Under the pieces are notes generated by a model. The model did no database searches, was not told the origin of the DNA, and saw nothing but the letters and a program-made list of their open reading frames with translations. Positions 1 through 64,000 of a stretch of 64,000 nucleotides of DNA are shown here, piece after piece. The translations under genes were made by a program, and so were the position numbers. The first letter of the stretch is position 1; the number at the start of each line of letters is the position of its first letter. The DNA is from Leptospiraceae bacterium (GTDB lineage: Bacteria > Spirochaetota > Leptospiria > Leptospirales > Leptonemataceae): contig JAVJNR010000009.1 in assembly GCA_040217195.1 (NCBI GenBank), positions 32,001-96,000 on the forward strand, given 5' to 3'.

Positions 1-2
1 TG

Positions 3-347
3 GTAGAGCTTAGATTACAGGAAAGATTTGTGCCGGTCCGCTATCTTATGCCTCTGATTGAGTTCTTGAACAGTGCGATATACAGTTATCATCTGGATGA
101 CGTAAGTCCGTTGCGATGGGTGTCCAGAATTTCCCCCAGGCCCATACTGTTGATCCATGCAGAGAATGACAGGATCATTCCGGTGGAGGATTCCTACAAG
201 CTCTATGAAATGGCCGGCGATCCGAAAGAATTATGGATTGAGCCAGAAGCGGACCATTGCGGAGCCTATTTTAAAGACAGAGAAGGTTATATTAAGAGGG
301 TTTCCGATTATATGGATGGAGTGTTCGCAGGGAACTATTTCCGTTGA
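3..347 (+). CDS. alpha/beta hydrolase, C-terminal part (5' truncated by window edge)
   Basis: Frame open from the window start; PILLIHAENDRIIP and ADHCGA match the catalytic Asp/His segments of alpha/beta hydrolases. Confidence 0.8.
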   Translation, partial: VELRLQERFVPVRYLMPLIEFLNSAIYSYHLDDVSPLRWVSRISPRPILLIHAENDRIIPVEDSYKLYEMAGDPKELWIEPEADHCGAYFKDREGYIKRVSDYMDGVFAGNYFR

Positions 348-1129
348 AGGCAAGAAGAGCACACTGGGTTTTTTTACGAGGACTGGGGCGACAGAGCGGT
401 CACTGGTTTCTCTTTCGTAGACTCCTGGAGAATCAGTCCCGCTATCCATTTAATGGTACTTTGCATTTTCCTGACCTGCCGGGTACTGGACTGCGAAATC
501 AGGAGCGAAGCCCGGCTCGCATATCAGCCATCACAGAAGATCTTCGCTCCAGAACGGTGGTAGGACTGCCCCAGAATGAAATTCGCTGCCTGTTTGCGAT
601 TTCTCTGGGAGGAATGGTGGCTCTGGACTGGCTAAATCGTCATCCAGGGGATTTTGACTTTGCATTCATTGTAAATTCCAGCCTGAAGGGGCTGAGTCCG
701 GTTTATCAGAGAATGCGACCGGGTGCCATGGTTGATCTGGCATCGGGCATTTTTCAGGGCCTTGTGCGAAAAGATATTCAGTCAATGGAAAGCCGCGTAT
801 TTGCCAGAAGCTGTAATCGATCCAATCCAGATGGTTTGCAAAACTGGATTGATCTACAGAGCCATTATCCTGTTCGGTTTTCGAACTTCAGCCGACAGTT
901 ACTGGCAGCCATGCGCTTCAAATCTCCTAACCCGGATTTTAATTCTCCCATCTTTCTGGTATCCAGGAAAGATCGACTTGTGGACCCTCGCTGCAGCGAT
1001 GCATTGTTTCGAAAATACGGAAGCCCGGGAAAATACTTTGTTCATCCAACAGCCGGTCATGATCTGACCACTGACGATCCAGAAGGCACTGTAGATTTCT
1101 TGAGTCTCTATTTGCGGCAGAATTCCTGA
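344..1129 (+). CDS. alpha/beta fold hydrolase
   Basis: DLPGTG, nucleophile elbow AISLGG, DRLV and AGHDL motifs; TTG start overlaps upstream stop. Confidence 0.8.
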   Translation: MKARRAHWVFLRGLGRQSGHWFLFRRLLENQSRYPFNGTLHFPDLPGTGLRNQERSPARISAITEDLRSRTVVGLPQNEIRCLFAISLGGMVALDWLNRHPGDFDFAFIVNSSLKGLSPVYQRMRPGAMVDLASGIFQGLVRKDIQSMESRVFARSCNRSNPDGLQNWIDLQSHYPVRFSNFSRQLLAAMRFKSPNPDFNSPIFLVSRKDRLVDPRCSDALFRKYGSPGKYFVHPTAGHDLTTDDPEGTVDFLSLYLRQNS

Positions 1130-1156
1130 TTGCAATGATCGGCGCTTTACACTGGA

Positions 1157-2137
1157 CTACAGCCAATCCTTTTCTTTTGTCATGGCCGTGCGAAATAGAT
1201 CTCGCAGGAATTTTCGGTACCTTTCAATAGTATCTTTCTTTCTCTGTCCTTCTGGATTGAAAATACTCTTTCGGTTAAAGATTCGGCCAGGCTTTTCTTT
1301 TAGATCGCTCCAGGTTCCTACTTCAAGAGTTAGAGGAAGGAATCTGGATTTCCATTTTCCGGGCTTTGCATGCAGCTTCCAGTAATGATCGTAGAATAGA
1401 TCCCAGAGATCTCCATGGGTTGTATAGGATTCGCTTTGTGGACCGAAGTTTAGCTGGCTGTGACCGGCCTGAATCTGAAAAAAACGTCCCATGGCCTGGA
1501 ACAGAGCATCGTCCCTACAGGCCTTTTTGGTGCCTGCATAAGGCCACCAGACATGGTCTACGGAACCAAATCCAGAATGTAAATCGATAACAGGAATCAG
1601 GCGATCCTTCACTTTGAAGAATGAATCATAGACAAATCGATACAGAGTTCTGGATTCAGGCTCCAGACCCTGACCGCGAAAATAGGGCAGTCGATGGCTC
1701 ACCGAATGCCCTCCAAAGAAAGGCATGGATTTTTCAGCTTCCACTCCAGAGTTTCGCATCAGATCCACCCCTGCTGGATTGGCTCTGCGTCGCATGGCAA
1801 CACCACCCGGATTTACCATGGGCAATGCATGAATGCCTATCTTACCTTTCTTGATCTCCGGGAAGAAATCCGGATTCTTCAGGCAATGGTAGAGGAAGTC
1901 CAGCAGAATGCGAATTCCTATGGTTTCCAGCCCATGGACTCCAGCCACAATGCCTACCGGGGTCTTCTTCAGTGCGGCCGGTGTGCCAATGCTCAATCCA
2001 TAAATTGGGAAGCGAAAACCATTTTCGGCCTTACGCGAAAACCCATGTTGATGGATGGAAACAAGTTTTTCATCCGTTTGTGCAATTTCCAGGATTCGCT
2101 TTTCGAATCGATGTAATCGGCGGAGCCCACGAAGCAT
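1157..2137 (-). CDS. M14-family zinc carboxypeptidase-like protein
   Basis: GVHGLE (HxxE), NPGG..RRAN..GVDLMRN, IDLHSG, TLEVG motifs. Confidence 0.8.
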   Translation of the reverse strand: MLRGLRRLHRFEKRILEIAQTDEKLVSIHQHGFSRKAENGFRFPIYGLSIGTPAALKKTPVGIVAGVHGLETIGIRILLDFLYHCLKNPDFFPEIKKGKIGIHALPMVNPGGVAMRRRANPAGVDLMRNSGVEAEKSMPFFGGHSVSHRLPYFRGQGLEPESRTLYRFVYDSFFKVKDRLIPVIDLHSGFGSVDHVWWPYAGTKKACRDDALFQAMGRFFQIQAGHSQLNFGPQSESYTTHGDLWDLFYDHYWKLHAKPGKWKSRFLPLTLEVGTWSDLKEKPGRIFNRKSIFNPEGQRKKDTIERYRKFLRDLFRTAMTKEKDWL

Positions 2138-2170
2138 TCTGTGGGTACAAAGTCAGAATGCTCTGTGGTG

Positions 2171-3982
2171 TCAGTCCTTTTCCTTGATCATGGCCTTTAG
2201 ATAGGGCAACGCTCTTTGAAGCATATAGTCCGGACGTACTGCATCGTTTTCATGTTCTTTCAGATATTGTTCAGCGTTCCCGTGGTTTACTTTCTTCTGT
2301 AGAGCCTGCACCCATTTCTGACGGTCCACATCGGGATCTTTTTCTGCCAGTTTGGGGAGATGGTGCCACATATCCTCTTCTCTGAATCGAAGTGGGAACT
2401 CACCATCCTTTTGATCTGAAATACGAATGTCTGGTTGAACTCCATGCACTTGCACGGTGTAACCATTGGGGGCATAGTAACGAGCAATAGTTAATTTCAC
2501 CAGATATGGAGCGCTATTGGTTTCTAGAGGCTGGATTTGCTGCACGGTTGCTTTTCCAAACGTTCGATCTCCTACAATCAAAGCTCGGTCGTAATCCTGC
2601 AGAGCCGATGCCATAATCTCACTTGCACTGGCCGAGCCTGCATCCACAAGAACCATCAAAGGTAGATTGTCCGAAACGATGGGGTATCCGTCGCTTTCCA
2701 GGTCCCGAGTACTACGATTGGATTTCAAGGAGGTTACAACTCTCTCCGCTTCCATGAACAATCCAGTGACTCGCACCGCTTCGCCCAGATCGCCGCCAGG
2801 ATTGTTTCTTAAGTCTATGATCAGCCCGGCCGGTTGTCCTCCCGCTTCCTTCTTAATGTCCTCATAGGCTTCTCGCACCATGGCGGTGATGGGAGTTTCA
2901 TGAAATAGAAAGGAGCGGATGTGAATAATTCCGATGTTATGGTCTTTAAGATAGGTTGAGTCTACAGCTTTACGCTCAATCACATCCCGTTCAATTTTGA
3001 TTTCTCGAGTGGTTAGATCTGTGGGACGGTCCACTTCCAGAGAGACTACGGTGCCTCTGGGGCCTCGAATCCGTTTTACAACCTCGCGCAAGGAAAGATT
3101 CGATATGCTTTTTCCATCCACTTTACGAATTATATCGCCTGCTTTCAGACCGGAGCGCAGAGCCGGAGAGCCAGGGAATGGGGTTTCTACAATTACATCC
3201 TCTTCATCGCCGCCTCGCAAAATGGCTCCAATCCCTTCAAAAGTGGCATCCTCGGATTCCTTGCGGATTTTTTCCCATACTTTGCTATCCAGCAGATCCG
3301 CATGGGGATCGAAACTCTTCAGAAAGCCACGGGCAGCCTGAAAGTAATAGTAGTTCATGGCAGGAGGACTGGTAGGTTTCTCCTCATCTTCCTGCTCTTC
3401 CGTTGCCGGGCCGGTGGCAGTGCCATATCTTAGCCGATTTTCCTGTATCCAGGACATCACTTTTGTGAATTCCCGGCCATCAAAACCAGTGGCAGCCCAC
3501 ATTTCATCCAGGGCTTTTCTCTGCTGTTGCTGCTTTTCCTTTAGAAGCCTGGCTTCCTTTTCCCGCTGATCCTGATTCAGAGAGTCCCATTTCTGCTTCT
3601 GAATGGCATCCCGCTTTTCCTTGATCTTTTCTACCTGGGATGCATCTATCTGGAATATAACATACTGATCGGTCCAGGGAAGCTTCAGCACTTTGCCAGG
3701 CATTGCAACTCCATAGGGTGCAAATTCCTTGCGACGATCTATATAGTCCGCCGGTAGAAGTTCCAGAGGTGCAGGCATGGAACCGATGGCTGAACGGGCC
3801 GCATCCACATAGCCCCGGTCTTGATCAATGGACCTGCGATCCAGGTAGTTGATCTGTGCATAGGTAAGTACACGGCTAAAATCCGTGGGGCCAAAATCTC
3901 CTGGTACGGCCTGAACAGCGCCAGGCAGCCCGAAGGTCAGAAGAAAGGTAATGAGAACTGGTTTGCAAAGTCTTGCTATCAT
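2171..3982 (-). CDS. S41 family carboxy-terminal processing protease with PDZ domain
   Basis: FEGIGA PDZ entry, DLRNNPGG, SASASEI, TFGKATVQ; start moved to MIARL.. which begins a signal peptide. Confidence 0.9.
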   Translation of the reverse strand: MIARLCKPVLITFLLTFGLPGAVQAVPGDFGPTDFSRVLTYAQINYLDRRSIDQDRGYVDAARSAIGSMPAPLELLPADYIDRRKEFAPYGVAMPGKVLKLPWTDQYVIFQIDASQVEKIKEKRDAIQKQKWDSLNQDQREKEARLLKEKQQQQRKALDEMWAATGFDGREFTKVMSWIQENRLRYGTATGPATEEQEDEEKPTSPPAMNYYYFQAARGFLKSFDPHADLLDSKVWEKIRKESEDATFEGIGAILRGGDEEDVIVETPFPGSPALRSGLKAGDIIRKVDGKSISNLSLREVVKRIRGPRGTVVSLEVDRPTDLTTREIKIERDVIERKAVDSTYLKDHNIGIIHIRSFLFHETPITAMVREAYEDIKKEAGGQPAGLIIDLRNNPGGDLGEAVRVTGLFMEAERVVTSLKSNRSTRDLESDGYPIVSDNLPLMVLVDAGSASASEIMASALQDYDRALIVGDRTFGKATVQQIQPLETNSAPYLVKLTIARYYAPNGYTVQVHGVQPDIRISDQKDGEFPLRFREEDMWHHLPKLAEKDPDVDRQKWVQALQKKVNHGNAEQYLKEHENDAVRPDYMLQRALPYLKAMIKEKD

Positions 3983-4230
3983 GGTGGTCAGCTTCCAATG
4001 TACAGACGTGGCCGGTAGGCTGTCAGTTTTATTTTTAAAGGTTCCAGCATCCAACCATTGGACTGGAAAAACCCACTTCCTGTTCCAGCTTTTCTGATTC
4101 AGGTGCTTTAGGGCGGTCCATTGCGGCTTCCCAATCGGGTAAAAGGGTAGAGAATCGGAGATAGAAACGCACATAGGCCGGAATTTAAAAAAAGGTCGAC
4201 GGAGGAAGGCCGGGCCCTGGTCTTTCCGTA

Positions 4231-5286
4231 ATGATTCGAACCACTGCAAAAGTCCTTATTTCTGTAGCAATGATGTCCTTTCTGGCCTGCCAGGGGGGAG
4301 AAAAGCAGGGACCATCCCCGGAAAAACAAAAAGAACTATTTAATCAAACCAATCAGGAAGATCTGAAGCCCACTATCTGGGACACAGGCGATACTACGAT
4401 TACGAACGAAGATCGTCTGGATCTTTTTGAATCCCATGTTAAGGACAGAGGCGGTGCCTACGTAGGTGTAGGATCTACCCAGAACTTTACTCTGGCGGCC
4501 TGGGCCAAATCCGAATGGATCTGGCTTATGGACTTTACCCGGGTTGTGGTGGCTACAAACAAGATTCATATTGCATTTCTTCAGGAATGCCCTACACCGG
4601 CTGAATTTCGCAAACTCTGGGAACCAGGATCCAAGACTCGTGCGCTGGAAGTGATCGAAAAGCATTATGCCGGGCAGCCGGATTATGATCTGATTCGCAA
4701 AGCCTGGAGCATTTCCGGCCCTTTCCAGCGCCGAAGATTTCGCTATGACGATGTGATTCATGAGAAATTCCAATTCCACGGATGGCTCAATAGCAAAGAA
4801 ACCTATGACCATATTCGTGGTCTGGCTCTTAAAGGAAGGATTCAGGCGGTTCGCGGGGATCTGAAAGGCCCTACCACCGTAAAGTCTATCGCCGAGCAGG
4901 CCAAGAAAATGGGTATAGTATTTCGTATGGTGTATTACTCCAATGCAGAAGAGTATTTCCCTCTGGGTGATGATTTTCGCAGTAACTGGACTTCCATCCC
5001 GGTGGATGAGAAATCTTTGATTGTTCGGACTATTTCTGTCTATCGTGGTCAGCTTCCCTGGGCTCCCGGATCCGAGCTTTCCACAGATCGTGGATTCCAC
5101 TATGTCTTACAGAGCGCCCCTCATTTTCAGAAATGGTTGAATGTGGGCAAAGAAGGACTGCGAATTGAAGACATAGTTCGCACTGGCAAAACAGATAAAG
5201 AGAACGGGATTACAATTATCGAAGGTAGCACTCCAATTCCTGAGGAATTCAAAGCTCCTGCTTCTGCTGAACCTGCCGCCCAATAA
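4231..5286 (+). CDS. lipoprotein, resembles a Leptospira conserved family (LIC_10091-like); function unknown
   Basis: Lipobox FLAC; TNED and GGAYVGVGSTQNF blocks; family recalled, not searched. Confidence 0.65.
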   Translation: MIRTTAKVLISVAMMSFLACQGGEKQGPSPEKQKELFNQTNQEDLKPTIWDTGDTTITNEDRLDLFESHVKDRGGAYVGVGSTQNFTLAAWAKSEWIWLMDFTRVVVATNKIHIAFLQECPTPAEFRKLWEPGSKTRALEVIEKHYAGQPDYDLIRKAWSISGPFQRRRFRYDDVIHEKFQFHGWLNSKETYDHIRGLALKGRIQAVRGDLKGPTTVKSIAEQAKKMGIVFRMVYYSNAEEYFPLGDDFRSNWTSIPVDEKSLIVRTISVYRGQLPWAPGSELSTDRGFHYVLQSAPHFQKWLNVGKEGLRIEDIVRTGKTDKENGITIIEGSTPIPEEFKAPASAEPAAQ

Positions 5287-5293
5287 GGACCGT

Positions 5294-6397
5294 ATGAAAA
5301 GGTACTTCCTGTATTTTGCACTTCTGTGCATTCTTTTGATTATTTCCTGTACCGGCGCCTCTACAAAGGAGTCGGTGCCCGAAAAAACTGAATCGTTGCC
5401 GGCCAACTACACTGTACATCTGAAGTTCATCAAGCGAATCAAAACAGATGCACAGCCCAAACAGGTTTGCCTCCATCCTGAAAGAAATGAATTCTATGTT
5501 GTGAATCTGAACAATGGAGGAGGGGCCATCACCAAAAAGCTGGGGCCCGGTACTCTGCAGATCTTTTCCCTGGATACATTGGAATTGCTCCATGTGGAGC
5601 CTGCCCGCACCGCCGTCGAATGCTTCATAGTTCAAAAGGATCGGCTGCTTTATTCCGATATGTTTCGCGACGAAGTGGTGCACTTTGATCTGGCTCAGAG
5701 AAAGGTTCTATCCAGAAGCCCCATCAAACCAGATTCCATTCGCAACTTTGGTGGTACCGAATACCGATTCATGCCCAAGATTATTGAGCCGATCTCTGAT
5801 TCCCAGGCACTCGTTACTTTATGGCTGGGTGGTATGGCGCGAATCGACTTTCAGCAGGGTAAACTAATCAAGCATTTCGAGAAATTCTGTGCTCTGCCCA
5901 GAGGAATACTTCCCATTCCCAATAGCACAGATGTTTATATAATGTGTTATGGCATCCCCCATGGGCCGGGAGAAATCGTGCGTTTAAATATCGAAACCGG
6001 GAAGGTAACATCAAGAATTCCCACCGGCGGCTCGCCCCGGCATGTGGTGGCTCTCAAGGATGGTACAGCTCTAATTAGTAACTTGAATTCAGGCCAGATA
6101 TATCACTTTGATCCAGCCACAGGTAAATTCTTACACAAGATGTATCTGGGTGGTGGAATCAATACCATTGATGTGGATCCTTCCGGTAGATTTCTGTTTA
6201 TCTCCCAGCGGGAGCTGGATCTAGTTTCCGTAGTCGATACCCGTACATGGAAAGTAATTCTAAAGCAAAAAGTGGGGGACTATCCCACGGGTCTGGATGT
6301 CTCTTACGATGGCCGTTACCTGGCAGTAACCAATTTTCATGAAGCCAGTATGGATCTATTTGAAATCGAATACGCACCGATCAAAGAAAGTCCTTGA
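5294..6397 (+). CDS. YncE/YVTN-type beta-propeller lipoprotein
   Basis: Lipobox IISC; repeated blade motifs (IPTGGSPRHV, VGDYPTGLDVSYDGRYLAVTN). Confidence 0.8.
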   Translation: MKRYFLYFALLCILLIISCTGASTKESVPEKTESLPANYTVHLKFIKRIKTDAQPKQVCLHPERNEFYVVNLNNGGGAITKKLGPGTLQIFSLDTLELLHVEPARTAVECFIVQKDRLLYSDMFRDEVVHFDLAQRKVLSRSPIKPDSIRNFGGTEYRFMPKIIEPISDSQALVTLWLGGMARIDFQQGKLIKHFEKFCALPRGILPIPNSTDVYIMCYGIPHGPGEIVRLNIETGKVTSRIPTGGSPRHVVALKDGTALISNLNSGQIYHFDPATGKFLHKMYLGGGINTIDVDPSGRFLFISQRELDLVSVVDTRTWKVILKQKVGDYPTGLDVSYDGRYLAVTNFHEASMDLFEIEYAPIKESP

Positions 6398-6633
6398 GCT
6401 ATCTTTCTGCCTGACTTATCCCTGATTCTGTAAATTTACTGGATCTGCTCTCTGGCGAAAATCGGGCAGGAGTCATGCCTGCAGCAATCTGGATTACTGA
6501 ACGGATGATTCCGTAAGCTCGGTGCATGCGAACTGGCTGCCTAACTGTAAGCTTCCCTGTGCATTCTATGGAAAAAAGGCAAACCGTTTTGTAGGAATCT
6601 TAGTCTACTTAGAATGGTCCGGATTGGTCTGCC

Positions 6634-7242
6634 ATGAAGCATCTATTTCTAATATCCACTTTCTCGTTTTCGCTTCTACTTTCCTGCGTTCAGTTTCAGA
6701 TAAACGAGCATAGACAAACCATGCCAGACCAGAAAACCGAAAGCTGCGAACTTCCAGCCATGCAACCGGAATTTGTAAACTTTCATATGGCCAACTGGCC
6801 GGATGCACAGAAGTCGATTCTGGAGCAGTTACAATCCAGGCCATCTCTTTTACCTATTTCAGATGGCCGCATGCGTCTTCGAATCATCATCGAAGGATTT
6901 CCCACCGGGAAGCATCATGCAGACTTTATGGAAGGTGACCCCTATGCCTTTACCTGGAGACGATTGAGTCAGGCGGCCTTTCGATGGAGTTTTGGAATAA
7001 TACCTATATACGAACCCAGAGAGCGAACCTTTAGTTTTCAGGTCTGGGATGGATCTCGCAAACTTCGGGAATACAAATACGTAAATCAATTCCATGTTCT
7101 GGTGGGCCTGCCAGCAATCCTGGCTGTTCCTTTCGTGGACTCCCGTAGCATCGAGGAAGAGGCCGTTCAGGCAACGTCCTACTTTCTGGAAGATGCCTGT
7201 TTTCATCCGGTTTATGCTCTTGCTCTGGATTCAGAAGATTAA
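6634..7242 (+). CDS. hypothetical lipoprotein
   Basis: Lipobox LLSC after a hydrophobic stretch; co-oriented with neighbours. Confidence 0.7.
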   Translation: MKHLFLISTFSFSLLLSCVQFQINEHRQTMPDQKTESCELPAMQPEFVNFHMANWPDAQKSILEQLQSRPSLLPISDGRMRLRIIIEGFPTGKHHADFMEGDPYAFTWRRLSQAAFRWSFGIIPIYEPRERTFSFQVWDGSRKLREYKYVNQFHVLVGLPAILAVPFVDSRSIEEEAVQATSYFLEDACFHPVYALALDSED

Positions 7243-7258
7243 TCCATGGAGAACCTGG

Positions 7259-7945
7259 ATGGGATTTAGTTTTCGCAGGGCTGCCCTACCTGTATTGCTC
7301 TGCATACTTTTCTTTGCTGCAGGATGTATTGGTTTTGCCTACCAGGACGTTCGCACCATGGGTCTTTCTTACCAGGATTCTTTCGCGCCGTTGCATCCGA
7401 ATTCAGCCAGGTCCGAAAATACCAGAACGGATTTAGCTGCGAAGCAAACCGATACTGATTCCCGGGACGAAAAGACCGACCCCGGCAAATCTTCTGGCCG
7501 AAACAACTCTTCCGAAGGCAATCTCTGCCATTTCCACATTAACTATGTTGGATGGACCTACTTCCCGGAGGACCGGGAGCTTTTTGCCCGGACACTACAG
7601 GAAAATGGAATCCGCTCGGAGCCTTCCTCCTCGTTATTGCTTGAGATCACCCTGGAGCAAACAGACATTACACCACTCTGGCGAAGACTTCCCAATGTAG
7701 TCCTTACCGTATTTACTTCCACTCTCTTTCCTCTGGTGGAATACTTTGAGTATGAACTGACTTTTCGTTTGATATCTGCAGACCGGGCTGTACTACTGCG
7801 AAAGTACAGGTTAATGAGTCATACAATTCTCAGTGGCCTGGTAACTCCCCTAACTCCATTTTATTATCCACCCACCGCTCGCAGGGAAGCTCTGGCAGAA
7901 GCGGCAACGGACTTTGCTCCCTATTGCCATACGTTTTTCCATTGA
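7259..7945 (+). CDS. hypothetical lipoprotein, probable distant paralogue of the upstream gene
   Basis: Start moved to MGFSFRR; lipobox AAGC; C-terminal pattern like 6634-7242. Confidence 0.65.
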   Translation: MGFSFRRAALPVLLCILFFAAGCIGFAYQDVRTMGLSYQDSFAPLHPNSARSENTRTDLAAKQTDTDSRDEKTDPGKSSGRNNSSEGNLCHFHINYVGWTYFPEDRELFARTLQENGIRSEPSSSLLLEITLEQTDITPLWRRLPNVVLTVFTSTLFPLVEYFEYELTFRLISADRAVLLRKYRLMSHTILSGLVTPLTPFYYPPTARREALAEAATDFAPYCHTFFH

Positions 7946-7974
7946 GCTACTGGACTGGTAGAGCAAAAAAGACC

Positions 7975-9366
7975 ATGCTGGGACTCAGATTGCAAGGACA
8001 GATAATCATTTTATTTTCCTCTGTTTTATTTGCCTGTTCCGGGGATCGTAAGAATACTCCATCGCCTGTAGCTTTCGAGGAGGTGCGAAAGGACTTATTT
8101 TTACGAGGCAACCTCGGGCCATTCTATGAAAAGCTGAAATCTCTGGAGGACTCCCAGGATGGAAGGTTTTCTTTCAGAGATAATCATGAGGAACGATCCC
8201 TCCGTGTAATCTTTTTTGGAGATTCTGTTATCTGGGGGGATTGCCTCACCGTTCGCTTAAAAAGACGGTTTCATGAAACGTTTGGAGATGGAGGCAGAGG
8301 ATTGCTTCGCTTTGTAGACTGGGCCCCCACGCGATTAATGGATCATCAAAATCTTACCCGGGGTGGATTCGAAAAAAAGAAAATACCCTTCGAGTCTTTC
8401 GATGTACCCACTTTTCCGGAACTGGGATTTACCGGTTTTTCGCATAGGCCTACCGGGCCCGGAGCCCGAACCATCCAGGAACCTGCACCCAGAACGCCCA
8501 TATCTGATGTAATAAGATATCAAAACTACAGAAAGCGTAACCCTTCCGCCCCTGACATTCCGGAGGTGGATTCTCCCAGAAATGCCAGATATGGAACCAA
8601 TGGAGAATCCTGGAAAAAGGTAAGACTAATTCTGCGCCAGGGAGAAGACAGCCAGGCCAGAGCTCAACTGACCTATCGCACGGAAGAGGGCTCTTTGGAA
8701 TCCATGACCAGGGAAATTGAGTTTCAGGGACAGTGCCAATCCGTAGAATTCTCAATCCCTCCTTCCAGACGAATTGAGATGAGCTTCGAGGGAACTCCCT
8801 ATATCGATTCACTTGCAGTAGAAACCGATGAAGGGATTTCTTTCAGCGCCGTAGTCATGAGGGGATTGCACCAGGCCTGGCTACTGGGTATTCCAGAAGA
8901 GCAGTTTATCTGCGGTTACCGCAAATTTGCGCCGGATTTACTAATTTTTCAGTTTGGAATCAACGAATCCCAGACTCTTCATTATTCGGTTCAGGGATTT
9001 AATGCAGAGTTATATGAACGACAGTTAAGAACCCTGTATTCCCGTATTCAAAAAGCAGTGCCCCACACTTCGATCTTAATTCTGGGACCCTGGGATCGTT
9101 TCTTGAAACAGGGCGGCTATTTTCAGCCCTATGAGGCTCATTCCAGGGTACGGGAGATTCAGAAGCGTGTTGCCTTTGATATGGGCCTGGCCTACTTTGA
9201 TGGCTATGAATTGCTGGGCGGAACAGATGGATTGCGTAAAGCGGTTAGTCGCGGGCTTATCCAGTCAGACTATACCCACGTAACCTATCCCGGTGGACAT
9301 TATATGGCCGATGCACTTTTTAAGCAGTTGATTGACGATTACGGGGAGTGGAAGAAGAATCAGTAA
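7975..9366 (+). CDS. SGNH/GDSL hydrolase-family lipoprotein (O-acetyltransferase/esterase-like)
   Basis: FFGDS block I, FGINE block III, DYTH block V; lipobox LFAC; start may be 7924. Confidence 0.8.
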   Translation: MLGLRLQGQIIILFSSVLFACSGDRKNTPSPVAFEEVRKDLFLRGNLGPFYEKLKSLEDSQDGRFSFRDNHEERSLRVIFFGDSVIWGDCLTVRLKRRFHETFGDGGRGLLRFVDWAPTRLMDHQNLTRGGFEKKKIPFESFDVPTFPELGFTGFSHRPTGPGARTIQEPAPRTPISDVIRYQNYRKRNPSAPDIPEVDSPRNARYGTNGESWKKVRLILRQGEDSQARAQLTYRTEEGSLESMTREIEFQGQCQSVEFSIPPSRRIEMSFEGTPYIDSLAVETDEGISFSAVVMRGLHQAWLLGIPEEQFICGYRKFAPDLLIFQFGINESQTLHYSVQGFNAELYERQLRTLYSRIQKAVPHTSILILGPWDRFLKQGGYFQPYEAHSRVREIQKRVAFDMGLAYFDGYELLGGTDGLRKAVSRGLIQSDYTHVTYPGGHYMADALFKQLIDDYGEWKKNQ

Positions 9367-9372
9367 GCCCTA

Positions 9373-11427
9373 ATGTTTGGTCTGGAAGGAAAATTCAAGA
9401 GTCGCAACTGGAGCGAATCTAGGTTAGCTCCAATGGTGGCTTTTACGCTGCCATTGATTCTGACTCTTTCCATGCTGGTTCTTGTGGTGGATTTCGAAAA
9501 CCGGAGGTACCGCCAGGAGTTGCGAGCCAGGATGACCGATCAGCTCAGCGAACTTCGGGGACGCATGGAATCTGAAATCAATAAGACCATGTATTTGACC
9601 CGGGGCCTGACTGCATTTCTGGCTGTAAATCCAAGGATCAATGCATCCGATTTTCATGCAATCGCAGAAGAGATTCTAAGCAGCAAAGCTCATATTCGCA
9701 ACATCGGGCTGGCTCCGGATAATGTGATTCGTTATGTATATCCCGTAAAGGGGAATGAAACAGCCATTGGTTTGAACTATCGCAATAACGCGGAGCAATG
9801 GCCATCGGTAGAAAGAATGATGCGTACCCAGAAGACCTCCATTGCAGGTCCGGTGGATCTGGTGCAGGGCGGCCGGGCTTTTATTGCACGAACGCCGGTA
9901 TACGTGGGTAAAGGAGAGTATGCCAGGTACTGGGGCCTGGTCAGCGTAGTTATCGACACTCCTTCTTTGCTATCAGCATCAGGTCTGGGCGAAGAGCAAT
10001 GGAATTATCTGGCCATTCGAGGAACCGATGGGCAGGGCTCCAGAGGAGAGGTTTTCTGGGGCGATGAATCTGTCTTTGACTCGGATCCGGTTCTTTTGAA
10101 TGTTCGCCTGCCCGAAGGATCCTGGCAGCTGGGTGCCATTCCCCGGGAAGGCTGGAAGCAGCAATCTCCGGGTCTGTGGCTAATCTGGACCATTGGAAGC
10201 GCTGCCTGTCTGTTACTCTCCACCGGGCTCTATCTCTGGGTATTTCGCCAGAGAAGTCGGTATATAGAATTAAGACGGATTACCACCGTTGCAGAAGCCG
10301 CCAGCAAAGCCAAATCTGAATTTCTGGCAAATATGAGTCATGAAATTCGCACTCCTTTAAATGCCACACTGGGATTTGCAGATTTACTGGACGATGAACT
10401 CACTGATCCGCAGCAGCGACAGTATCTTAGTGCCATAAGAAAGAACGGTAGATCTCTACTGAATCTTCTAAACGATATTCTGGATCTTTCCCGCATTGAA
10501 GCAGGTAAGCTTCAGATTAATCCGGTTAGTTGTGACTGGCGTCAGCTTTGCGATGAGATACGAGATGTATTCGCCTATATGATTCAGCAAAAAGGACTGA
10601 GCTGGATATCAGACTACCAGGATAATCTGCCCAGGTGGATACTTACCGATGAACATCGCCTGCGTCAGATACTTCTTAACCTTGCCGGAAATGCAGTTAA
10701 ATTCACAGATTCCGGGTCTGTAACCCTGAGAGTTCGGGGCCACAAAGACAATGATGATCAGTACACCTATGAATTCCAGGTAATCGATACAGGTCCGGGT
10801 ATTGCGGAGCCGCAGAAAATTCGAATTTTTGAAGCCTTTGTTCAGGATAAGGCCATTCGCAGGGAGAGACAGGAGGGTTCAGGTCTGGGATTGACCATTT
10901 CCAGCCGGCTGGCCCATCTACTGGGCGGTCATATTGAACTGGAAAGCGAAATCGGTCGTGGCAGCCACTTCACTCTGGTTCTGGATCGCATACTTGCGGC
11001 GCAGAGAGTTGGACTTTCTGCCGAGGCTCAGCAATCCGGGAAGCCCTATTTTAACGGTCAGAAAGTATTGCTCGTAGACGATAACGAGGATAATCGAACC
11101 CTGGTATCTCATTACTTGAAGGATGAGCGTCTGAAGTTGATCCAGGCAATCAATGGAGCGGAAGGCCTGGAGATGGCTCGCAGAGAGCTTCCGGACATTA
11201 TTCTTCTGGATCTGCATATGCCAGTCATGGATGGTTATGAAATGCTATCACTTCTTAGAGCCGAATCGGAAATTCGCTCCATACCTGTAATCCTATTCAC
11301 GGCTGATGCAATGGAAGAAAACATAAATCGTATGAAATCCTATCGAACTGCAGACATACTTACCAAACCACTATCTAGAAAGAGGCTACTTACCAGTTTG
11401 CATAAACAGCTGGACCGAAACCTATAG
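9373..11427 (+). CDS. hybrid sensor histidine kinase/response regulator with CHASE domain
   Basis: CHASE-like AGPVDLVQGG between two TMs; FLANMSHEIRTPL H-box; NAVKFT, DTGPGI, GSGLGL; C-terminal receiver LLDLHMP. Confidence 0.92.
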   Translation: MFGLEGKFKSRNWSESRLAPMVAFTLPLILTLSMLVLVVDFENRRYRQELRARMTDQLSELRGRMESEINKTMYLTRGLTAFLAVNPRINASDFHAIAEEILSSKAHIRNIGLAPDNVIRYVYPVKGNETAIGLNYRNNAEQWPSVERMMRTQKTSIAGPVDLVQGGRAFIARTPVYVGKGEYARYWGLVSVVIDTPSLLSASGLGEEQWNYLAIRGTDGQGSRGEVFWGDESVFDSDPVLLNVRLPEGSWQLGAIPREGWKQQSPGLWLIWTIGSAACLLLSTGLYLWVFRQRSRYIELRRITTVAEAASKAKSEFLANMSHEIRTPLNATLGFADLLDDELTDPQQRQYLSAIRKNGRSLLNLLNDILDLSRIEAGKLQINPVSCDWRQLCDEIRDVFAYMIQQKGLSWISDYQDNLPRWILTDEHRLRQILLNLAGNAVKFTDSGSVTLRVRGHKDNDDQYTYEFQVIDTGPGIAEPQKIRIFEAFVQDKAIRRERQEGSGLGLTISSRLAHLLGGHIELESEIGRGSHFTLVLDRILAAQRVGLSAEAQQSGKPYFNGQKVLLVDDNEDNRTLVSHYLKDERLKLIQAINGAEGLEMARRELPDIILLDLHMPVMDGYEMLSLLRAESEIRSIPVILFTADAMEENINRMKSYRTADILTKPLSRKRLLTSLHKQLDRNL

Positions 11428-11487
11428 ATAGACATCAATACCTCTCTGCGAAGTGGTAATAATGCGTGGTTGCGCAAAGAGCTAGTT

Positions 11488-12324
11488 TCATGCACCAATG
11501 TGATTGCTACTGCGAAGCCAGAAATTTACAGCCTGGGGCAGAAACAGTATAGAAGCTTCAATTACCAGTTCCGGTGCCAGCCAACCGAACCGGGCATTTC
11601 CAGCATAGATCATTGCCTGAATGGATAATACTAGAATGATGGCCGGGTAGGGAAGGTGCCTGTTTCGCATCTTACTTTGAAATAACGGTCTGGCCAGTTC
11701 CCGTCCTCGGAAGCGAATGCAGGTAAATGCTATCATAATAAATTTGGCTGCAAACCAGAGATGGAAAGCAAGATAGAGAGCCAGCATACTTCCCATCAGC
11801 AGATCAAAGAAGCCCGGCTGCTGGTTTTCCGGAAGAGCCATGGTTACATAGATCCTCTGAAACTGTAATAGCGTTACTGTAATCAATAGGAAAAGAAATA
11901 GCCCATATCCCAGCATGGGAGCCAGAAGGGAATCCTGGTTTCTATGGCGTAGCAGCAGCGTTAGGACCGGAATAATAGTCAGGATAAGCCAGAACGGATG
12001 CCAGGCATGAATGAATAGTAGATATAATACAGCCAGGCTAAGAAATAGCAGACTTTCTTCATTAATGGATTGCAAAAGTCGTGCATTCAAGAATCCATAA
12101 AATGGAGCTACAAACAGGAAAGACAGTAATGCGAATCCGGAAATATCGCCTGTTTCGCTTCGATCCAGAAAAAGCATCAGAATCAGCTCCACTGAAACCG
12201 GTAGAATACACCAGATGATTGCCAGCAGAGTCACTTTCTTCCAGTGATCTTGCCTCAAAGTTGCGGAAGATAACAGAAAGGTCTGAAGTGCGAATCCGAT
12301 AGAAATGGCCGCAACCAGAGTCAT
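11488..12324 (-). CDS. hypothetical multi-pass membrane protein
   Basis: Many hydrophobic segments; ATG 12324 overlaps the upstream stop (ATGA). Confidence 0.7.
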   Translation of the reverse strand: MTLVAAISIGFALQTFLLSSATLRQDHWKKVTLLAIIWCILPVSVELILMLFLDRSETGDISGFALLSFLFVAPFYGFLNARLLQSINEESLLFLSLAVLYLLFIHAWHPFWLILTIIPVLTLLLRHRNQDSLLAPMLGYGLFLFLLITVTLLQFQRIYVTMALPENQQPGFFDLLMGSMLALYLAFHLWFAAKFIMIAFTCIRFRGRELARPLFQSKMRNRHLPYPAIILVLSIQAMIYAGNARFGWLAPELVIEASILFLPQAVNFWLRSSNHIGA

Positions 12325-12860
12325 CCGATTTTCTTCCTGGCCTTGTCCAGCTTGAGAGAATCTTGCGGCGCCTCGGTTGTTCCTGCGTATAGAAGTTCCG
12401 GTCCAAAAATCAGACAAATCGCTCCCAGAATCCAGAAAATAGCAGGGGCCAGAATGTCGTTCAAGTCTCGTGGCGCATGAGGCATGGCATTGCGCAACAG
12501 GATGTAGTCCGGTTCACTGGTTTTGACATACGCAGAGATTTCGGTGCCCTGCTTCAGGTATTCAGCCTGAGAGCCAAAAACCGGTCTGGACTTCGCTTTA
12601 TAGGTTTTTCCTTCCAGGAGATATTGAACGGTAAGGAGGATGCCCACCGGTGGTTCCCAGGGCAGTGGTTCTGGATTCTCATATCGCTGGACCTCCAATA
12701 CCTTGCCTTCTACGGGAACTCCATGATCCAGAAAGCCCCGGGCTTCCGGATCATACTCCAGGACGATAACCACTGAAATCAGACCGCCAATAAATGCCAG
12801 TAGCAGGCCAAGAAGGCCCAGGATGGCTCCTCCGCCTGTGGGTACGGGATTGGATTCCAT
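12321..12860 (-). CDS. DUF3592-like membrane protein
   Basis: TM - small beta domain (GVPVEGKVL..VQYLLEGKTY) - TM architecture. Confidence 0.6.
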   Translation of the reverse strand: MESNPVPTGGGAILGLLGLLLAFIGGLISVVIVLEYDPEARGFLDHGVPVEGKVLEVQRYENPEPLPWEPPVGILLTVQYLLEGKTYKAKSRPVFGSQAEYLKQGTEISAYVKTSEPDYILLRNAMPHAPRDLNDILAPAIFWILGAICLIFGPELLYAGTTEAPQDSLKLDKARKKIG

Positions 12861-13161
12861 ATTGAAATTCTATTTCAGATGGATTCCCGGGCAAGCAAAT
12901 CAACACCCTCCGGTTTAAGAGTCTTACTTTTTGGCTGCAGCAGGTCCGGTTCAATCCGAATACAAGTATCTCGGTACGGGCCTTTCGGTTTAAGGTTGCA
13001 TCAGATAAAGTTAGTCCAATCAGACTTCAGGACTTAAGGATGCGACACCGCAAGGCGAAAATAAATCGCGGCAATTCTCATCTCCGGCTTGACTAATTTT
13101 TATAGTCTGTAGCCTTCTGTTCTCCTCTCGGCGAAAACCGAATTACTGATTGGAGGTTTTT

Positions 13162-13923
13162 ATGTCAGAATCTGAACAGAGTTTTCTATCCCGTATCAAG
13201 AGTAACCTGGAAGTGGTGGCCACTATTCTTCTGGGGCTTGGTACCATACTGGCGGCTTTCGCCGCCTATCAATCCGCACTCTGGGGCGGCAATTGTCTTA
13301 CAGCCTACAACCAGGCTGTGATTAGCTTCGGAAATGCGAACCGAGAATACCTGAACGGTGCCCTTGCTACAAGCTTCGATACCATGGTATACCTGGAGTA
13401 TTTACGCGAAGATCCCCGTACTGCCGAAGATGTGGACAAAATGATTTCCAAAGATATGGTAAGAGCCATCGCCTGGGCAGACAATTCCTACTCCAAAAAG
13501 ATCGATGCACTGGCATACGGTGAGGAAGGTAAAATCGAAGCTGATCTGGAGGCGAAGTGGGAAGCCTTCGAAGAGCTGGAAGAGGAGTCTCCGGACCGAG
13601 AAAAGGTACTGTCTGAGATTTATGACCTGGAAGCGAAGATTGCCTACCTGCCTTTTCTGGAAAGCCCACGATATAAGATATCCAGGCGGTCTCCTGGAGA
13701 TACTCTTGCAAAAGAAGCCCAGGCAAAAATGGAAGAGGGGATTAAAGCCAATCAGACCGGAGATGCCTTTACTCTGGTTACTGTATACTTTACCATTGCA
13801 CTGTTCTTCGCAGGACTTGCAGCTGTGTTAAGGGATGATCGCACCAGACTGAGCCTGCTGGGTCTTTCCAGTGCGGTATTTTTATTTTCCTTGCTGCGAA
13901 TGCTTCTATTACCCTTTGCGTAG
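13162..13923 (+). CDS. hypothetical membrane protein (DUF4337-like)
   Basis: GGAGG RBS before ATG 13162; N-terminal TM (AAYQSALWG), helical middle, two C-terminal TMs. Confidence 0.65.
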   Translation: MSESEQSFLSRIKSNLEVVATILLGLGTILAAFAAYQSALWGGNCLTAYNQAVISFGNANREYLNGALATSFDTMVYLEYLREDPRTAEDVDKMISKDMVRAIAWADNSYSKKIDALAYGEEGKIEADLEAKWEAFEELEEESPDREKVLSEIYDLEAKIAYLPFLESPRYKISRRSPGDTLAKEAQAKMEEGIKANQTGDAFTLVTVYFTIALFFAGLAAVLRDDRTRLSLLGLSSAVFLFSLLRMLLLPFA

Positions 13924-13936
13924 TTGGCGAATATAT

Positions 13937-13952
13937 CCGGGCTCAAGCCCGG
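13937..13952. terminator. GC-rich hairpin between convergent genes
   Basis: CCGGGC-tcaa-GCCCGG; no strong U-tract. Confidence 0.35.
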
Positions 13953-13967
13953 CCCATCCATGCTAGA

Positions 13968-14477
13968 TTACTTCTTCGCTTCTTCGGGTTCCATAGAATC
14001 GGAAGAGCGAAGAGGCCTTCGCAATCCACCGGGGAAATAAAGCAAGAATAAGATACCCAGAATTACAAGACCGGCGCCAATCAGTGGGACATGGATGTAT
14101 TGCAGACGCTCGTTGTCGGGAACCGTAAGAAACCAGATAATTGTGCCTGAAATGCCAATTGCAGAAAAGAATAATGCAAAGTACAGATAGGCTCTGGGTG
14201 AGACCAGCATGGCCACGGCCCATCGAGTGCCCAGAAGTAGACCTGCAATGAGCAACACAAAGGACAGAGTCTGAAACAGGGCCACCAGAAAGGGGCTTTC
14301 TCTGGAAGAGAAGCACCAGCTACTGGACACACAGAAAGGAAATTCTGCAGTTGCCAGGTTCAGTATTGCACAAATACAGAATATTGCCGCAATTCCCAGT
14401 CCAGCCCAGATCAGACGCTTTCTGCCACTGGCGGAAACCTCCGCCGAATTCTCTTTTTCTCTCCATTGATCTGACAT
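13968..14477 (-). CDS. hypothetical membrane protein (about 4 TM)
   Basis: Four hydrophobic segments; fills the gap between flanking genes. Confidence 0.6.
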   Translation of the reverse strand: MSDQWREKENSAEVSASGRKRLIWAGLGIAAIFCICAILNLATAEFPFCVSSSWCFSSRESPFLVALFQTLSFVLLIAGLLLGTRWAVAMLVSPRAYLYFALFFSAIGISGTIIWFLTVPDNERLQYIHVPLIGAGLVILGILFLLYFPGGLRRPLRSSDSMEPEEAKK

Positions 14478-14578
14478 GGTAGCAATGTAAGTTTGCAGAG
14501 CGGACTGGCAAGTGGATTGATAATCCAGGAGGTAACCGAAAACATCCTGGCAACGAATCCCCCGAGAGTCACATCGCT

Positions 14579-15736
14579 ATGAAAAAAACTGCATCGGCCC
14601 TGATTCGGCCTTTCTACTATTCTATATTGCCATTTCTCCTCTTATTTCTGGCTGCTGGATTCTATCTGAATTGCGCCAGCTTTGGGCAGAAGCCGGAAGG
14701 CAACCGTCTGGAAAGAATTCAAAAATCGGAGCAATATGGAGAGGAAGGCTTTGTAAATGTGCATGAGGCACCGGAAAGTCCGGCTTTTCTGGCGGTGGCC
14801 TGGGAATTTCTGACAAACGATGAGCCCATAGAACCGCAGAAGGCATTATCCATACAGAAGCGAACCAGGGCGGATTTCCAGGAGCCCCCTGAGAATGGAC
14901 TTCGGATTACCTGGTTCGGGCATTCTTCTATTTTGCTGGAAATTGATGGCTCCATGGTTCTTATCGATCCTGTCTGGGGCGAAAGGGTTTCCCCTGTATC
15001 CTTTATTGGTCCTGCAAGATTTCATGAAAACCCTATCTCGCTGGAAGAACTTATTCAATTGCCCATCGATGCTGTGGTGATTTCGCATGATCACTATGAC
15101 CATTTAGATTATCCAACTATACAGGCCCTGGCACGAACCGGGACTAAGTTCCTGGTGCCTCTGGGGGTGGGATCGCATCTGGAGCACTGGGGTATAGAGG
15201 AATCCAGGATCGAGGAACTGGACTGGTGGGATGAAGTAAAAATAGGCCCCATCACATTTGTGGCCACTCCGGCTCAGCACTTCTCTGGACGAACCCTTTC
15301 CGATCGGGATAAAACCCTGTGGAGTAGCTGGGCCATTCTTGGACCGGAGCATCGTATCTTCTATTCTGGCGATACAGGTTACTTCGAAGCTTTCAAAGAA
15401 ATTGGCGAAAGACTGGGACCCTTTGATGTTTCGCTTATGGCTATAGGCGCTTATGATGATCGATGGGCCTTTGTGCATTTTACACCGGAGGAAGCTCTAC
15501 AGGCCCATAAGGATGTACGGGCCAGGAAATTTGTACCGGTGCACTGGGGAACCTTTAATCTGGCATTCCATGGATGGACAGAGCCAGCTGAGAGAACCCT
15601 GCAGTCTGCCAGACAGGACCAGATTGAAGTCTGGACTCCCAGACCAGGACAGAGTCTTTCGCCTCCTGTGGATATTGCCACCGGTCGCTGGTGGGATGCA
15701 TCCCTGGAAAAGCTGGCCGAGTTTTCGGATCGCTGA
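14579..15736 (+). CDS. MBL-fold metallo-hydrolase (RomA/NAPE-PLD-like)
   Basis: TWFGHSS, SHDHYDHLD, PAQHFSGR, YSGDTGY, PVHWGTF. Confidence 0.9.
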   Translation: MKKTASALIRPFYYSILPFLLLFLAAGFYLNCASFGQKPEGNRLERIQKSEQYGEEGFVNVHEAPESPAFLAVAWEFLTNDEPIEPQKALSIQKRTRADFQEPPENGLRITWFGHSSILLEIDGSMVLIDPVWGERVSPVSFIGPARFHENPISLEELIQLPIDAVVISHDHYDHLDYPTIQALARTGTKFLVPLGVGSHLEHWGIEESRIEELDWWDEVKIGPITFVATPAQHFSGRTLSDRDKTLWSSWAILGPEHRIFYSGDTGYFEAFKEIGERLGPFDVSLMAIGAYDDRWAFVHFTPEEALQAHKDVRARKFVPVHWGTFNLAFHGWTEPAERTLQSARQDQIEVWTPRPGQSLSPPVDIATGRWWDASLEKLAEFSDR

Positions 15737-15867
15737 GCGTCTGAATTGAATCATGGCCGGACCAGAAATCCAGAGTGATCCGGAATTACAAATCATTACA
15801 GGTGTGTGACCAGGGATCGTACGGTTCTTCGCGGTAGTATCTTTGCTGCTTGTAACTTCGATTCTTT

Positions 15868-16347
15868 GTGGAATCAGTTCAGCCGGTAAACCATGAATTT
15901 ATGGAAGAGTTCCTGATGGACCTGGCCCGGACGATCCGGGGTAGCAGCAATGCACAAATTACCGTGGGGCAGGTATCCCCTGGCTGGCCCCGGGCCTGGA
16001 ATCGCCTGGAGCTGGATTTCTACCAGTGGCACCTATACTCCTGGATGGAACAGAAAGACATTTATCGAACTAAAGCTCCGTATGCAGAACTCTGTGCTCC
16101 TGTTGTTCTGGGAGAAATACCTATGGCTCCCCTGGATTCCCATACAGTTTTGAATACAGTTGAAGAATCCCGGGGTATTCAGCCGGAAGGCTTCTCTAGA
16201 ATGATTGCAGAAATGCGAATGAATGGTTGGGCCGGCGCCTGGATATGGTCCTATCAGGGCCGAGTGCCTGCAGGGGCCAGGTTACCAGAGTTTGAGACAG
16301 AAACTGTAAAAAATCAGGAGGTCTTTCTCCTTGACTTACTCCAGTAG
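15868..16347 (+). pseudogene. probable C-terminal fragment of a clan GH-A (GH5-like) glycoside hydrolase
   Basis: ITVG, LDFYQWHLY, PVVLGE, GWAGAWIWSY resemble late barrel strands; in-frame TAA just upstream and no NEP acid/base motif. Confidence 0.5.
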
Positions 16348-16370
16348 CGTAGTACATACCGGTCTGTTCC

Positions 16371-16814
16371 ATGCGTTATACAACTGCAACAATCATTGAA
16401 GCGCCCATAAAATCGGTGGCTCCTTACGTGGCGGATCCGGATCATTTTCCGGACTGGATGGAAGGACTTCAGTCCTATGAACAGATTTCTGGGCGTCCAG
16501 GTCAGATAGGAAGCAAAGCCAGGCTGACTTTCAAGATTGGCAACCGTACCATCGTAATGACTGAAACCGTGGAGATTAATACTCTGCCAGATGAGTACCG
16601 AGTACTCTATGAAACAGATGGAGTATGGAATCGTGTGCGCAATCTATTTGTGGGTCTGCCCGACGGTCGCACCAGATATGAAAATGACAGTGAATTCCGA
16701 TTCAAGGGTCTGATGGCGCTTCTTTCTATCTTTATGAAGGGAAGCTTCAAGAAGCAGACACGAAAGTATCAGGAAGACTTCAAGAGATTTGTAGAGAAAA
16801 AAGCGTCGGGCTGA
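16371..16814 (+). CDS. SRPBCC/START-like family protein
   Basis: IIEAPIKSV..DPDHFPDWMEGL N-terminus and C-terminal helix FKRFVE. Confidence 0.8.
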   Translation: MRYTTATIIEAPIKSVAPYVADPDHFPDWMEGLQSYEQISGRPGQIGSKARLTFKIGNRTIVMTETVEINTLPDEYRVLYETDGVWNRVRNLFVGLPDGRTRYENDSEFRFKGLMALLSIFMKGSFKKQTRKYQEDFKRFVEKKASG

Positions 16815-17160
16815 AAGAGGTTATCCAGGCGTTTCCCCGGGCAGGTAATCCAGGACGAGTGCAGTGCTTTTTTAGACAGCTGATTTTGTGCCGTACCTGC
16901 GGTTTTTCTGGCAAATGCTATTCCCATTCGTAACTCTGTGGAATACACTTTATCCCTGGCGAGCCTTCGCGCGGGGCGGATAAGCCTCTTAGTTCCCCGA
17001 TTCGGTGCGCAGACGGTTCATCAATTCACCACTCTATTTGGGCCTCCGGTTGGGCGCTGGGCTATACCAATGGACTTCGACTTTCGGGTCCGGGCTTTCC
17101 ATTCGGCCATTCAGCTATGCCCACCAACCAGTAGGAAGTGGAGAAAAAGGATTGACTCTT

Positions 17161-17176
17161 GTTAGTTTTAACTAAC
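17161..17176. promoter_or_regulatory. palindromic operator candidate GTTAGTT-TT-AACTAAC next to a TTGACT -35-like hexamer
   Basis: Perfect 7-2-7 inverted repeat 14 bp before the ATG at 17191. Confidence 0.5.
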
Positions 17177-17190
17177 TATCAAAGGCTGGT

Positions 17191-17967
17191 ATGATCAAGA
17201 AGTGTGTCAGATACTGGGGCTACTTTTTTCTATTGCTGATGGTAGTGAGCTGCACGTCAGAGCGGAAAACCCTGCGCCAGATTCCCACAGAGAAGCGGCC
17301 CACTCTTGTGTTTCTGGATTTTGAAAACAATTCTCCTGGCCAACCGACTCACTTCGCTTCATTGAGGCGTGCGATTCCAGACTTAATTTTGTCTGATTTT
17401 CAGACCAGCGGTCTTTTTCGGGTCTTACGGTCCTCTGATAGAACCAGGCTGGTCCAGGAGCTTTCCTATCAGCATAGCGGAATGACCGGACCTGACCCCA
17501 TAAAGTATGGCAAACAGCTTAATGCCGATCTGGTGCTGACGGGAAGCTTTTCTACCATTGATGGTGTGGTCTCGATCACGGCAAGGGTGACGGATGTAGC
17601 CACTGGACAGGTGCTTGCATCTCATACCGTGGCAGGTCCTACCAGAAATGTGTTATTGCCTGGTGTCAGTCCTCTGAAACAGCTTTCCCTTACTCTGCTG
17701 GCAAATCTTGGCACAAGCTTGAACAATTCGGAAGAAGAGATTCTTGCTGATAGTTTTGAAACCCGGGAGATGAGTGCGCTGCTTTCTAACTATGAAGGAG
17801 AAATTCTAATGGAGAAGGCTTCTGCAAGAGAGGAGGAAGATGCGGCTACCGACCTGCGGAAAGAAGCAAGAAAGGAATTTGAGAAAGCGGCGCAGGCGGA
17901 CCCGGATTATGAGAGGCCTCGGAGAAATCTCCGGAGAATGGCCGGCTTTCTGACTCCACCACTTTAA
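17191..17967 (+). CDS. CsgG/FlgO/TolB-N-like lipoprotein with C-terminal TPR-like helices
   Basis: Lipobox VVSC; GKQLNADLVLTGS..ITARVTDVATGQVL motif. Confidence 0.75.
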   Translation: MIKKCVRYWGYFFLLLMVVSCTSERKTLRQIPTEKRPTLVFLDFENNSPGQPTHFASLRRAIPDLILSDFQTSGLFRVLRSSDRTRLVQELSYQHSGMTGPDPIKYGKQLNADLVLTGSFSTIDGVVSITARVTDVATGQVLASHTVAGPTRNVLLPGVSPLKQLSLTLLANLGTSLNNSEEEILADSFETREMSALLSNYEGEILMEKASAREEEDAATDLRKEARKEFEKAAQADPDYERPRRNLRRMAGFLTPPL

Positions 17968-17969
17968 AT

Positions 17970-19025
17970 ATGGGTCGTTTCGTAGCATTCATTCTCGCCG
18001 TCATAGCTTTCTTCCCAAATTCTGCGGTTTTGTCTGAAAGCTTATACCTGGGAATACGGGGCGGCAGCCAGGTCTGGAATGCAGGATTATTCGATGCATA
18101 CAGTAAAGGGAATTTCTCTAGAGCTGTCGTATCCACCGCTTTCTCGTCTAATTTTTTTATTCAAGAATTTGATTCCGGGATTGAGAGCCTTGATCAGATC
18201 GGGGCTGGAGCGACGTATACCACCGGAGACTGGTCATTTTCTTACTATGGTCATTTCGGAATCGCAAATGCAAGCATATACTCTACGATTCATTTTGCCC
18301 GGTCCGAAGAAACCCGACAGATTCTAACTCGTATCCCATATCATCTGAATGCCAGATACAATCGCTCCGAACATGAATTGCACGCTGCGCGATCAATAGG
18401 TTCTGGTTTCTTTATTTTCTTTGGGATCAAGGCGATTCAGTTTCGCATTGATGCTTCCAAAGGTCTGGCCTGGGGCGCTGGCCTGCAATATGATCGAGAG
18501 AGCTCCTCTACCCTGGAAGAGTACACTTATTCGGCTATTCCGGTGAAAGCGAACTTTGGTATGGAAATGACCACAAGCGGTCCATTGGCTGGCCTTTCCT
18601 ATGCATTTACTCCTGGCGATTACGATGCATTGACTTTCTCGATTGGGTTCATGAAGTTGCGGGGAACCCAGTCGCTGGACAATCAGATTCAGGCACAGAT
18701 TGAGTTTTCACCCGGTCTTTTTGCCCGCTCTTCCAACAAGATTTTCTATTCGATCAGAGAGAGAAACTGGGTTGATATCAATGGCGGACTGATTGATGTA
18801 ACATATAGCTATTCAGTTTCCGATGCTCTACTCATTCGGATTTCCGCACGGTATCAGCAATACGTTCAGACCACTCGAAAGAACGATTCTTCGCTACTTC
18901 AGCTAAGTCAGCGTGATGGACTGGCTCCAACGGTACAGGCACTGAACCTCTCCACCTCGGATGGCAGCAATGTGCAGGATAGCTATTCTGGCATTACGAT
19001 TTCCATTTTGAGCAGGATCTTTTAA
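17970..19025 (+). CDS. putative outer-membrane beta-barrel protein
   Basis: Signal peptide, alternating aromatic/Gly beta-strands, C-terminal Phe. Confidence 0.65.
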   Translation: MGRFVAFILAVIAFFPNSAVLSESLYLGIRGGSQVWNAGLFDAYSKGNFSRAVVSTAFSSNFFIQEFDSGIESLDQIGAGATYTTGDWSFSYYGHFGIANASIYSTIHFARSEETRQILTRIPYHLNARYNRSEHELHAARSIGSGFFIFFGIKAIQFRIDASKGLAWGAGLQYDRESSSTLEEYTYSAIPVKANFGMEMTTSGPLAGLSYAFTPGDYDALTFSIGFMKLRGTQSLDNQIQAQIEFSPGLFARSSNKIFYSIRERNWVDINGGLIDVTYSYSVSDALLIRISARYQQYVQTTRKNDSSLLQLSQRDGLAPTVQALNLSTSDGSNVQDSYSGITISILSRIF

Positions 19026-19026
19026 T

Positions 19027-19437
19027 ATGTGCAGCCCAATGAGATTCCCCCTGGTGGCGCTTCTCCTGGTAGCAGTGATGAGTTGTACGCCCAGTGGGAA
19101 CCTGACGGACACGCATATAGAATTGATTGCGCTTACGGCGATTATGGCAGAGAAAAGTGAAACTTATACCTTGATTCGTGTTCATAATTCTGGGCCCTCA
19201 GCATCGGGATATGAGTTTTATGAGGGGGCCGGTTGCGGCAGCATATTGGCGCTTTCAATTCCAACTGTGGCGCCTGGCGCAACATCGGACTATGCATCCA
19301 CTTCCTCCACGATATTGAGTGTGCAAAGAGTCAGTGGTAGCTTCTGTCAGGCATTTGACCCGCCATTGGAACCAGGGCCTTTTCGAACCCTGTACGATAG
19401 CGGTAGTCAAATGCGATTACTTGGAAATGCAGAGTAA
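19027..19437 (+). CDS. hypothetical small lipoprotein
   Basis: Lipobox VMSC; third gene of a tightly packed operon. Confidence 0.6.
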   Translation: MCSPMRFPLVALLLVAVMSCTPSGNLTDTHIELIALTAIMAEKSETYTLIRVHNSGPSASGYEFYEGAGCGSILALSIPTVAPGATSDYASTSSTILSVQRVSGSFCQAFDPPLEPGPFRTLYDSGSQMRLLGNAE

Positions 19438-20030
19438 TATCTCCGACAGCAGGCATGCGATAGTTTTCGAGAAGAGAACCACGAATGTGCAATCCGGACC
19501 ATCCAGGCCTTAATCGACTTCGAAAGCCTGTGCTTCGACTGGGCCAGCGAAATCAAACCAGCAGAAGCAAGACAACTGAATCCGCGATCCAGAGTATCTG
19601 ATAAGAAGTCCAGAGAACAGGAGCAGCTTTAGAACCAGTCATCAAATTCTTATCGCAATGATAATTTCTATCTCCATTGCTGTCGGGCTGCCCTGGCTGA
19701 GCGTAGTTTCTGCAAAGTCAGAGCCTTTGATTTCCGAACAGCAGAAAACCGATCTTCTCATATCCAACATCCATTTTGGTCCTGGCGTTAAACTGGGTCC
19801 AGAGTGAATTGGATTTCCTCCTTATTAGTCAGGCCGCTTCCGGATATACCGACCCGGATTGAGACATAAGATACATTATCGGAAGTAATGGCCCTCCAGG
19901 GTCGAGGCGCACCCCGGTGGCCAGGACAACTGGAAGCCCACCGAAAAAGATTCCGATTATCATAAAGGATTTCTATCCGTCCCATGAATTCGATACCTGC
20001 TCCATTTAGTAAGCATTAAGTGAAAATCAG

Positions 20031-21614
20031 ATGAGTATAAGTCAAAAAACTACCAGGGATGTAATGGCCCGTGGTTATCGAATTATCAATTACATCCGCC
20101 TGGGCCTGGCCTTTCTGTTTGGTGCAGCGGTGACTGCCAGCTGGCTGGGAAAATCCACCGGAATTATTATTCGCGCCGAGGCCGTGGGCACACTGGTCTA
20201 TCTATTGGTGGGTATTGGGGCTCTCATTGCAATGCGTGGAGGTCGCATCCCTCGAAAGTATTCACGGGTGGCTGTTTTTAGCGATATAACCGTTGTGGGT
20301 ATGATCTTTATCGTTAGCTGCCTGGATTCCAGGGAAACTGCATTCGATATTCTAAAGGACTCGTCGGTCTATGCGGTTTTCTTTATCATCCTGGGCTACT
20401 CGGCCCTGCTAGGATCCGCCCTGCTGACTGTCCTGCTGTCTGCATGGTCGGCCGCCCTGTTAACGGCGGCTCTGTTTGCTGCTAATCAATCCGGCCTAAT
20501 ATTCGGAGACACACAAATCTATAATGAATACACACTGGGTCTCGTAGATTTTGTAGTAATGGTGTCCTATCTGCCGGTGGTGGGTGGCATCGTCGCAGGT
20601 GTTCTCAGGCTCCAGAATGAAATCTCCGCCATTTCCGATGGTCATGCCAAATCCAACGCTGAGCTAGTTTCTTCTTTAACCGATCAGAAGCATGTTCTGG
20701 CCATGCATGCTCGGGAACTGGATAATGCTACAGTGCAATTCAAGTCCTTCATTGATGATACTACTCGAAGAATTGAAAGTCAGGCCGCCGCTCTGGAACA
20801 GGCCAATGCAGTGACCGAAGAGTTAACTGCCAGTGCTTCCCAGACCTCCAGTATCGTAGAGCGACAGAGTAATGGAATTGAGAAAATGGCTCAAGGAAGT
20901 ACGGAGCTAAATGCGCTGGTGAACGAAATCGGTGCTTCGAATCAGCAACTTACAGGCAGTGCATCGGATGCTGTGAAGAGCATGGATACAGTCCTGGCAT
21001 CGGTCCAGGGAACCAATACAATTCTGGGACGGCTGGAAGAAGCTTTTACAAATGTGAGTCAGATCACCGATGTAATGACTGAGATCGCAGATAAGACCAA
21101 CTTGCTTTCTTTAAATGCATCCATTGAGGCGGCCCGGGCCGGCGATGCAGGCCGGGGCTTTGCTGTGGTTGCCAATGAAGTAAGCAAGCTTGCAGATTTT
21201 ACAGGACAAAACGTGCGACAGATTGCCCAGATTGTAGGCGAATCTATGAGTACAATTGATGAAGCCAGAAAACAGGCGGATGAAGCGTCGCAACATGCTA
21301 GCTTCCAAAAAGAGCAGACGAATCGAACCAATGAGCAGGCTGAGAAAACATCTCAGCTACTATCGAGACAGGCAAGTATTCTAGAAGAATTAATCTCAGA
21401 GCTGGGCATTCAGCGAAATCGCGCAAGCGAGGTAATGAACAGTTCCAGAGAACAGATCGATGGACAGAAAGAGCTGGCCCGCACCATGGAAAGCCTTGAT
21501 AAAGAAATCTCAGAAATTAATGAAACCGCCAGAAGCCTGGCCGAAGGCATTGACAGGATTTCTTCGCAGGCTGCAGAACTGGCCCGACTGAGCGAAACAG
21601 ATATGGCGGCTTGA
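20031..21614 (+). CDS. methyl-accepting chemotaxis protein with multi-TM sensor
   Basis: [33 protein letters not shown] hairpin; several N-terminal TMs. Confidence 0.93.
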
Positions 21615-21751
21615 TTTCTATCTAAAAGTAATCCAGAATCAGTATTACAGATATTTCGCTGTAAACCCTGCCAGGATCGATTACTACTTGCATGTCTGGC
21701 CTTCCCCTGTAGTAATTGGAGATTGTTGCCAGCTAAATATCAGGAAGTTCT

Positions 21752-23914
21752 ATGCCAGTTGTTGATGTAATCCCGGGAGTTAAAATTTATGAGGGAGAAC
21801 ATTTCTCTGTGCTCTTTGGTTGCCCTCCGGAGATTATCAAACATCTGATGATCAAGCAGATACCTTTTCCTGATCTAATCATAATTCCAGATACCCTTCA
21901 TCGCAATGGCACCCTGCAAAACAGTACGGAGTTTCCGCTCTATAATTTCCTGTTTCTGATGGGCAATTTCCAGAAAGGGGTGAAGCTAAATATTGGAGGC
22001 AATAAAAGACAGGTAAAAAATAATCGCCAGCTATTACAGCTTTCGCTGCTGGGGCCCAGCGTAAAGGAGTACAATGCCATCGGAGCCAGCAAGTACTACC
22101 AGAGGCTTTATAAAGAGTCCAGGCATATCGCCATCAAGGACCCGGAAGGAAAAGAGATTAGCATTGATGGATTTGTAGACTTTTCCTTCTTTAAGGATGA
22201 TGTTCTAGAGGTCTCGTTAAACGGCCGTGCCTGCGAGATTCGTCACAGAGATAAGAATGTCTATGAAATAGGCGGAGAGATTATTGATATTAACTTTACC
22301 GAGCGTCAGCCACTGGCCTATGATCTAAAGCCCAGCTATACTCCGAGGACTCCCTTTCGTTTTGGCATAGATGTGCTTGGAGGAGGATCCGGATTCACTC
22401 CGGGGAAGCCCTGCTCTGCTTTGCTGCTGAACTACAATTCCAACTATATGCTAATCGACTGTCCTCCCTACCTGGAGGATACTCTGAATGCCAGAGGCAT
22501 TTCCTGTCAGCAGATTAATGCAATCTACATGTCTCACATACACGATGATCATTGCAATATGTTTCCGCTGCTGCAGTTCAACAATAAGATTCAGTTTCTG
22601 GGCACCCGGGAAATCTACTGGATGGCTCTGCAAAAGCTATCTTTACAGACGGAGCTGAGCATTGATGATCTATACAGTTTTTTTGATTTCTTCGAACTGG
22701 AGCCCTATCAAGAAAATGATTTTTATGGCATGCAGGTAATCCCGCATTATACCGTGCATTCCATCCCGACCGCTGGAGCTACATTCGTAATGAAGTCCGA
22801 CGGTCGTCAGAATCGCATAGTATTTGTGGGAGATAATAAGTCCCTGGATGACATCAAGCAGATGAAAGACGATGGAGTGGTGGCTCCGGACAAATATGAG
22901 CATATTCTATCTCTGTATCACAGTCCCTATGATTTGATTTTTCCGGACGGAGGAAAAGGGATATTGCATGGAGATCCAAAGGATTCCATCGCCTCCAGTT
23001 CAGAGAAGATTGTTTTTATGCATCTGGAGAACCTCCCTGCAGAGTTCGATGCAACCTTCTCTATGGCACGGGCCGGAAAACGTTATCCTGTGATCGATGA
23101 TCAATACCATGCCAGCCAGGCATTGCTTGTAAAGGCCATGCTTGTACTTCAGAATCATTTCAAAGGAGTGTCAGAAGAATGGGCCACGGCTCTAATGAAT
23201 GAGATTCGAATCCAGCAATATAACTCCGGCGATGTGATTATGAAACAGGGTGAGGAAAATAAAGGACTGATCTTCATTATCCTTACCGGAAAATGCAGCG
23301 TAATGTTTCATGACGGTAAGTCCCTTCTGGAAGTGGCCATAAAGGAGGCAGGTGATATTATAGGTGAAATGGCTGCCGTAAACCAGCAATCCGAACGAAG
23401 CGCCTCTATTGTGGCCCGGACTCCGGTAACACTTTGCGCCATAGATGAAAGAACCTGGTATTCCTTTCTTGTTGCAGAAAATCGAATCGGCGAAATGCAA
23501 AGTATGTGGCAGAATCGTTCCGATCTGGAAAAGAGCCATCCATTCAAGGAATTCTCAGACTATGTAAACGATAAGCTGGCCCGGGTAGGACGTAGACGGG
23601 AGGTAAAAGAAGGAGAAACGATTATCAAGCAGGGTAGCCAGGACAATCAATTCTACATTATTTTGCAGGGTACATTTCAGGTGGAGCATGGTTCCATTAA
23701 GGTAAAAGAACTCAAGCCCGGAGACCTGTTCGGTGAACATGCCAGTCTGGCTCACCGAATACGAAACTCCACAATTCGTGCCAATTCAGAAGGGGTTATC
23801 CTGGAAGTACAGCGCAAGGACATTGAAGTGATTGTTTCCAGTACTCCGGTTCTTAACTTCCATATTCTGGAGTTAATGAAAGAAAGAGACAGGGAGCTTG
23901 CAAAACTATCCTGA
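21752..23914 (+). CDS. MBL-fold cyclic-nucleotide phosphodiesterase-like protein with two cNMP-binding domains
   Basis: SHIHDDH MBL motif, HSIPT; two CAP-type cassettes (IIGEMAA..RSASIVA; LFGEHAS..RNSTIRA). Confidence 0.8.
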   Translation: MPVVDVIPGVKIYEGEHFSVLFGCPPEIIKHLMIKQIPFPDLIIIPDTLHRNGTLQNSTEFPLYNFLFLMGNFQKGVKLNIGGNKRQVKNNRQLLQLSLLGPSVKEYNAIGASKYYQRLYKESRHIAIKDPEGKEISIDGFVDFSFFKDDVLEVSLNGRACEIRHRDKNVYEIGGEIIDINFTERQPLAYDLKPSYTPRTPFRFGIDVLGGGSGFTPGKPCSALLLNYNSNYMLIDCPPYLEDTLNARGISCQQINAIYMSHIHDDHCNMFPLLQFNNKIQFLGTREIYWMALQKLSLQTELSIDDLYSFFDFFELEPYQENDFYGMQVIPHYTVHSIPTAGATFVMKSDGRQNRIVFVGDNKSLDDIKQMKDDGVVAPDKYEHILSLYHSPYDLIFPDGGKGILHGDPKDSIASSSEKIVFMHLENLPAEFDATFSMARAGKRYPVIDDQYHASQALLVKAMLVLQNHFKGVSEEWATALMNEIRIQQYNSGDVIMKQGEENKGLIFIILTGKCSVMFHDGKSLLEVAIKEAGDIIGEMAAVNQQSERSASIVARTPVTLCAIDERTWYSFLVAENRIGEMQSMWQNRSDLEKSHPFKEFSDYVNDKLARVGRRREVKEGETIIKQGSQDNQFYIILQGTFQVEHGSIKVKELKPGDLFGEHASLAHRIRNSTIRANSEGVILEVQRKDIEVIVSSTPVLNFHILELMKERDRELAKLS

Positions 23915-25732
23915 TTCTTCGCTTTCTGGATCGTCCTCTTCCAGAGCAAGAGGCTCCAGGCGATAGGCGATTTCAACACAGGTGCCCCGGTCAGCACGTC
24001 TTGACATGGTGATCCGGGCCTGCTGGAAATTTTCCTGGAGTCTTCTTTCCACACCGCCGATGGAGGAAACGTAGTTGCTGTTCTGGTCAATTCCTCGGCC
24101 ATTGTCCAGAACCTGGATTCTTACCTCCTCATCCTGTACGTGTGCTAGTACCTGGATAATTCCATTACTTGTGTAATCCCTTAATCCGTGCTGATAAGCG
24201 TTCTCGATAATTGGCTGGATTGTAAGAGGAGGTATAAAAACCCCGCTAAAATCGCCGTGCCGTTCCATTTCAATGCGAAGATGATCTTCAAAGCGAAATT
24301 GAACCAGCTGACAGTAGCGACGAGAAAATTCCCATTCCTGATCAAATAGAACCAGTCGTCGTTCCATATCGTTGATTAAATACCGGTAATGGGATGCCAG
24401 CATCATGATCGCATCCCCTGCTCTGGGATTTCCTCGTTCGATATAGGAGTGAATCAGATTCAAAGAATTGAAAAGAAAGTGTGGAGCCATCCTTTCTTGA
24501 AGTGTGCGATAGCGATTCTCAGCTACGCTCCTTCCGGATTGATACTTTTGCTCCTGACTTTTTTCCTGAGCCATTCGCAGCTGATTTATCTGCGTCATCA
24601 CAATGACGGCCAGGCCCACCTGAAAGACCAGAAATGTCCATCTGCCTGAAAATGCATTCTCGCCCCAGAGCCCAAAAACAACTCCCAGGTATTCAAACAA
24701 GGCTGAAAGGAAAAATGGCAGCATGGCAAAAAGCAAAATCCATCCCTTGCGGATTCCTCGGAAGATCCAGCCAATGGCGGCCACCATAACTCCCAGAACA
24801 ATAATTGGAGAGGTGGCTCCGGAGTATGCGGCGGCCCAGCCAGCAATATGCATCCCTCCTGCTGTCCAGTTATGACCCAGACTTAGCGCCGCGGCTACAA
24901 ACAATACATAAGAAATCCATCGAATGGATTTAGAATCGAAAATGGATGAAACTAGCCGGGTAAACACTGGAGGAAACATTGCACACCCCACCGAAAACAA
25001 CGCCAGACGAATCAAAGCATTCGGAGCGATGAGCTGTGATATCGATGAAGTACTCAATTGATAGAGAGACATGTTTAGCAGTAGTAGCGACAGATAGAGC
25101 ATCCCCGGCTTTCGCATGGGGGGCCAGAAGAAGAACAATGCCATTCCAGTGATAGAGAGCGCCAGACTGATGGACATGATTCCCAGGTCATCTATTTCGG
25201 ATCTAAAAACATGCTCCAGGACTTCCGATGCAGATCCAATGATCATTGGATCCAGAGGCCCGGCTCTTGCGAAGGAAGGGATGGATCCCAGCTGGAAGCA
25301 AACCGTAATCTCTACACCCCTGTCTGGCAATGGGATAAGATTCCATTCAATGCCCCGGAAGCGGCCCTCTTCCGACGGTGTTTGCCAGACCTGTTCTCCG
25401 TCCAGGTAGACAGTAGCAAGATCATAATAACGACCTAGCCAGAGAGTTGGGTTTCTGGCACCTGATTCCGGTGCGTACCATTGAAAAAGCAATGCCCTGG
25501 AATCGGCAGGTATGTCTGAAATACTGCGAAAGGGAAGGAATCGACTTTTAACTGTCTCCGGTGGTACGACTCTGAGAGACTCCGGGCAATTGGATATCTG
25601 ACGAAAGAACAGGGAATGGTCACTGGCCCTGCGTACCCTGGGCGATGTATTCGAATCACCACATTGAATCGTAAAGAGCGAAATGACAATTGCACTTGTC
25701 ATCAGAGCTGATTTCTTTAGTGTGCTCTGCAT
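23906..25732 (-). CDS. LytS/YehU-type sensor histidine kinase with 7TM-DISM-like input
   Basis: LQERMAPHFLFNSLN, PPLTIQPIIENAYQHG, DNGRGI; about 7 TMs. Confidence 0.88.
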   Translation of the reverse strand: MQSTLKKSALMTSAIVISLFTIQCGDSNTSPRVRRASDHSLFFRQISNCPESLRVVPPETVKSRFLPFRSISDIPADSRALLFQWYAPESGARNPTLWLGRYYDLATVYLDGEQVWQTPSEEGRFRGIEWNLIPLPDRGVEITVCFQLGSIPSFARAGPLDPMIIGSASEVLEHVFRSEIDDLGIMSISLALSITGMALFFFWPPMRKPGMLYLSLLLLNMSLYQLSTSSISQLIAPNALIRLALFSVGCAMFPPVFTRLVSSIFDSKSIRWISYVLFVAAALSLGHNWTAGGMHIAGWAAAYSGATSPIIVLGVMVAAIGWIFRGIRKGWILLFAMLPFFLSALFEYLGVVFGLWGENAFSGRWTFLVFQVGLAVIVMTQINQLRMAQEKSQEQKYQSGRSVAENRYRTLQERMAPHFLFNSLNLIHSYIERGNPRAGDAIMMLASHYRYLINDMERRLVLFDQEWEFSRRYCQLVQFRFEDHLRIEMERHGDFSGVFIPPLTIQPIIENAYQHGLRDYTSNGIIQVLAHVQDEEVRIQVLDNGRGIDQNSNYVSSIGGVERRLQENFQQARITMSRRADRGTCVEIAYRLEPLALEEDDPESEESG

Positions 25733-25788
25733 ACGGATGCTTTGGACCGGTGGTTTGAGTAGAGCAATGAATGCCAGGAACACATGAA

Positions 25789-26601
25789 ATGAAGCAATTT
25801 CGAATTCTATCATTATTTATTTTTATTTGCTTTTTCCTGCCCGGATCGCTGGCAGCCGAGGCAATCTATCTAAGAAATGGGCAGGTGATTTACGGACAGA
25901 TTGTAAATCAAAACACAACCCAGGTTCGTATCCTGACCAAAGAGGGGATGCGAGTCATTCCCAAATCCACAATTGGCCGGATCGATTATGGAGCTACCGA
26001 ACCGAAGCCAGAACCAAAACCGGAACCAAAGCCTGAGCCTAAGCCAGAACCCAGACCAGAGCCAAAACCCGAACCGAAACCAGAACCCAGGCCGGAACCA
26101 AAACCGGAGCCCAGGCCAGAGCCAAAACCGGAACCGGCCTCTAAGCCCACTCTGCTGGGGGCCATGTGGCGAAGTGCTCTACTCCCGGGCTGGGGCCAGT
26201 ATTATCAGGGTCGAACTCAGGCCGCTTATATCTATGGGGGCAGTTTTCTGGCTCTGGCAGGTACCACCGGCATACTTTACCGGGAATTTGAAGTGCAACG
26301 TACTCAATATAACGATGCTGCCACGGATTTCATAAACTATTCACCGCTTGTCGTGAACTATGACTCCGCCGCCGCTCTTGGGCTAGTTACGATTCTATCA
26401 TTGAATAAGCTGGAAGCAACCAGAACCCAGGCAGATCAACTGGCCACCTATGCAAATGTAGGCGCTACGCTTACCCTTGCATTGTATGCCTGGAATTTAA
26501 CGGATCTCTGGCTCTATGAACCTGGAAAGGGTATGCTAACCACTGTTTCGCCCACTCCGGCAGGGGATGGGCTACGACTGGGTTTTCATGTTCGCTTCTG
26601 A
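25789..26601 (+). CDS. secreted/outer-membrane protein with LA_0442-like N-terminal domain, EPKP linker and DUF5683-like C-terminus
   Basis: Signal peptide, [16 protein letters not shown], (EP[KR]P)x11, [14 protein letters not shown]-terminal Phe. Confidence 0.75.
25999..26136 (+). repeat. coding 12-bp tandem repeat, (EP[K/R]P)x11
   Basis: Degenerate GARCCNARRCCN units with varied synonymous codons. Confidence 0.9.
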
Positions 26602-26602
26602 A

Positions 26603-28336
26603 CTAAGGGCCGGCCCCAGTAGTTGCCTTTTCAGATTCCGGCCGGTAGATTTCTGCCAGGGTTAGAAAGCGAAAGAAGCTTGATACTTCTTCGGTTTGCA
26701 CCGACTCCACAGTTCCCAGCCATTGCATGCATTCGAACAGAGTCCAGCCTCGAAGCAGTCGAACCAGCAATGCAGCTTCAAAGGACTTCAATTCGCGAAG
26801 ACTGATTGGACCGGACGGACTGCGAAAAATAATCAGCGGCACTTTCTTTTCTTCCTCCGGGTCAAAATCCGACTTTTGTTCTTTCCATGCTTTCCAGCGA
26901 ACAATGGCTGAATGGGAGACGGACAGAAGGGCAATATTTCTGCTAATACCCACCCCTTTTTCTTGATAGAGTTGAGCCTGAATCCATCCACCTCCAGGCC
27001 TCTGACCGTGGAAGAATCTGTTCTGTAAAAAACAAAGACGGGCTATATCGCTGGCCACAGTATCCCTGCCTTTTAGAAAGGCAGACATGTTATGCCCGTA
27101 ATCGGATAGATTGTAATGCTTCGGTGGATGAGTCTGAATGTACTCTTGAAACCAGTTTAGACAGGAATCATTAATGTCCAGCAGAGGGGCATAGAGTTCC
27201 TCCAGGGCTTCCATCAGCCGGCTTAAGATAGAATCCCTGTAGACATTCATACTCTGCAATGCATTCAGTCCTGGTTGGCCAGCACCCTTCAAGGAATCGT
27301 GAACATCCATTGGTAGCTTTCCTTTGAACAGAGATTCAATGAATCTTTGTTGATCACCGGCCACTTCGCCTGGTTCTCTGTCCGGCAGTGCTTTGGTCAG
27401 GGCCGTGGCCGAATGGATGTTTCTTTCTGGATGCAAAGTCGCGGATGGATTATCTATACTGGCCGGTACCCGGGCAAGTTCCATCAGCTCCATTTCCAGT
27501 TCCGGAAGATCCGGAATGTCCTGATCTCGTTCCAGAAGCAATGGCCTGGGTCCAATGATCTCCAGGGCTCGGGCATACAGGTTTCGCACTTCTGAAGACA
27601 CAGCCTGACCATGAGTGTCGAATCGAATATGTTCCAGGACTTCATGACCGGCTATGTGATACTGCCACACCGATTCCGGACGGATGCCCAGTATGAAATT
27701 CTCGCTATTCATTTCATGATTATGCGCATTCACGGCCACATTATTTATGTCCAGAAGTATTCCGCAACCGGTGCGCTGGCTTACTTCATTTAGAAACTCC
27801 CACTCCTGCATTTCGGAATTGGCCCAGGAAACATAACTGGATACATTTTCCAGCGCGATGCTTCTTCCCAGAAAGCTCTGAACAAAATCCACATTTTCGC
27901 ACAACCGTTTCAACCAGGGCTCACTGTATGAAACAGGAAGCAAATCATGGCTCTGTAGAGCAGGAGTTCTGGTCCAGCAAAGATGATCGCTTACGATGAA
28001 TGGCTCAATCTCCTCGATCAGTAATCTCCATCGTTTCAGGTAATTTTGCATGCTTTCCGGGGATGTCTGGGCGTTTTGCGCCAGGGGGAATAGTTCTGCA
28101 GAGGCGATGGAAAGACTGACTCCATGAAGGGCCACCGGATAATTCCGGCGAACCTGGCGAAGCATGTGTCTGGGCCGACCCAGACTATCCAGGTAGTTTT
28201 CCGTAATGGCTTCAAACCAGGTGGTCTGAACCGGAAGGCCCTGCCTTAGATGCTCGTAGTGCTCCCTGCGAAGTCCCAGTCCCGGGGCATCCATTTCAGG
28301 CGCAGCAGGCCTGACTGTCTCATTACTGGGTTTCAT
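26603..28336 (-). CDS. MNIO (DUF692) RiPP maturase fused to a DUF2063 partner domain
   Basis: GLGLR, ENYL, HGVSLS, SDHLCW, HDLLP, LENVS, LLDINN, HIAGH, DTHG, LERD, followed by DUF2063-like VYRDSILSRLMEALEELY..YIQTHPP..LSDYG. Confidence 0.9.
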   Translation of the reverse strand: MKPSNETVRPAAPEMDAPGLGLRREHYEHLRQGLPVQTTWFEAITENYLDSLGRPRHMLRQVRRNYPVALHGVSLSIASAELFPLAQNAQTSPESMQNYLKRWRLLIEEIEPFIVSDHLCWTRTPALQSHDLLPVSYSEPWLKRLCENVDFVQSFLGRSIALENVSSYVSWANSEMQEWEFLNEVSQRTGCGILLDINNVAVNAHNHEMNSENFILGIRPESVWQYHIAGHEVLEHIRFDTHGQAVSSEVRNLYARALEIIGPRPLLLERDQDIPDLPELEMELMELARVPASIDNPSATLHPERNIHSATALTKALPDREPGEVAGDQQRFIESLFKGKLPMDVHDSLKGAGQPGLNALQSMNVYRDSILSRLMEALEELYAPLLDINDSCLNWFQEYIQTHPPKHYNLSDYGHNMSAFLKGRDTVASDIARLCFLQNRFFHGQRPGGGWIQAQLYQEKGVGISRNIALLSVSHSAIVRWKAWKEQKSDFDPEEEKKVPLIIFRSPSGPISLRELKSFEAALLVRLLRGWTLFECMQWLGTVESVQTEEVSSFFRFLTLAEIYRPESEKATTGAGP

Positions 28337-28444
28337 CTGGCGTTTTTTTCAGTCCCATGGCTGCATTCCCGGCCCATTCACCGGTTCTACCGGGCCTGGA
28401 GTGCCCCGGATACGGACAGCAAATTCCAGAAATTCTGGACCGCT

Positions 28445-28519
28445 CTAACCAGAGCAGCACATTCCAGAATCGGTTCCAGAGACGAATTTGACAACAATTC
28501 TGATTAAAAACCGAGACAT
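28445..28519 (-). CDS. candidate small ORF MSRFLIRIVVKFVSGTDSGMCCSG (possible MNIO precursor)
   Basis: Manually translated ATG..TAG, co-oriented and about 110 bp upstream of the MNIO; weak RBS; could be chance. Confidence 0.2.
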   Translation of the reverse strand: MSRFLIRIVVKFVSGTDSGMCCSG

Positions 28520-28589
28520 AATTCTTTTGACACCGAATGCATGGAAGGCACCCTGTCCTCCCTTGGAGTCCAGGACTGCAAATCCTACT

Positions 28590-29573
28590 GTGCGATTTAT
28601 TGACCTTTTCGCGGGCATCGGTGGTTTCCGCCTGGCCCTGGAATCGGCCGGGGGTCGATGCGTATTTTCTTCGGAGATTGATTCCTTCAGCCGACGTACC
28701 TACCAGGCGAACTTTGGCGATGAACCGGCAGGCGATATTAAAGAGGTGTCGGCTTCTGAAATCCCGGACCATGAAATCCTGGTAGGCGGTTTTCCCTGCC
28801 AGCCATTTTCCATTGCCGGTGTATCCAAAAAAGGATCCCTGGGACGAGACCATGGGTTCAAAGATTTAACCCAGGGAACGTTGTTCTTTGATATCGCTCG
28901 TATCCTTACAGAGAAAAAGCCTTCGGCCATACTTCTGGAAAATGTTAAGAACCTTAAATCCCATGACCAGGGTCGGACTTTCTCAATTATTCTGAGCACT
29001 TTGCAGGAACTGGGATACACAGTGTTTCATTCCGTGCTGGATGGAAGATACTATGTTCCTCAGCACAGAGAAAGAATCTACATCGTAGGGTTTCACAGAG
29101 ATTCATTTGAAAAACCGCCATTCTTTCGCTTCCCTCAACCTTCAGCCAGTCCACCACCCCTGGGGTCTATTCTGGAGCCGGAGGATGCCATTGAAGATCG
29201 GTACACTATTTCGGATAAACTCTGGCAATGGCATCAGGACTATGCTGTAAAACATAAGGCTCAGGGAAATGGATTTGGATTTGGTCTGGTGGGACCGGAA
29301 GATACAACGCGTACCCTGAGTGCCAGGTATTACAAGGATGGAGCTGAGATCCTCGTGCGTCAGAACGCAAAGAATCCCCGGAAGCTAACTCCCAGGGAAT
29401 GTGCCCGACTTATGGGATTTCCTGACAGTTTCCAGATCCCGGTATCCGATACCCAGGCGTACCGGCAATTCGGTAACTCTGTAGTGGTCCCTCTGGTCAC
29501 CGAGATTGCATCCGAGTTAATGATTTACGTATCCAATGTTGCTTCCTTTTCAGAACCTGCCAGGGCGCTTTGA
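28590..29573 (+). CDS. dcm: DNA (cytosine-5)-methyltransferase, Dcm/M.EcoRII-like
   Basis: FIDLFAGIGGF, GFPCQPFS, ENVKNL, PQHRER, TLSARYYKDG TRD, YRQFGNSV; start uncertain (GTG 28590 or TTG 28563). Confidence 0.92.
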   Translation: MRFIDLFAGIGGFRLALESAGGRCVFSSEIDSFSRRTYQANFGDEPAGDIKEVSASEIPDHEILVGGFPCQPFSIAGVSKKGSLGRDHGFKDLTQGTLFFDIARILTEKKPSAILLENVKNLKSHDQGRTFSIILSTLQELGYTVFHSVLDGRYYVPQHRERIYIVGFHRDSFEKPPFFRFPQPSASPPPLGSILEPEDAIEDRYTISDKLWQWHQDYAVKHKAQGNGFGFGLVGPEDTTRTLSARYYKDGAEILVRQNAKNPRKLTPRECARLMGFPDSFQIPVSDTQAYRQFGNSVVVPLVTEIASELMIYVSNVASFSEPARAL

Positions 29574-30765
29574 GGGTAAGGCCCCGGCCAGCGTCTGCTT
29601 GAAGAGTACAGGATTCTTCTTTAAGTTTCTGTCTGCCAATGAAAGTGGGGCCACCGGTTCCCATCAGGCTGGATTCTACATTCACCGGGAAGCCTACTGG
29701 CTATTTATGCCCGAGCCTGGAAAGAAAGGTGAAAATGAATACAGGGATGTAGAAATTCACTGGCCGGATTCCAGTGTAACAGCCAGCCGTTTTCGATGGT
29801 ATGGAAAAGGCACTCGAAGCGAATATCATCTTACACGAGGATTTCATTTTCTGGGCGAAGAGAACACCGGAGATCTACTAATTCTGGCTCGTCTGGAAGA
29901 GGGTATCTTTCAGGGTTTTCTGCTTTCCAGAGAAGAAAATATAGAAGCATTCTTTGAAGAGCTCAGTTTGAATCCATCGGATTCTGGACGAGCCTATGCC
30001 ATTCAAAATGGAGAGATTCAACTTCCTGGACTGCATTCCGTCTCCGAAGATCAATTTCAGAAAAGTCTGCACCTGGCTCTGAGCGAATATCTGGACACCG
30101 GAACCCCCTTCCCCACAGCGGATTTACTGGCCAACCTGGCCAGAGAACAATGCGAACTATACTTTAGAACCGAATCGCTGAGTCTGGATGAAAAGCTACT
30201 GCGATGGATCGATATGGAGTATCGTATCTTTAGATGGCTGGAGGTGCGAAAATACGGTGAATATTTAAATCAGGGGTTTTCTACCCTGGAGGATATGATT
30301 CAACTTTCGCTTACAATTCTAAATCGACGAAAGTCCAGGGCCGGATACGGTCTGGAGCTTCATCTGGCAGCACTCTTTCAATCGGTGAATATTGGCTATT
30401 CTTCGCAAACGAAGACGGAAGGGAATAAGAAGCCGGACTTTATCTTTCCTTCCGGGGAGGCCTATTCAGATGCATCTTTTCCAGAAGGCAGATTAACCTT
30501 TCTGGGCGTAAAAACCACATGCAAGGATCGATGGAGACAGATACTAAGCGAAGCGGATCGAATTCCTTCCAAGCATCTGTTCACTTTGCAACAGGGAATC
30601 AGCCGGGCGCAGCTGGCAGAAATGAAAGAGGCCGGAGTTCAACTGGTGATTCCCCGACCCTATCATCGTCTGTTTCCGGAACCAGCACGAAAGCAGTTAC
30701 TGAGTCTGGAAAATTTTGTGGATCTGGTTCAAAGCAAGGATTCCCAGGAGATGCTGTTTCGCTGA
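29536..30765 (+). CDS. type IIE restriction endonuclease, EcoRII-like
   Basis: N-terminal effector domain KFLSANESGATGSHQAG..RSEY; catalytic NRRKSRAG..ELHL, KPDFIFP, KTTCKDRWRQIL; start may be TTG 29599. Confidence 0.9.
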   Translation: MLLPFQNLPGRFEGKAPASVCLKSTGFFFKFLSANESGATGSHQAGFYIHREAYWLFMPEPGKKGENEYRDVEIHWPDSSVTASRFRWYGKGTRSEYHLTRGFHFLGEENTGDLLILARLEEGIFQGFLLSREENIEAFFEELSLNPSDSGRAYAIQNGEIQLPGLHSVSEDQFQKSLHLALSEYLDTGTPFPTADLLANLAREQCELYFRTESLSLDEKLLRWIDMEYRIFRWLEVRKYGEYLNQGFSTLEDMIQLSLTILNRRKSRAGYGLELHLAALFQSVNIGYSSQTKTEGNKKPDFIFPSGEAYSDASFPEGRLTFLGVKTTCKDRWRQILSEADRIPSKHLFTLQQGISRAQLAEMKEAGVQLVIPRPYHRLFPEPARKQLLSLENFVDLVQSKDSQEMLFR

Positions 30766-31280
30766 ACAACGTACTCGATTCTGGGTCCAAGAGATTCTCC
30801 AGGAAGCTTCACTTCTTCCGGTCGTTTCCAGGGCTTAAAGATCAAGATCAGTGCAATGCAGATTGCAGGAAGAATCATCTTCGCAGAACGCCAGGCAAGT
30901 ACAGCAAATACGATAATGTAGTACAGAATCTTGATCAGGAAAATATCGAAGAACTCATCGAAAATCCAGGTAGGGACCAGAAACAGAAATCCTACCAGCA
31001 ATAGCATCAGGAACTCTTTGATCAGTACCAGAACACTGAGCAGAATGGAAAGAACCAGGCAGATAATTCCACCATAGGTCAGCCATCCATCCATGGAGGC
31101 CGGCGGAGTACCGTAATTTCTATACAGCAAAGCTCCAAATCCAATGAGCAGAAAAACAATGGCCGTAATTGTCAGACCACCCCAGAAGCTTATATCCTCA
31201 TCTTCCTCTTCAGTCTGCGGTTTAGCTTCCTTGCCGGTATATTGCCTTAGCTTTCTTTTTACTTCTTCCAGTTGACCCAT
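30729..31280 (-). CDS. hypothetical membrane protein
   Basis: Charged N-terminus followed by several TMs. Confidence 0.55.
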   Translation of the reverse strand: MGQLEEVKRKLRQYTGKEAKPQTEEEDEDISFWGGLTITAIVFLLIGFGALLYRNYGTPPASMDGWLTYGGIICLVLSILLSVLVLIKEFLMLLLVGFLFLVPTWIFDEFFDIFLIKILYYIIVFAVLAWRSAKMILPAICIALILIFKPWKRPEEVKLPGESLGPRIEYVVQRNSISWESLL

Positions 31281-31553
31281 GGATGCAGAGGATTTTGCGG
31301 CGCGAATCTGTCATCCCTAAATCTGCAATGGCGGCACTCTGTTCGATTTCTGGCACTTCCAATCGGTTTTCCCGTTTGGACGGACCGGATATCCGGACTT
31401 CAAGTGGTCTGGACCCGGGAACTGTACGTGTGTAGACGGTTTTAAAGGCTGGGGACAGGGGGCCGGCGAACCGGGTTCCGGATCCGGATGTCTGGATTTC
31501 AGACTACAGAAGCCCGAAATTTTTTTCTATTCCTGTGATGTACAGTGTTGACG

Positions 31554-31568
31554 TGAGACTGAGTCTCA
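31554..31568. promoter_or_regulatory. Fur-family-like operator TGAGACT-G-AGTCTCA upstream of bfd
   Basis: Perfect 7-1-7 inverted repeat directly after TTGACG and 14 bp before the bfd ATG. Confidence 0.65.
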
Positions 31569-31582
31569 TTTCTTATAGGCCT

Positions 31583-31801
31583 ATGTTTGTTTGCATCTGT
31601 AAAGCTGTGAATGACAAATCCATACGCCGGGCTGTGGACAACGGGGCAAGGTGTGTGGAAGATCTGGAGCAGGATCTGGGTGTGGGTAGCAGCTGCGGCC
31701 GGTGCCGTGTGCATGCGGAAGCTGTGATCCAGGACCAGTTAAGCGATGGAGCACCGGCCCAGAGCCCGGTTCCATTTTCCAGTAGCAGTATGCTGGCCTG
31801 A
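31583..31801 (+). CDS. bfd: bacterioferritin-associated ferredoxin
   Basis: MFVCICKAV..GSSCGRC [2Fe-2S] motif; precedes bfr. Confidence 0.92.
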   Translation: MFVCICKAVNDKSIRRAVDNGARCVEDLEQDLGVGSSCGRCRVHAEAVIQDQLSDGAPAQSPVPFSSSSMLA

Positions 31802-32052
31802 TTCCAGGTTTTTTCGCACGGGATCCAGAGGTCCAGCTCACCACCTGTACCGAGATATTGAGACTCACAGTCATCTACAGACTCTCAGGTCCGGGCTTTT
31901 GCAGTCGTCTCCTTCCATCATTGCCAATAACTTAGCCACGACAGATTGTGGCCAGAACCGGATTCTTCCATGTAAAATGGGATGGTCGCAAGTGGAATTC
32001 CTGCATTTTAGCAGGTTAGTATTATTAAAAATAGAGAAAAGAAGGACTATCG

Positions 32053-32532
32053 ATGAAAGGTGATCAAAAGGTAATCGAGTATTTAAACAAATCGATTAGA
32101 AATGAACTAACGGCCATTAATCAGTATTTTCTGCACTCCAGGATGTTCAAGGACTGGGGCCTGACCAAACTGGCTCAGTATGAGTACAAGGAATCCATCG
32201 ATGAGATGAAGCATGCAGATCAGCTTATCGAAAGAGTACTCTTTCTGGAAGGCCTGCCCAATCTTCAGGATCTGAATAAGCTCAGAATCGGCGAAGATGT
32301 GGCTGAATGTCTGCGAGGAGACCTTGCTCTGGAAATGGATGCACTACCTATACTCAGAGAATCCATCGAATACTGCGAAGCGAACAAAGACTATGTTAGC
32401 CGGGAACTATTTTCCAGTATCCTGGAGTCAGAAGAAGAGCATGTGGATTTCCTGGAAACTCAATTGAGCCTGATCGAGAAAATAGGCATTCAAAACTATC
32501 TGCAATCCCAGATGGGCGAGGCAGAGGACTAA
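32053..32532 (+). CDS. bfr: bacterioferritin
   Basis: [28 protein letters not shown] ferroxidase residues and heme Met; AGGA RBS. Confidence 0.97.
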
Positions 32533-32548
32533 TCCAATTGCCGGCCAT

Positions 32549-32569
32549 GGCGGGCTTTCCTGGCCCGCC
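32549..32569. terminator. hairpin downstream of bfr between convergent genes
   Basis: GGCGGGC-tttcctg-GCCCGCC; no adjacent U-tract. Confidence 0.4.
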
Positions 32570-32633
32570 CCCGGCCTGTCATCTCTGCATTTTAAGATCC
32601 TTTTTCCGATTCTATGAAAAATCAGCGGGAGGT

Positions 32634-33050
32634 CTATCCCTCTGTTTCGCCGAAGCCCGCAGAAAAAACCAGGGTTTTGCTCAAAACAAAGTTCAGTACC
32701 GTGCCTGCAGCAATGCCCGCCAGCTGAGCCAGAACCACCGGCCAGTGCAAACTTTCAGTAAAGATCATGAGCACTATCAGGTTCGCGCCCAACCCTATCA
32801 GATTTACCATTACATACAGTAACCAGGATTTCAGGGAGTCCTGATTTCCAGAAAAGGTCCATCGGCTATTGATTACATAGTTGCTGGTTGCAGCCAGAAG
32901 AAATGATAGGGATGCAGATGGAAGATAGTGTAATCCCAGCCTGCGAACTGTTTCAAAAATCGCCAGGTTGATGGCAGTTCCCAGAGCACCCACAAGAGCA
33001 AATCGAATAAACTGGCTTACTGTTTTTTGAAGTGGGCCTTTAATGAGCAT
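32634..33050 (-). CDS. GtrA family flippase-like protein
   Basis: QFIRFALVGALGTAINL..NYVINSRWTF..NFVLSKTLVF. Confidence 0.88.
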   Translation of the reverse strand: MLIKGPLQKTVSQFIRFALVGALGTAINLAIFETVRRLGLHYLPSASLSFLLAATSNYVINSRWTFSGNQDSLKSWLLYVMVNLIGLGANLIVLMIFTESLHWPVVLAQLAGIAAGTVLNFVLSKTLVFSAGFGETEG

Positions 33051-33340
33051 TCCATTATCTCCTCGCAGGTAATGGCTCCCCTGCTCAGGCAATTCTTCAC
33101 AGTCCCTGCATGTTTCATACATCCAGAATAGCAGCCGGAGCGAAACGTTTCGGCGCTCATATGCGGCGGCAATTGCGATGAAGCACAGCTAGCGAACTGA
33201 TTGCAGGTTTGCGAACACACAGCAGTTGCCTCTTCAGAAGGCAATTCAGCTCCGGATCGATCCTTCCAGTTCGCCGCCGCCAGGCTCATGCACACCGTAG
33301 CAAATAGTAGCAGGGGTGAATACTTACGGATTCCTTTCAT
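33017..33340 (-). CDS. secreted small Cys-rich protein (8 Cys in mature part; Leptospira 8-Cys/TIGR04453-like)
   Basis: Signal peptide then CxxxC..C..CxxxC..C..C..C; overlaps both neighbours. Confidence 0.75.
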   Translation of the reverse strand: MKGIRKYSPLLLFATVCMSLAAANWKDRSGAELPSEEATAVCSQTCNQFASCASSQLPPHMSAETFRSGCYSGCMKHAGTVKNCLSRGAITCEEIMECSLKAHFKKQ

Positions 33341-35060
33341 AGATTATACGACTCCTTTGCATGGATTCTGGATTACCCAGATGATTCCAGTACTGCGCTG
33401 CACTGGCTTCTTTCCAGACCGGATGCCGTTCCAGAACGCGATAGCCCTTAAGCGATGCAGCAGGATCATGCTCAACGATAAAAGAACTGCCATCGCATTC
33501 GCCGGCCAGGTCGGGATGACGCTGTTTCAATTGGGATTCCTTCAGCACAGCACCGTATGCAAGAGCACTCCAGGGGTTTTCACTAATAATACAAACTGAT
33601 TCATGGTTCAGTCTTTCTCTGGCAGCGCCGGACAGCAGAGGCGGAAAGATTGCCGGAAAAACAGTAAATGGCAATAGAAGTGAAAACACCAATCCAGGCA
33701 GGATCTGTTTAAATTCCCTGGATTCAGCATTTCGGAAATCCCTGGGACTGGAAATCAGTATGTAGATTGCGGCCATTGCCGGAATCGTACAGGTCAGGGC
33801 CGCCACATAATGACCGAGGTACATCAGGGAAAGACTGACAGTAATGGACAGAAATACAACCAGCCATTGAGTGCTTCGCATGCTCCGGGCCGGTGCCAGG
33901 CCCCCTGCAACAAAGAGCAATCCGAATAGAGGCAGCATGTAGTAATCCGCTTTTCGGTGTGGAACTAAATGAAACAGTAATACAGCCAGAAATGCTAGAA
34001 CCAGCAGCCAGGCAAACTGACGAGCAGGAGTAACCAGTGAGTAAGACGATCTAAACAGGCTTCGTATGGAGCCAAGCAGCAGAAAAGTCCAGGGCAGCGA
34101 ATAGAGTATAATCCCCTGAAGCAGAATCCATTCCCCCTGATTCGCATCGACGAACTTCGCAGCATTTTCAAAGACCAGAAAATAGTTTACCAGATCCATA
34201 CCCCGGGGATGACCCATCAGATAAAGTGCATAGGCAACTAGAGGAATGATAGCACCTGCCATTACCGGAATACCGGCCCGTATCACCGGCCCGATGGCCT
34301 GAGCGTTAATCCCGGCCCTGAACCGACCGGAGGTTCGCACCCATTGCATAAAGGCCCAGGTTAGAAGTCCGAGCACCAGGTAGATGGGCACAAGTGCTCC
34401 TTTATACAAATAACTACTGCCCACCAGTAGCCCCAGGGAGAACAGTTTACCGGAGCCACCTGCCAGAAGCCATCGAGCGAATAGATACAGAGTGGCCAGA
34501 ATATGGGCTGCCATGATTTGCTCGAACATCAGTAAACGCCCGAACTTCATTACACCCAGAGTAGACAGATACATGGCAGCCCACAGGAAAGCTGTCCCTG
34601 GAGCGGCCCGATAAAGTAGTAGAAGCTCAAATATGAACAGAGCCGCCAGCGCACTGGAAAATACAGAAATGATTCTCTCTGCCAGAAGCATTTGATCCAT
34701 GCCCAGCCATTCCGAGACCTTTTCAGAGGCCATGCCCAGCCAGAATAGCAGCGGCGGCTTGTAGTAGTTTACGAATCCGTTTAGTTCCGGATATAGAATG
34801 GAGTCCGATTCCAGCGAATCGTGCACAGTGGCGATGTGCATTACTTCATCGCCCTGGCCGGGATTGGATGTATTCTGTATGTTGGGAATTAGAAGCAGAC
34901 CTGATAACAGCACCAGAGCCCATCTAAGTCTGAAACTCGAGATTGAAAATCCCGGCCCGGAGATTTTGCCCGAGGGACTTGCCGAAGGAACTGGTTGAAA
35001 CCTGTACTGGCCCACAGGCTGAATGCGCACCGGCGGCCGGATAATCGATGGAACACTCAT
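33324..35060 (-). CDS. ArnT/PMT-like (GT-C) glycosyltransferase
   Basis: GDE acidic motif, YYKPPLLFWL, KG and YYMLPL motifs, many TMs; start uncertain. Confidence 0.8.
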   Translation of the reverse strand: MSVPSIIRPPVRIQPVGQYRFQPVPSASPSGKISGPGFSISSFRLRWALVLLSGLLLIPNIQNTSNPGQGDEVMHIATVHDSLESDSILYPELNGFVNYYKPPLLFWLGMASEKVSEWLGMDQMLLAERIISVFSSALAALFIFELLLLYRAAPGTAFLWAAMYLSTLGVMKFGRLLMFEQIMAAHILATLYLFARWLLAGGSGKLFSLGLLVGSSYLYKGALVPIYLVLGLLTWAFMQWVRTSGRFRAGINAQAIGPVIRAGIPVMAGAIIPLVAYALYLMGHPRGMDLVNYFLVFENAAKFVDANQGEWILLQGIILYSLPWTFLLLGSIRSLFRSSYSLVTPARQFAWLLVLAFLAVLLFHLVPHRKADYYMLPLFGLLFVAGGLAPARSMRSTQWLVVFLSITVSLSLMYLGHYVAALTCTIPAMAAIYILISSPRDFRNAESREFKQILPGLVFSLLLPFTVFPAIFPPLLSGAARERLNHESVCIISENPWSALAYGAVLKESQLKQRHPDLAGECDGSSFIVEHDPAASLKGYRVLERHPVWKEASAAQYWNHLGNPESMQRSRIIYERNP

Positions 35061-35151
35061 TATAGAGATGTTATTTACTCGGGCAAGTAGCGGCAACAAG
35101 GAAAATTGGAAAACTGCTGGTCAGCGGTTGGTTTTTCTGTTCCCCTGAGAT

Positions 35152-35745
35152 ATGAGTTTCTGGCCTCTAAATTTCGAAGAGCTCAGCAGTGAAGAAAAAC
35201 TGCTCTTCGGCGCCTATCGAAGCCTTCTGGAAAAAGGCTATCAGGGAACTACATCCCGTAGCATTGCCGAATTCGCAGGAGTGAATCAGGGTCTGATTCA
35301 TCATTATTATGGAAGCCAGGAGAATCTATTTGCTCGAATGATTTTTCGTCTGCATGCAGAGGCCCATAGAATCGTTGCTGAAGCATCCACTCGAAGAGAA
35401 ATGCTGGAATTCTTCTGTCAGGCAGGTGCATCCGCCGGCACCATGGAAGCAGACATTTGTAGTCTGGGCCGTGAAATGCCCAGAGTGAAGGATGCCATGA
35501 TGCAAACCATGGCCTGTAAACGCAGGGATATCTCTGAAGTATTTGGATTTCAGCGTCCAGAAGACATTACTCTGTTTCTGGGCGCTTTGCGCGGAATTCA
35601 AATTGAGCTGGCCCTGAACCCGGATCTGGATCAAAGAGCCTGCCTGGATAGACTGGCCGATTTGCTTCTGGGTGGTTCGCAGGTTCTCGACGAGCCTCTG
35701 GAATGGGATCCTTCGGAACGACTGGCTGCCGCTTCCACCAGATAG
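35152..35745 (+). CDS. TetR/AcrR family transcriptional regulator
   Basis: KGYQGTTSRSIAEFAGVNQGLIHHYYGSQENL HTH. Confidence 0.88.
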   Translation: MSFWPLNFEELSSEEKLLFGAYRSLLEKGYQGTTSRSIAEFAGVNQGLIHHYYGSQENLFARMIFRLHAEAHRIVAEASTRREMLEFFCQAGASAGTMEADICSLGREMPRVKDAMMQTMACKRRDISEVFGFQRPEDITLFLGALRGIQIELALNPDLDQRACLDRLADLLLGGSQVLDEPLEWDPSERLAAASTR

Positions 35746-35769
35746 CTCCCCTTTTTCTGTCAGACCAAT

Positions 35770-37071
35770 CTAGCTTTTCAAGAATTCCTGGATGGCCTCT
35801 GCAACGGTGCGATAGGTCTCTTCGAATTTCTGGTCATCCTTTTCCAGAAGTGTGCATCTAAATCCGCTTAAATCGGTAACAAAACTGGAAAGAGGTACCA
35901 CGCAAATATTTCGAGAACCCAGAAGATGGTACACAAACTTTCGATCCGGCTCCACTCCAGGAGGACAGAGCTTATCGATGTAAGCCTGAATTGTAGAATC
36001 TGGCATCTTTAGATGCATATTCTCTTTCAGAGGTTGATCGAAAACAACACTTACGTAGAAAGCTCCATCCGGAGGATTGACGATTACTCCGGGACAATCC
36101 GCAAAAATCTTTCCTATCATCTGACTGCGCTTTTCGAAAAATCCATTTCTCTGTCGCTGCCAGTTCTCGTATTCAGGATTGCTCATTACTTCCGGGATTA
36201 CAGCCTGGGGTAATGTGGTGGAAGACACCTCAAGCATCTTCGCATTCAGAATGCTCTGAATGTAGAGTTCAAACATGGGATCTTTATGATGGTTATAAAC
36301 TTCCATCCATCCGCAGCGCCCGCCTGGCCAGGGAAACTCTTTGGAAATGCCCTTTAATGCGATGGCTGGAACCTCACCCACTACTTCGCTAATGGGTGTG
36401 CATTCCTTGCCATTGTAAACCATGTTGATGTAGATTTCATCTGCTACCAGAAAGAGTTTGTACTTTCTGGCAATCTCCACCATCTCTTCGATTATTTCCC
36501 GGGGAAATACTGCTCCGGTGGGATTGTCCGGATTGATAATCATTATTCCAGCAATGCTTTCGTTGTATTTTACCTTATTTCGTAGCTCTTCCAGATCTGG
36601 CATCCAGCCCCGGGCCGGGTCCAGCTGATAGGTAATGGGCGGATAACCGGAATGAGCTGCTTCTGCAGAAGAATGGGTTGGATAGGCTGGAGAAGGTCCG
36701 ATTACACGGGCTTCCCTTCGCAGAAAACCGTATACTTTGCTGACCGCATCTCCCAGGCCATTAAAGAACAGTATATCGTTTGCATCGATCTTTACAGTTC
36801 CCCTGGAATTTCTTCGCCTGGCCAGAAATTCCCGAGTCTCCAGAAGTCCTTTGGTGGGACTGTAGCCATAGGTTTCATCCTTCATTGCATGACTGGCAAC
36901 AATTTCCTTCATCCATACAGGCAAGGATTCTCCCTTCTGAATGGGATCGCCTATGTTTTCCCACTGGATGGGCTGTCCGCTCATCCGGGCAATTTCGTGG
37001 GCCACATCTACAATCTTACGAATTTCATAGTTAAGCTCGGTAGCACCGATGTGGACTATATTGGTTCTCAT
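35770..37071 (-). CDS. PLP-dependent class I/II aminotransferase
   Basis: NIGDP, INPDNPTG, ADEIY, GISKEFPWPGGRCGW. Confidence 0.9.
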   Translation of the reverse strand: MRTNIVHIGATELNYEIRKIVDVAHEIARMSGQPIQWENIGDPIQKGESLPVWMKEIVASHAMKDETYGYSPTKGLLETREFLARRRNSRGTVKIDANDILFFNGLGDAVSKVYGFLRREARVIGPSPAYPTHSSAEAAHSGYPPITYQLDPARGWMPDLEELRNKVKYNESIAGIMIINPDNPTGAVFPREIIEEMVEIARKYKLFLVADEIYINMVYNGKECTPISEVVGEVPAIALKGISKEFPWPGGRCGWMEVYNHHKDPMFELYIQSILNAKMLEVSSTTLPQAVIPEVMSNPEYENWQRQRNGFFEKRSQMIGKIFADCPGVIVNPPDGAFYVSVVFDQPLKENMHLKMPDSTIQAYIDKLCPPGVEPDRKFVYHLLGSRNICVVPLSSFVTDLSGFRCTLLEKDDQKFEETYRTVAEAIQEFLKS

Positions 37072-37072
37072 C

Positions 37073-38026
37073 TTAATTCAAGCGAAATCCGGCTCCGAAA
37101 TACAGACGGCCCAGATACAAACTCCCCTTTTCTGGATTTACCAGCACCTCTGTGAAGTCAATCGGGTTATTTCGCGGCTGCGTAACGGCCCAGTGGCCTA
37201 CCATGTAAGCTTCTGTGTAAAGGAAGTAGGATTCGCTTAGATTGAACCTCAGTCCGGCGGAAACAGCAGCATGGTATTCCATAAGCCAGGCATGGGTTTC
37301 TACATCGCCCAGAAAGCCCCGTCCCACTCCGGCAGAAATCTGCAAATAGGGATCTATGTCCGCCCCGGGACTGAAATGGTAAGCCAGAGTACCGTCCAGA
37401 GCATAGCTGGTAGCCAGAAGAAACCAGCTTCGAGTCCCCTCGGTGGTTTGATAGAATCCAGATAGAGGCGTGTACCGATCCAACTGTACGTAGGTCAGTG
37501 GAACATCAGCGCGGCCCCAAACATTTAAATAGCGAAAGGACACTCCCCAGCTCCATCCACCAGCTTCGCTGGACTGATAGTTAATGGCCACATTGTCCGA
37601 ACGTAGCTCAAACTCGGGGGCCTGATAGATGGGGCCCAGCTGCTGTATGATGGGAGTGTAGGTAGGCTCGTATAGAATCCCTGTGTTGATAAAGCCAGCC
37701 AGCAATTCTAAATCATTTCCTGCACCATCCAGAATGCTTCCGGAGCCCCATAGAGCGGGACCATAGGCAAAAGACACAGAGCTGGAATTAGCAGGATTGT
37801 CAGATTGCTCTGCGTATGCGGAGTTGGTAATCGATCCGAAAGCAAGTAGAGCAACGAGAATTGAAAATAGCAGGGGGGACGAACGCCCCCCTGTTTGTCT
37901 TTCAGGATAGAATAATACCCTCCATGGCTGCCACGAAACAGCCTTTTGTCCGCCTTCAGACAAAGGAGAGAAACCCGTATGCGTCTGGCGGATTCTTCTG
38001 GAGGATCTATTCCTGGAGACTATCAA
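37073..38026 (-). CDS. putative outer-membrane beta-barrel protein (true start probably downstream of 38026)
   Basis: Signal-like LLFSILVALLAFGSITNSAYA; DPYLQISAGVG; terminal YFGAGFRLN. Confidence 0.65.
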   Translation of the reverse strand: MIVSRNRSSRRIRQTHTGFSPLSEGGQKAVSWQPWRVLFYPERQTGGRSSPLLFSILVALLAFGSITNSAYAEQSDNPANSSSVSFAYGPALWGSGSILDGAGNDLELLAGFINTGILYEPTYTPIIQQLGPIYQAPEFELRSDNVAINYQSSEAGGWSWGVSFRYLNVWGRADVPLTYVQLDRYTPLSGFYQTTEGTRSWFLLATSYALDGTLAYHFSPGADIDPYLQISAGVGRGFLGDVETHAWLMEYHAAVSAGLRFNLSESYFLYTEAYMVGHWAVTQPRNNPIDFTEVLVNPEKGSLYLGRLYFGAGFRLN

Positions 38027-38115
38027 TCACAATTCCTTTATCGACTTTCCAAATCCGTACTTAACAGTGGTGGAAAAACAATTCATAAAAAATTCGGAGC
38101 ATTTTCGGGAAGTTT

Positions 38116-38871
38116 TCATTTCTGGCCATCTGAGGAAGAGGACAGCGGGAAGTAGTCCGCAAAATCCTCGGAGCCTATGATCTTTACCTGACCAGGTCGA
38201 AGCTTGTTTTTATACTCCATGGCCGATATGCCATGAATCAAAAATCCCGGATAGTAATAATCCAATCCCATTTCCTGAGCCAGATGAATTTCCAGCAACA
38301 TAGAATAGTGTCCAGGAGAATATGAGCTGTATTCCGGATCGAAAAAGAAATACACCGAACTCCAGGCATCCATGATCAAATCGCATATACCCAGGCCTAT
38401 CATTTTACCCTCATCCCAGATCTGTAATTCGCGAGTTCGATCTCCAAGAAAACTTCGTACGAAAAACTCCATATAGGAAAATTCATCCAGCATCAATGCC
38501 TGTTCCGGATCGCCATGCTGGGCTGCCAGATACTTTCGATATAAATCCATTTTCTCCTGGGTCATTCCCGGTCGCACCAATCTGTACTGAAATCGCTGCT
38601 GACCCGATCGAAACACCCTTCGCTGGCTCTTTCGCATTTCGAAGGAGTCTACATGCACTCTATAAATCTGACATTCCCGGCAGGATGGACAATCCGGACG
38701 ATAAAGGTGATCCCCGCTACGTCTGTACCCTTCATCCAGCAGCATTCGATACATCTGCCCCACATTATCGCCGCGAAGAAAAAGCAATGATGCAGGCCGA
38801 TCCTTGAAGTAAGGACAGAGAGGCTCATGCCTGGCCAGAAAGAATTGCTTTTCCAATTGCGGTAAATTCAT
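38116..38871 (-). CDS. ATE1/Bpt-family aminoacyl-tRNA-protein transferase (arginyl or Asp/Glu-leucyl transferase)
   Basis: CPY, GYRRSG..YRPDCPSCREC, SSVYFFFDP, YYYPGF..MEYK. Confidence 0.9.
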   Translation of the reverse strand: MNLPQLEKQFFLARHEPLCPYFKDRPASLLFLRGDNVGQMYRMLLDEGYRRSGDHLYRPDCPSCRECQIYRVHVDSFEMRKSQRRVFRSGQQRFQYRLVRPGMTQEKMDLYRKYLAAQHGDPEQALMLDEFSYMEFFVRSFLGDRTRELQIWDEGKMIGLGICDLIMDAWSSVYFFFDPEYSSYSPGHYSMLLEIHLAQEMGLDYYYPGFLIHGISAMEYKNKLRPGQVKIIGSEDFADYFPLSSSSDGQK

Positions 38872-38883
38872 AGTGTTTTATAG

Positions 38884-39501
38884 AGGTACGCTCGCTCGGC
38901 TACCTCCTGTAGCCGCGCTCCCGTTTTCTTTTTTTGCGGTCCTACGGACCTTGCGATCATCCTGATCGCGGAGATCAAGATCTCCAGGTACGCTCACTCG
39001 GCTACCTCCTGTAGCCGCGCTCCCGTTTTCTTTTTTTGCGGTCCTACGGACCTTGCGATCATCCTGATCGCGGAGATCAAGATCTCCAGGTACGCTCGCT
39101 CGGCTACCTCCTGTAGCCGCGCTCCCGTTTTCTTTTTTTGCGGTCCTACGGACCTTGCGATCATCCTGATCGCGGAGATCAAGATCTCCAGGTACGCTCA
39201 CTCGGCTACCTCCTGTAGCCGCCCTCCCGTTATCTTTTTTTGCGGTCCTACGGACCTTGCATGAACCGGTTGGGTTGCGGCGCAACCCCCTCAAATTGCT
39301 GCCGCCTTCCAGTTGGCCTACCTGATCGCGGAGATCAAGATCTCCAGGTACGCTCACTCGGCTACCTCCTGTAGCCGCCCTCCCGTTATCTTTTTTTGCG
39401 GTCCTACGGACCTTGCATGAACCGGGTGGGTTGCGGCGCAACCCTCTCAAATTGCTGCCGCCTTCCAGTTGCCCCACCTGATCGCGGAGATCCGGATCTC
39501 C
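38884..39501. repeat. tandem multi-hairpin repeat array, 3 x 102 bp + 2 x 156 bp
   Basis: Units start AGGTACGCTC at 38884, 38986, 39088, 39190, 39346; each holds four inverted repeats. Confidence 0.97.
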
Positions 39502-39661
39502 CCTAACGCTCGGCCTTTGAAGTCCGGTTTTTACCCACGGATATAAAGACCTCGCAAGCCAAACCACACGATTTGGTTTGTAGCACAATCGATGCACGGA
39601 ATCGTTGCTTGCGCTACCGAGCGGGGGCTCAAAAGCCCAACGTTGTGTCAGCTCTTTTGTC

Positions 39662-39691
39662 TTGACAGTTTTGTAACATCCGATCCAAGAT
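39662..39691 (+). promoter_or_regulatory. possible sigma70-type promoter for the MCP
   Basis: TTGACA-18-CAAGAT just upstream of ATG 39706; -10 is imperfect. Confidence 0.35.
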
Positions 39692-39705
39692 CGTCGGGAA
39701 ATCCC

Positions 39706-41289
39706 ATGGCTTCCACCGGCAAAAATGATAACGATTCGGCTGACTCCATATTAGCACGGAGTTACCGGTTTTCCAACTATGTTCGGCTTGGCCTTGCCCT
39801 GGTTTTTGCCGGAGCGGTTCTGGCCACTGGAATCGGCCGGTTTCATTTAATCATTATACAGGCAGAAGCAGTGGGCACACTGGTCTACCTATTTCTGGGC
39901 CTTCTGGGACTCTACCTTATGCGGGGCGGTCGTATTCCCCGTCGGTATGCCCGGCTGGCCGTGTTTCTGGATCTAACCACATTGGGCGGCATCTTCGCTG
40001 TAGTCTGCTTTCACGGCACCTACCAGGCCTATCAGATGATAGGTAACATGCCGGTATTTGCCATATTCTTTATTAGCATCGGTTACTCGGCTCTGCTGGG
40101 TTCTCCAAGGTTCACATTTGCACTGACTCTTTATGCCGGTCTACTTTATGCGATGGGCCTGGTCATGGCGGCCAACAATGGCGTTGCATTTGGAGGCAAA
40201 CCCGATCCATTGAATCACGTCCTCAGCTTGCCAAATTGCATATTGCAAACATTGTTCATTGTCCTTACCGGAACCATCATTGCCGGAGTTCTACAGATGC
40301 ACAGGGGGCTTTCTAGAATTGCCGATGACCATGCAGGGGAAAAAGCAGCACTGATTCAGTCATTGAAGGAACGGCGGGAAAAGCTGGCCAATCATGCACT
40401 GGAGCTGGAGGCCACCACGGCCGATTTCAAGAGATTCGTGGAGGATACCACCGGTAGAATCGAAGCCCAGGCAGCAGCGCTGGAGCAAGCCAATGCTGTT
40501 TCAGAAGAGCTTACGGCCAGTGCGACCAGCACATCGGAAACCGTACAATCCCAGAGCCAGGGTATTGAGAGAATGGCAAGCGAAAGCCAGAGGCTGCGAA
40601 GTATCATAGATCATGTAGCCCGCTCCAACGAATCCCTGAATCGTTCAGCCCGAGATAGTATGGACAGTATGCAGGCTACCGGTGAGGCTATTGAGCAGAC
40701 CACAGGTAGCCTTCTGGATCTGGAACAGGCCTTTGCAAGCGTGCAGCAGATAACCACTATTATGATTGAGATCGCAGATAAGACGAATCTACTGTCCTTG
40801 AATGCATCCATTGAAGCAGCCAGAGCCGGAGATGCCGGCCGAGGATTTGCCGTGGTAGCCACTGAAGTTAGCAAACTTGCAGATTATACGGCCGAGAACG
40901 TCCGCAAAATTAGCGATATTGTGGAACAATCACTGCATACAATTGCAAATGCCCGTTCCCATGCGGATAATGCCGTTAGTCAGGCCACCACCCAGAGAAC
41001 CAGGACCAGAGAAACCGAACAGCAGGTCCGGGCTACTTCTGACCTGCTCAAGAGTCAGAATGAAATACTGGAAAACCTGATTGCTGAATTGGAAACTCAG
41101 AGGGACCGGGCCGGAGTTGTTATTAGCACGGCGCGTGAGCAGATAGAAGGACAGCAGGAGCTGGCAAGGACAATAACCAGCCTGGACTCCGAGGTAAGTA
41201 GAATTAACGAGGCCTCCACTCGGTTAAAACAGGGAATTGATAGTATAGCACGGCAGAGCCATGAACTGCGGGCATTGAGTCAGACGTAA
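39706..41289 (+). CDS. methyl-accepting chemotaxis protein, paralogue of 20031-21614
   Basis: MCP hairpin [20 protein letters not shown]; shared [26 protein letters not shown] sensor. Confidence 0.93.
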
Positions 41290-41385
41290 GCAGTCAGTTA
41301 CCAGGCAATTGTGGACTGGCTACACCTATAGCCTGCTCCATAGACTCTGTTCAATACTAATTCGCGGCGAATTCAGCGGTCTATT

Positions 41386-41790
41386 TCAGGGAAGAAATAC
41401 GGCAGCCAGTTCTTCTTCGGTTACTGGTTTGACGATATAGCCGGCTATTTCCTGAATTTTCTTCGCTCTTTCCATGTCTGCAGGATCTGTGCTGGAACTC
41501 ACCATAAATACCGTTACCTGCCTGGGTAGATCGGACCGCATTTGAGAAAATCTCTCCATGAACTCCCAGCCATCCATCACTGGCATATTTATATCCAGCA
41601 AAATTATTTCCGGTATTTGCTCCGGATTACTGGTGACCGCCGTCAGATACTCCAAGGCTTCCGATCCATCTGAGAAAACCATGAGGTTTCTGCACATCTG
41701 GCGGCGCTTGATTAGACGCCCGGCTGTATACGTATAGGCTTCATCGTCATCAATTATACAGGCCAGATCTATCTTTCTTTGAGATTCCAT
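41386..41790 (-). CDS. single-domain response regulator (receiver)
   Basis: IIDDD, LLDINMPVMDGWEF, SSS, IVKP. Confidence 0.9.
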   Translation of the reverse strand: MESQRKIDLACIIDDDEAYTYTAGRLIKRRQMCRNLMVFSDGSEALEYLTAVTSNPEQIPEIILLDINMPVMDGWEFMERFSQMRSDLPRQVTVFMVSSSTDPADMERAKKIQEIAGYIVKPVTEEELAAVFLP

Positions 41791-41868
41791 ATCCAGTTGC
41801 ACACTTGAACATTCCGCTGACTACAGTTCAAGCTTTTCTCGTTCTGGCCCCGTCGCGCCAACCATCGA

Positions 41869-44334
41869 CTATTTCGACCGGGACTCCGCCTTAATCAATT
41901 GCACCAGTTCTTTCAGCCCATCCGGCTTCAAAAACAGGCGACAGTTAACATTCATTGCCTGATCTTTTGCCTCCTGGGATGAGTCTGCAGTTAAGATATA
42001 CAGCTCAAGATTAGCAGACATGGCCCCCAGAGAGGACCTTACACTGCGGATTAATTCAGGGCCATCCCCATCTGGCAGGTGCATATCAGATATCAAGATA
42101 TCAAACTGGTTCGCTCGGATCTCCTCCATAGCCTCTGCAATAGTGCCTACAGTAGTGATTTCATAAAGAGGGCCCAGCCTTCGGCGTAAGACCTGTTCTG
42201 TGATCACATTATCTTCTACGTATAAGATCCTATTCTTCTCTGGTTCCATTTTCTCTCTCACTAAGGCGGCCTGGCATTTTTCAATGTGCCAGGCTATGAT
42301 GGGATCAGCAGGAGCAATTCGTAAGGTATCTACAAACTGATGATACGCTTCCCTGTACTGCAGAGCTTGCTTCAGGGCCAGCCCGCCAATCAATGCCCCG
42401 GTGGCCGCACTTTTTTGCTCCTTCAGATGAGGTGGATCCGCCTCGAAGCATTCATAGACAGTCACAGGATCCTTTTTTCCTCTGATTTGAATGTGGTCTA
42501 TCTCTCTACGAGCGCAGTCATTTTTGAGCAAACGAACGGTGGCCGCTGACATTAGTATTCCACTTCCCAGTTTCTTCGAAAGGGATTCCAGTCGGGCCGC
42601 AAGGTTTACTGTATCTCCGATAACCGTTGTATCCATTCTTCCCAAAAATCCCACCGTGCCCAGGGCCACCCGACCGGTACTCAATGCAACTACGACATTG
42701 ACCGGCGGCCCTTCTTTGAGCATTCGGCTATCATTGTGGGTTGAAATCTCTTTCTGTATACGTATTGCGCATTCCACAGCGCTATCTGCCGAGCCAGGAA
42801 ACAATGCCAGCAAGCCATCGCCCAAAAACTTATCAATAAAGCCACCCTTTTCATTGACCATGGGTCCCACTCGACTCAAATACTCATTGAGAAATTGCAT
42901 GGTCTTCTCCGGTCCCATGTTTTCTGAGAGTCTGGTAAAATTACGAATGTCCACAAACATCACGGTAACTTGAGTTTCTACTACCTGACCCAGCCTAACA
43001 CTGCGAATGTCATCGCTCAAAAAGGAAAGAAATTGTTCCGGGACAAAGTGGCGCAGAGCTTCATTGGTTTCCCTTAGTTCCGTAGATAGTTCAAAGTTCT
43101 TCTTTGAGAATTTTGCGGTCCGACGCCCGAGCATGACTGCAATTGGGAACAGGAAAAAAAGAAAACCCAGGGATCCGGTCTCATAATGTACCGGGGAGTC
43201 CAGACCATCCGCGCGGAAAAAGTCATTGGCCAGGGCAAACACAAGTACCAGAAATGCAACCCCCACAAGCATGGCCTCTCTTCGAAATTTGAGTACTTCG
43301 CGTGCAAGAATAATGAGGATTATCAGAGCTGTTCCCCCTGAAAACACTTGAGCAGCAATGGTGTATTTCGAATAGACTGCAACAGGTAAAAAGATAGAGG
43401 CCGCAGAGATCAGCACCGGGACGATCAATAGGCTTCGCTTCAGTAGCAGCAATCCGCCTACCTTTAAGAACTCTAAAAGGAAATAGAGAAAAATAGGAGC
43501 GATTAACAGATCAATTGAAAACTCCATCCAGGCAAAAAGCTCATAGCCATGCGGGAACAATTCGTAGCCCAGCAGGGAACCGGTAAGACTGGCCCGCAAA
43601 CCAGCAAATAGCGCTATCCAGAAGAAATAAAAGAAAGATCGATCAGCCGGCCAGGCCAGGAAAATGATGAGAAAAAAGACTGAGCCCACCACCATGCTGC
43701 CAAAAACCAGCATTTGCCGAAGAGCCAGAAAGAGCTCGGCGCGTCGCAGAGATTGAAGGGAGCCAACCATGGACTCTTCCATGGGCCCGCCCAGGGGGTT
43801 CTGAAAATTTGATACCCGAAGTTCAATCTCATTGGACCCTGCATTTAGAACCACCAGCGGTCGCGACAGTGCAGGCTCCATTGCCTCTGCCTGGACAGCC
43901 ACATTTCCTGCCCCGGCCTGGCGCTGGCTGTTTACAAATATTTCGAATGCAGAATTCTGCCTTCCCAGCCAGATTCCGTAGGGCCCCTGAGTCTCCGGTA
44001 CCTGGATTGTAAACCTGTAGATTCCCAGGCCCGATGAGGAGGTTGCCTCATTTCTGGAATCCATGTTCCGCCAGCTTCGATGAATTGGCCGCTCCATTCC
44101 TGAAGCTGATTTTGATCCGGTTGCAGGCTCCTTTATCCACTGGAACGAAACATTGCCCCTTAGCGGATAGATCCGACTGACGTCCCCTTCCTTCCGGTCA
44201 GGAATCTGAAACTGCCCTTGCTGGCTCAGCAGAGGTTTCCCTTCCTTCACGCAGGAGATGACAGACACTGCCAACAACAGAACTGGAATAAACGTTTTAC
44301 GGGCTCCGGAAGACCTGCCGGGTTGTAATCTCAT
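41869..44334 (-). CDS. class III adenylate/guanylate cyclase with 7TM-DISM input and C-terminal receiver domain
   Basis: Lipobox-like VISC; 7TM; FVDIRNFT, DKFLGDG, GDTVNLAARLE; receiver VEDN..SDMHLPDG..LKP; start 44334 or 44343. Confidence 0.9.
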   Translation of the reverse strand: MRLQPGRSSGARKTFIPVLLLAVSVISCVKEGKPLLSQQGQFQIPDRKEGDVSRIYPLRGNVSFQWIKEPATGSKSASGMERPIHRSWRNMDSRNEATSSSGLGIYRFTIQVPETQGPYGIWLGRQNSAFEIFVNSQRQAGAGNVAVQAEAMEPALSRPLVVLNAGSNEIELRVSNFQNPLGGPMEESMVGSLQSLRRAELFLALRQMLVFGSMVVGSVFFLIIFLAWPADRSFFYFFWIALFAGLRASLTGSLLGYELFPHGYELFAWMEFSIDLLIAPIFLYFLLEFLKVGGLLLLKRSLLIVPVLISAASIFLPVAVYSKYTIAAQVFSGGTALIILIILAREVLKFRREAMLVGVAFLVLVFALANDFFRADGLDSPVHYETGSLGFLFFLFPIAVMLGRRTAKFSKKNFELSTELRETNEALRHFVPEQFLSFLSDDIRSVRLGQVVETQVTVMFVDIRNFTRLSENMGPEKTMQFLNEYLSRVGPMVNEKGGFIDKFLGDGLLALFPGSADSAVECAIRIQKEISTHNDSRMLKEGPPVNVVVALSTGRVALGTVGFLGRMDTTVIGDTVNLAARLESLSKKLGSGILMSAATVRLLKNDCARREIDHIQIRGKKDPVTVYECFEADPPHLKEQKSAATGALIGGLALKQALQYREAYHQFVDTLRIAPADPIIAWHIEKCQAALVREKMEPEKNRILYVEDNVITEQVLRRRLGPLYEITTVGTIAEAMEEIRANQFDILISDMHLPDGDGPELIRSVRSSLGAMSANLELYILTADSSQEAKDQAMNVNCRLFLKPDGLKELVQLIKAESRSK

Positions 44335-44410
44335 TCGGAGCATTCCTTTAATTGAGGATGGAAACCACTCTACCAATTGGATCAGTTCCTTGAATCCATC
44401 AACAATGGGT

Positions 44411-46759
44411 TCAAGGAGACGATTCCATAATTGGTTCTAAAACCATGGGAAGGTCAATACAAAAAGTGGTCCCCTTTCCTACTTCACTTTCTACAGAAAT
44501 AAAACCTCCCAGAGATTCAATTTGCTGAAATGTGAGATATAGTCCCAGACCACGAGCATCCTTATTGCCATGAAAGGTCTTATATAAACCAAACAACTTA
44601 TCGCCATATTTCTCCAGATCCATACCAAGACCGTTATCCTGCACCAGGATCTTCATTCGCTTTTGATCTTCCGTTGCTTCTTCTGCTTCTTTAATAGTAA
44701 TCCGGATTTCAGGTTCCCGATCCGGATGCCTGTATTTTATTGCATTAGATATTAGGTTATACAGGATACTTTCTAGATACGCGGGCTGGCTATGGAACGG
44801 ACGGACAAGGTGATTATCCCGGATCAATTGAAAAGGAACTCCATGGAACGCTCCATGCAATGTTCCCTCGATCTTTTTCAAGAGTGAATTTAAATCAATG
44901 GCTTCGTAGGACAGGTGGATAGAATGCTGAACCTGAACTACCGAAGAAAGATCATCGAGCGTTTGCATCAAGTTATTGGACGATCTCTTAAGCATTTCCC
45001 AGAGCTCTTCCTGTTCTGCCGGCTCAGGCTCAATTTCATACTCATCGATAAGAACCTTAATGTTACCGGCATAGGATCGTAAATTGTGTGCCACGATCTG
45101 TGAAAAGGCCAGCAATCTATTTCTCTGGTTATCCAGTGCCCGGATACTTCTCTTTAATTCCTCGGATTGACTGGCATTTTGAGATTCCAGGTTCTTTCTC
45201 TGGTCAATGTCTACCAGAGAACCAACCATTCTGTGCGGACCGCCATCCGCATCTCGACTGGCAAAACCCGCTGTTTCATACCATTTATAGCTTCCATCCT
45301 TGGTTCGCATACGTACTTCCAGCTTATATCTGTGGCCGCTATTCAAGTGCAGTTCCACTGCATCGAGCACCTGCTGCCGGTTATCTGGATGTAATAGGGT
45401 GTTTAGAAAGGTATCATAGGTGGCCGGAATGTCCCCTGGTTCGTAACCTAGAATTTGATAGAATGAATCAGACCATCGCTCCAGACCGGAATCAATATCC
45501 CATTCCCAGATTCCCGCCGAAATCCCGGCAGTAAAAAGCTGGAATGCCTCCTGATCCTGTGAGGCCTGAATTAGTTCTGCCTCTTTCCCCGAACGCACCG
45601 AGGCGCTATAGAACACTTCATCCCGGCGACTCTCTTCACGGACAAAAAGAATAACTGCCATTGGCTCCTGCCGGGCATCCCAGAGAGTGCCGGAGAAATG
45701 CCCCGGAACCTGTGCGGTTTGTTTAAGTCCCGGCACACCTGGTAGACTGGTTTTGAGATTGCTCTCGGGTGGTATCAGGTCCAGTAATGAAGATCCATGG
45801 ATGGAACGTCTGAGCCCGCCCAGCAAACTACGAAAGGCACCGTTCGTTTCCAGTAACGTTCCATTGGCATCCCATAATAAGAAGGGATAGCCCAGTCGGT
45901 CCGCCATGGCCGAAGTATATGTGCGACGCACGGCCCGATTCAATGCAAATTTGTGCCTCAATATTTGATAACTGAAAGCCAGAAAACCAATCATAGAAAG
46001 CAGGGCCAATGCCTCCGTGCCCAGGGCTACAGAAATAAGGCCGATTCGCAGTAGATGCAAGAACAGCAGTCCGGCCAGGAAAGGAAAACCAAGGGAAACC
46101 ACCAATGCCAGGATGGCCAGACCCAATCTTCGTCCCCGAAATACTGGGATTAAGATTGGATTGCCGGGTCGTAGAAGAAGGATTCCTGCCGCCAGAGCGA
46201 TTATCGAAACCGTGGTGGACCAGGACATCGTGGAATACAGCGCACCGGAGCCTAGATCCACGTCTCCGTACACCCGACCCACCAGGCGAACCAGCCCAGC
46301 AATAAACGCTAGAAAGCCAAGTCCGGTGGAAAGCACGGCCAGCCGAAAAAGACTGATGGCGATGAAGGCACCGCCCAGAAATAGAAGGCCAATGGCCGTC
46401 ATGAAGGACATCTGACCTGGAATCCCGATTTCAGTATAGGAATCCTCGACGAATAGCTCATCCATAGGTGCCCATCCAGCTACCGTTAGCACAGGAATGA
46501 GCATAAGCAAGAGCACAGGGATGGAATAGCGGGCAGAGTTCTTTCGATGAAAAAGAAGGCAGGCCAGAGTAAGCCCCAATAAAGTCAGGGCTGTATTGAA
46601 TTTCATGGTAGCTTTGCCCTGCAGAAGCCAGGGGACTTCGGAAGAAGGCCATACCCAGCATACCAAAGCCAGGCTCGATACAAGCAAAGGAAAAAGGAGA
46701 ATAGACCGCCTGACCAGGTGGAGCCGGTTATAGGTTAGAGCTGTAAAAACTGATGGCAC
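44411..46759 (-). CDS. membrane PAS-domain sensor histidine kinase
   Basis: Multi-TM N-terminus, PAS/PAC (GIWEWD..LHPD..RMRTKDGSYKW), VAHNLRS H-box, NAIKY, DNGLG, GLGL. Confidence 0.9.
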   Translation of the reverse strand: MPSVFTALTYNRLHLVRRSILLFPLLVSSLALVCWVWPSSEVPWLLQGKATMKFNTALTLLGLTLACLLFHRKNSARYSIPVLLLMLIPVLTVAGWAPMDELFVEDSYTEIGIPGQMSFMTAIGLLFLGGAFIAISLFRLAVLSTGLGFLAFIAGLVRLVGRVYGDVDLGSGALYSTMSWSTTVSIIALAAGILLLRPGNPILIPVFRGRRLGLAILALVVSLGFPFLAGLLFLHLLRIGLISVALGTEALALLSMIGFLAFSYQILRHKFALNRAVRRTYTSAMADRLGYPFLLWDANGTLLETNGAFRSLLGGLRRSIHGSSLLDLIPPESNLKTSLPGVPGLKQTAQVPGHFSGTLWDARQEPMAVILFVREESRRDEVFYSASVRSGKEAELIQASQDQEAFQLFTAGISAGIWEWDIDSGLERWSDSFYQILGYEPGDIPATYDTFLNTLLHPDNRQQVLDAVELHLNSGHRYKLEVRMRTKDGSYKWYETAGFASRDADGGPHRMVGSLVDIDQRKNLESQNASQSEELKRSIRALDNQRNRLLAFSQIVAHNLRSYAGNIKVLIDEYEIEPEPAEQEELWEMLKRSSNNLMQTLDDLSSVVQVQHSIHLSYEAIDLNSLLKKIEGTLHGAFHGVPFQLIRDNHLVRPFHSQPAYLESILYNLISNAIKYRHPDREPEIRITIKEAEEATEDQKRMKILVQDNGLGMDLEKYGDKLFGLYKTFHGNKDARGLGLYLTFQQIESLGGFISVESEVGKGTTFCIDLPMVLEPIMESSP

Positions 46760-46923
46760 TCAGTACCCCCCTATTCCAGAGGCTGATTGTAATCGATCAT
46801 ACATTCAAGGCTTTTTCCGAAGCGGAGAGACAGAACAGGCAGAGAACCTGGATTCAACTTAGCCTGTTGCATCGCCTCAAATCTCACTTTACGCGGCGGG
46901 TGCCTGCAGGTTTTTCGTAAAGA

Positions 46924-48006
46924 ATGAGTAGAATTTTCAACTTTTCCGCCGGACCGGCTACTTTGCCGGTTGAAGTTCTGGAGAAGGCCAGGGATGAGTT
47001 CCTGGATTTTCAGGGCAGCGGCATGTCTATTATTGAGATGTCTCATCGCGGCAAGATCTTTGATGCCGTTCATGAAAAATCATTTGAGTTACTGCGCAAA
47101 CTAGCAAATATTCCAGATCGTTTTGACATCAACTACATGGGAGGCGGCGCATCCACGCAGTTCGCACTCATTCCTATGAATCTTTCCGGTAAAGGAAGAA
47201 AGGCGGGCTACATCAATACTGGTAGTTGGTCCAAGAAAGCGATTGAGCAGGCCAAGATCCAGGGTCTTGATTTCCAGGTAATTGCAAGCTCCAAAGATAC
47301 AAACTTCAATCATATTCCGGATCCAATTAATGTTCCAGAAGGCCTGGACTATGTACATGCAACGTCCAACAACACCATCTTCGGAACTCAGTTCAAAACC
47401 TTCCCGAATCCCAATGGAAGTGTACTGACTATTGATATGAGCTCAGATTTTCTGAGCAAGCCAATCAGCTGGGATGGAGTAGGCATTGCCTATGCTGGTC
47501 TGCAAAAAAATGCAGGCCCATCGGGAATGGCTGTGGCCATTGTGGACAAGGAATTATATAAGCGCGAGAAAGAAGACACTCCTACAATGTTTCGCTATAG
47601 TACTTATGGCGAAAATAAGAGCCTCTATAACACTCCTCCTACATTTCAAATCTATATGCTGGGTTTGATTCTGGAATGGATCGATGGAAAAAGCGGCCTG
47701 GAAGGGATTGCCAGACACAATGAAAGCAAGGCAGCCCTGATCTACGATGTAATCGATGCCAATCCTGAGTTCTACATAGGTCATTCGCAAAAAGAAAGCC
47801 GCTCTTTGATGAATATCACATTCAATTGCAAAAGCGATGATCTGAATGCGAAATTCTTGGAAGAGACCAAAAAGCAGGGCATGGATGGCCTGAAAGGGCA
47901 TCGCTCTGTGGGTGGTCTACGAGCCTCAATTTACAATGCTATGAGTCAGGAAGGCTGCAAAGCATTGGCTGACTTCATGAAGGATTTTGCACAGAGGAAC
48001 GGATAA
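46924..48006 (+). CDS. serC: phosphoserine aminotransferase
   Basis: FNFSAGPATLP, EMSHR, GGASTQF, DMSSD, QKNAGPSG, NTPP, GHRSVGGLRASIYNA. Confidence 0.97.
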   Translation: MSRIFNFSAGPATLPVEVLEKARDEFLDFQGSGMSIIEMSHRGKIFDAVHEKSFELLRKLANIPDRFDINYMGGGASTQFALIPMNLSGKGRKAGYINTGSWSKKAIEQAKIQGLDFQVIASSKDTNFNHIPDPINVPEGLDYVHATSNNTIFGTQFKTFPNPNGSVLTIDMSSDFLSKPISWDGVGIAYAGLQKNAGPSGMAVAIVDKELYKREKEDTPTMFRYSTYGENKSLYNTPPTFQIYMLGLILEWIDGKSGLEGIARHNESKAALIYDVIDANPEFYIGHSQKESRSLMNITFNCKSDDLNAKFLEETKKQGMDGLKGHRSVGGLRASIYNAMSQEGCKALADFMKDFAQRNG

Positions 48007-48209
48007 TGTGGCTTCGCCTGGGCGATGGGGAAATTATTAATCTGGCTTTTGCCAGAACCATTCGCAAAGGCGATGAATCCACAATTGTTATCGAGATGAG
48101 TGGGGAAGATGGTCGCAAAGTGTTGCCCTTCCCCACCGATCCTCACCGGGATCAAACCTTTGAAAAACTGGTAGAGAATCTATCCAGGTTACGCCTGGCT
48201 CTCAAGTAG
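48006..48209 (+). CDS. small hypothetical protein coupled to serC
   Basis: TAATG stop/start overlap; globular-looking 67-aa sequence. Confidence 0.7.
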   Translation: MWLRLGDGEIINLAFARTIRKGDESTIVIEMSGEDGRKVLPFPTDPHRDQTFEKLVENLSRLRLALK

Positions 48210-48435
48210 CCGCCCCGTGACCCCGAAGAACGATTTCCAGCCATGGAATACTGTGCTGAGGGTGCAACCTTGCCATCAGAATTATCCGCTGCCTGAGTAA
48301 TATCCAGACGCAATAAATTATCCAGACCGAGAAAACCAGATGATGCATTCTGGCTAGAGTATCAGGTGCACGAAATGGTTTTGGGATTACCAGTGGAGCA
48401 TTCGCCCGGTAGGGATTGTTCTGCTGAGCGTCCAC
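48202..48435 (-). pseudogene. probable truncated paralogue of the adjacent DUF4328 protein
   Basis: NNPYRANAPL..FRAP then a TM parallels SNPYQVNVPL..FHAL then a TM; ends after 77 aa. Confidence 0.4.
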
Positions 48436-48471
48436 CTGTTCACAAGTTAGAGAATAATTATCGTATAGATA

Positions 48472-49329
48472 TCAGTTTCCGGATCCCGGGCCAAATCCTT
48501 GCTCGCTTTCGCTTGTGGGAAACCGACCTTCTGATGATGGAAATCGCGGTTCCGATTGGTCTTCCCGGGTTTCGCCGGAGGAGCCCGTAGCTGATTCCAG
48601 GTTCGCTACTGTATGGCTGGCTTTTTCCTGGGCTTCGGTAATTCCTGAAACGATCTTATAATACATCAATGCAAGAAAAATCTCCAGAGGAGCAAGCACG
48701 AGATCCAGATAACCGATTCCCAGTAGCTCATCTAGAGTTTCGGCTCGCATCCCCAATCGAAAGGAGATGGATCCACCAATATTGCTTATTACCCAGAGCG
48801 CCCACCAGCCAGCCATAAATCCGGGTACTGCTAGCGACTTCCAACTGGATCCGGTTCCACCATCTCTGGCAGAAATACTTGCCTGCCATAACTGCTTCAT
48901 GGCTTCATAGGGTTTCCAGTAATTGGCGATTGGCACAAAAAACCAGCCCACTGCCCAGCCTGGTGTAATGGTCATTCCTCGAGCGCCCAGCAGAGGTAAA
49001 TTCTTATGAGCCCGGACAATCCACATTATGGATGCGATGATGGTGGCCCAGTATACGATAATTACCATTATCGCAGTGAGGCCTATTAGTCCATCCTGCA
49101 AATCGCCCTCCTCCTGAATTGAGGAGGTCAGAGTCGTCTGTCCGTCCAATAAACGGGACACTACTACAACATATAGAAGATGCAGACCAGTCATGAGGAT
49201 GGCCAGAACCAGATAAGCTCTCAGAGAAATTTTCAGAAATCTCCCCGGGCCACCCAATGCATGAAAACCGTTTCCAGCTCCACGGGTATCCAGAGGTACA
49301 TTCACTTGATAGGGGTTGGATTGACTCAT
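48472..49329 (-). CDS. DUF4328 domain membrane protein
   Basis: WIVRAHKNL..TPGWAVGWFFVPIANYWKPY..LWQAS..WWALW. Confidence 0.85.
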   Translation of the reverse strand: MSQSNPYQVNVPLDTRGAGNGFHALGGPGRFLKISLRAYLVLAILMTGLHLLYVVVVSRLLDGQTTLTSSIQEEGDLQDGLIGLTAIMVIIVYWATIIASIMWIVRAHKNLPLLGARGMTITPGWAVGWFFVPIANYWKPYEAMKQLWQASISARDGGTGSSWKSLAVPGFMAGWWALWVISNIGGSISFRLGMRAETLDELLGIGYLDLVLAPLEIFLALMYYKIVSGITEAQEKASHTVANLESATGSSGETREDQSEPRFPSSEGRFPTSESEQGFGPGSGN

Positions 49330-49478
49330 AAAGAAGACCAAACCATAAAGATAACTTCATTGCTGACAAGCATTTACTGCAAAAGCAACTACCGTAATTG
49401 TATAGAAATTCCATTTTTCGAAAATCGACCGTAGGTGAAGAATCGGCGATCAGTGCGCAGTATGCTCCAGTTTCTTTT

Positions 49479-50939
49479 TCAGGAGAAATACCTTCGGATC
49501 ACCGAATGCAAATCCGTTAGTCTGGACGGTAGCTTCCCCCGATGAGCCTCCGCACCAATCATCAATGGTCCTTTGTAGAGTTCATTGAGTCGGCCATGGC
49601 TTCCTCGGACCAGATCCGGCCGAAGGGGGATCACATCCATTAGCATTCTAAAGCCCATCTTCTTTTTGAGGACTTTCCAGGCTATGCGAGACTTGAGAAA
49701 TGGCCTGGAATCTGTGAATAGTTCCACTGGATCATAACCGGGCTTTCGGTGAATGTCCACTGTGCGTGCAAAATCCGGAGCCAGATCTTCATCCAGCCAG
49801 TAGTAATAATTAAACCAGACTCCCGGCCGAGCCACAGCAACCAGGTCCCCTGCCCTTTGAGCAGCAACACCGGCCCATTTACCATCCAGAGCTCTAGATG
49901 AGATCTCTCCACCGGTAAGCCCTAGATTGCGCATACCCCGTCGGTCCAGCACCGTTTCCACTCCCTGGATTCCCTCCAGGAAAGTCTGGACTTCTTTGAT
50001 TCTGCTACGATCCCGAACATATACGTGGGCTATCTGATGATCTGCCACTGCGAAAGCGGTACTGGAACCTGTATCCAGGAGCTCTGTTTTCAAGGAATCC
50101 CGGACGCTTAGAAAACCGGCTTTTCTCAGTTCCTGATTGATTGAAATGCTACTGTGAACCGGACTTATACCATATTCTGATACTATCATGCTATCGCAGC
50201 CCTGATCGCCCAGCTCATGTACCAATTCACCTACCACCGCATCGATTTGCCTTAAGTCTTTGCGAATATCCGGATGGGCGGGTCCCAGCTTCTGCAAATT
50301 GTAATCCAGGTGCGGAAGATACACTAACTGAAGGTTTGGTCTATGAATACGAAATTCCTCCACGGCACATCGTCCAATCCACTGACTGGCTTCAATGCCG
50401 GAGCGAGGCCCCCAGAAAGAGAAGAAAGGAAATTTGCCTATCTTTGATTCAATATCACGATGAAAAGCCGGACTGGAATAAACATCAAAATCCTTTCGCC
50501 CATCGGCGCCGTAATGGGGTTTGGGAGTCATGGAATAGTCTACCGTGGTATTCATGTTATACCACCAGAATAGATTTGATGTGCGAAATCCAGGAAGCTT
50601 TCTGCCCAGGGTTTGCCAGATCTTTTCGCCTCGGACCAGCTCATTGGACTGTTTCCAGAATGCGATTTCATCCTGTTCGCGAAAGTACCATCCATTGCCA
50701 ACAATTCCATGATCCGCTGGTTGCAATCCTGTAAGCATGGAACTCTGGGCTGTAGTTGTTACCGATGGGAAAACTCCCTGCACAGGCTGCAAAAATCTCT
50801 GTGCGGCAAGATTCTTTAAATTCGGTGTATCTTCGCCTATCAATTCAGGAGTTAAGCCAACTACGTTGATGACGGCCAGATGCTTCTGTAGCGGATCCTT
50901 TCCAGAGTTGCGCTTCACGATGGATTCATTCTTTTTCAT
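49479..50939 (-). CDS. eboF: alkaline phosphatase/nucleotide pyrophosphatase family protein EboF
   Basis: NVVGLT, PSVTTTAQ, HGIVGNGWY, YLPHLDY, SEYG, VDIHRKPGYDPVEL, GSHG; ebo context. Confidence 0.88.
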   Translation of the reverse strand: MKKNESIVKRNSGKDPLQKHLAVINVVGLTPELIGEDTPNLKNLAAQRFLQPVQGVFPSVTTTAQSSMLTGLQPADHGIVGNGWYFREQDEIAFWKQSNELVRGEKIWQTLGRKLPGFRTSNLFWWYNMNTTVDYSMTPKPHYGADGRKDFDVYSSPAFHRDIESKIGKFPFFSFWGPRSGIEASQWIGRCAVEEFRIHRPNLQLVYLPHLDYNLQKLGPAHPDIRKDLRQIDAVVGELVHELGDQGCDSMIVSEYGISPVHSSISINQELRKAGFLSVRDSLKTELLDTGSSTAFAVADHQIAHVYVRDRSRIKEVQTFLEGIQGVETVLDRRGMRNLGLTGGEISSRALDGKWAGVAAQRAGDLVAVARPGVWFNYYYWLDEDLAPDFARTVDIHRKPGYDPVELFTDSRPFLKSRIAWKVLKKKMGFRMLMDVIPLRPDLVRGSHGRLNELYKGPLMIGAEAHRGKLPSRLTDLHSVIRRYFS

Positions 50940-51024
50940 AGTTGTTGCGATAGTTTCGGATTTAGACCGATTCGGTCATCGTCGACATAGATCTAATGCA
51001 CTGATCGCTTCTGAATTGGTACTT

Positions 51025-52374
51025 CTATTCCAGGAGCTTTCGACGCTCCAGCTCTTTTTCCAGATACTGAAATTCCAATTGAATAGCTTCAATTACATTC
51101 TCATATCGATTTCGAATTCCGGGCGGCAAAACGGTCCAGGTATAGGTTTCAATTTCAAGAATTGGCCTGGCCTGGCTTTCCATTAAGAAATCCAGAGCTT
51201 CTTCAATCTGCTTTCGCGTTGTGAACAGATATCCATCCGAAGTGTCGCTTTGTTCCAGGTCATTCAGATGAATGGGAACATGATAGTGGATTCTCCAGGT
51301 TTCACGATCTTTAAATCCGCCTCCGGGACCGGACCTGGATTCTTTTTCATTCAGTGCCATGGGCAGATCCAGAAATCGCTGCAAGCTGCCAGACACGGAC
51401 CGGCTCTGACCCTCATTGGCGGCCGGTGTCTGACTTTCCAGAGAACCAGAATAGACAGAGGTCTGATGTAAATAGCGTTCATCGCAAAATGGACTTAGCC
51501 TGTCTATGATCAATTGCTCCTTCGCCGCCGGATCTTCCGCAGATTTCGCCCCAGGCCATCTTACTTCGATGGCGCTGGAAATCTGGATCTTGAACACTGG
51601 AATTCCTGCTCTATGCAAAGAGCGTAGCGAGAAGCCAATGTCCTCAAACATAACAGCCTGATGGCAAACATCATAGCATACACCCAGATGAGAGATTGAA
51701 TTCGCATTTCGATGTTCTTTGTCTGAATTCTGGTTCGAACGATTATCATTGCTGGCAGCGAAGTCCCGGAGACGGTCCCAGAACTGAATTAGTTCATCCG
51801 TCGCTTCCAGTGCGCAGCCAGGCTCCATTTCCAGGCATATAGAAATATCCACTCCAGAATCCTTATTTACCTGTTCCAGGCGATTCTGTATTTTTATAAG
51901 ATTTGCCAGGGCATCCTGTTCTTTTTCGAAAGACCAGGATGCCTTAAATCCCAGAGGCACAGTGGATATAGCACAATGCCGAAAACCCGCCGGAGCTTCC
52001 TGGAGTGCCTCTGCAGCCAGGTTCACCAGCATCATTGAATACTCGAGACGATCCGATTCAGACCAGTCCGGCTCATATACGGTTTCCTTAACACGGCTGT
52101 CATGAAATCCGCCAAACGGAAAACCATTGATCGATACAGGCCAGAGATTTTCCTTTTTCAGTGTCTCTATATATTTCTTACGAAGCCCGGGATCCTGTAG
52201 CTCTCTGGCCGCACGATCACTGATCCAGATTCCGGCAGACATTACATCCAGACCTCGATCCTGGCGAGTCTGGCCAACGTAGCGACGCAGATTCTGGATT
52301 ACAGATTCTGCGCTTTCTCCGGGATGGACATTGCTACAATAAGTCAGTTCCGATTTTTCTATTCTGGAGATCAA
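51025..52374 (-). CDS. eboE: metabolite traffic protein EboE (xylose-isomerase-like barrel)
   Basis: YCSNVHPGE, NGFPFGGFH..VKETVYEPDW, EMEPGC, DVCHQAV, YLHQ, WRIHYHVP, EIETYTW. Confidence 0.9.
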   Translation of the reverse strand: MISRIEKSELTYCSNVHPGESAESVIQNLRRYVGQTRQDRGLDVMSAGIWISDRAARELQDPGLRKKYIETLKKENLWPVSINGFPFGGFHDSRVKETVYEPDWSESDRLEYSMMLVNLAAEALQEAPAGFRHCAISTVPLGFKASWSFEKEQDALANLIKIQNRLEQVNKDSGVDISICLEMEPGCALEATDELIQFWDRLRDFAASNDNRSNQNSDKEHRNANSISHLGVCYDVCHQAVMFEDIGFSLRSLHRAGIPVFKIQISSAIEVRWPGAKSAEDPAAKEQLIIDRLSPFCDERYLHQTSVYSGSLESQTPAANEGQSRSVSGSLQRFLDLPMALNEKESRSGPGGGFKDRETWRIHYHVPIHLNDLEQSDTSDGYLFTTRKQIEEALDFLMESQARPILEIETYTWTVLPPGIRNRYENVIEAIQLEFQYLEKELERRKLLE

Positions 52375-53256
52375 CTAACCCTCTACGGTTGGTTCCTGGC
52401 CTCGGAGCGCGGAGTTATCCATCCATAACCTGGTCTGGTCCACTCTGGGGCGCTGAACCTCTTCAATGGAAATGCGACCACTGAGCGCATAAAAATTGAT
52501 CGGGTTTTCGAAAAGCACTGTGCGAATCTCCGAATCGCTAAATCCAGCTTCCTTCATCGCATGGCCGGTTTTTGGCACCTTTAGAGGATCGCTGACGCCC
52601 CAGTCTGCTGCGCTATTAACAACCATCTTCCTGGTTCCGTATTGCTGAAGCAATTTGACCATTCTATCTTCGCTCATTTTAGTCTTTGGATAGATGGAAT
52701 GTCCACGCCAGCAATCTGTTTCCAGAACCAGCGGTAACGTCTGTTCATTTAGATGATCGATAAGCACCATATTCTCTTCAATGCCCACTTCCTTTACTAT
52801 CTCGATGATCCGGCGGGTACCGCTTAGCTTATCTCGATGAGGGGTATGAATCAATGCAGGCAGCTCCATTTCCATGGCCAGTTCTAGCTGCTTTCTCAAA
52901 AATCGCTCTTCAACCTCCGTGCCATCGTCCAGGCCAATTTCGCCTACAGCTACCACACCATCTTTCTCGCAATATCGTGGAAGGAGTTCCATAACAGACT
53001 CGGCCAATTCAAGATTATTGGCTTCTTTTGGATTCAATGCCATGGTGCAATAATGTAGAATGCCGAACTGACTGGCCCGAAACCGTTCCCAGCCCACCAG
53101 GGCATCGAAGTAGTCTATAAAGGTGCCCACATGCGTTCTGGGCTGTCCTTGCCAGAATGCAGGCTCTACGACTCCGATGATTCCAGCTTTTGCCATCGCT
53201 TCGTAGTCATCCGTAGTTCGAGAAATCATGTGAATATGTGGATCAAAGTATTGCAT
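52375..53256 (-). CDS. eboB: TatD-family hydrolase EboB
   Basis: DPHIHMISRTTDDY, EPAFW, LNPKEAN, GEIG, HTPHRDK, NSAADWG; GGAGG RBS. Confidence 0.9.
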   Translation of the reverse strand: MQYFDPHIHMISRTTDDYEAMAKAGIIGVVEPAFWQGQPRTHVGTFIDYFDALVGWERFRASQFGILHYCTMALNPKEANNLELAESVMELLPRYCEKDGVVAVGEIGLDDGTEVEERFLRKQLELAMEMELPALIHTPHRDKLSGTRRIIEIVKEVGIEENMVLIDHLNEQTLPLVLETDCWRGHSIYPKTKMSEDRMVKLLQQYGTRKMVVNSAADWGVSDPLKVPKTGHAMKEAGFSDSEIRTVLFENPINFYALSGRISIEEVQRPRVDQTRLWMDNSALRGQEPTVEG

Positions 53257-53328
53257 AAAACGGTTCCTCCAATGTCTTCCAGTTTAGTCCGGCGAAAACC
53301 GGTTTGCAGGCCTTGCTGCGGTCTGGAT

Positions 53329-54174
53329 CTATTCCAGTATCAAGCGAATGCTTCCAGGAACAGTTCTGCCTGCTGCCTCTCTTTCTTCCCTAAAGTCATG
53401 CGCCATCTGGATCAGGGCAGCGGTAGTCCTACCGGCCAATCCCTGGACCCTGGATATGTCCATTTCCAGGAAGAGAGCCTTCAGCACCATCTGATTGAAC
53501 TCGGACTCTTCAAAGTATATACAGGGATAGGGATTGCCCATTGCAACCGAAGCAAATAGATCCAGGCTGTTGGTCCTGCATGCATCCACACACACCGAAC
53601 GGAGCCGTCCATTCGGGTCCAGTAGCAGGATGCCTTTCATAATGGCACATTTCTCTTTTTCGTCGCCTCTGCGAAATGCTTCTTTCACTATTTGCTCAGA
53701 ACCGGAGCGACCATACATACAACTGAGAAGTAGAAGAATCCTGGCTACATCGGAAACGTCCCAGCCCGCGGTTTCCCAGGAAGATCCAGACAGGAGAGCG
53801 GAGGGCTCGCTCCATTCAAGGATAGAATAAGGGATCTGCAACTTCACCGGATGATGGCCCACTTTTCTTCTGGCAGCCGCCATCCTGCGATCCAGTACGG
53901 AATACAGATCCGGCTCGAACAGTACCTCTTGAAGCCAGTGCCTGCCTGTCTCTTCCAGATGAGCCGTGAGACTTTCCAGTAACCAATCATAAACTCCATT
54001 TTTTTCCCGTTGAATCGCCATGGAAACAACCAGATTGGAAGACTGCACCTTCCCCGGAAAGAAAAAGCTTCCCCTGGGAAACGGCCGATTTATCCGAACG
54101 ACGGAGCCGCCGTTGCCTGCCATGTGGACCCGCATTGAATTGTGCCGGACCGGCGCCTTCCCTGGGCGTATCAT
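53329..54174 (-). CDS. eboA: EboA domain protein (start may be 54021)
   Basis: ARILLL..GDEKEK..ACRTN..NPYP..FNQMVLKALF..EREAAGR. Confidence 0.88.
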   Translation of the reverse strand: MIRPGKAPVRHNSMRVHMAGNGGSVVRINRPFPRGSFFFPGKVQSSNLVVSMAIQREKNGVYDWLLESLTAHLEETGRHWLQEVLFEPDLYSVLDRRMAAARRKVGHHPVKLQIPYSILEWSEPSALLSGSSWETAGWDVSDVARILLLLSCMYGRSGSEQIVKEAFRRGDEKEKCAIMKGILLLDPNGRLRSVCVDACRTNSLDLFASVAMGNPYPCIYFEESEFNQMVLKALFLEMDISRVQGLAGRTTAALIQMAHDFREEREAAGRTVPGSIRLILE

Positions 54175-55121
54175 GTCACTGCGAATCTGCCAGAAAGAGC
54201 TCTTGCCGGCCAGAGCAGCAGTAGCACTGCTCCTGCTGCAAGCACGCTTTCCATCCAGTCCGTTCCTGCAGAAAGCACAAGCAACGCATCCAGAGGGATG
54301 ATACCCAGAACCATCATCTTGATGATAGACTGTATAGTACCACTACGAAAATCCCTGCTCAGGGCGAATAGTCGATAAATAAGATAGATTAAGCCGGATG
54401 CCAGGGCAACCAGACCCCACCATCCCCGGAGCACCTCAGCATCATAGAGAACTATTACAGAGGCAGCGCAAAGGAATAGACCAGAAATGGACACATACAG
54501 AGGCCATCTTCGCCGGGCCTCGGTCTCTTCTTTACTCAATATGGTAAGCGAGAATACATAAAGAAATATCGGTACAGGAATCAGAAGAATCGTTTGCAAT
54601 ACTTGAGGCACATGTCCCAGTAAAAGCCCTGACTGTATACCCTGCAGTGAAGAAGTTGCATTAAAGAGAAAGCTGATTCCAAGAAACCAGTTCAAATAGC
54701 GACATAGACCCATCATCAATGAGCCAGAAAGGCCCTCTTTCAGAATTCGATTGTACACCAGAATAGATAGTGCAAGCAACCCTGCCACCGTCGCAGAAGC
54801 AATCCCCTGAAATGCAGCGAAAATCCAACCGCAAAGTAGAAGGTAGAAGCCCATTAAACCGGCGGCCCTGGAGGAGATTCTGCCCCTGGGAATCGGGCGT
54901 TCCGGTCTTTCCAGGGCATCCCGGGATTGATCAAAAAAATCGTTCAGTACCATGCCACCGTAGTAGAAGCATATCGTGGAAAGTACCAGAAATCCCGGAA
55001 ATGGAAGCCAGCCTTTCCAGGCAGAGATTATGAAATAGGCAGCGAGAATGTTGGAAATGGCCGTAAATCCATTAGCCAATCGCATCAATGAAGCCCATGT
55101 TTTCAGTGTACTCAGTATCAA
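54171..55121 (-). CDS. eboC: UbiA-family prenyltransferase EboC
   Basis: LMRLANGFTA, YYGGMVLNDFFD..DALERPERPIPRG, MGLCRYLN, IIPLDA. Confidence 0.9.
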   Translation of the reverse strand: MILSTLKTWASLMRLANGFTAISNILAAYFIISAWKGWLPFPGFLVLSTICFYYGGMVLNDFFDQSRDALERPERPIPRGRISSRAAGLMGFYLLLCGWIFAAFQGIASATVAGLLALSILVYNRILKEGLSGSLMMGLCRYLNWFLGISFLFNATSSLQGIQSGLLLGHVPQVLQTILLIPVPIFLYVFSLTILSKEETEARRRWPLYVSISGLFLCAASVIVLYDAEVLRGWWGLVALASGLIYLIYRLFALSRDFRSGTIQSIIKMMVLGIIPLDALLVLSAGTDWMESVLAAGAVLLLLWPARALSGRFAVT

Positions 55122-56518
55122 CTTGCACTTCCGATATCAGATTCAGATTTATTCTCAGAATTTTTTTCAGGTTCAGATTTAGTTTCAATTTTTCCGGGCA
55201 ATCCACCCTCACCGTTGATATGCACTCTACGATCCTCCGGCTTCGCAAACCGGGCCTGCAGGTATTGCAGGGATTCATGCATTTTCCTGGCATCGATGGT
55301 ATGCACTTCTCTGGCCTGGCCAGTCGCTTCCAGTAACGTTATGCACAGTTCGCCACCAAGATGCTCCCGGAACTCCTGCAACGACTGTTCAATGGACAGT
55401 TGATTCCAGAACTCCGTATATAAAGGAAACTCCAGTAATCGCAGCAGCGACAGAACTCGATTAACTTCCTTTTCTTCCAGAATTCCCATTTTCCAGGAAT
55501 AGATAGAGTCCAGGGCCATACCCATGGCCACCGCTTCCCCATGCCGAATACTATGACCGGAGAGTTCTTCCAGCTTATGCGCCGACCAATGACCAAAGTC
55601 CAGAGGCCTTGCAGAGCCGCTTTCAAATGGATCCCCTCCTCGGCTGATCTGATTTAAATGTAATTCCGCACAGCGAAAAATCAAATGTTCAAGAGCCCAG
55701 CTCTCAAAACGCCCCAGTTGACCTGCATGGGCTTCCATCCACTGAAAAAAAGCTCCGTCCCGAATTAAAGCCACCTTGATAGCTTCTGCCATCCCGGCCC
55801 GTTTATCTCTGTCCGAAAGGCTGTCCAGGAATGCGAAATCATTTATAACTGCATTCGGTGGAGCAAAGCTGCCAATAAAGTTTTTTCGGCCAGCGAAATT
55901 CATTCCGTTCTTGACTCCCACCGATGCATCGTTTTGAGCCAGTACGGTTGTAGGGATGCGAATCAATCGAATCCCGCGATGAGCGGTGGCTGCTGCAAAT
56001 CCAGCTACATCGATGAGGGCTCCACCTCCTATGGCCAGAATGTAGGAGTGACGGTCAATCCTCTGCCGGGCAACGGCTTCATAGATAGAAGTTAGATGCG
56101 AAAATTCGTTCTTACAGGCCTCACCTCCGGGCAACACAATAGTTTGCCCAGGACCAGGATCGATGGAATGATAGTTCTTGAAATAGCTGTACAGTTCTTG
56201 TTGCAAACCCGGCCGTGCTTCCAGCAATCCGGCATCCAGGATAATCAGATATCGCACCGGCCGCCTATTTCTGGTCCGCGCCATGTCCTGTAGCGATGTG
56301 CTGTCAGACGAAATACTCAGTTCGGAGGAAGTGGCATCCAAACCAGGTATTGACTCTTTCTCGTTTGGCAATTCTGCACCCTTCAGTTCCATGGCTCTTG
56401 CCAGAAGATCATTGGCCGGGTCCAGAGCATTCCTGGTGAAGTACACCGGATAGCTATGTTCCATGCGAAAGGAAGGATTGAGAGATTCTATGGACTGTTT
56501 TTCGCCGGAGGATGGCAT
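55118..56518 (-). CDS. eboD: 3-dehydroquinate synthase-like sugar-phosphate cyclase EboD
   Basis: GGEACKN, GGGALID, PTTVLAQNDASVGVKN, EAIKVAL, ARPLDFGHWSAHKLE, HGEAV. Confidence 0.88.
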   Translation of the reverse strand: MPSSGEKQSIESLNPSFRMEHSYPVYFTRNALDPANDLLARAMELKGAELPNEKESIPGLDATSSELSISSDSTSLQDMARTRNRRPVRYLIILDAGLLEARPGLQQELYSYFKNYHSIDPGPGQTIVLPGGEACKNEFSHLTSIYEAVARQRIDRHSYILAIGGGALIDVAGFAAATAHRGIRLIRIPTTVLAQNDASVGVKNGMNFAGRKNFIGSFAPPNAVINDFAFLDSLSDRDKRAGMAEAIKVALIRDGAFFQWMEAHAGQLGRFESWALEHLIFRCAELHLNQISRGGDPFESGSARPLDFGHWSAHKLEELSGHSIRHGEAVAMGMALDSIYSWKMGILEEKEVNRVLSLLRLLEFPLYTEFWNQLSIEQSLQEFREHLGGELCITLLEATGQAREVHTIDARKMHESLQYLQARFAKPEDRRVHINGEGGLPGKIETKSEPEKNSENKSESDIGSAS

Positions 56519-56643
56519 TGATATCAAGTATTCAATTCCTGGGCCTGGAGCAAAGAAAAAACCCGGCCTGCCAATTAATTCGCAAAAATAGTAAGTGGAA
56601 AGGACTTCCACGGCCCGTCCCCTCAGATACAGGTGGATCGCAT

Positions 56644-58587
56644 ATGGATGAGCTACAAAGGGAAAGTGAAAATTCGGAAAAAGGACTGGCAAGATTCAGC
56701 ATAACGGCACGACTTTTGATGGTGGTCGGACTTCTATGTTTGGCCTACCCTTTCCTGATATTCCTTCTGGTTATCGAACAGAATCGAGCCATCGACTTTG
56801 CGAATAAGGAAATACTGGGTGCCGGCTACCTTGATCAGGGAATTCCTGTATTGATCTCCCTCACCCAAAGAGATCTGGGGTTTTCTGAAATTACGGTACT
56901 ACCGGAATCCCTGAAGAAAGCTCACTCCGACCAGGGCGCAGCTCTGGATGTTGAAAAGCAATTTCAGGACCTGGCCCGACTTGATGCAGAGGCATTCGAG
57001 AAGGGTCGGGCTCTGGTCAAACGAATTGGGGATCAGTCCAACCTCATCCTGGACCCGGATCTGGACTCCTATTACTTGATGGACATTGTTCTGCTTCGCA
57101 TCCCGGAACTAATCAGTATAACTCGAGATCTGGAGCTGGCCAGAAAAGCAGAGGATGAATATGCAATTCGCACCCAGCAAACCCTGCTAGATTCCAGCCT
57201 GGAAAGTGTGCAAGACTCCATGGGCACCGCTTTCGAAGAAAACTCAAAAACCGCCGAGTTACTGAAACCGGTATTTCAGGAATTTCTTGAGGCAGCCCGA
57301 AGGTATCGCAACAGTGAAGGTACCCGAACGGCCACTGAATCCTGGCTCAAATCCTTACAGGACTTCCTCCATCCTGCGAATACAGAACTGCAGAGACTGC
57401 TGGAGGCTCGTATTTCTGGATTCAGGTACGAGCAAATGCTGAAGCTGGTCAGTATAACCATTGCTCTTTTTATTTCCTTCGTAGTTCTATGGCGAGTCAT
57501 CCTTTCCATGGTCAGACCAATTCGCGCCCTGGAATCCAGAATGGAAGACTTGAGTCAGGGCGAAGGGGATTTAACTCTTCGACTGGATGCGAATCAGAGT
57601 AGCGAAATTGGAAGATCGGCCGGATATTTTAATCGTTTCGCAGAGAGGCTTTCTGGATCCATCCGGGGCATTGGATCGGTGGCAGTATCAATTGAAGATA
57701 ATGGGAACATTTCTATGGGAACGGTGGATATGATCAGTACCGGCTTGCAGGATCAGGCAGCATCGCTGGAGCAGATTTCGGCAGCCATGGAAGAAGTTAG
57801 TGCCTCTGCAGACAGAGTAAACTCCTCTATGGATGAGGAGAAGTCCCGGCTTACCGAGTTGCAAACATCTATGAAAAAGCTGCGAGCTTTATCCGATAGT
57901 CTCGAAGAGCAAATCAGAAATGGTAGCAATCAAGCCCAGCAGCTGGCCGGCGATGCCCAGGAAGGTACTCAGGAAATGAAAAATGCTAGCACGGAAATGG
58001 AGGCAATCGTGCGAAACACCCGGGAAATGTCCACAATTGGAGTCGAAATCCAGGAGATCGCAGAACGTATCAATCTACTGGCCTTGAATGCATCCATTGA
58101 GGCTGCAAGAGCAGGCGAATATGGTAGGGGATTTGCGGTTGTAGCCTCGGAAGTATCACGTCTGGCCGATCGCACAAATGAAAGTATTGTCCGGATATCA
58201 TCCATGATGAAAGAAAATGGAATGCGAGTCGAGACAAGCACGGCTGTGATCGAAAATGCTGTAAAGAGAGCACTCAGAATGAGCGAAGGAGTGCTGGAGT
58301 TGAAATCAGCCCTGGTGCAAGTGGCTGAAGAATTGCCGCAGCAGGAATTGATTCAGATGCAGACTAAATCCAACCTGGACATGCTGGAAGATCAAACAGA
58401 ATTGATCTATTCGATTGTAAGCGAGCAGAAGAAGGCCATCCAGGAAGCCTCAGATACCATTGGACAGATCAACAATGCAGCTCAGAAACATGCAGAAGCT
58501 TCCAGGCACCTTTCGGAACTATCAGCCCAGAATGTGGAGCTGGCCTCCCGGCTAAAGCAACAAACTACATGGTTCAAAACAGAATAA
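56644..58587 (+). CDS. methyl-accepting chemotaxis protein with periplasmic sensor and HAMP
   Basis: SNLILDPDLDSYYLMD sensor, [39 protein letters not shown]. Confidence 0.93.
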   Translation: MDELQRESENSEKGLARFSITARLLMVVGLLCLAYPFLIFLLVIEQNRAIDFANKEILGAGYLDQGIPVLISLTQRDLGFSEITVLPESLKKAHSDQGAALDVEKQFQDLARLDAEAFEKGRALVKRIGDQSNLILDPDLDSYYLMDIVLLRIPELISITRDLELARKAEDEYAIRTQQTLLDSSLESVQDSMGTAFEENSKTAELLKPVFQEFLEAARRYRNSEGTRTATESWLKSLQDFLHPANTELQRLLEARISGFRYEQMLKLVSITIALFISFVVLWRVILSMVRPIRALESRMEDLSQGEGDLTLRLDANQSSEIGRSAGYFNRFAERLSGSIRGIGSVAVSIEDNGNISMGTVDMISTGLQDQAASLEQISAAMEEVSASADRVNSSMDEEKSRLTELQTSMKKLRALSDSLEEQIRNGSNQAQQLAGDAQEGTQEMKNASTEMEAIVRNTREMSTIGVEIQEIAERINLLALNASIEAARAGEYGRGFAVVASEVSRLADRTNESIVRISSMMKENGMRVETSTAVIENAVKRALRMSEGVLELKSALVQVAEELPQQELIQMQTKSNLDMLEDQTELIYSIVSEQKKAIQEASDTIGQINNAAQKHAEASRHLSELSAQNVELASRLKQQTTWFKTE

Positions 58588-58616
58588 TCCGGAGAAAAAT
58601 TCAGCAGGCACAGATC

Positions 58617-59153
58617 CTACTTCAAAACACTGCCATCCGGTTGCACCAGAAAATGAAATGAGTCCTGAGCTGTAGGTAAGATAACTCCCGTTATCGACTG
58701 ACCTTCCCGAAGGGATGCGTAGAGCGATTCAGAGATCAAAATTTCCCTTTCAACATTTTCCGGCTCTATACTTTCTAGAATGCCTGAATCGTCAAATTTG
58801 CCGGACTCATTGGTTTGGAAACGAATCCAGTAGGTAATTTCAGGCTCCATAATACCGGTGGTCTTTTTGACAACCTGCTTCTTTCGAATCTTTTCCAGCA
58901 CAGTACCCTTATGGAATTCCGCGGGCTGCCCCGGTTTGACGCCAGAACTCTTCAAAACCATAAATCCAATAAAACCACAGAAAAAAAGCAGTACAACACC
59001 TCCCAGTTTTACCTTTAAGGGCGCCCAGATGATCAGTGCAATTCCGGCCAGGGCGAAAAGGCCCACCATAACATAGACCCAGATGGGAGGTCCGGACGAA
59101 AAATTCGCAAGAACCGGGCTTACTTCAGATTTATAGATGGCATCCCATTGCAT
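58617..59153 (-). CDS. hypothetical protein with two N-terminal TMs
   Basis: Hydrophobic hairpin followed by a beta-rich domain; start uncertain. Confidence 0.6.
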   Translation of the reverse strand: MQWDAIYKSEVSPVLANFSSGPPIWVYVMVGLFALAGIALIIWAPLKVKLGGVVLLFFCGFIGFMVLKSSGVKPGQPAEFHKGTVLEKIRKKQVVKKTTGIMEPEITYWIRFQTNESGKFDDSGILESIEPENVEREILISESLYASLREGQSITGVILPTAQDSFHFLVQPDGSVLK

Positions 59154-59385
59154 GCAGGATGGTGCGTTGCAGGCCATTCTGGCGCAAGTGAATTTCCCAT
59201 CTAATTAAATGTGAATAGTTGGCAATAGCTGCTTATGGCGTGGCGGGCTGCAATCATGCAATTAAAGCCAGCATTGCCCGGTTTAGGCTACTGCAAACCG
59301 TATGCAAGGAACGCCGTACACCGAACTCCGCCTGGTGCCGCAGCCAGATGCCAGGATTAAGGTGCTTTCTTGCTTTAGCACGGAG

Positions 59386-60735
59386 TCAGGTAGTTTGCGC
59401 GCGGAGGGTTTCCAGTTTCGCACGCATGATTGGTCCTGGCACTCTTCCCTGGTCGTCCTGACAGTGGATCGCTTTAATACGATCCACAAAATACATATCA
59501 ATGCTTCCTTTATTTTTAGCCGGAACGGACCCACGAAAAGTGCAATCAAAGTAATCCTTCACCAGATCATAGGTGCCAGATGTAATGTTGATCCGACCTA
59601 CTTCGCCGGAGGACTCGGCACGACTGGCGGTATTTACGGTATCACCCCATACATCGTAGGAGAACTTTTTTTCGCCGATAACCCCTGCCACCAGAGGTCC
59701 AGAATGGATGCCCAGACGAAGCTGCCAGTACGGTAGTCCTTGCTTCTCGCGAATGACTTTCATTTCTTGCATGAAGGATTGAATTTCCAGAGCGGCCAGA
59801 CAGCAGTCCAGGGCATGGCTTTGATTTTGAACTGGCACCCCGCCAGCGCACATAAAGGAATCGCCAATGGTCTTCAATTTTTCCAGGTTATTGCGAGAGA
59901 CCACAGCATCAAAGTAGCTGAAGCATTGATCCAGCTCGCCCACCAGCTCCTCCGGCGAAAGCGCTTCTGCAATGGCTGTAAATCCCTTGAAATCGGTGAA
60001 GAGCACCGAGGCGGATTCGAATCCAACTGGTTTGACCTGATTTCGCGCTTTAAGCTCTTCGGCAATTTCAGCCGGGAGTATGTTAAGAAGCAGCTTATCA
60101 GATTTCTTCTTTTCTTCGGCCACGTCTCGTGCTGCTTTGCCGGCCCTTCTGCGAAGCTCAGCAATCCGATCAGTACGGCTCTGCTCTATCCTGGATCGTG
60201 TCAGAATAGCGATACCGCAGAGCGACGTCATTACACTGAGCCAGACACGGTCCAGCATATCCGGTTTTTCTTCCAGCCCGGCGAATTGCACGGTGATCAA
60301 GTAAGTGGGAATGAAAGAAAATACAATCAGGGCCAGCCGGAACCTACCCATAACACCCACAAAGGGAGTCACTCCACCTACAATCATAAGAGCGGCGAAC
60401 CCGGCGGGACCACCGGTTCGAATCACAGAAAATGTGATAGAAATACTCATAATAAATGCGGCAGCGAAGGCATACCAGCTCCATTTCTCCAGGCTAATGC
60501 GCCCGGAAAACAGTCGAAAATTGGAAATCGGAATGATCAGAAATGGAGTAAACACTGGAATCATCGTTTCGATCCAGGTGAACCGATGGGCCGATGGATG
60601 ATCGAACCAGTGAAGACTCAACTTATAGAGGATTACCATCGCCGGACCCACAGTGTATTGGAGCGTGAATGAGCTGGTGAGTGTTTTCTTTAGCGGACTC
60701 ATGGGAGAAACGAAAGGCTGAGGACGCATCTCCAC
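59386..60735 (-). CDS. membrane class III adenylate cyclase
   Basis: LLNILP, LFTDFKGFT, EKLKTIGDS, SYDVWGDTVNTASR (Lys/Asp ATP-specifying pair). Confidence 0.92.
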   Translation of the reverse strand: MEMRPQPFVSPMSPLKKTLTSSFTLQYTVGPAMVILYKLSLHWFDHPSAHRFTWIETMIPVFTPFLIIPISNFRLFSGRISLEKWSWYAFAAAFIMSISITFSVIRTGGPAGFAALMIVGGVTPFVGVMGRFRLALIVFSFIPTYLITVQFAGLEEKPDMLDRVWLSVMTSLCGIAILTRSRIEQSRTDRIAELRRRAGKAARDVAEEKKKSDKLLLNILPAEIAEELKARNQVKPVGFESASVLFTDFKGFTAIAEALSPEELVGELDQCFSYFDAVVSRNNLEKLKTIGDSFMCAGGVPVQNQSHALDCCLAALEIQSFMQEMKVIREKQGLPYWQLRLGIHSGPLVAGVIGEKKFSYDVWGDTVNTASRAESSGEVGRINITSGTYDLVKDYFDCTFRGSVPAKNKGSIDMYFVDRIKAIHCQDDQGRVPGPIMRAKLETLRAQTT

Positions 60736-61039
60736 ATGAAGTAGAGGCCCCGGCTACCTATTCGGAAATTGCCCCGTGTGGGCGGGCCTGGTCAAGCCTG
60801 ATTCAGTCAACGGAGGCATGGCTGCGGTGATTGCCCGGGCGGTGCGGGGCGCTGCGGCGCACCCCGATTTTCTAAAGTTCGGATAGCCTGGCCGAGTCTG
60901 GCAATCCCAGTATTCAGTACTTTCGCATTACCTGAGCGCCCCGAACCGTTTCGCATCCCCCCGAACAGGGGGTTTCGGAAGGCAGAAACTGTAATTCTGT
61001 TGCTGCCGGCATTGCAGCACATCATACTGCCGGCCCGTT

Positions 61040-64000
61040 ATGGAATGCCGGATCTTTTCACTTCGAAGCCACCGTTGCCGACGCTGGGTTCTAACGCTAT
61101 TTGTGTTTTCGCTCTTAGCCGGTTGTTCTCAAGTTGAGCAAGCACCCCGTTCTGTCCAAAAGGGGATCCTGGAAATTAAAGAAAACCGGCTGGACACAGA
61201 CGTTCTGGACCTAAATGGAGAATGGCATTTCCAGTCCGAATTTCTGGCTCCAGAGAAATGGAAAGAACGATTGCCTACCATCGGGGTTTCAGAATCCGAA
61301 GGACGTAATCTGCGATCTATCGAAGGCTCATGGACAATGGCCACCGAACTGGATCCTGCATTACCATCGGATGGACGTGCAAGCTATGCTCTGAAATGGC
61401 TTCTATCGGATCCAGAGAGCTACAACGATCTGGCCCTGAAAATTCCAACCATTAACACTTCGTATCAGCTTTTTCTGAACGGACAACTGCTGCTAGAGAT
61501 GGGAGATATTCAGTCCCGATCCAGAACTCTTACAGATGCGATGAGACCCAGGATCGTTCGAATCCCCGGTGAAATCCTGGAAAAAGAAAATGAAATCCTG
61601 ATAAACGTAGCCAACTACGGACACAGACAGGCCGGGCTCTGGTCCGCTCCCAGGCTGGGCAATGAAAGTTATCTGCGAAACCAGGATGAAAGATCCGTGG
61701 CCATGGGGCTGTTTCTGGCCGGTGGACTGGTTCTGATTGGTCTGTATCATCTGGGCCTATTCCTTACTCGAAGAAGCGAAAGTGCTCCTCTGTATTTCGC
61801 GCTTTACTGTATTCTGGTAGCACTCTGGGCCGCCCAGAGCGGGGAAAAGCTACTGGCCCGTCTTATTTCAGGCCTGGATGGTGAAACGGCACTTCGACTG
61901 GAATATATTTGTCTGTACCTTTCCGTGGCCTCCTTTCTCATGTTCGCCCGCCGATTGTATCGGGAGGATATGCCCCGCTGGCCGGCAAGATTTGTAGGAG
62001 CATTCGCACTTCTAAGTTCAGTCTCTGGTTTAGTTCTACCATTAAGGCAATTTGTCTGGACTCTCCCACCCATGCAGATCGCCGCTCTGGCAGCTGTAGC
62101 AATCTGTACTTTCTGGACTGTTCAGATTCTTCGAAGGAAAAGACTGGGAGCCAGACCGGTGGCTTTTTCGCTGGCGATCCTGGCGCTAACAGTAACCAAC
62201 GATGTACTGGTAGCTATGTCCATACTTCCTGGGATCTACCTGGCCCAGTACGGACTAATGATATTCATTGTAGGCCAATCGTTCGCCCTTTCCACACGTC
62301 TTTCCAATGCATTCAATGAACTGGAAGATCTATCCCGGGATCTGGAAACCAGAGTGGATCAGCGAACCGGCGAACTGGATGCATTGAATGAGCTTACACG
62401 ATCCGTAAACGAAAGCCAGGACCTGGGATTCATTGTAAGCCGTACATCGGACTTCATGGTGAAGCGTCTGGGTATGCGACGGATGTTTCTATTTATGATC
62501 CATACGCAGGACAACACCCTTCGTGGCAACGGAGGACAGATTGGAGATCTTCCAGAAGAAGACCGACAATTCTTCGAAGATCTTCGCACACCCATTGAGC
62601 CCGATCTGGGCACACTGTATCGCACCATTCAAAGAAAGAAGACACTATACCTTGATTTCAGCCGGGTACGTCCGCCGGAATCGATGATCGACCGTCGGGT
62701 GGTGGAACGGCTAAAGATGACCTCGGTGGTACAGATACCGGCCATGGTGGATGGCAAAGTGCTGGGAGTGGCCACCATAGATCCAGGAAGCAAGAAACTG
62801 AACCGACACGATTTGTCGCGCCTGGAGGCTGTAGTGGCGCAGATCTCTGGTGCCGTTCAAAAGCAATTTCTGCTTCAGGCCGTAGAAGAAGAAAACCAGG
62901 AGGTTAAAGAGTCCAAAGCCCTGGCGGATAAAGAACAGAAAAACAGCGAAATCCTGGCCGAACTGTCCCGGGTAGCCATTGAAAGCAAGGACATCGACTC
63001 CATTCTCATCGCCATGCAGAAACCGGTGACTGAGCTTGTAGGTCCACACGGAATCACCATCTATTTGCCGGACCCGGAAGCCACACTGTTAAGCGCCCGT
63101 TCCGTCATCCATACCGGCACTCTGGTTTCGCCGGAGGATCTACCGAACAGCATACGCTATGTTGCTCTGAAGCCTGAAAGCGGTACTCTACACCGATGCT
63201 TCTCCCGGGCAAAAACAATGTATCTACCGCGAATATCAAAAGCCTTTCTGGAAACCTCGCCGGTGGACCTGGCCATCCAAAGCCACTATCAGCTTACCTG
63301 GTGCTATCATATACCCCTGGTTGTAAACGATCGAGTGATTGGCATCGCATCTCTGGCGGGTCAGCAGCCGTCTTCTCTGGGTTTTCAGGACAAGCTATAT
63401 CTGGAAAGGATGATCGCCCAGGTGGCCGGCGCCATTCAAATGCAGGAGTTACTGCATACCATCGAACTGGAAAAGGAAACAGCCCATTTACTACAACGGG
63501 AATCCACGGCCCTGGCTGATTTTACCAGGTTGCTGAATCAAAGAGCGGATCTAAACTCCATTGTAGAAGAGGTGTGTCGCTACGCCGTGCAGTCCCTGGG
63601 ACTCCGGGGCGCCTTTATCGCTATAGTAGATGATGTAGAACATGAATTCCAGAGCATTGGCGGATCTGGTATAGATTACACCTATCAGCAGGAGATATTC
63701 GTCCGGGGATCCAGGGTATCCATAAATGCAGATGCTGGTCTGTACTTCAGTGTCTATCAACGAAAGAAGTCATTGTATCTTCCTCGAATTCCTTCCGGTC
63801 AGGGCCCGTTCAATGCTATGCTTGCGGATTTATTTGAGCTACAAAGCTTTGCGTTGATTCCTCTGCTTCTGGAAGACAGGGTAATTGGACTCATGGCAGT
63901 GGATCCCGGAAAACGGAAGCTTTCCAGGCAGGATCTGAAGCGACTGGAAACCTATGCTGATCATGTGGCAGGGGCCATAAACAATGCCAGTCTGTTCCAA
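61040..64000 (+). CDS. 7TM-DISM sensor with at least three tandem GAF domains (3' truncated; absent from ORF track)
   Basis: Manual translation MECRIFS..LLAGC..DLNGEWHF, TM block, LETRVDQRTGEL, GAF ends VVAQISGAV, MIAQVAGAI, HVAGAINNA in the same frame; spot-checked, consistent with no stop before the edge. Confidence 0.88.
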   Translation, partial: MECRIFSLRSHRCRRWVLTLFVFSLLAGCSQVEQAPRSVQKGILEIKENRLDTDVLDLNGEWHFQSEFLAPEKWKERLPTIGVSESEGRNLRSIEGSWTMATELDPALPSDGRASYALKWLLSDPESYNDLALKIPTINTSYQLFLNGQLLLEMGDIQSRSRTLTDAMRPRIVRIPGEILEKENEILINVANYGHRQAGLWSAPRLGNESYLRNQDERSVAMGLFLAGGLVLIGLYHLGLFLTRRSESAPLYFALYCILVALWAAQSGEKLLARLISGLDGETALRLEYICLYLSVASFLMFARRLYREDMPRWPARFVGAFALLSSVSGLVLPLRQFVWTLPPMQIAALAAVAICTFWTVQILRRKRLGARPVAFSLAILALTVTNDVLVAMSILPGIYLAQYGLMIFIVGQSFALSTRLSNAFNELEDLSRDLETRVDQRTGELDALNELTRSVNESQDLGFIVSRTSDFMVKRLGMRRMFLFMIHTQDNTLRGNGGQIGDLPEEDRQFFEDLRTPIEPDLGTLYRTIQRKKTLYLDFSRVRPPESMIDRRVVERLKMTSVVQIPAMVDGKVLGVATIDPGSKKLNRHDLSRLEAVVAQISGAVQKQFLLQAVEEENQEVKESKALADKEQKNSEILAELSRVAIESKDIDSILIAMQKPVTELVGPHGITIYLPDPEATLLSARSVIHTGTLVSPEDLPNSIRYVALKPESGTLHRCFSRAKTMYLPRISKAFLETSPVDLAIQSHYQLTWCYHIPLVVNDRVIGIASLAGQQPSSLGFQDKLYLERMIAQVAGAIQMQELLHTIELEKETAHLLQRESTALADFTRLLNQRADLNSIVEEVCRYAVQSLGLRGAFIAIVDDVEHEFQSIGGSGIDYTYQQEIFVRGSRVSINADAGLYFSVYQRKKSLYLPRIPSGQGPFNAMLADLFELQSFALIPLLLEDRVIGLMAVDPGKRKLSRQDLKRLETYADHVAGAINNASLFQ

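Follow-up and report, generated by a model that had tools for sequence, protein, structure and literature searches.

The window, a 64,000-nucleotide stretch of genome G000 (G000:C8:32001-96000), contained a tandem repeat array at 38884-39501 that consisted of three 102-nt units (38884-38985, 38986-39087, and 39088-39189) and two 156-nt units (39190-39345 and 39346-39501), arranged head to tail on the minus strand. Downstream on the same strand lay a gene encoding an arginyl/leucyl-tRNA-protein transferase (Pfam ATE_N and ATE_C; 38116..38871), the ATG of which starts 13 nt past the ...GTACCT end of the array. The other side was occupied by a divergent gene for a methyl-accepting chemotaxis protein (39706..41289, plus strand; start codon approximate). 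The 102-nt units differed from each other by 0-1 base and the two 156-nt units by 6 bases, which indicates that the expansion of the array was recent. In a relative, the depth of a collapsed unit contig (30, vs. 7 on the flank; run X1) fits a real tandem array.

Folding of the minus strand of the array gave a z-score of -10.1 against 20 shuffles. The first copy of hairpin C (38888..38924) is topped by an AGGAG loop, and its long stem is interrupted by a tandem-GA internal loop, GGA/GAG; the 19-nt core (38897-38915) recurs at 38999, 39101, 39203, and 39359. Hairpin B, a 5-bp stem closed by a C-GTA-G triloop, was located at 38938..38950, with further copies at 39040, 39142, 39244, and 39400. Hairpin A is a 17-nt element that can be drawn with an AGGAT pentaloop or a GGA triloop (38953..38969, 39055, and 39157); it is disrupted in both 156-nt units, where a second small module (39299..39315 and 39455-39471, minus strand) replaces its loop and 3' arm. 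A linker hairpin D, with strand unassigned, separates the units (38970..38985; others at 39072, 39174, 39330, and 39486) and varies across the repeat family. The fixed 3' end of the repeat, GAGCGTAC, is joined to a CTCTA flank (38885-38881), the putative target motif, and together they span 38881..38893 on the minus strand. The five copies of the 19-nt hairpin and the three copies of the 17-nt hairpin make eight GGA-loop hairpins on this strand, exactly where the preliminary description had placed them, and the array extends to 39501, past the endpoint of 39377 given there.

A third module (39552..39632, plus strand) is oriented opposite to the array, toward the chemotaxis gene. The loop of its hairpin is ACGAT in the window but AGGAG in the copy from G002 (L005 1895-1990), whose inverted-repeat ends are flanked by TA. 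In many arrays (L064, L068, L075, and L091), the second module, approximately 20 nt long, comes immediately after a hairpin A or hairpin C loop, and it could form a small pseudoknot on paper; it was also detected within two HINT-domain cassette genes, in which the frame is kept open (G000:C1:3229 and near C1:43900). Elsewhere in the window, a degenerate 12/18/36-nt tandem repeat (25997-26135) probably codes for a proline-rich linker.

An open frame of 239 codons runs across the array on the minus strand (39597-38878), and both local unit lengths are multiples of 3, which leaves the frame open. That it encodes a repeat protein is extremely improbable, and this reading was rejected because the frame has no Pfam match, the period of the orthologous G004 array is 106 nt, and the changes among units keep base pairs, not codons.

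The array was found in sense orientation, directly upstream of the transferase gene, in five genomes of the genus, with 1-5 units at the site, and the transferase leaders of 19 genomes outside the genus lacked a repeat array. The neighbour of the array is the chemotaxis gene in three of these five genomes and serC in the other two. The placement of the array before the transferase gene agrees with the preliminary description; the link to chemotaxis was rejected. In G003, the transferase-site array (L096 2523-3094, G003:C288) mixes units of either orientation, whereas the other arrays are head to tail, and in G016 a weak unit lies near the 3' end of the transferase gene.

Structure, distribution and mobility of the repeat family

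Related arrays elsewhere in G000 were seen by both BLAST and a hairpin census. The census recorded 1578 perfect-stem pentaloop hairpins genome-wide, and the four CAGGANG loops were among the commonest classes and clustered in few arrays; when stems of at least 5 pairs were required, these loops numbered 67, vs. 36 in one Markov-3 simulated genome, an excess of only about twofold. The family unit is approximately 90 bases long and carries three hairpins. Hairpin A, with 5 bp and a five-base loop, comes first and is followed by hairpin B, which has 5 bp and a triloop; after a variable linker comes hairpin C, built of 3 bp, the GGA/GAG internal loop, 10 bp, and a five-base loop, and the unit ends in GAGCGTAC. 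When 39 distinct full units were aligned, 92.9% of 892 cells were paired, and 18 of 23 pairs showed two-sided changes; slid controls paired in 24-41%, a comparison that flatters the structure because it was drawn from the same related sequences. The GGA/GAG internal loop, with its tandem G-A pairs, was retained in 89 of 135 units. The copies of the family are related, and therefore all of these counts overstate independence.

G000 contained 31 units at 11 loci according to the family model, plus a 12th locus before fliY. The other six genomes of the genus were all positive, with 2, 18, 10, 44, 24, and 6 units among at most 95 candidates scored per genome, and the number ranged from 18 to 44 among well-assembled genomes. 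Outside the genus, the candidates scored yielded one unit in 1 of 21 genomes from the family's other genera, and the sister family (18 genomes) had none (model search). This single extra-genus unit (L076 4070-4158, G024:C1:1822569) is immediately adjacent to the 3' end of an opposite-strand gene that resembles tmRNA, as called by eye. A scan of 185,579 species with a hairpin-C pattern returned 51 genome hits, of which 20 were titled as spirochaete or Leptospirales assemblies. The best scores of the other 31 were 22 and 17 bits, which were taken as chance, and no convincing member was found among them; the four viral hits were not supported by the family model, and a stricter pattern gave one metagenome hit. 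The literature searches, which missed most subscription papers, found no prior description of this repeat family.

The sites were tallied from 65 clusters in eight genomes, with Pfam names for 34 neighbours and with contig-end and ambiguous clusters left out. Among the 17 sites that could be classified by hand count, 12 had a start codon 3-60 nt ahead on the GGA strand. The genes concerned are those for the transferase, an esterase operon, two 4Fe-4S proteins, a GDSL lipase, an SNF transporter, fliY, DinB, citrate synthase, korB, and a gene after fliG, as well as an internal start of rpn. At the remaining five sites, the repeat adjoins the 3' terminus of an opposite-strand gene (aldo-keto reductase, an unknown 314-aa gene, PHB regulator, TPR protein, and the tmRNA in G024), and the 12 vs. 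5 split is not different from even (P = 0.14). At the PHB-regulator site, both neighbours are on the non-GGA strand in five genomes, and the loops nevertheless persist. Most repeat sites recur across genomes of the genus, which indicates that they are old and have been retained. Units after an acyl-CoA dehydrogenase gene and before the stop of the aldo-keto reductase gene form one array in G004, G001, and G006, whereas in G000 they lie near two contig ends (C4:615725 and C1:7126) with cassette-like genes between them; in G002 and G005, this array is followed by an AraC gene. The array may be an island entry point.

Several sites were occupied in only some of the genomes. The korA-korB junction and the site before a CCG/4Fe-4S gene were each filled in one of seven genomes, and one of six rpn alleles (PF04754) was interrupted. 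In that allele, GAGCGTAC joins the gene's own CTCCA, and 27 target bases were lost at the far junction, with no duplication. The inserted unit (L073 2502-2591; G004:C4:6201-6290) lies just before an internal start codon of this rpn/YhgA-family gene, and G004 also had the most rpn copies by DNA search (four loci) and the most repeat units. Among 47 recognisable ends from the 65 clusters, a set in which orthologous sites were counted repeatedly, CT follows in 47 and CT(C/A)TA in 39. The comparison of filled and empty sites exposes the fixed end and the likely target; on the opposite strand, the target reads TA(G/T)AG and is followed by GTAC of the repeat end. The same CT-- letters open the linker between internal units, and part of the CT flank may belong to the repeat itself. 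The rpn junction was the only clean one, as the other filled sites were too diverged, and it could alternatively reflect short-homology recombination.

Searches for a mobilising protein of the repeat identified none. Y1_Tnp (PF01797) was detected in none of the seven genomes of the genus, four of which are at least 90% complete, and in 1 of 41 in the family; RAYT (NF047646) was detected in none of the seven genomes; and IS110 and Y2_Tnp were each detected in none of five, the latter in a search without any control match, which makes that count uninformative. RT was found in one of five genomes and had no repeat nearby, and a stand-alone GIY-YIG gene likewise had no repeat near it. A crude HUH motif scan of the G000 frames returned only one unrelated protein.

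It is close to certain that the array unit belongs to a mobile mosaic repeat. The reservation in the preliminary description, that such hairpins also occur in ordinary REP-like DNA repeats, fits best. We regard a non-autonomous, REP/BIME-like mosaic repeat that spreads as single-stranded DNA in a one-ended manner, with CsrA as a secondary reader, as the probable explanation. It builds on the observed dispersal, covarying structure, lineage-specific gains, single junction without duplication, and recent local tandem amplification. Under this explanation, the GGA strand would be the folded strand, as DNA, and insertion would be one-ended, with a constant orientation, in the manner of IS91, IS200/605-derived, or REP elements. 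A protein acting in trans would drive the insertion, although none was found in the searches, and the fixed repeat end would be joined to the CT(C/A)TA target. Since this target reads TA(G/T)AG on the other strand, such a mechanism would explain the landing at stop codons and, likewise, the anchoring in start regions. Tandem units might then arise from unequal recombination or rolling-circle run-on.

Loop sequences and the possible involvement of CsrA

The conserved consensus of the five-base loops was CA(G/C)GANG. Across 193 such loops from 135 distinct units, the first base was A in 191; the second was G in 132, C in 55, A in 4, and T in 2; the third was G in 183; the fourth was A in 192; and the fifth was any base, with a C-G closing pair. 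Accordingly, 55 loops (28%) read ACGA, in which the first G of GGA is replaced by C. This pattern points to a switch from G to C, whereas neutral drift would probably have favoured A, and the same switch occurs in two other modules. The extent of GGA retention differed among sites. The SNF-site array of G005 had GGA in none of eight scored loops, and in some genomes few or no GGA loops are left in the arrays before the SNF and DinB genes, whereas GGA was present in 13 of 14 scored hairpin-C loops at the transferase site of five genomes, including the extra mixed-orientation units of G003. Overall, 140 of 211 short loops, about two thirds, carried GGA.

The available text of PMC4005645 gives A(N)GGAX as the rule for CsrA, with core bases that are not substitutable. 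Loops of the array fit this rule with a C-G closing pair, and according to the same text, CsrA binding to five-base loops is weaker by 1-3 orders of magnitude than binding to loops of six bases. In this family, a base at which CsrA reportedly tolerates no change switches naturally between G and C. Features of the hairpins also fit DNA. Hairpin B had a GNA triloop in 107 of 129 cases, and triloops of this class give DNA mini-hairpins of very high stability (PMC13037366, accessible part). G-T accounted for 69 of 2727 standard pairs (2.5%), vs. 40 of 478 (8.4%) in tRNA stems, which are a crude control. The C-GNA-G triloops and the rarity of G-T pairs would suit single-stranded DNA, and the excess of G-T over A-C (69 vs. 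39) speaks for the GGA strand being the one that folds; DNA and RNA folding energies did not discriminate. The GGA-like loops are likely recognition marks of the DNA spread, and CsrA could also read them in the transferase message.

The csrA gene on which a CsrA reading depends was found in the genome (G000:C2:66856, 89 bits), with fliW directly before it. The same csrA-fliW arrangement is described for Leptospira, where CsrA needs GGA and FliW is the presumed antagonist, and a predicted CsrA-related ncRNA is mentioned for L. biflexa (PMC8668096, in the portion available). In G000, all four flagellin leaders (C4:139941, C3:203289, C3:204396, and C1:74059) carry A-C/A-N-GGAG over the ribosome-binding site, and in two of the four the motif was predicted as a hairpin loop. 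These leaders are expected to be ordinary CsrA targets, and six-base variants of the repeat loop are equal to them in loop sequence.

The preliminary description had proposed that the array is either a tandem-amplified RNA that titrates CsrA or a CsrA-controlled leader of the transferase gene. Like CsrB/CsrC and RsmX/Y/Z (CL00106), the array presents several C-G-closed AGGAN loops on one strand, eight of them with GGA, in a genome with csrA, and CsrB was its best bacterial resemblance in Rfam. This resemblance scored 9.5 bits (E = 5.4) against a cut-off of 71, which does not qualify as a match, and a scan of 16 related loci gave nothing relevant or near cut-off. Unlike CsrB and RsmZ, the array does not appear to be a single transcription unit; the repeat unit is mobile and dispersed over 12 loci in G000, varies from 1 to 5 copies at this site across genomes, and has C in place of the first loop G in 28% of loops. 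A crude consensus scan of 38700-39800 found no promoter-like and no terminator-like sites, the next ATG follows the array after only 13 nt, and FliW is encoded next to CsrA. A dedicated CsrB/RsmZ-type small RNA gene at the array is therefore very unlikely, and the proposal is not supported in that form.

It is also quite unlikely, although conceivable, that repeat transcripts from many loci jointly titrate CsrA alongside FliW, as has been proposed for TwoAYGGAY (PMC4333381 and bioRxiv 10.64898/2026.09.22.753630, available parts). The approximately 140 GGA loops among 135 distinct units in eight genomes and a second family with AYGGAY-type loops in the same genome agree with such a sponge. However, well-assembled genomes carry anywhere from 18 to 44 units, many loops read ACGA, FliW is encoded in the genome, and the five-base loops would bind more weakly than six-base loops by 1-3 orders of magnitude (PMC4005645, available text).

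Alternatively, the repeats could be CsrA-control cassettes, that is, transcribed 5' leaders of the transferase, fliY, gltA, SNF transporter, and other genes in which CsrA tunes translation or stability. We consider this rather unlikely as the main explanation. The transferase site is filled in five genomes and has kept GGA in 13 of 14 hairpin-C loops there, and the 19 other-genus leaders have no array, whereas the SNF and DinB arrays have lost most or all of theirs in some genomes. In the flagellin leaders of G000, CANGGAG covers the ribosome-binding site, and CsrA of Leptospira requires GGA (PMC8668096, portion available), but the nearest GGA loop of the array is approximately 30 nt from the transferase ATG and does not lie over the ribosome-binding site. 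Similarly, the GGA strand lies in sense upstream of a start, 3-60 nt from it, at 12 of 17 sites, but the loops are kept at antisense sites as well, and the downstream genes have no common pathway.

Binding of CsrA to the predicted transferase leader, if it is transcribed, is nevertheless plausible on sequence grounds, given that two thirds of the loops fit GGA, six-base loops resemble those of the flagellin leaders, the sites are old, and GGA has been retained at the transferase site. With a mobile REP/BIME-like repeat as the preferred explanation, any such binding at the transferase locus would be secondary. A more speculative extension, which we hold to be doubtful, is that the mobile repeat places CsrA docking leaders before start codons and so would bring new genes, here the N-degron transferase, under CsrA/FliW control. 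Tandem amplification and the G/C switch in the loop would tune the strength of this control, and the arrays would jointly form an RNA layer of CsrA titration in a FliW-bearing spirochaete.

Comparison with described repeats

REP repeats are linked to RAYT, and both RAYT systems and IS200/IS605-derived palindromic elements parallel the one-ended insertion pattern. Similar to REP, BIME, and REPIN, the present family is lineage-restricted and intergenic and forms palindromic, modular tandem arrays near gene ends (PMC3733652, accessible part). It differs in that the three-hairpin unit is longer and that its end reads, on the opposite strand, TA(G/T)AG and then GTAC, in place of the strict GTAG/CGTC tags of REP; in addition, RAYT was found in none of seven genomes, and most sites precede start codons. 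With the ends of IS91, as described in the available part of bioRxiv 10.1101/2025.01.24.634351, the repeat would share one fixed end adjoining a short target and, judging from its one clean junction, the lack of duplication, along with sub-terminal hairpins and a ragged far end. Unlike IS91 and IS200/605, the family had no transposase in the searches, its target is CT(C/A)TA vs. CTTG/GTTC, and only one junction was clean. TD-1 and TD-2 are multi-copy, covarying repeats of a spirochaete, and MAEB, a tandem hairpin located ahead of metabolic genes, was tentatively suggested to act like CsrB (Weinberg 2007, PMC1950547, portion available). These are similar in kind to the present repeat, but no model matched: TD-2 (RF03162) had no match at E <= 1 in five genomes, and neither TD-1 nor MAEB appeared in whole-Rfam scans of the array and the 16 related loci.

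TwoAYGGAY (RF01731) and its reverse complement Bacillaceae-1 (RF01690) are the closest described kind. They are multi-copy intergenic hairpins with CsrA-type loops, proposed as an unproven Csr/Rsm sponge (PMC4333381; the comparison also draws on PMC2864571, both in part), and a 2026 preprint describes a mobile-like expansion of TwoAYGGAY while leaving the link to regulation open, at least in the accessible text (10.64898/2026.09.22.753630). The present family shares with them the multiple copies, CsrA-type loops, tandem G-A stem pairs, and variable copy number, as far as the available parts of these sources describe them. In contrast to TwoAYGGAY, which has two AYGGAY hairpins on a basal stem and divergent doublets, a layout absent here, the family has three serial hairpins, five-base A(G/C)GAN loops, a GNA triloop, and head-to-tail arrays. 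The TwoAYGGAY model had no matches in G000 and stayed below cut-off in all five genomes searched. What is described here is a repeat family at the genus level, and the sponge idea itself had already been published for TwoAYGGAY. TwoAYGGAY and Bacillaceae-1 were read as CsrA sponges from their loops alone, and the present family cautions that counting GGA loops overcalls sponges.

G000 also contains a distinct family made of nested hairpins, whose six-base loops are of the AYGGAY type and whose five-base loops read AGGAN or ACGAN (G000:C1:18170, 41776, and 44010; C4:598754; C10:290435 and 533072; C5:81789 and 82109; and C7:300-1650). Several of its copies follow apparent tRNA ends or lie among mobile-looking genes, and this family is closer to TwoAYGGAY than the array at 38884-39501.
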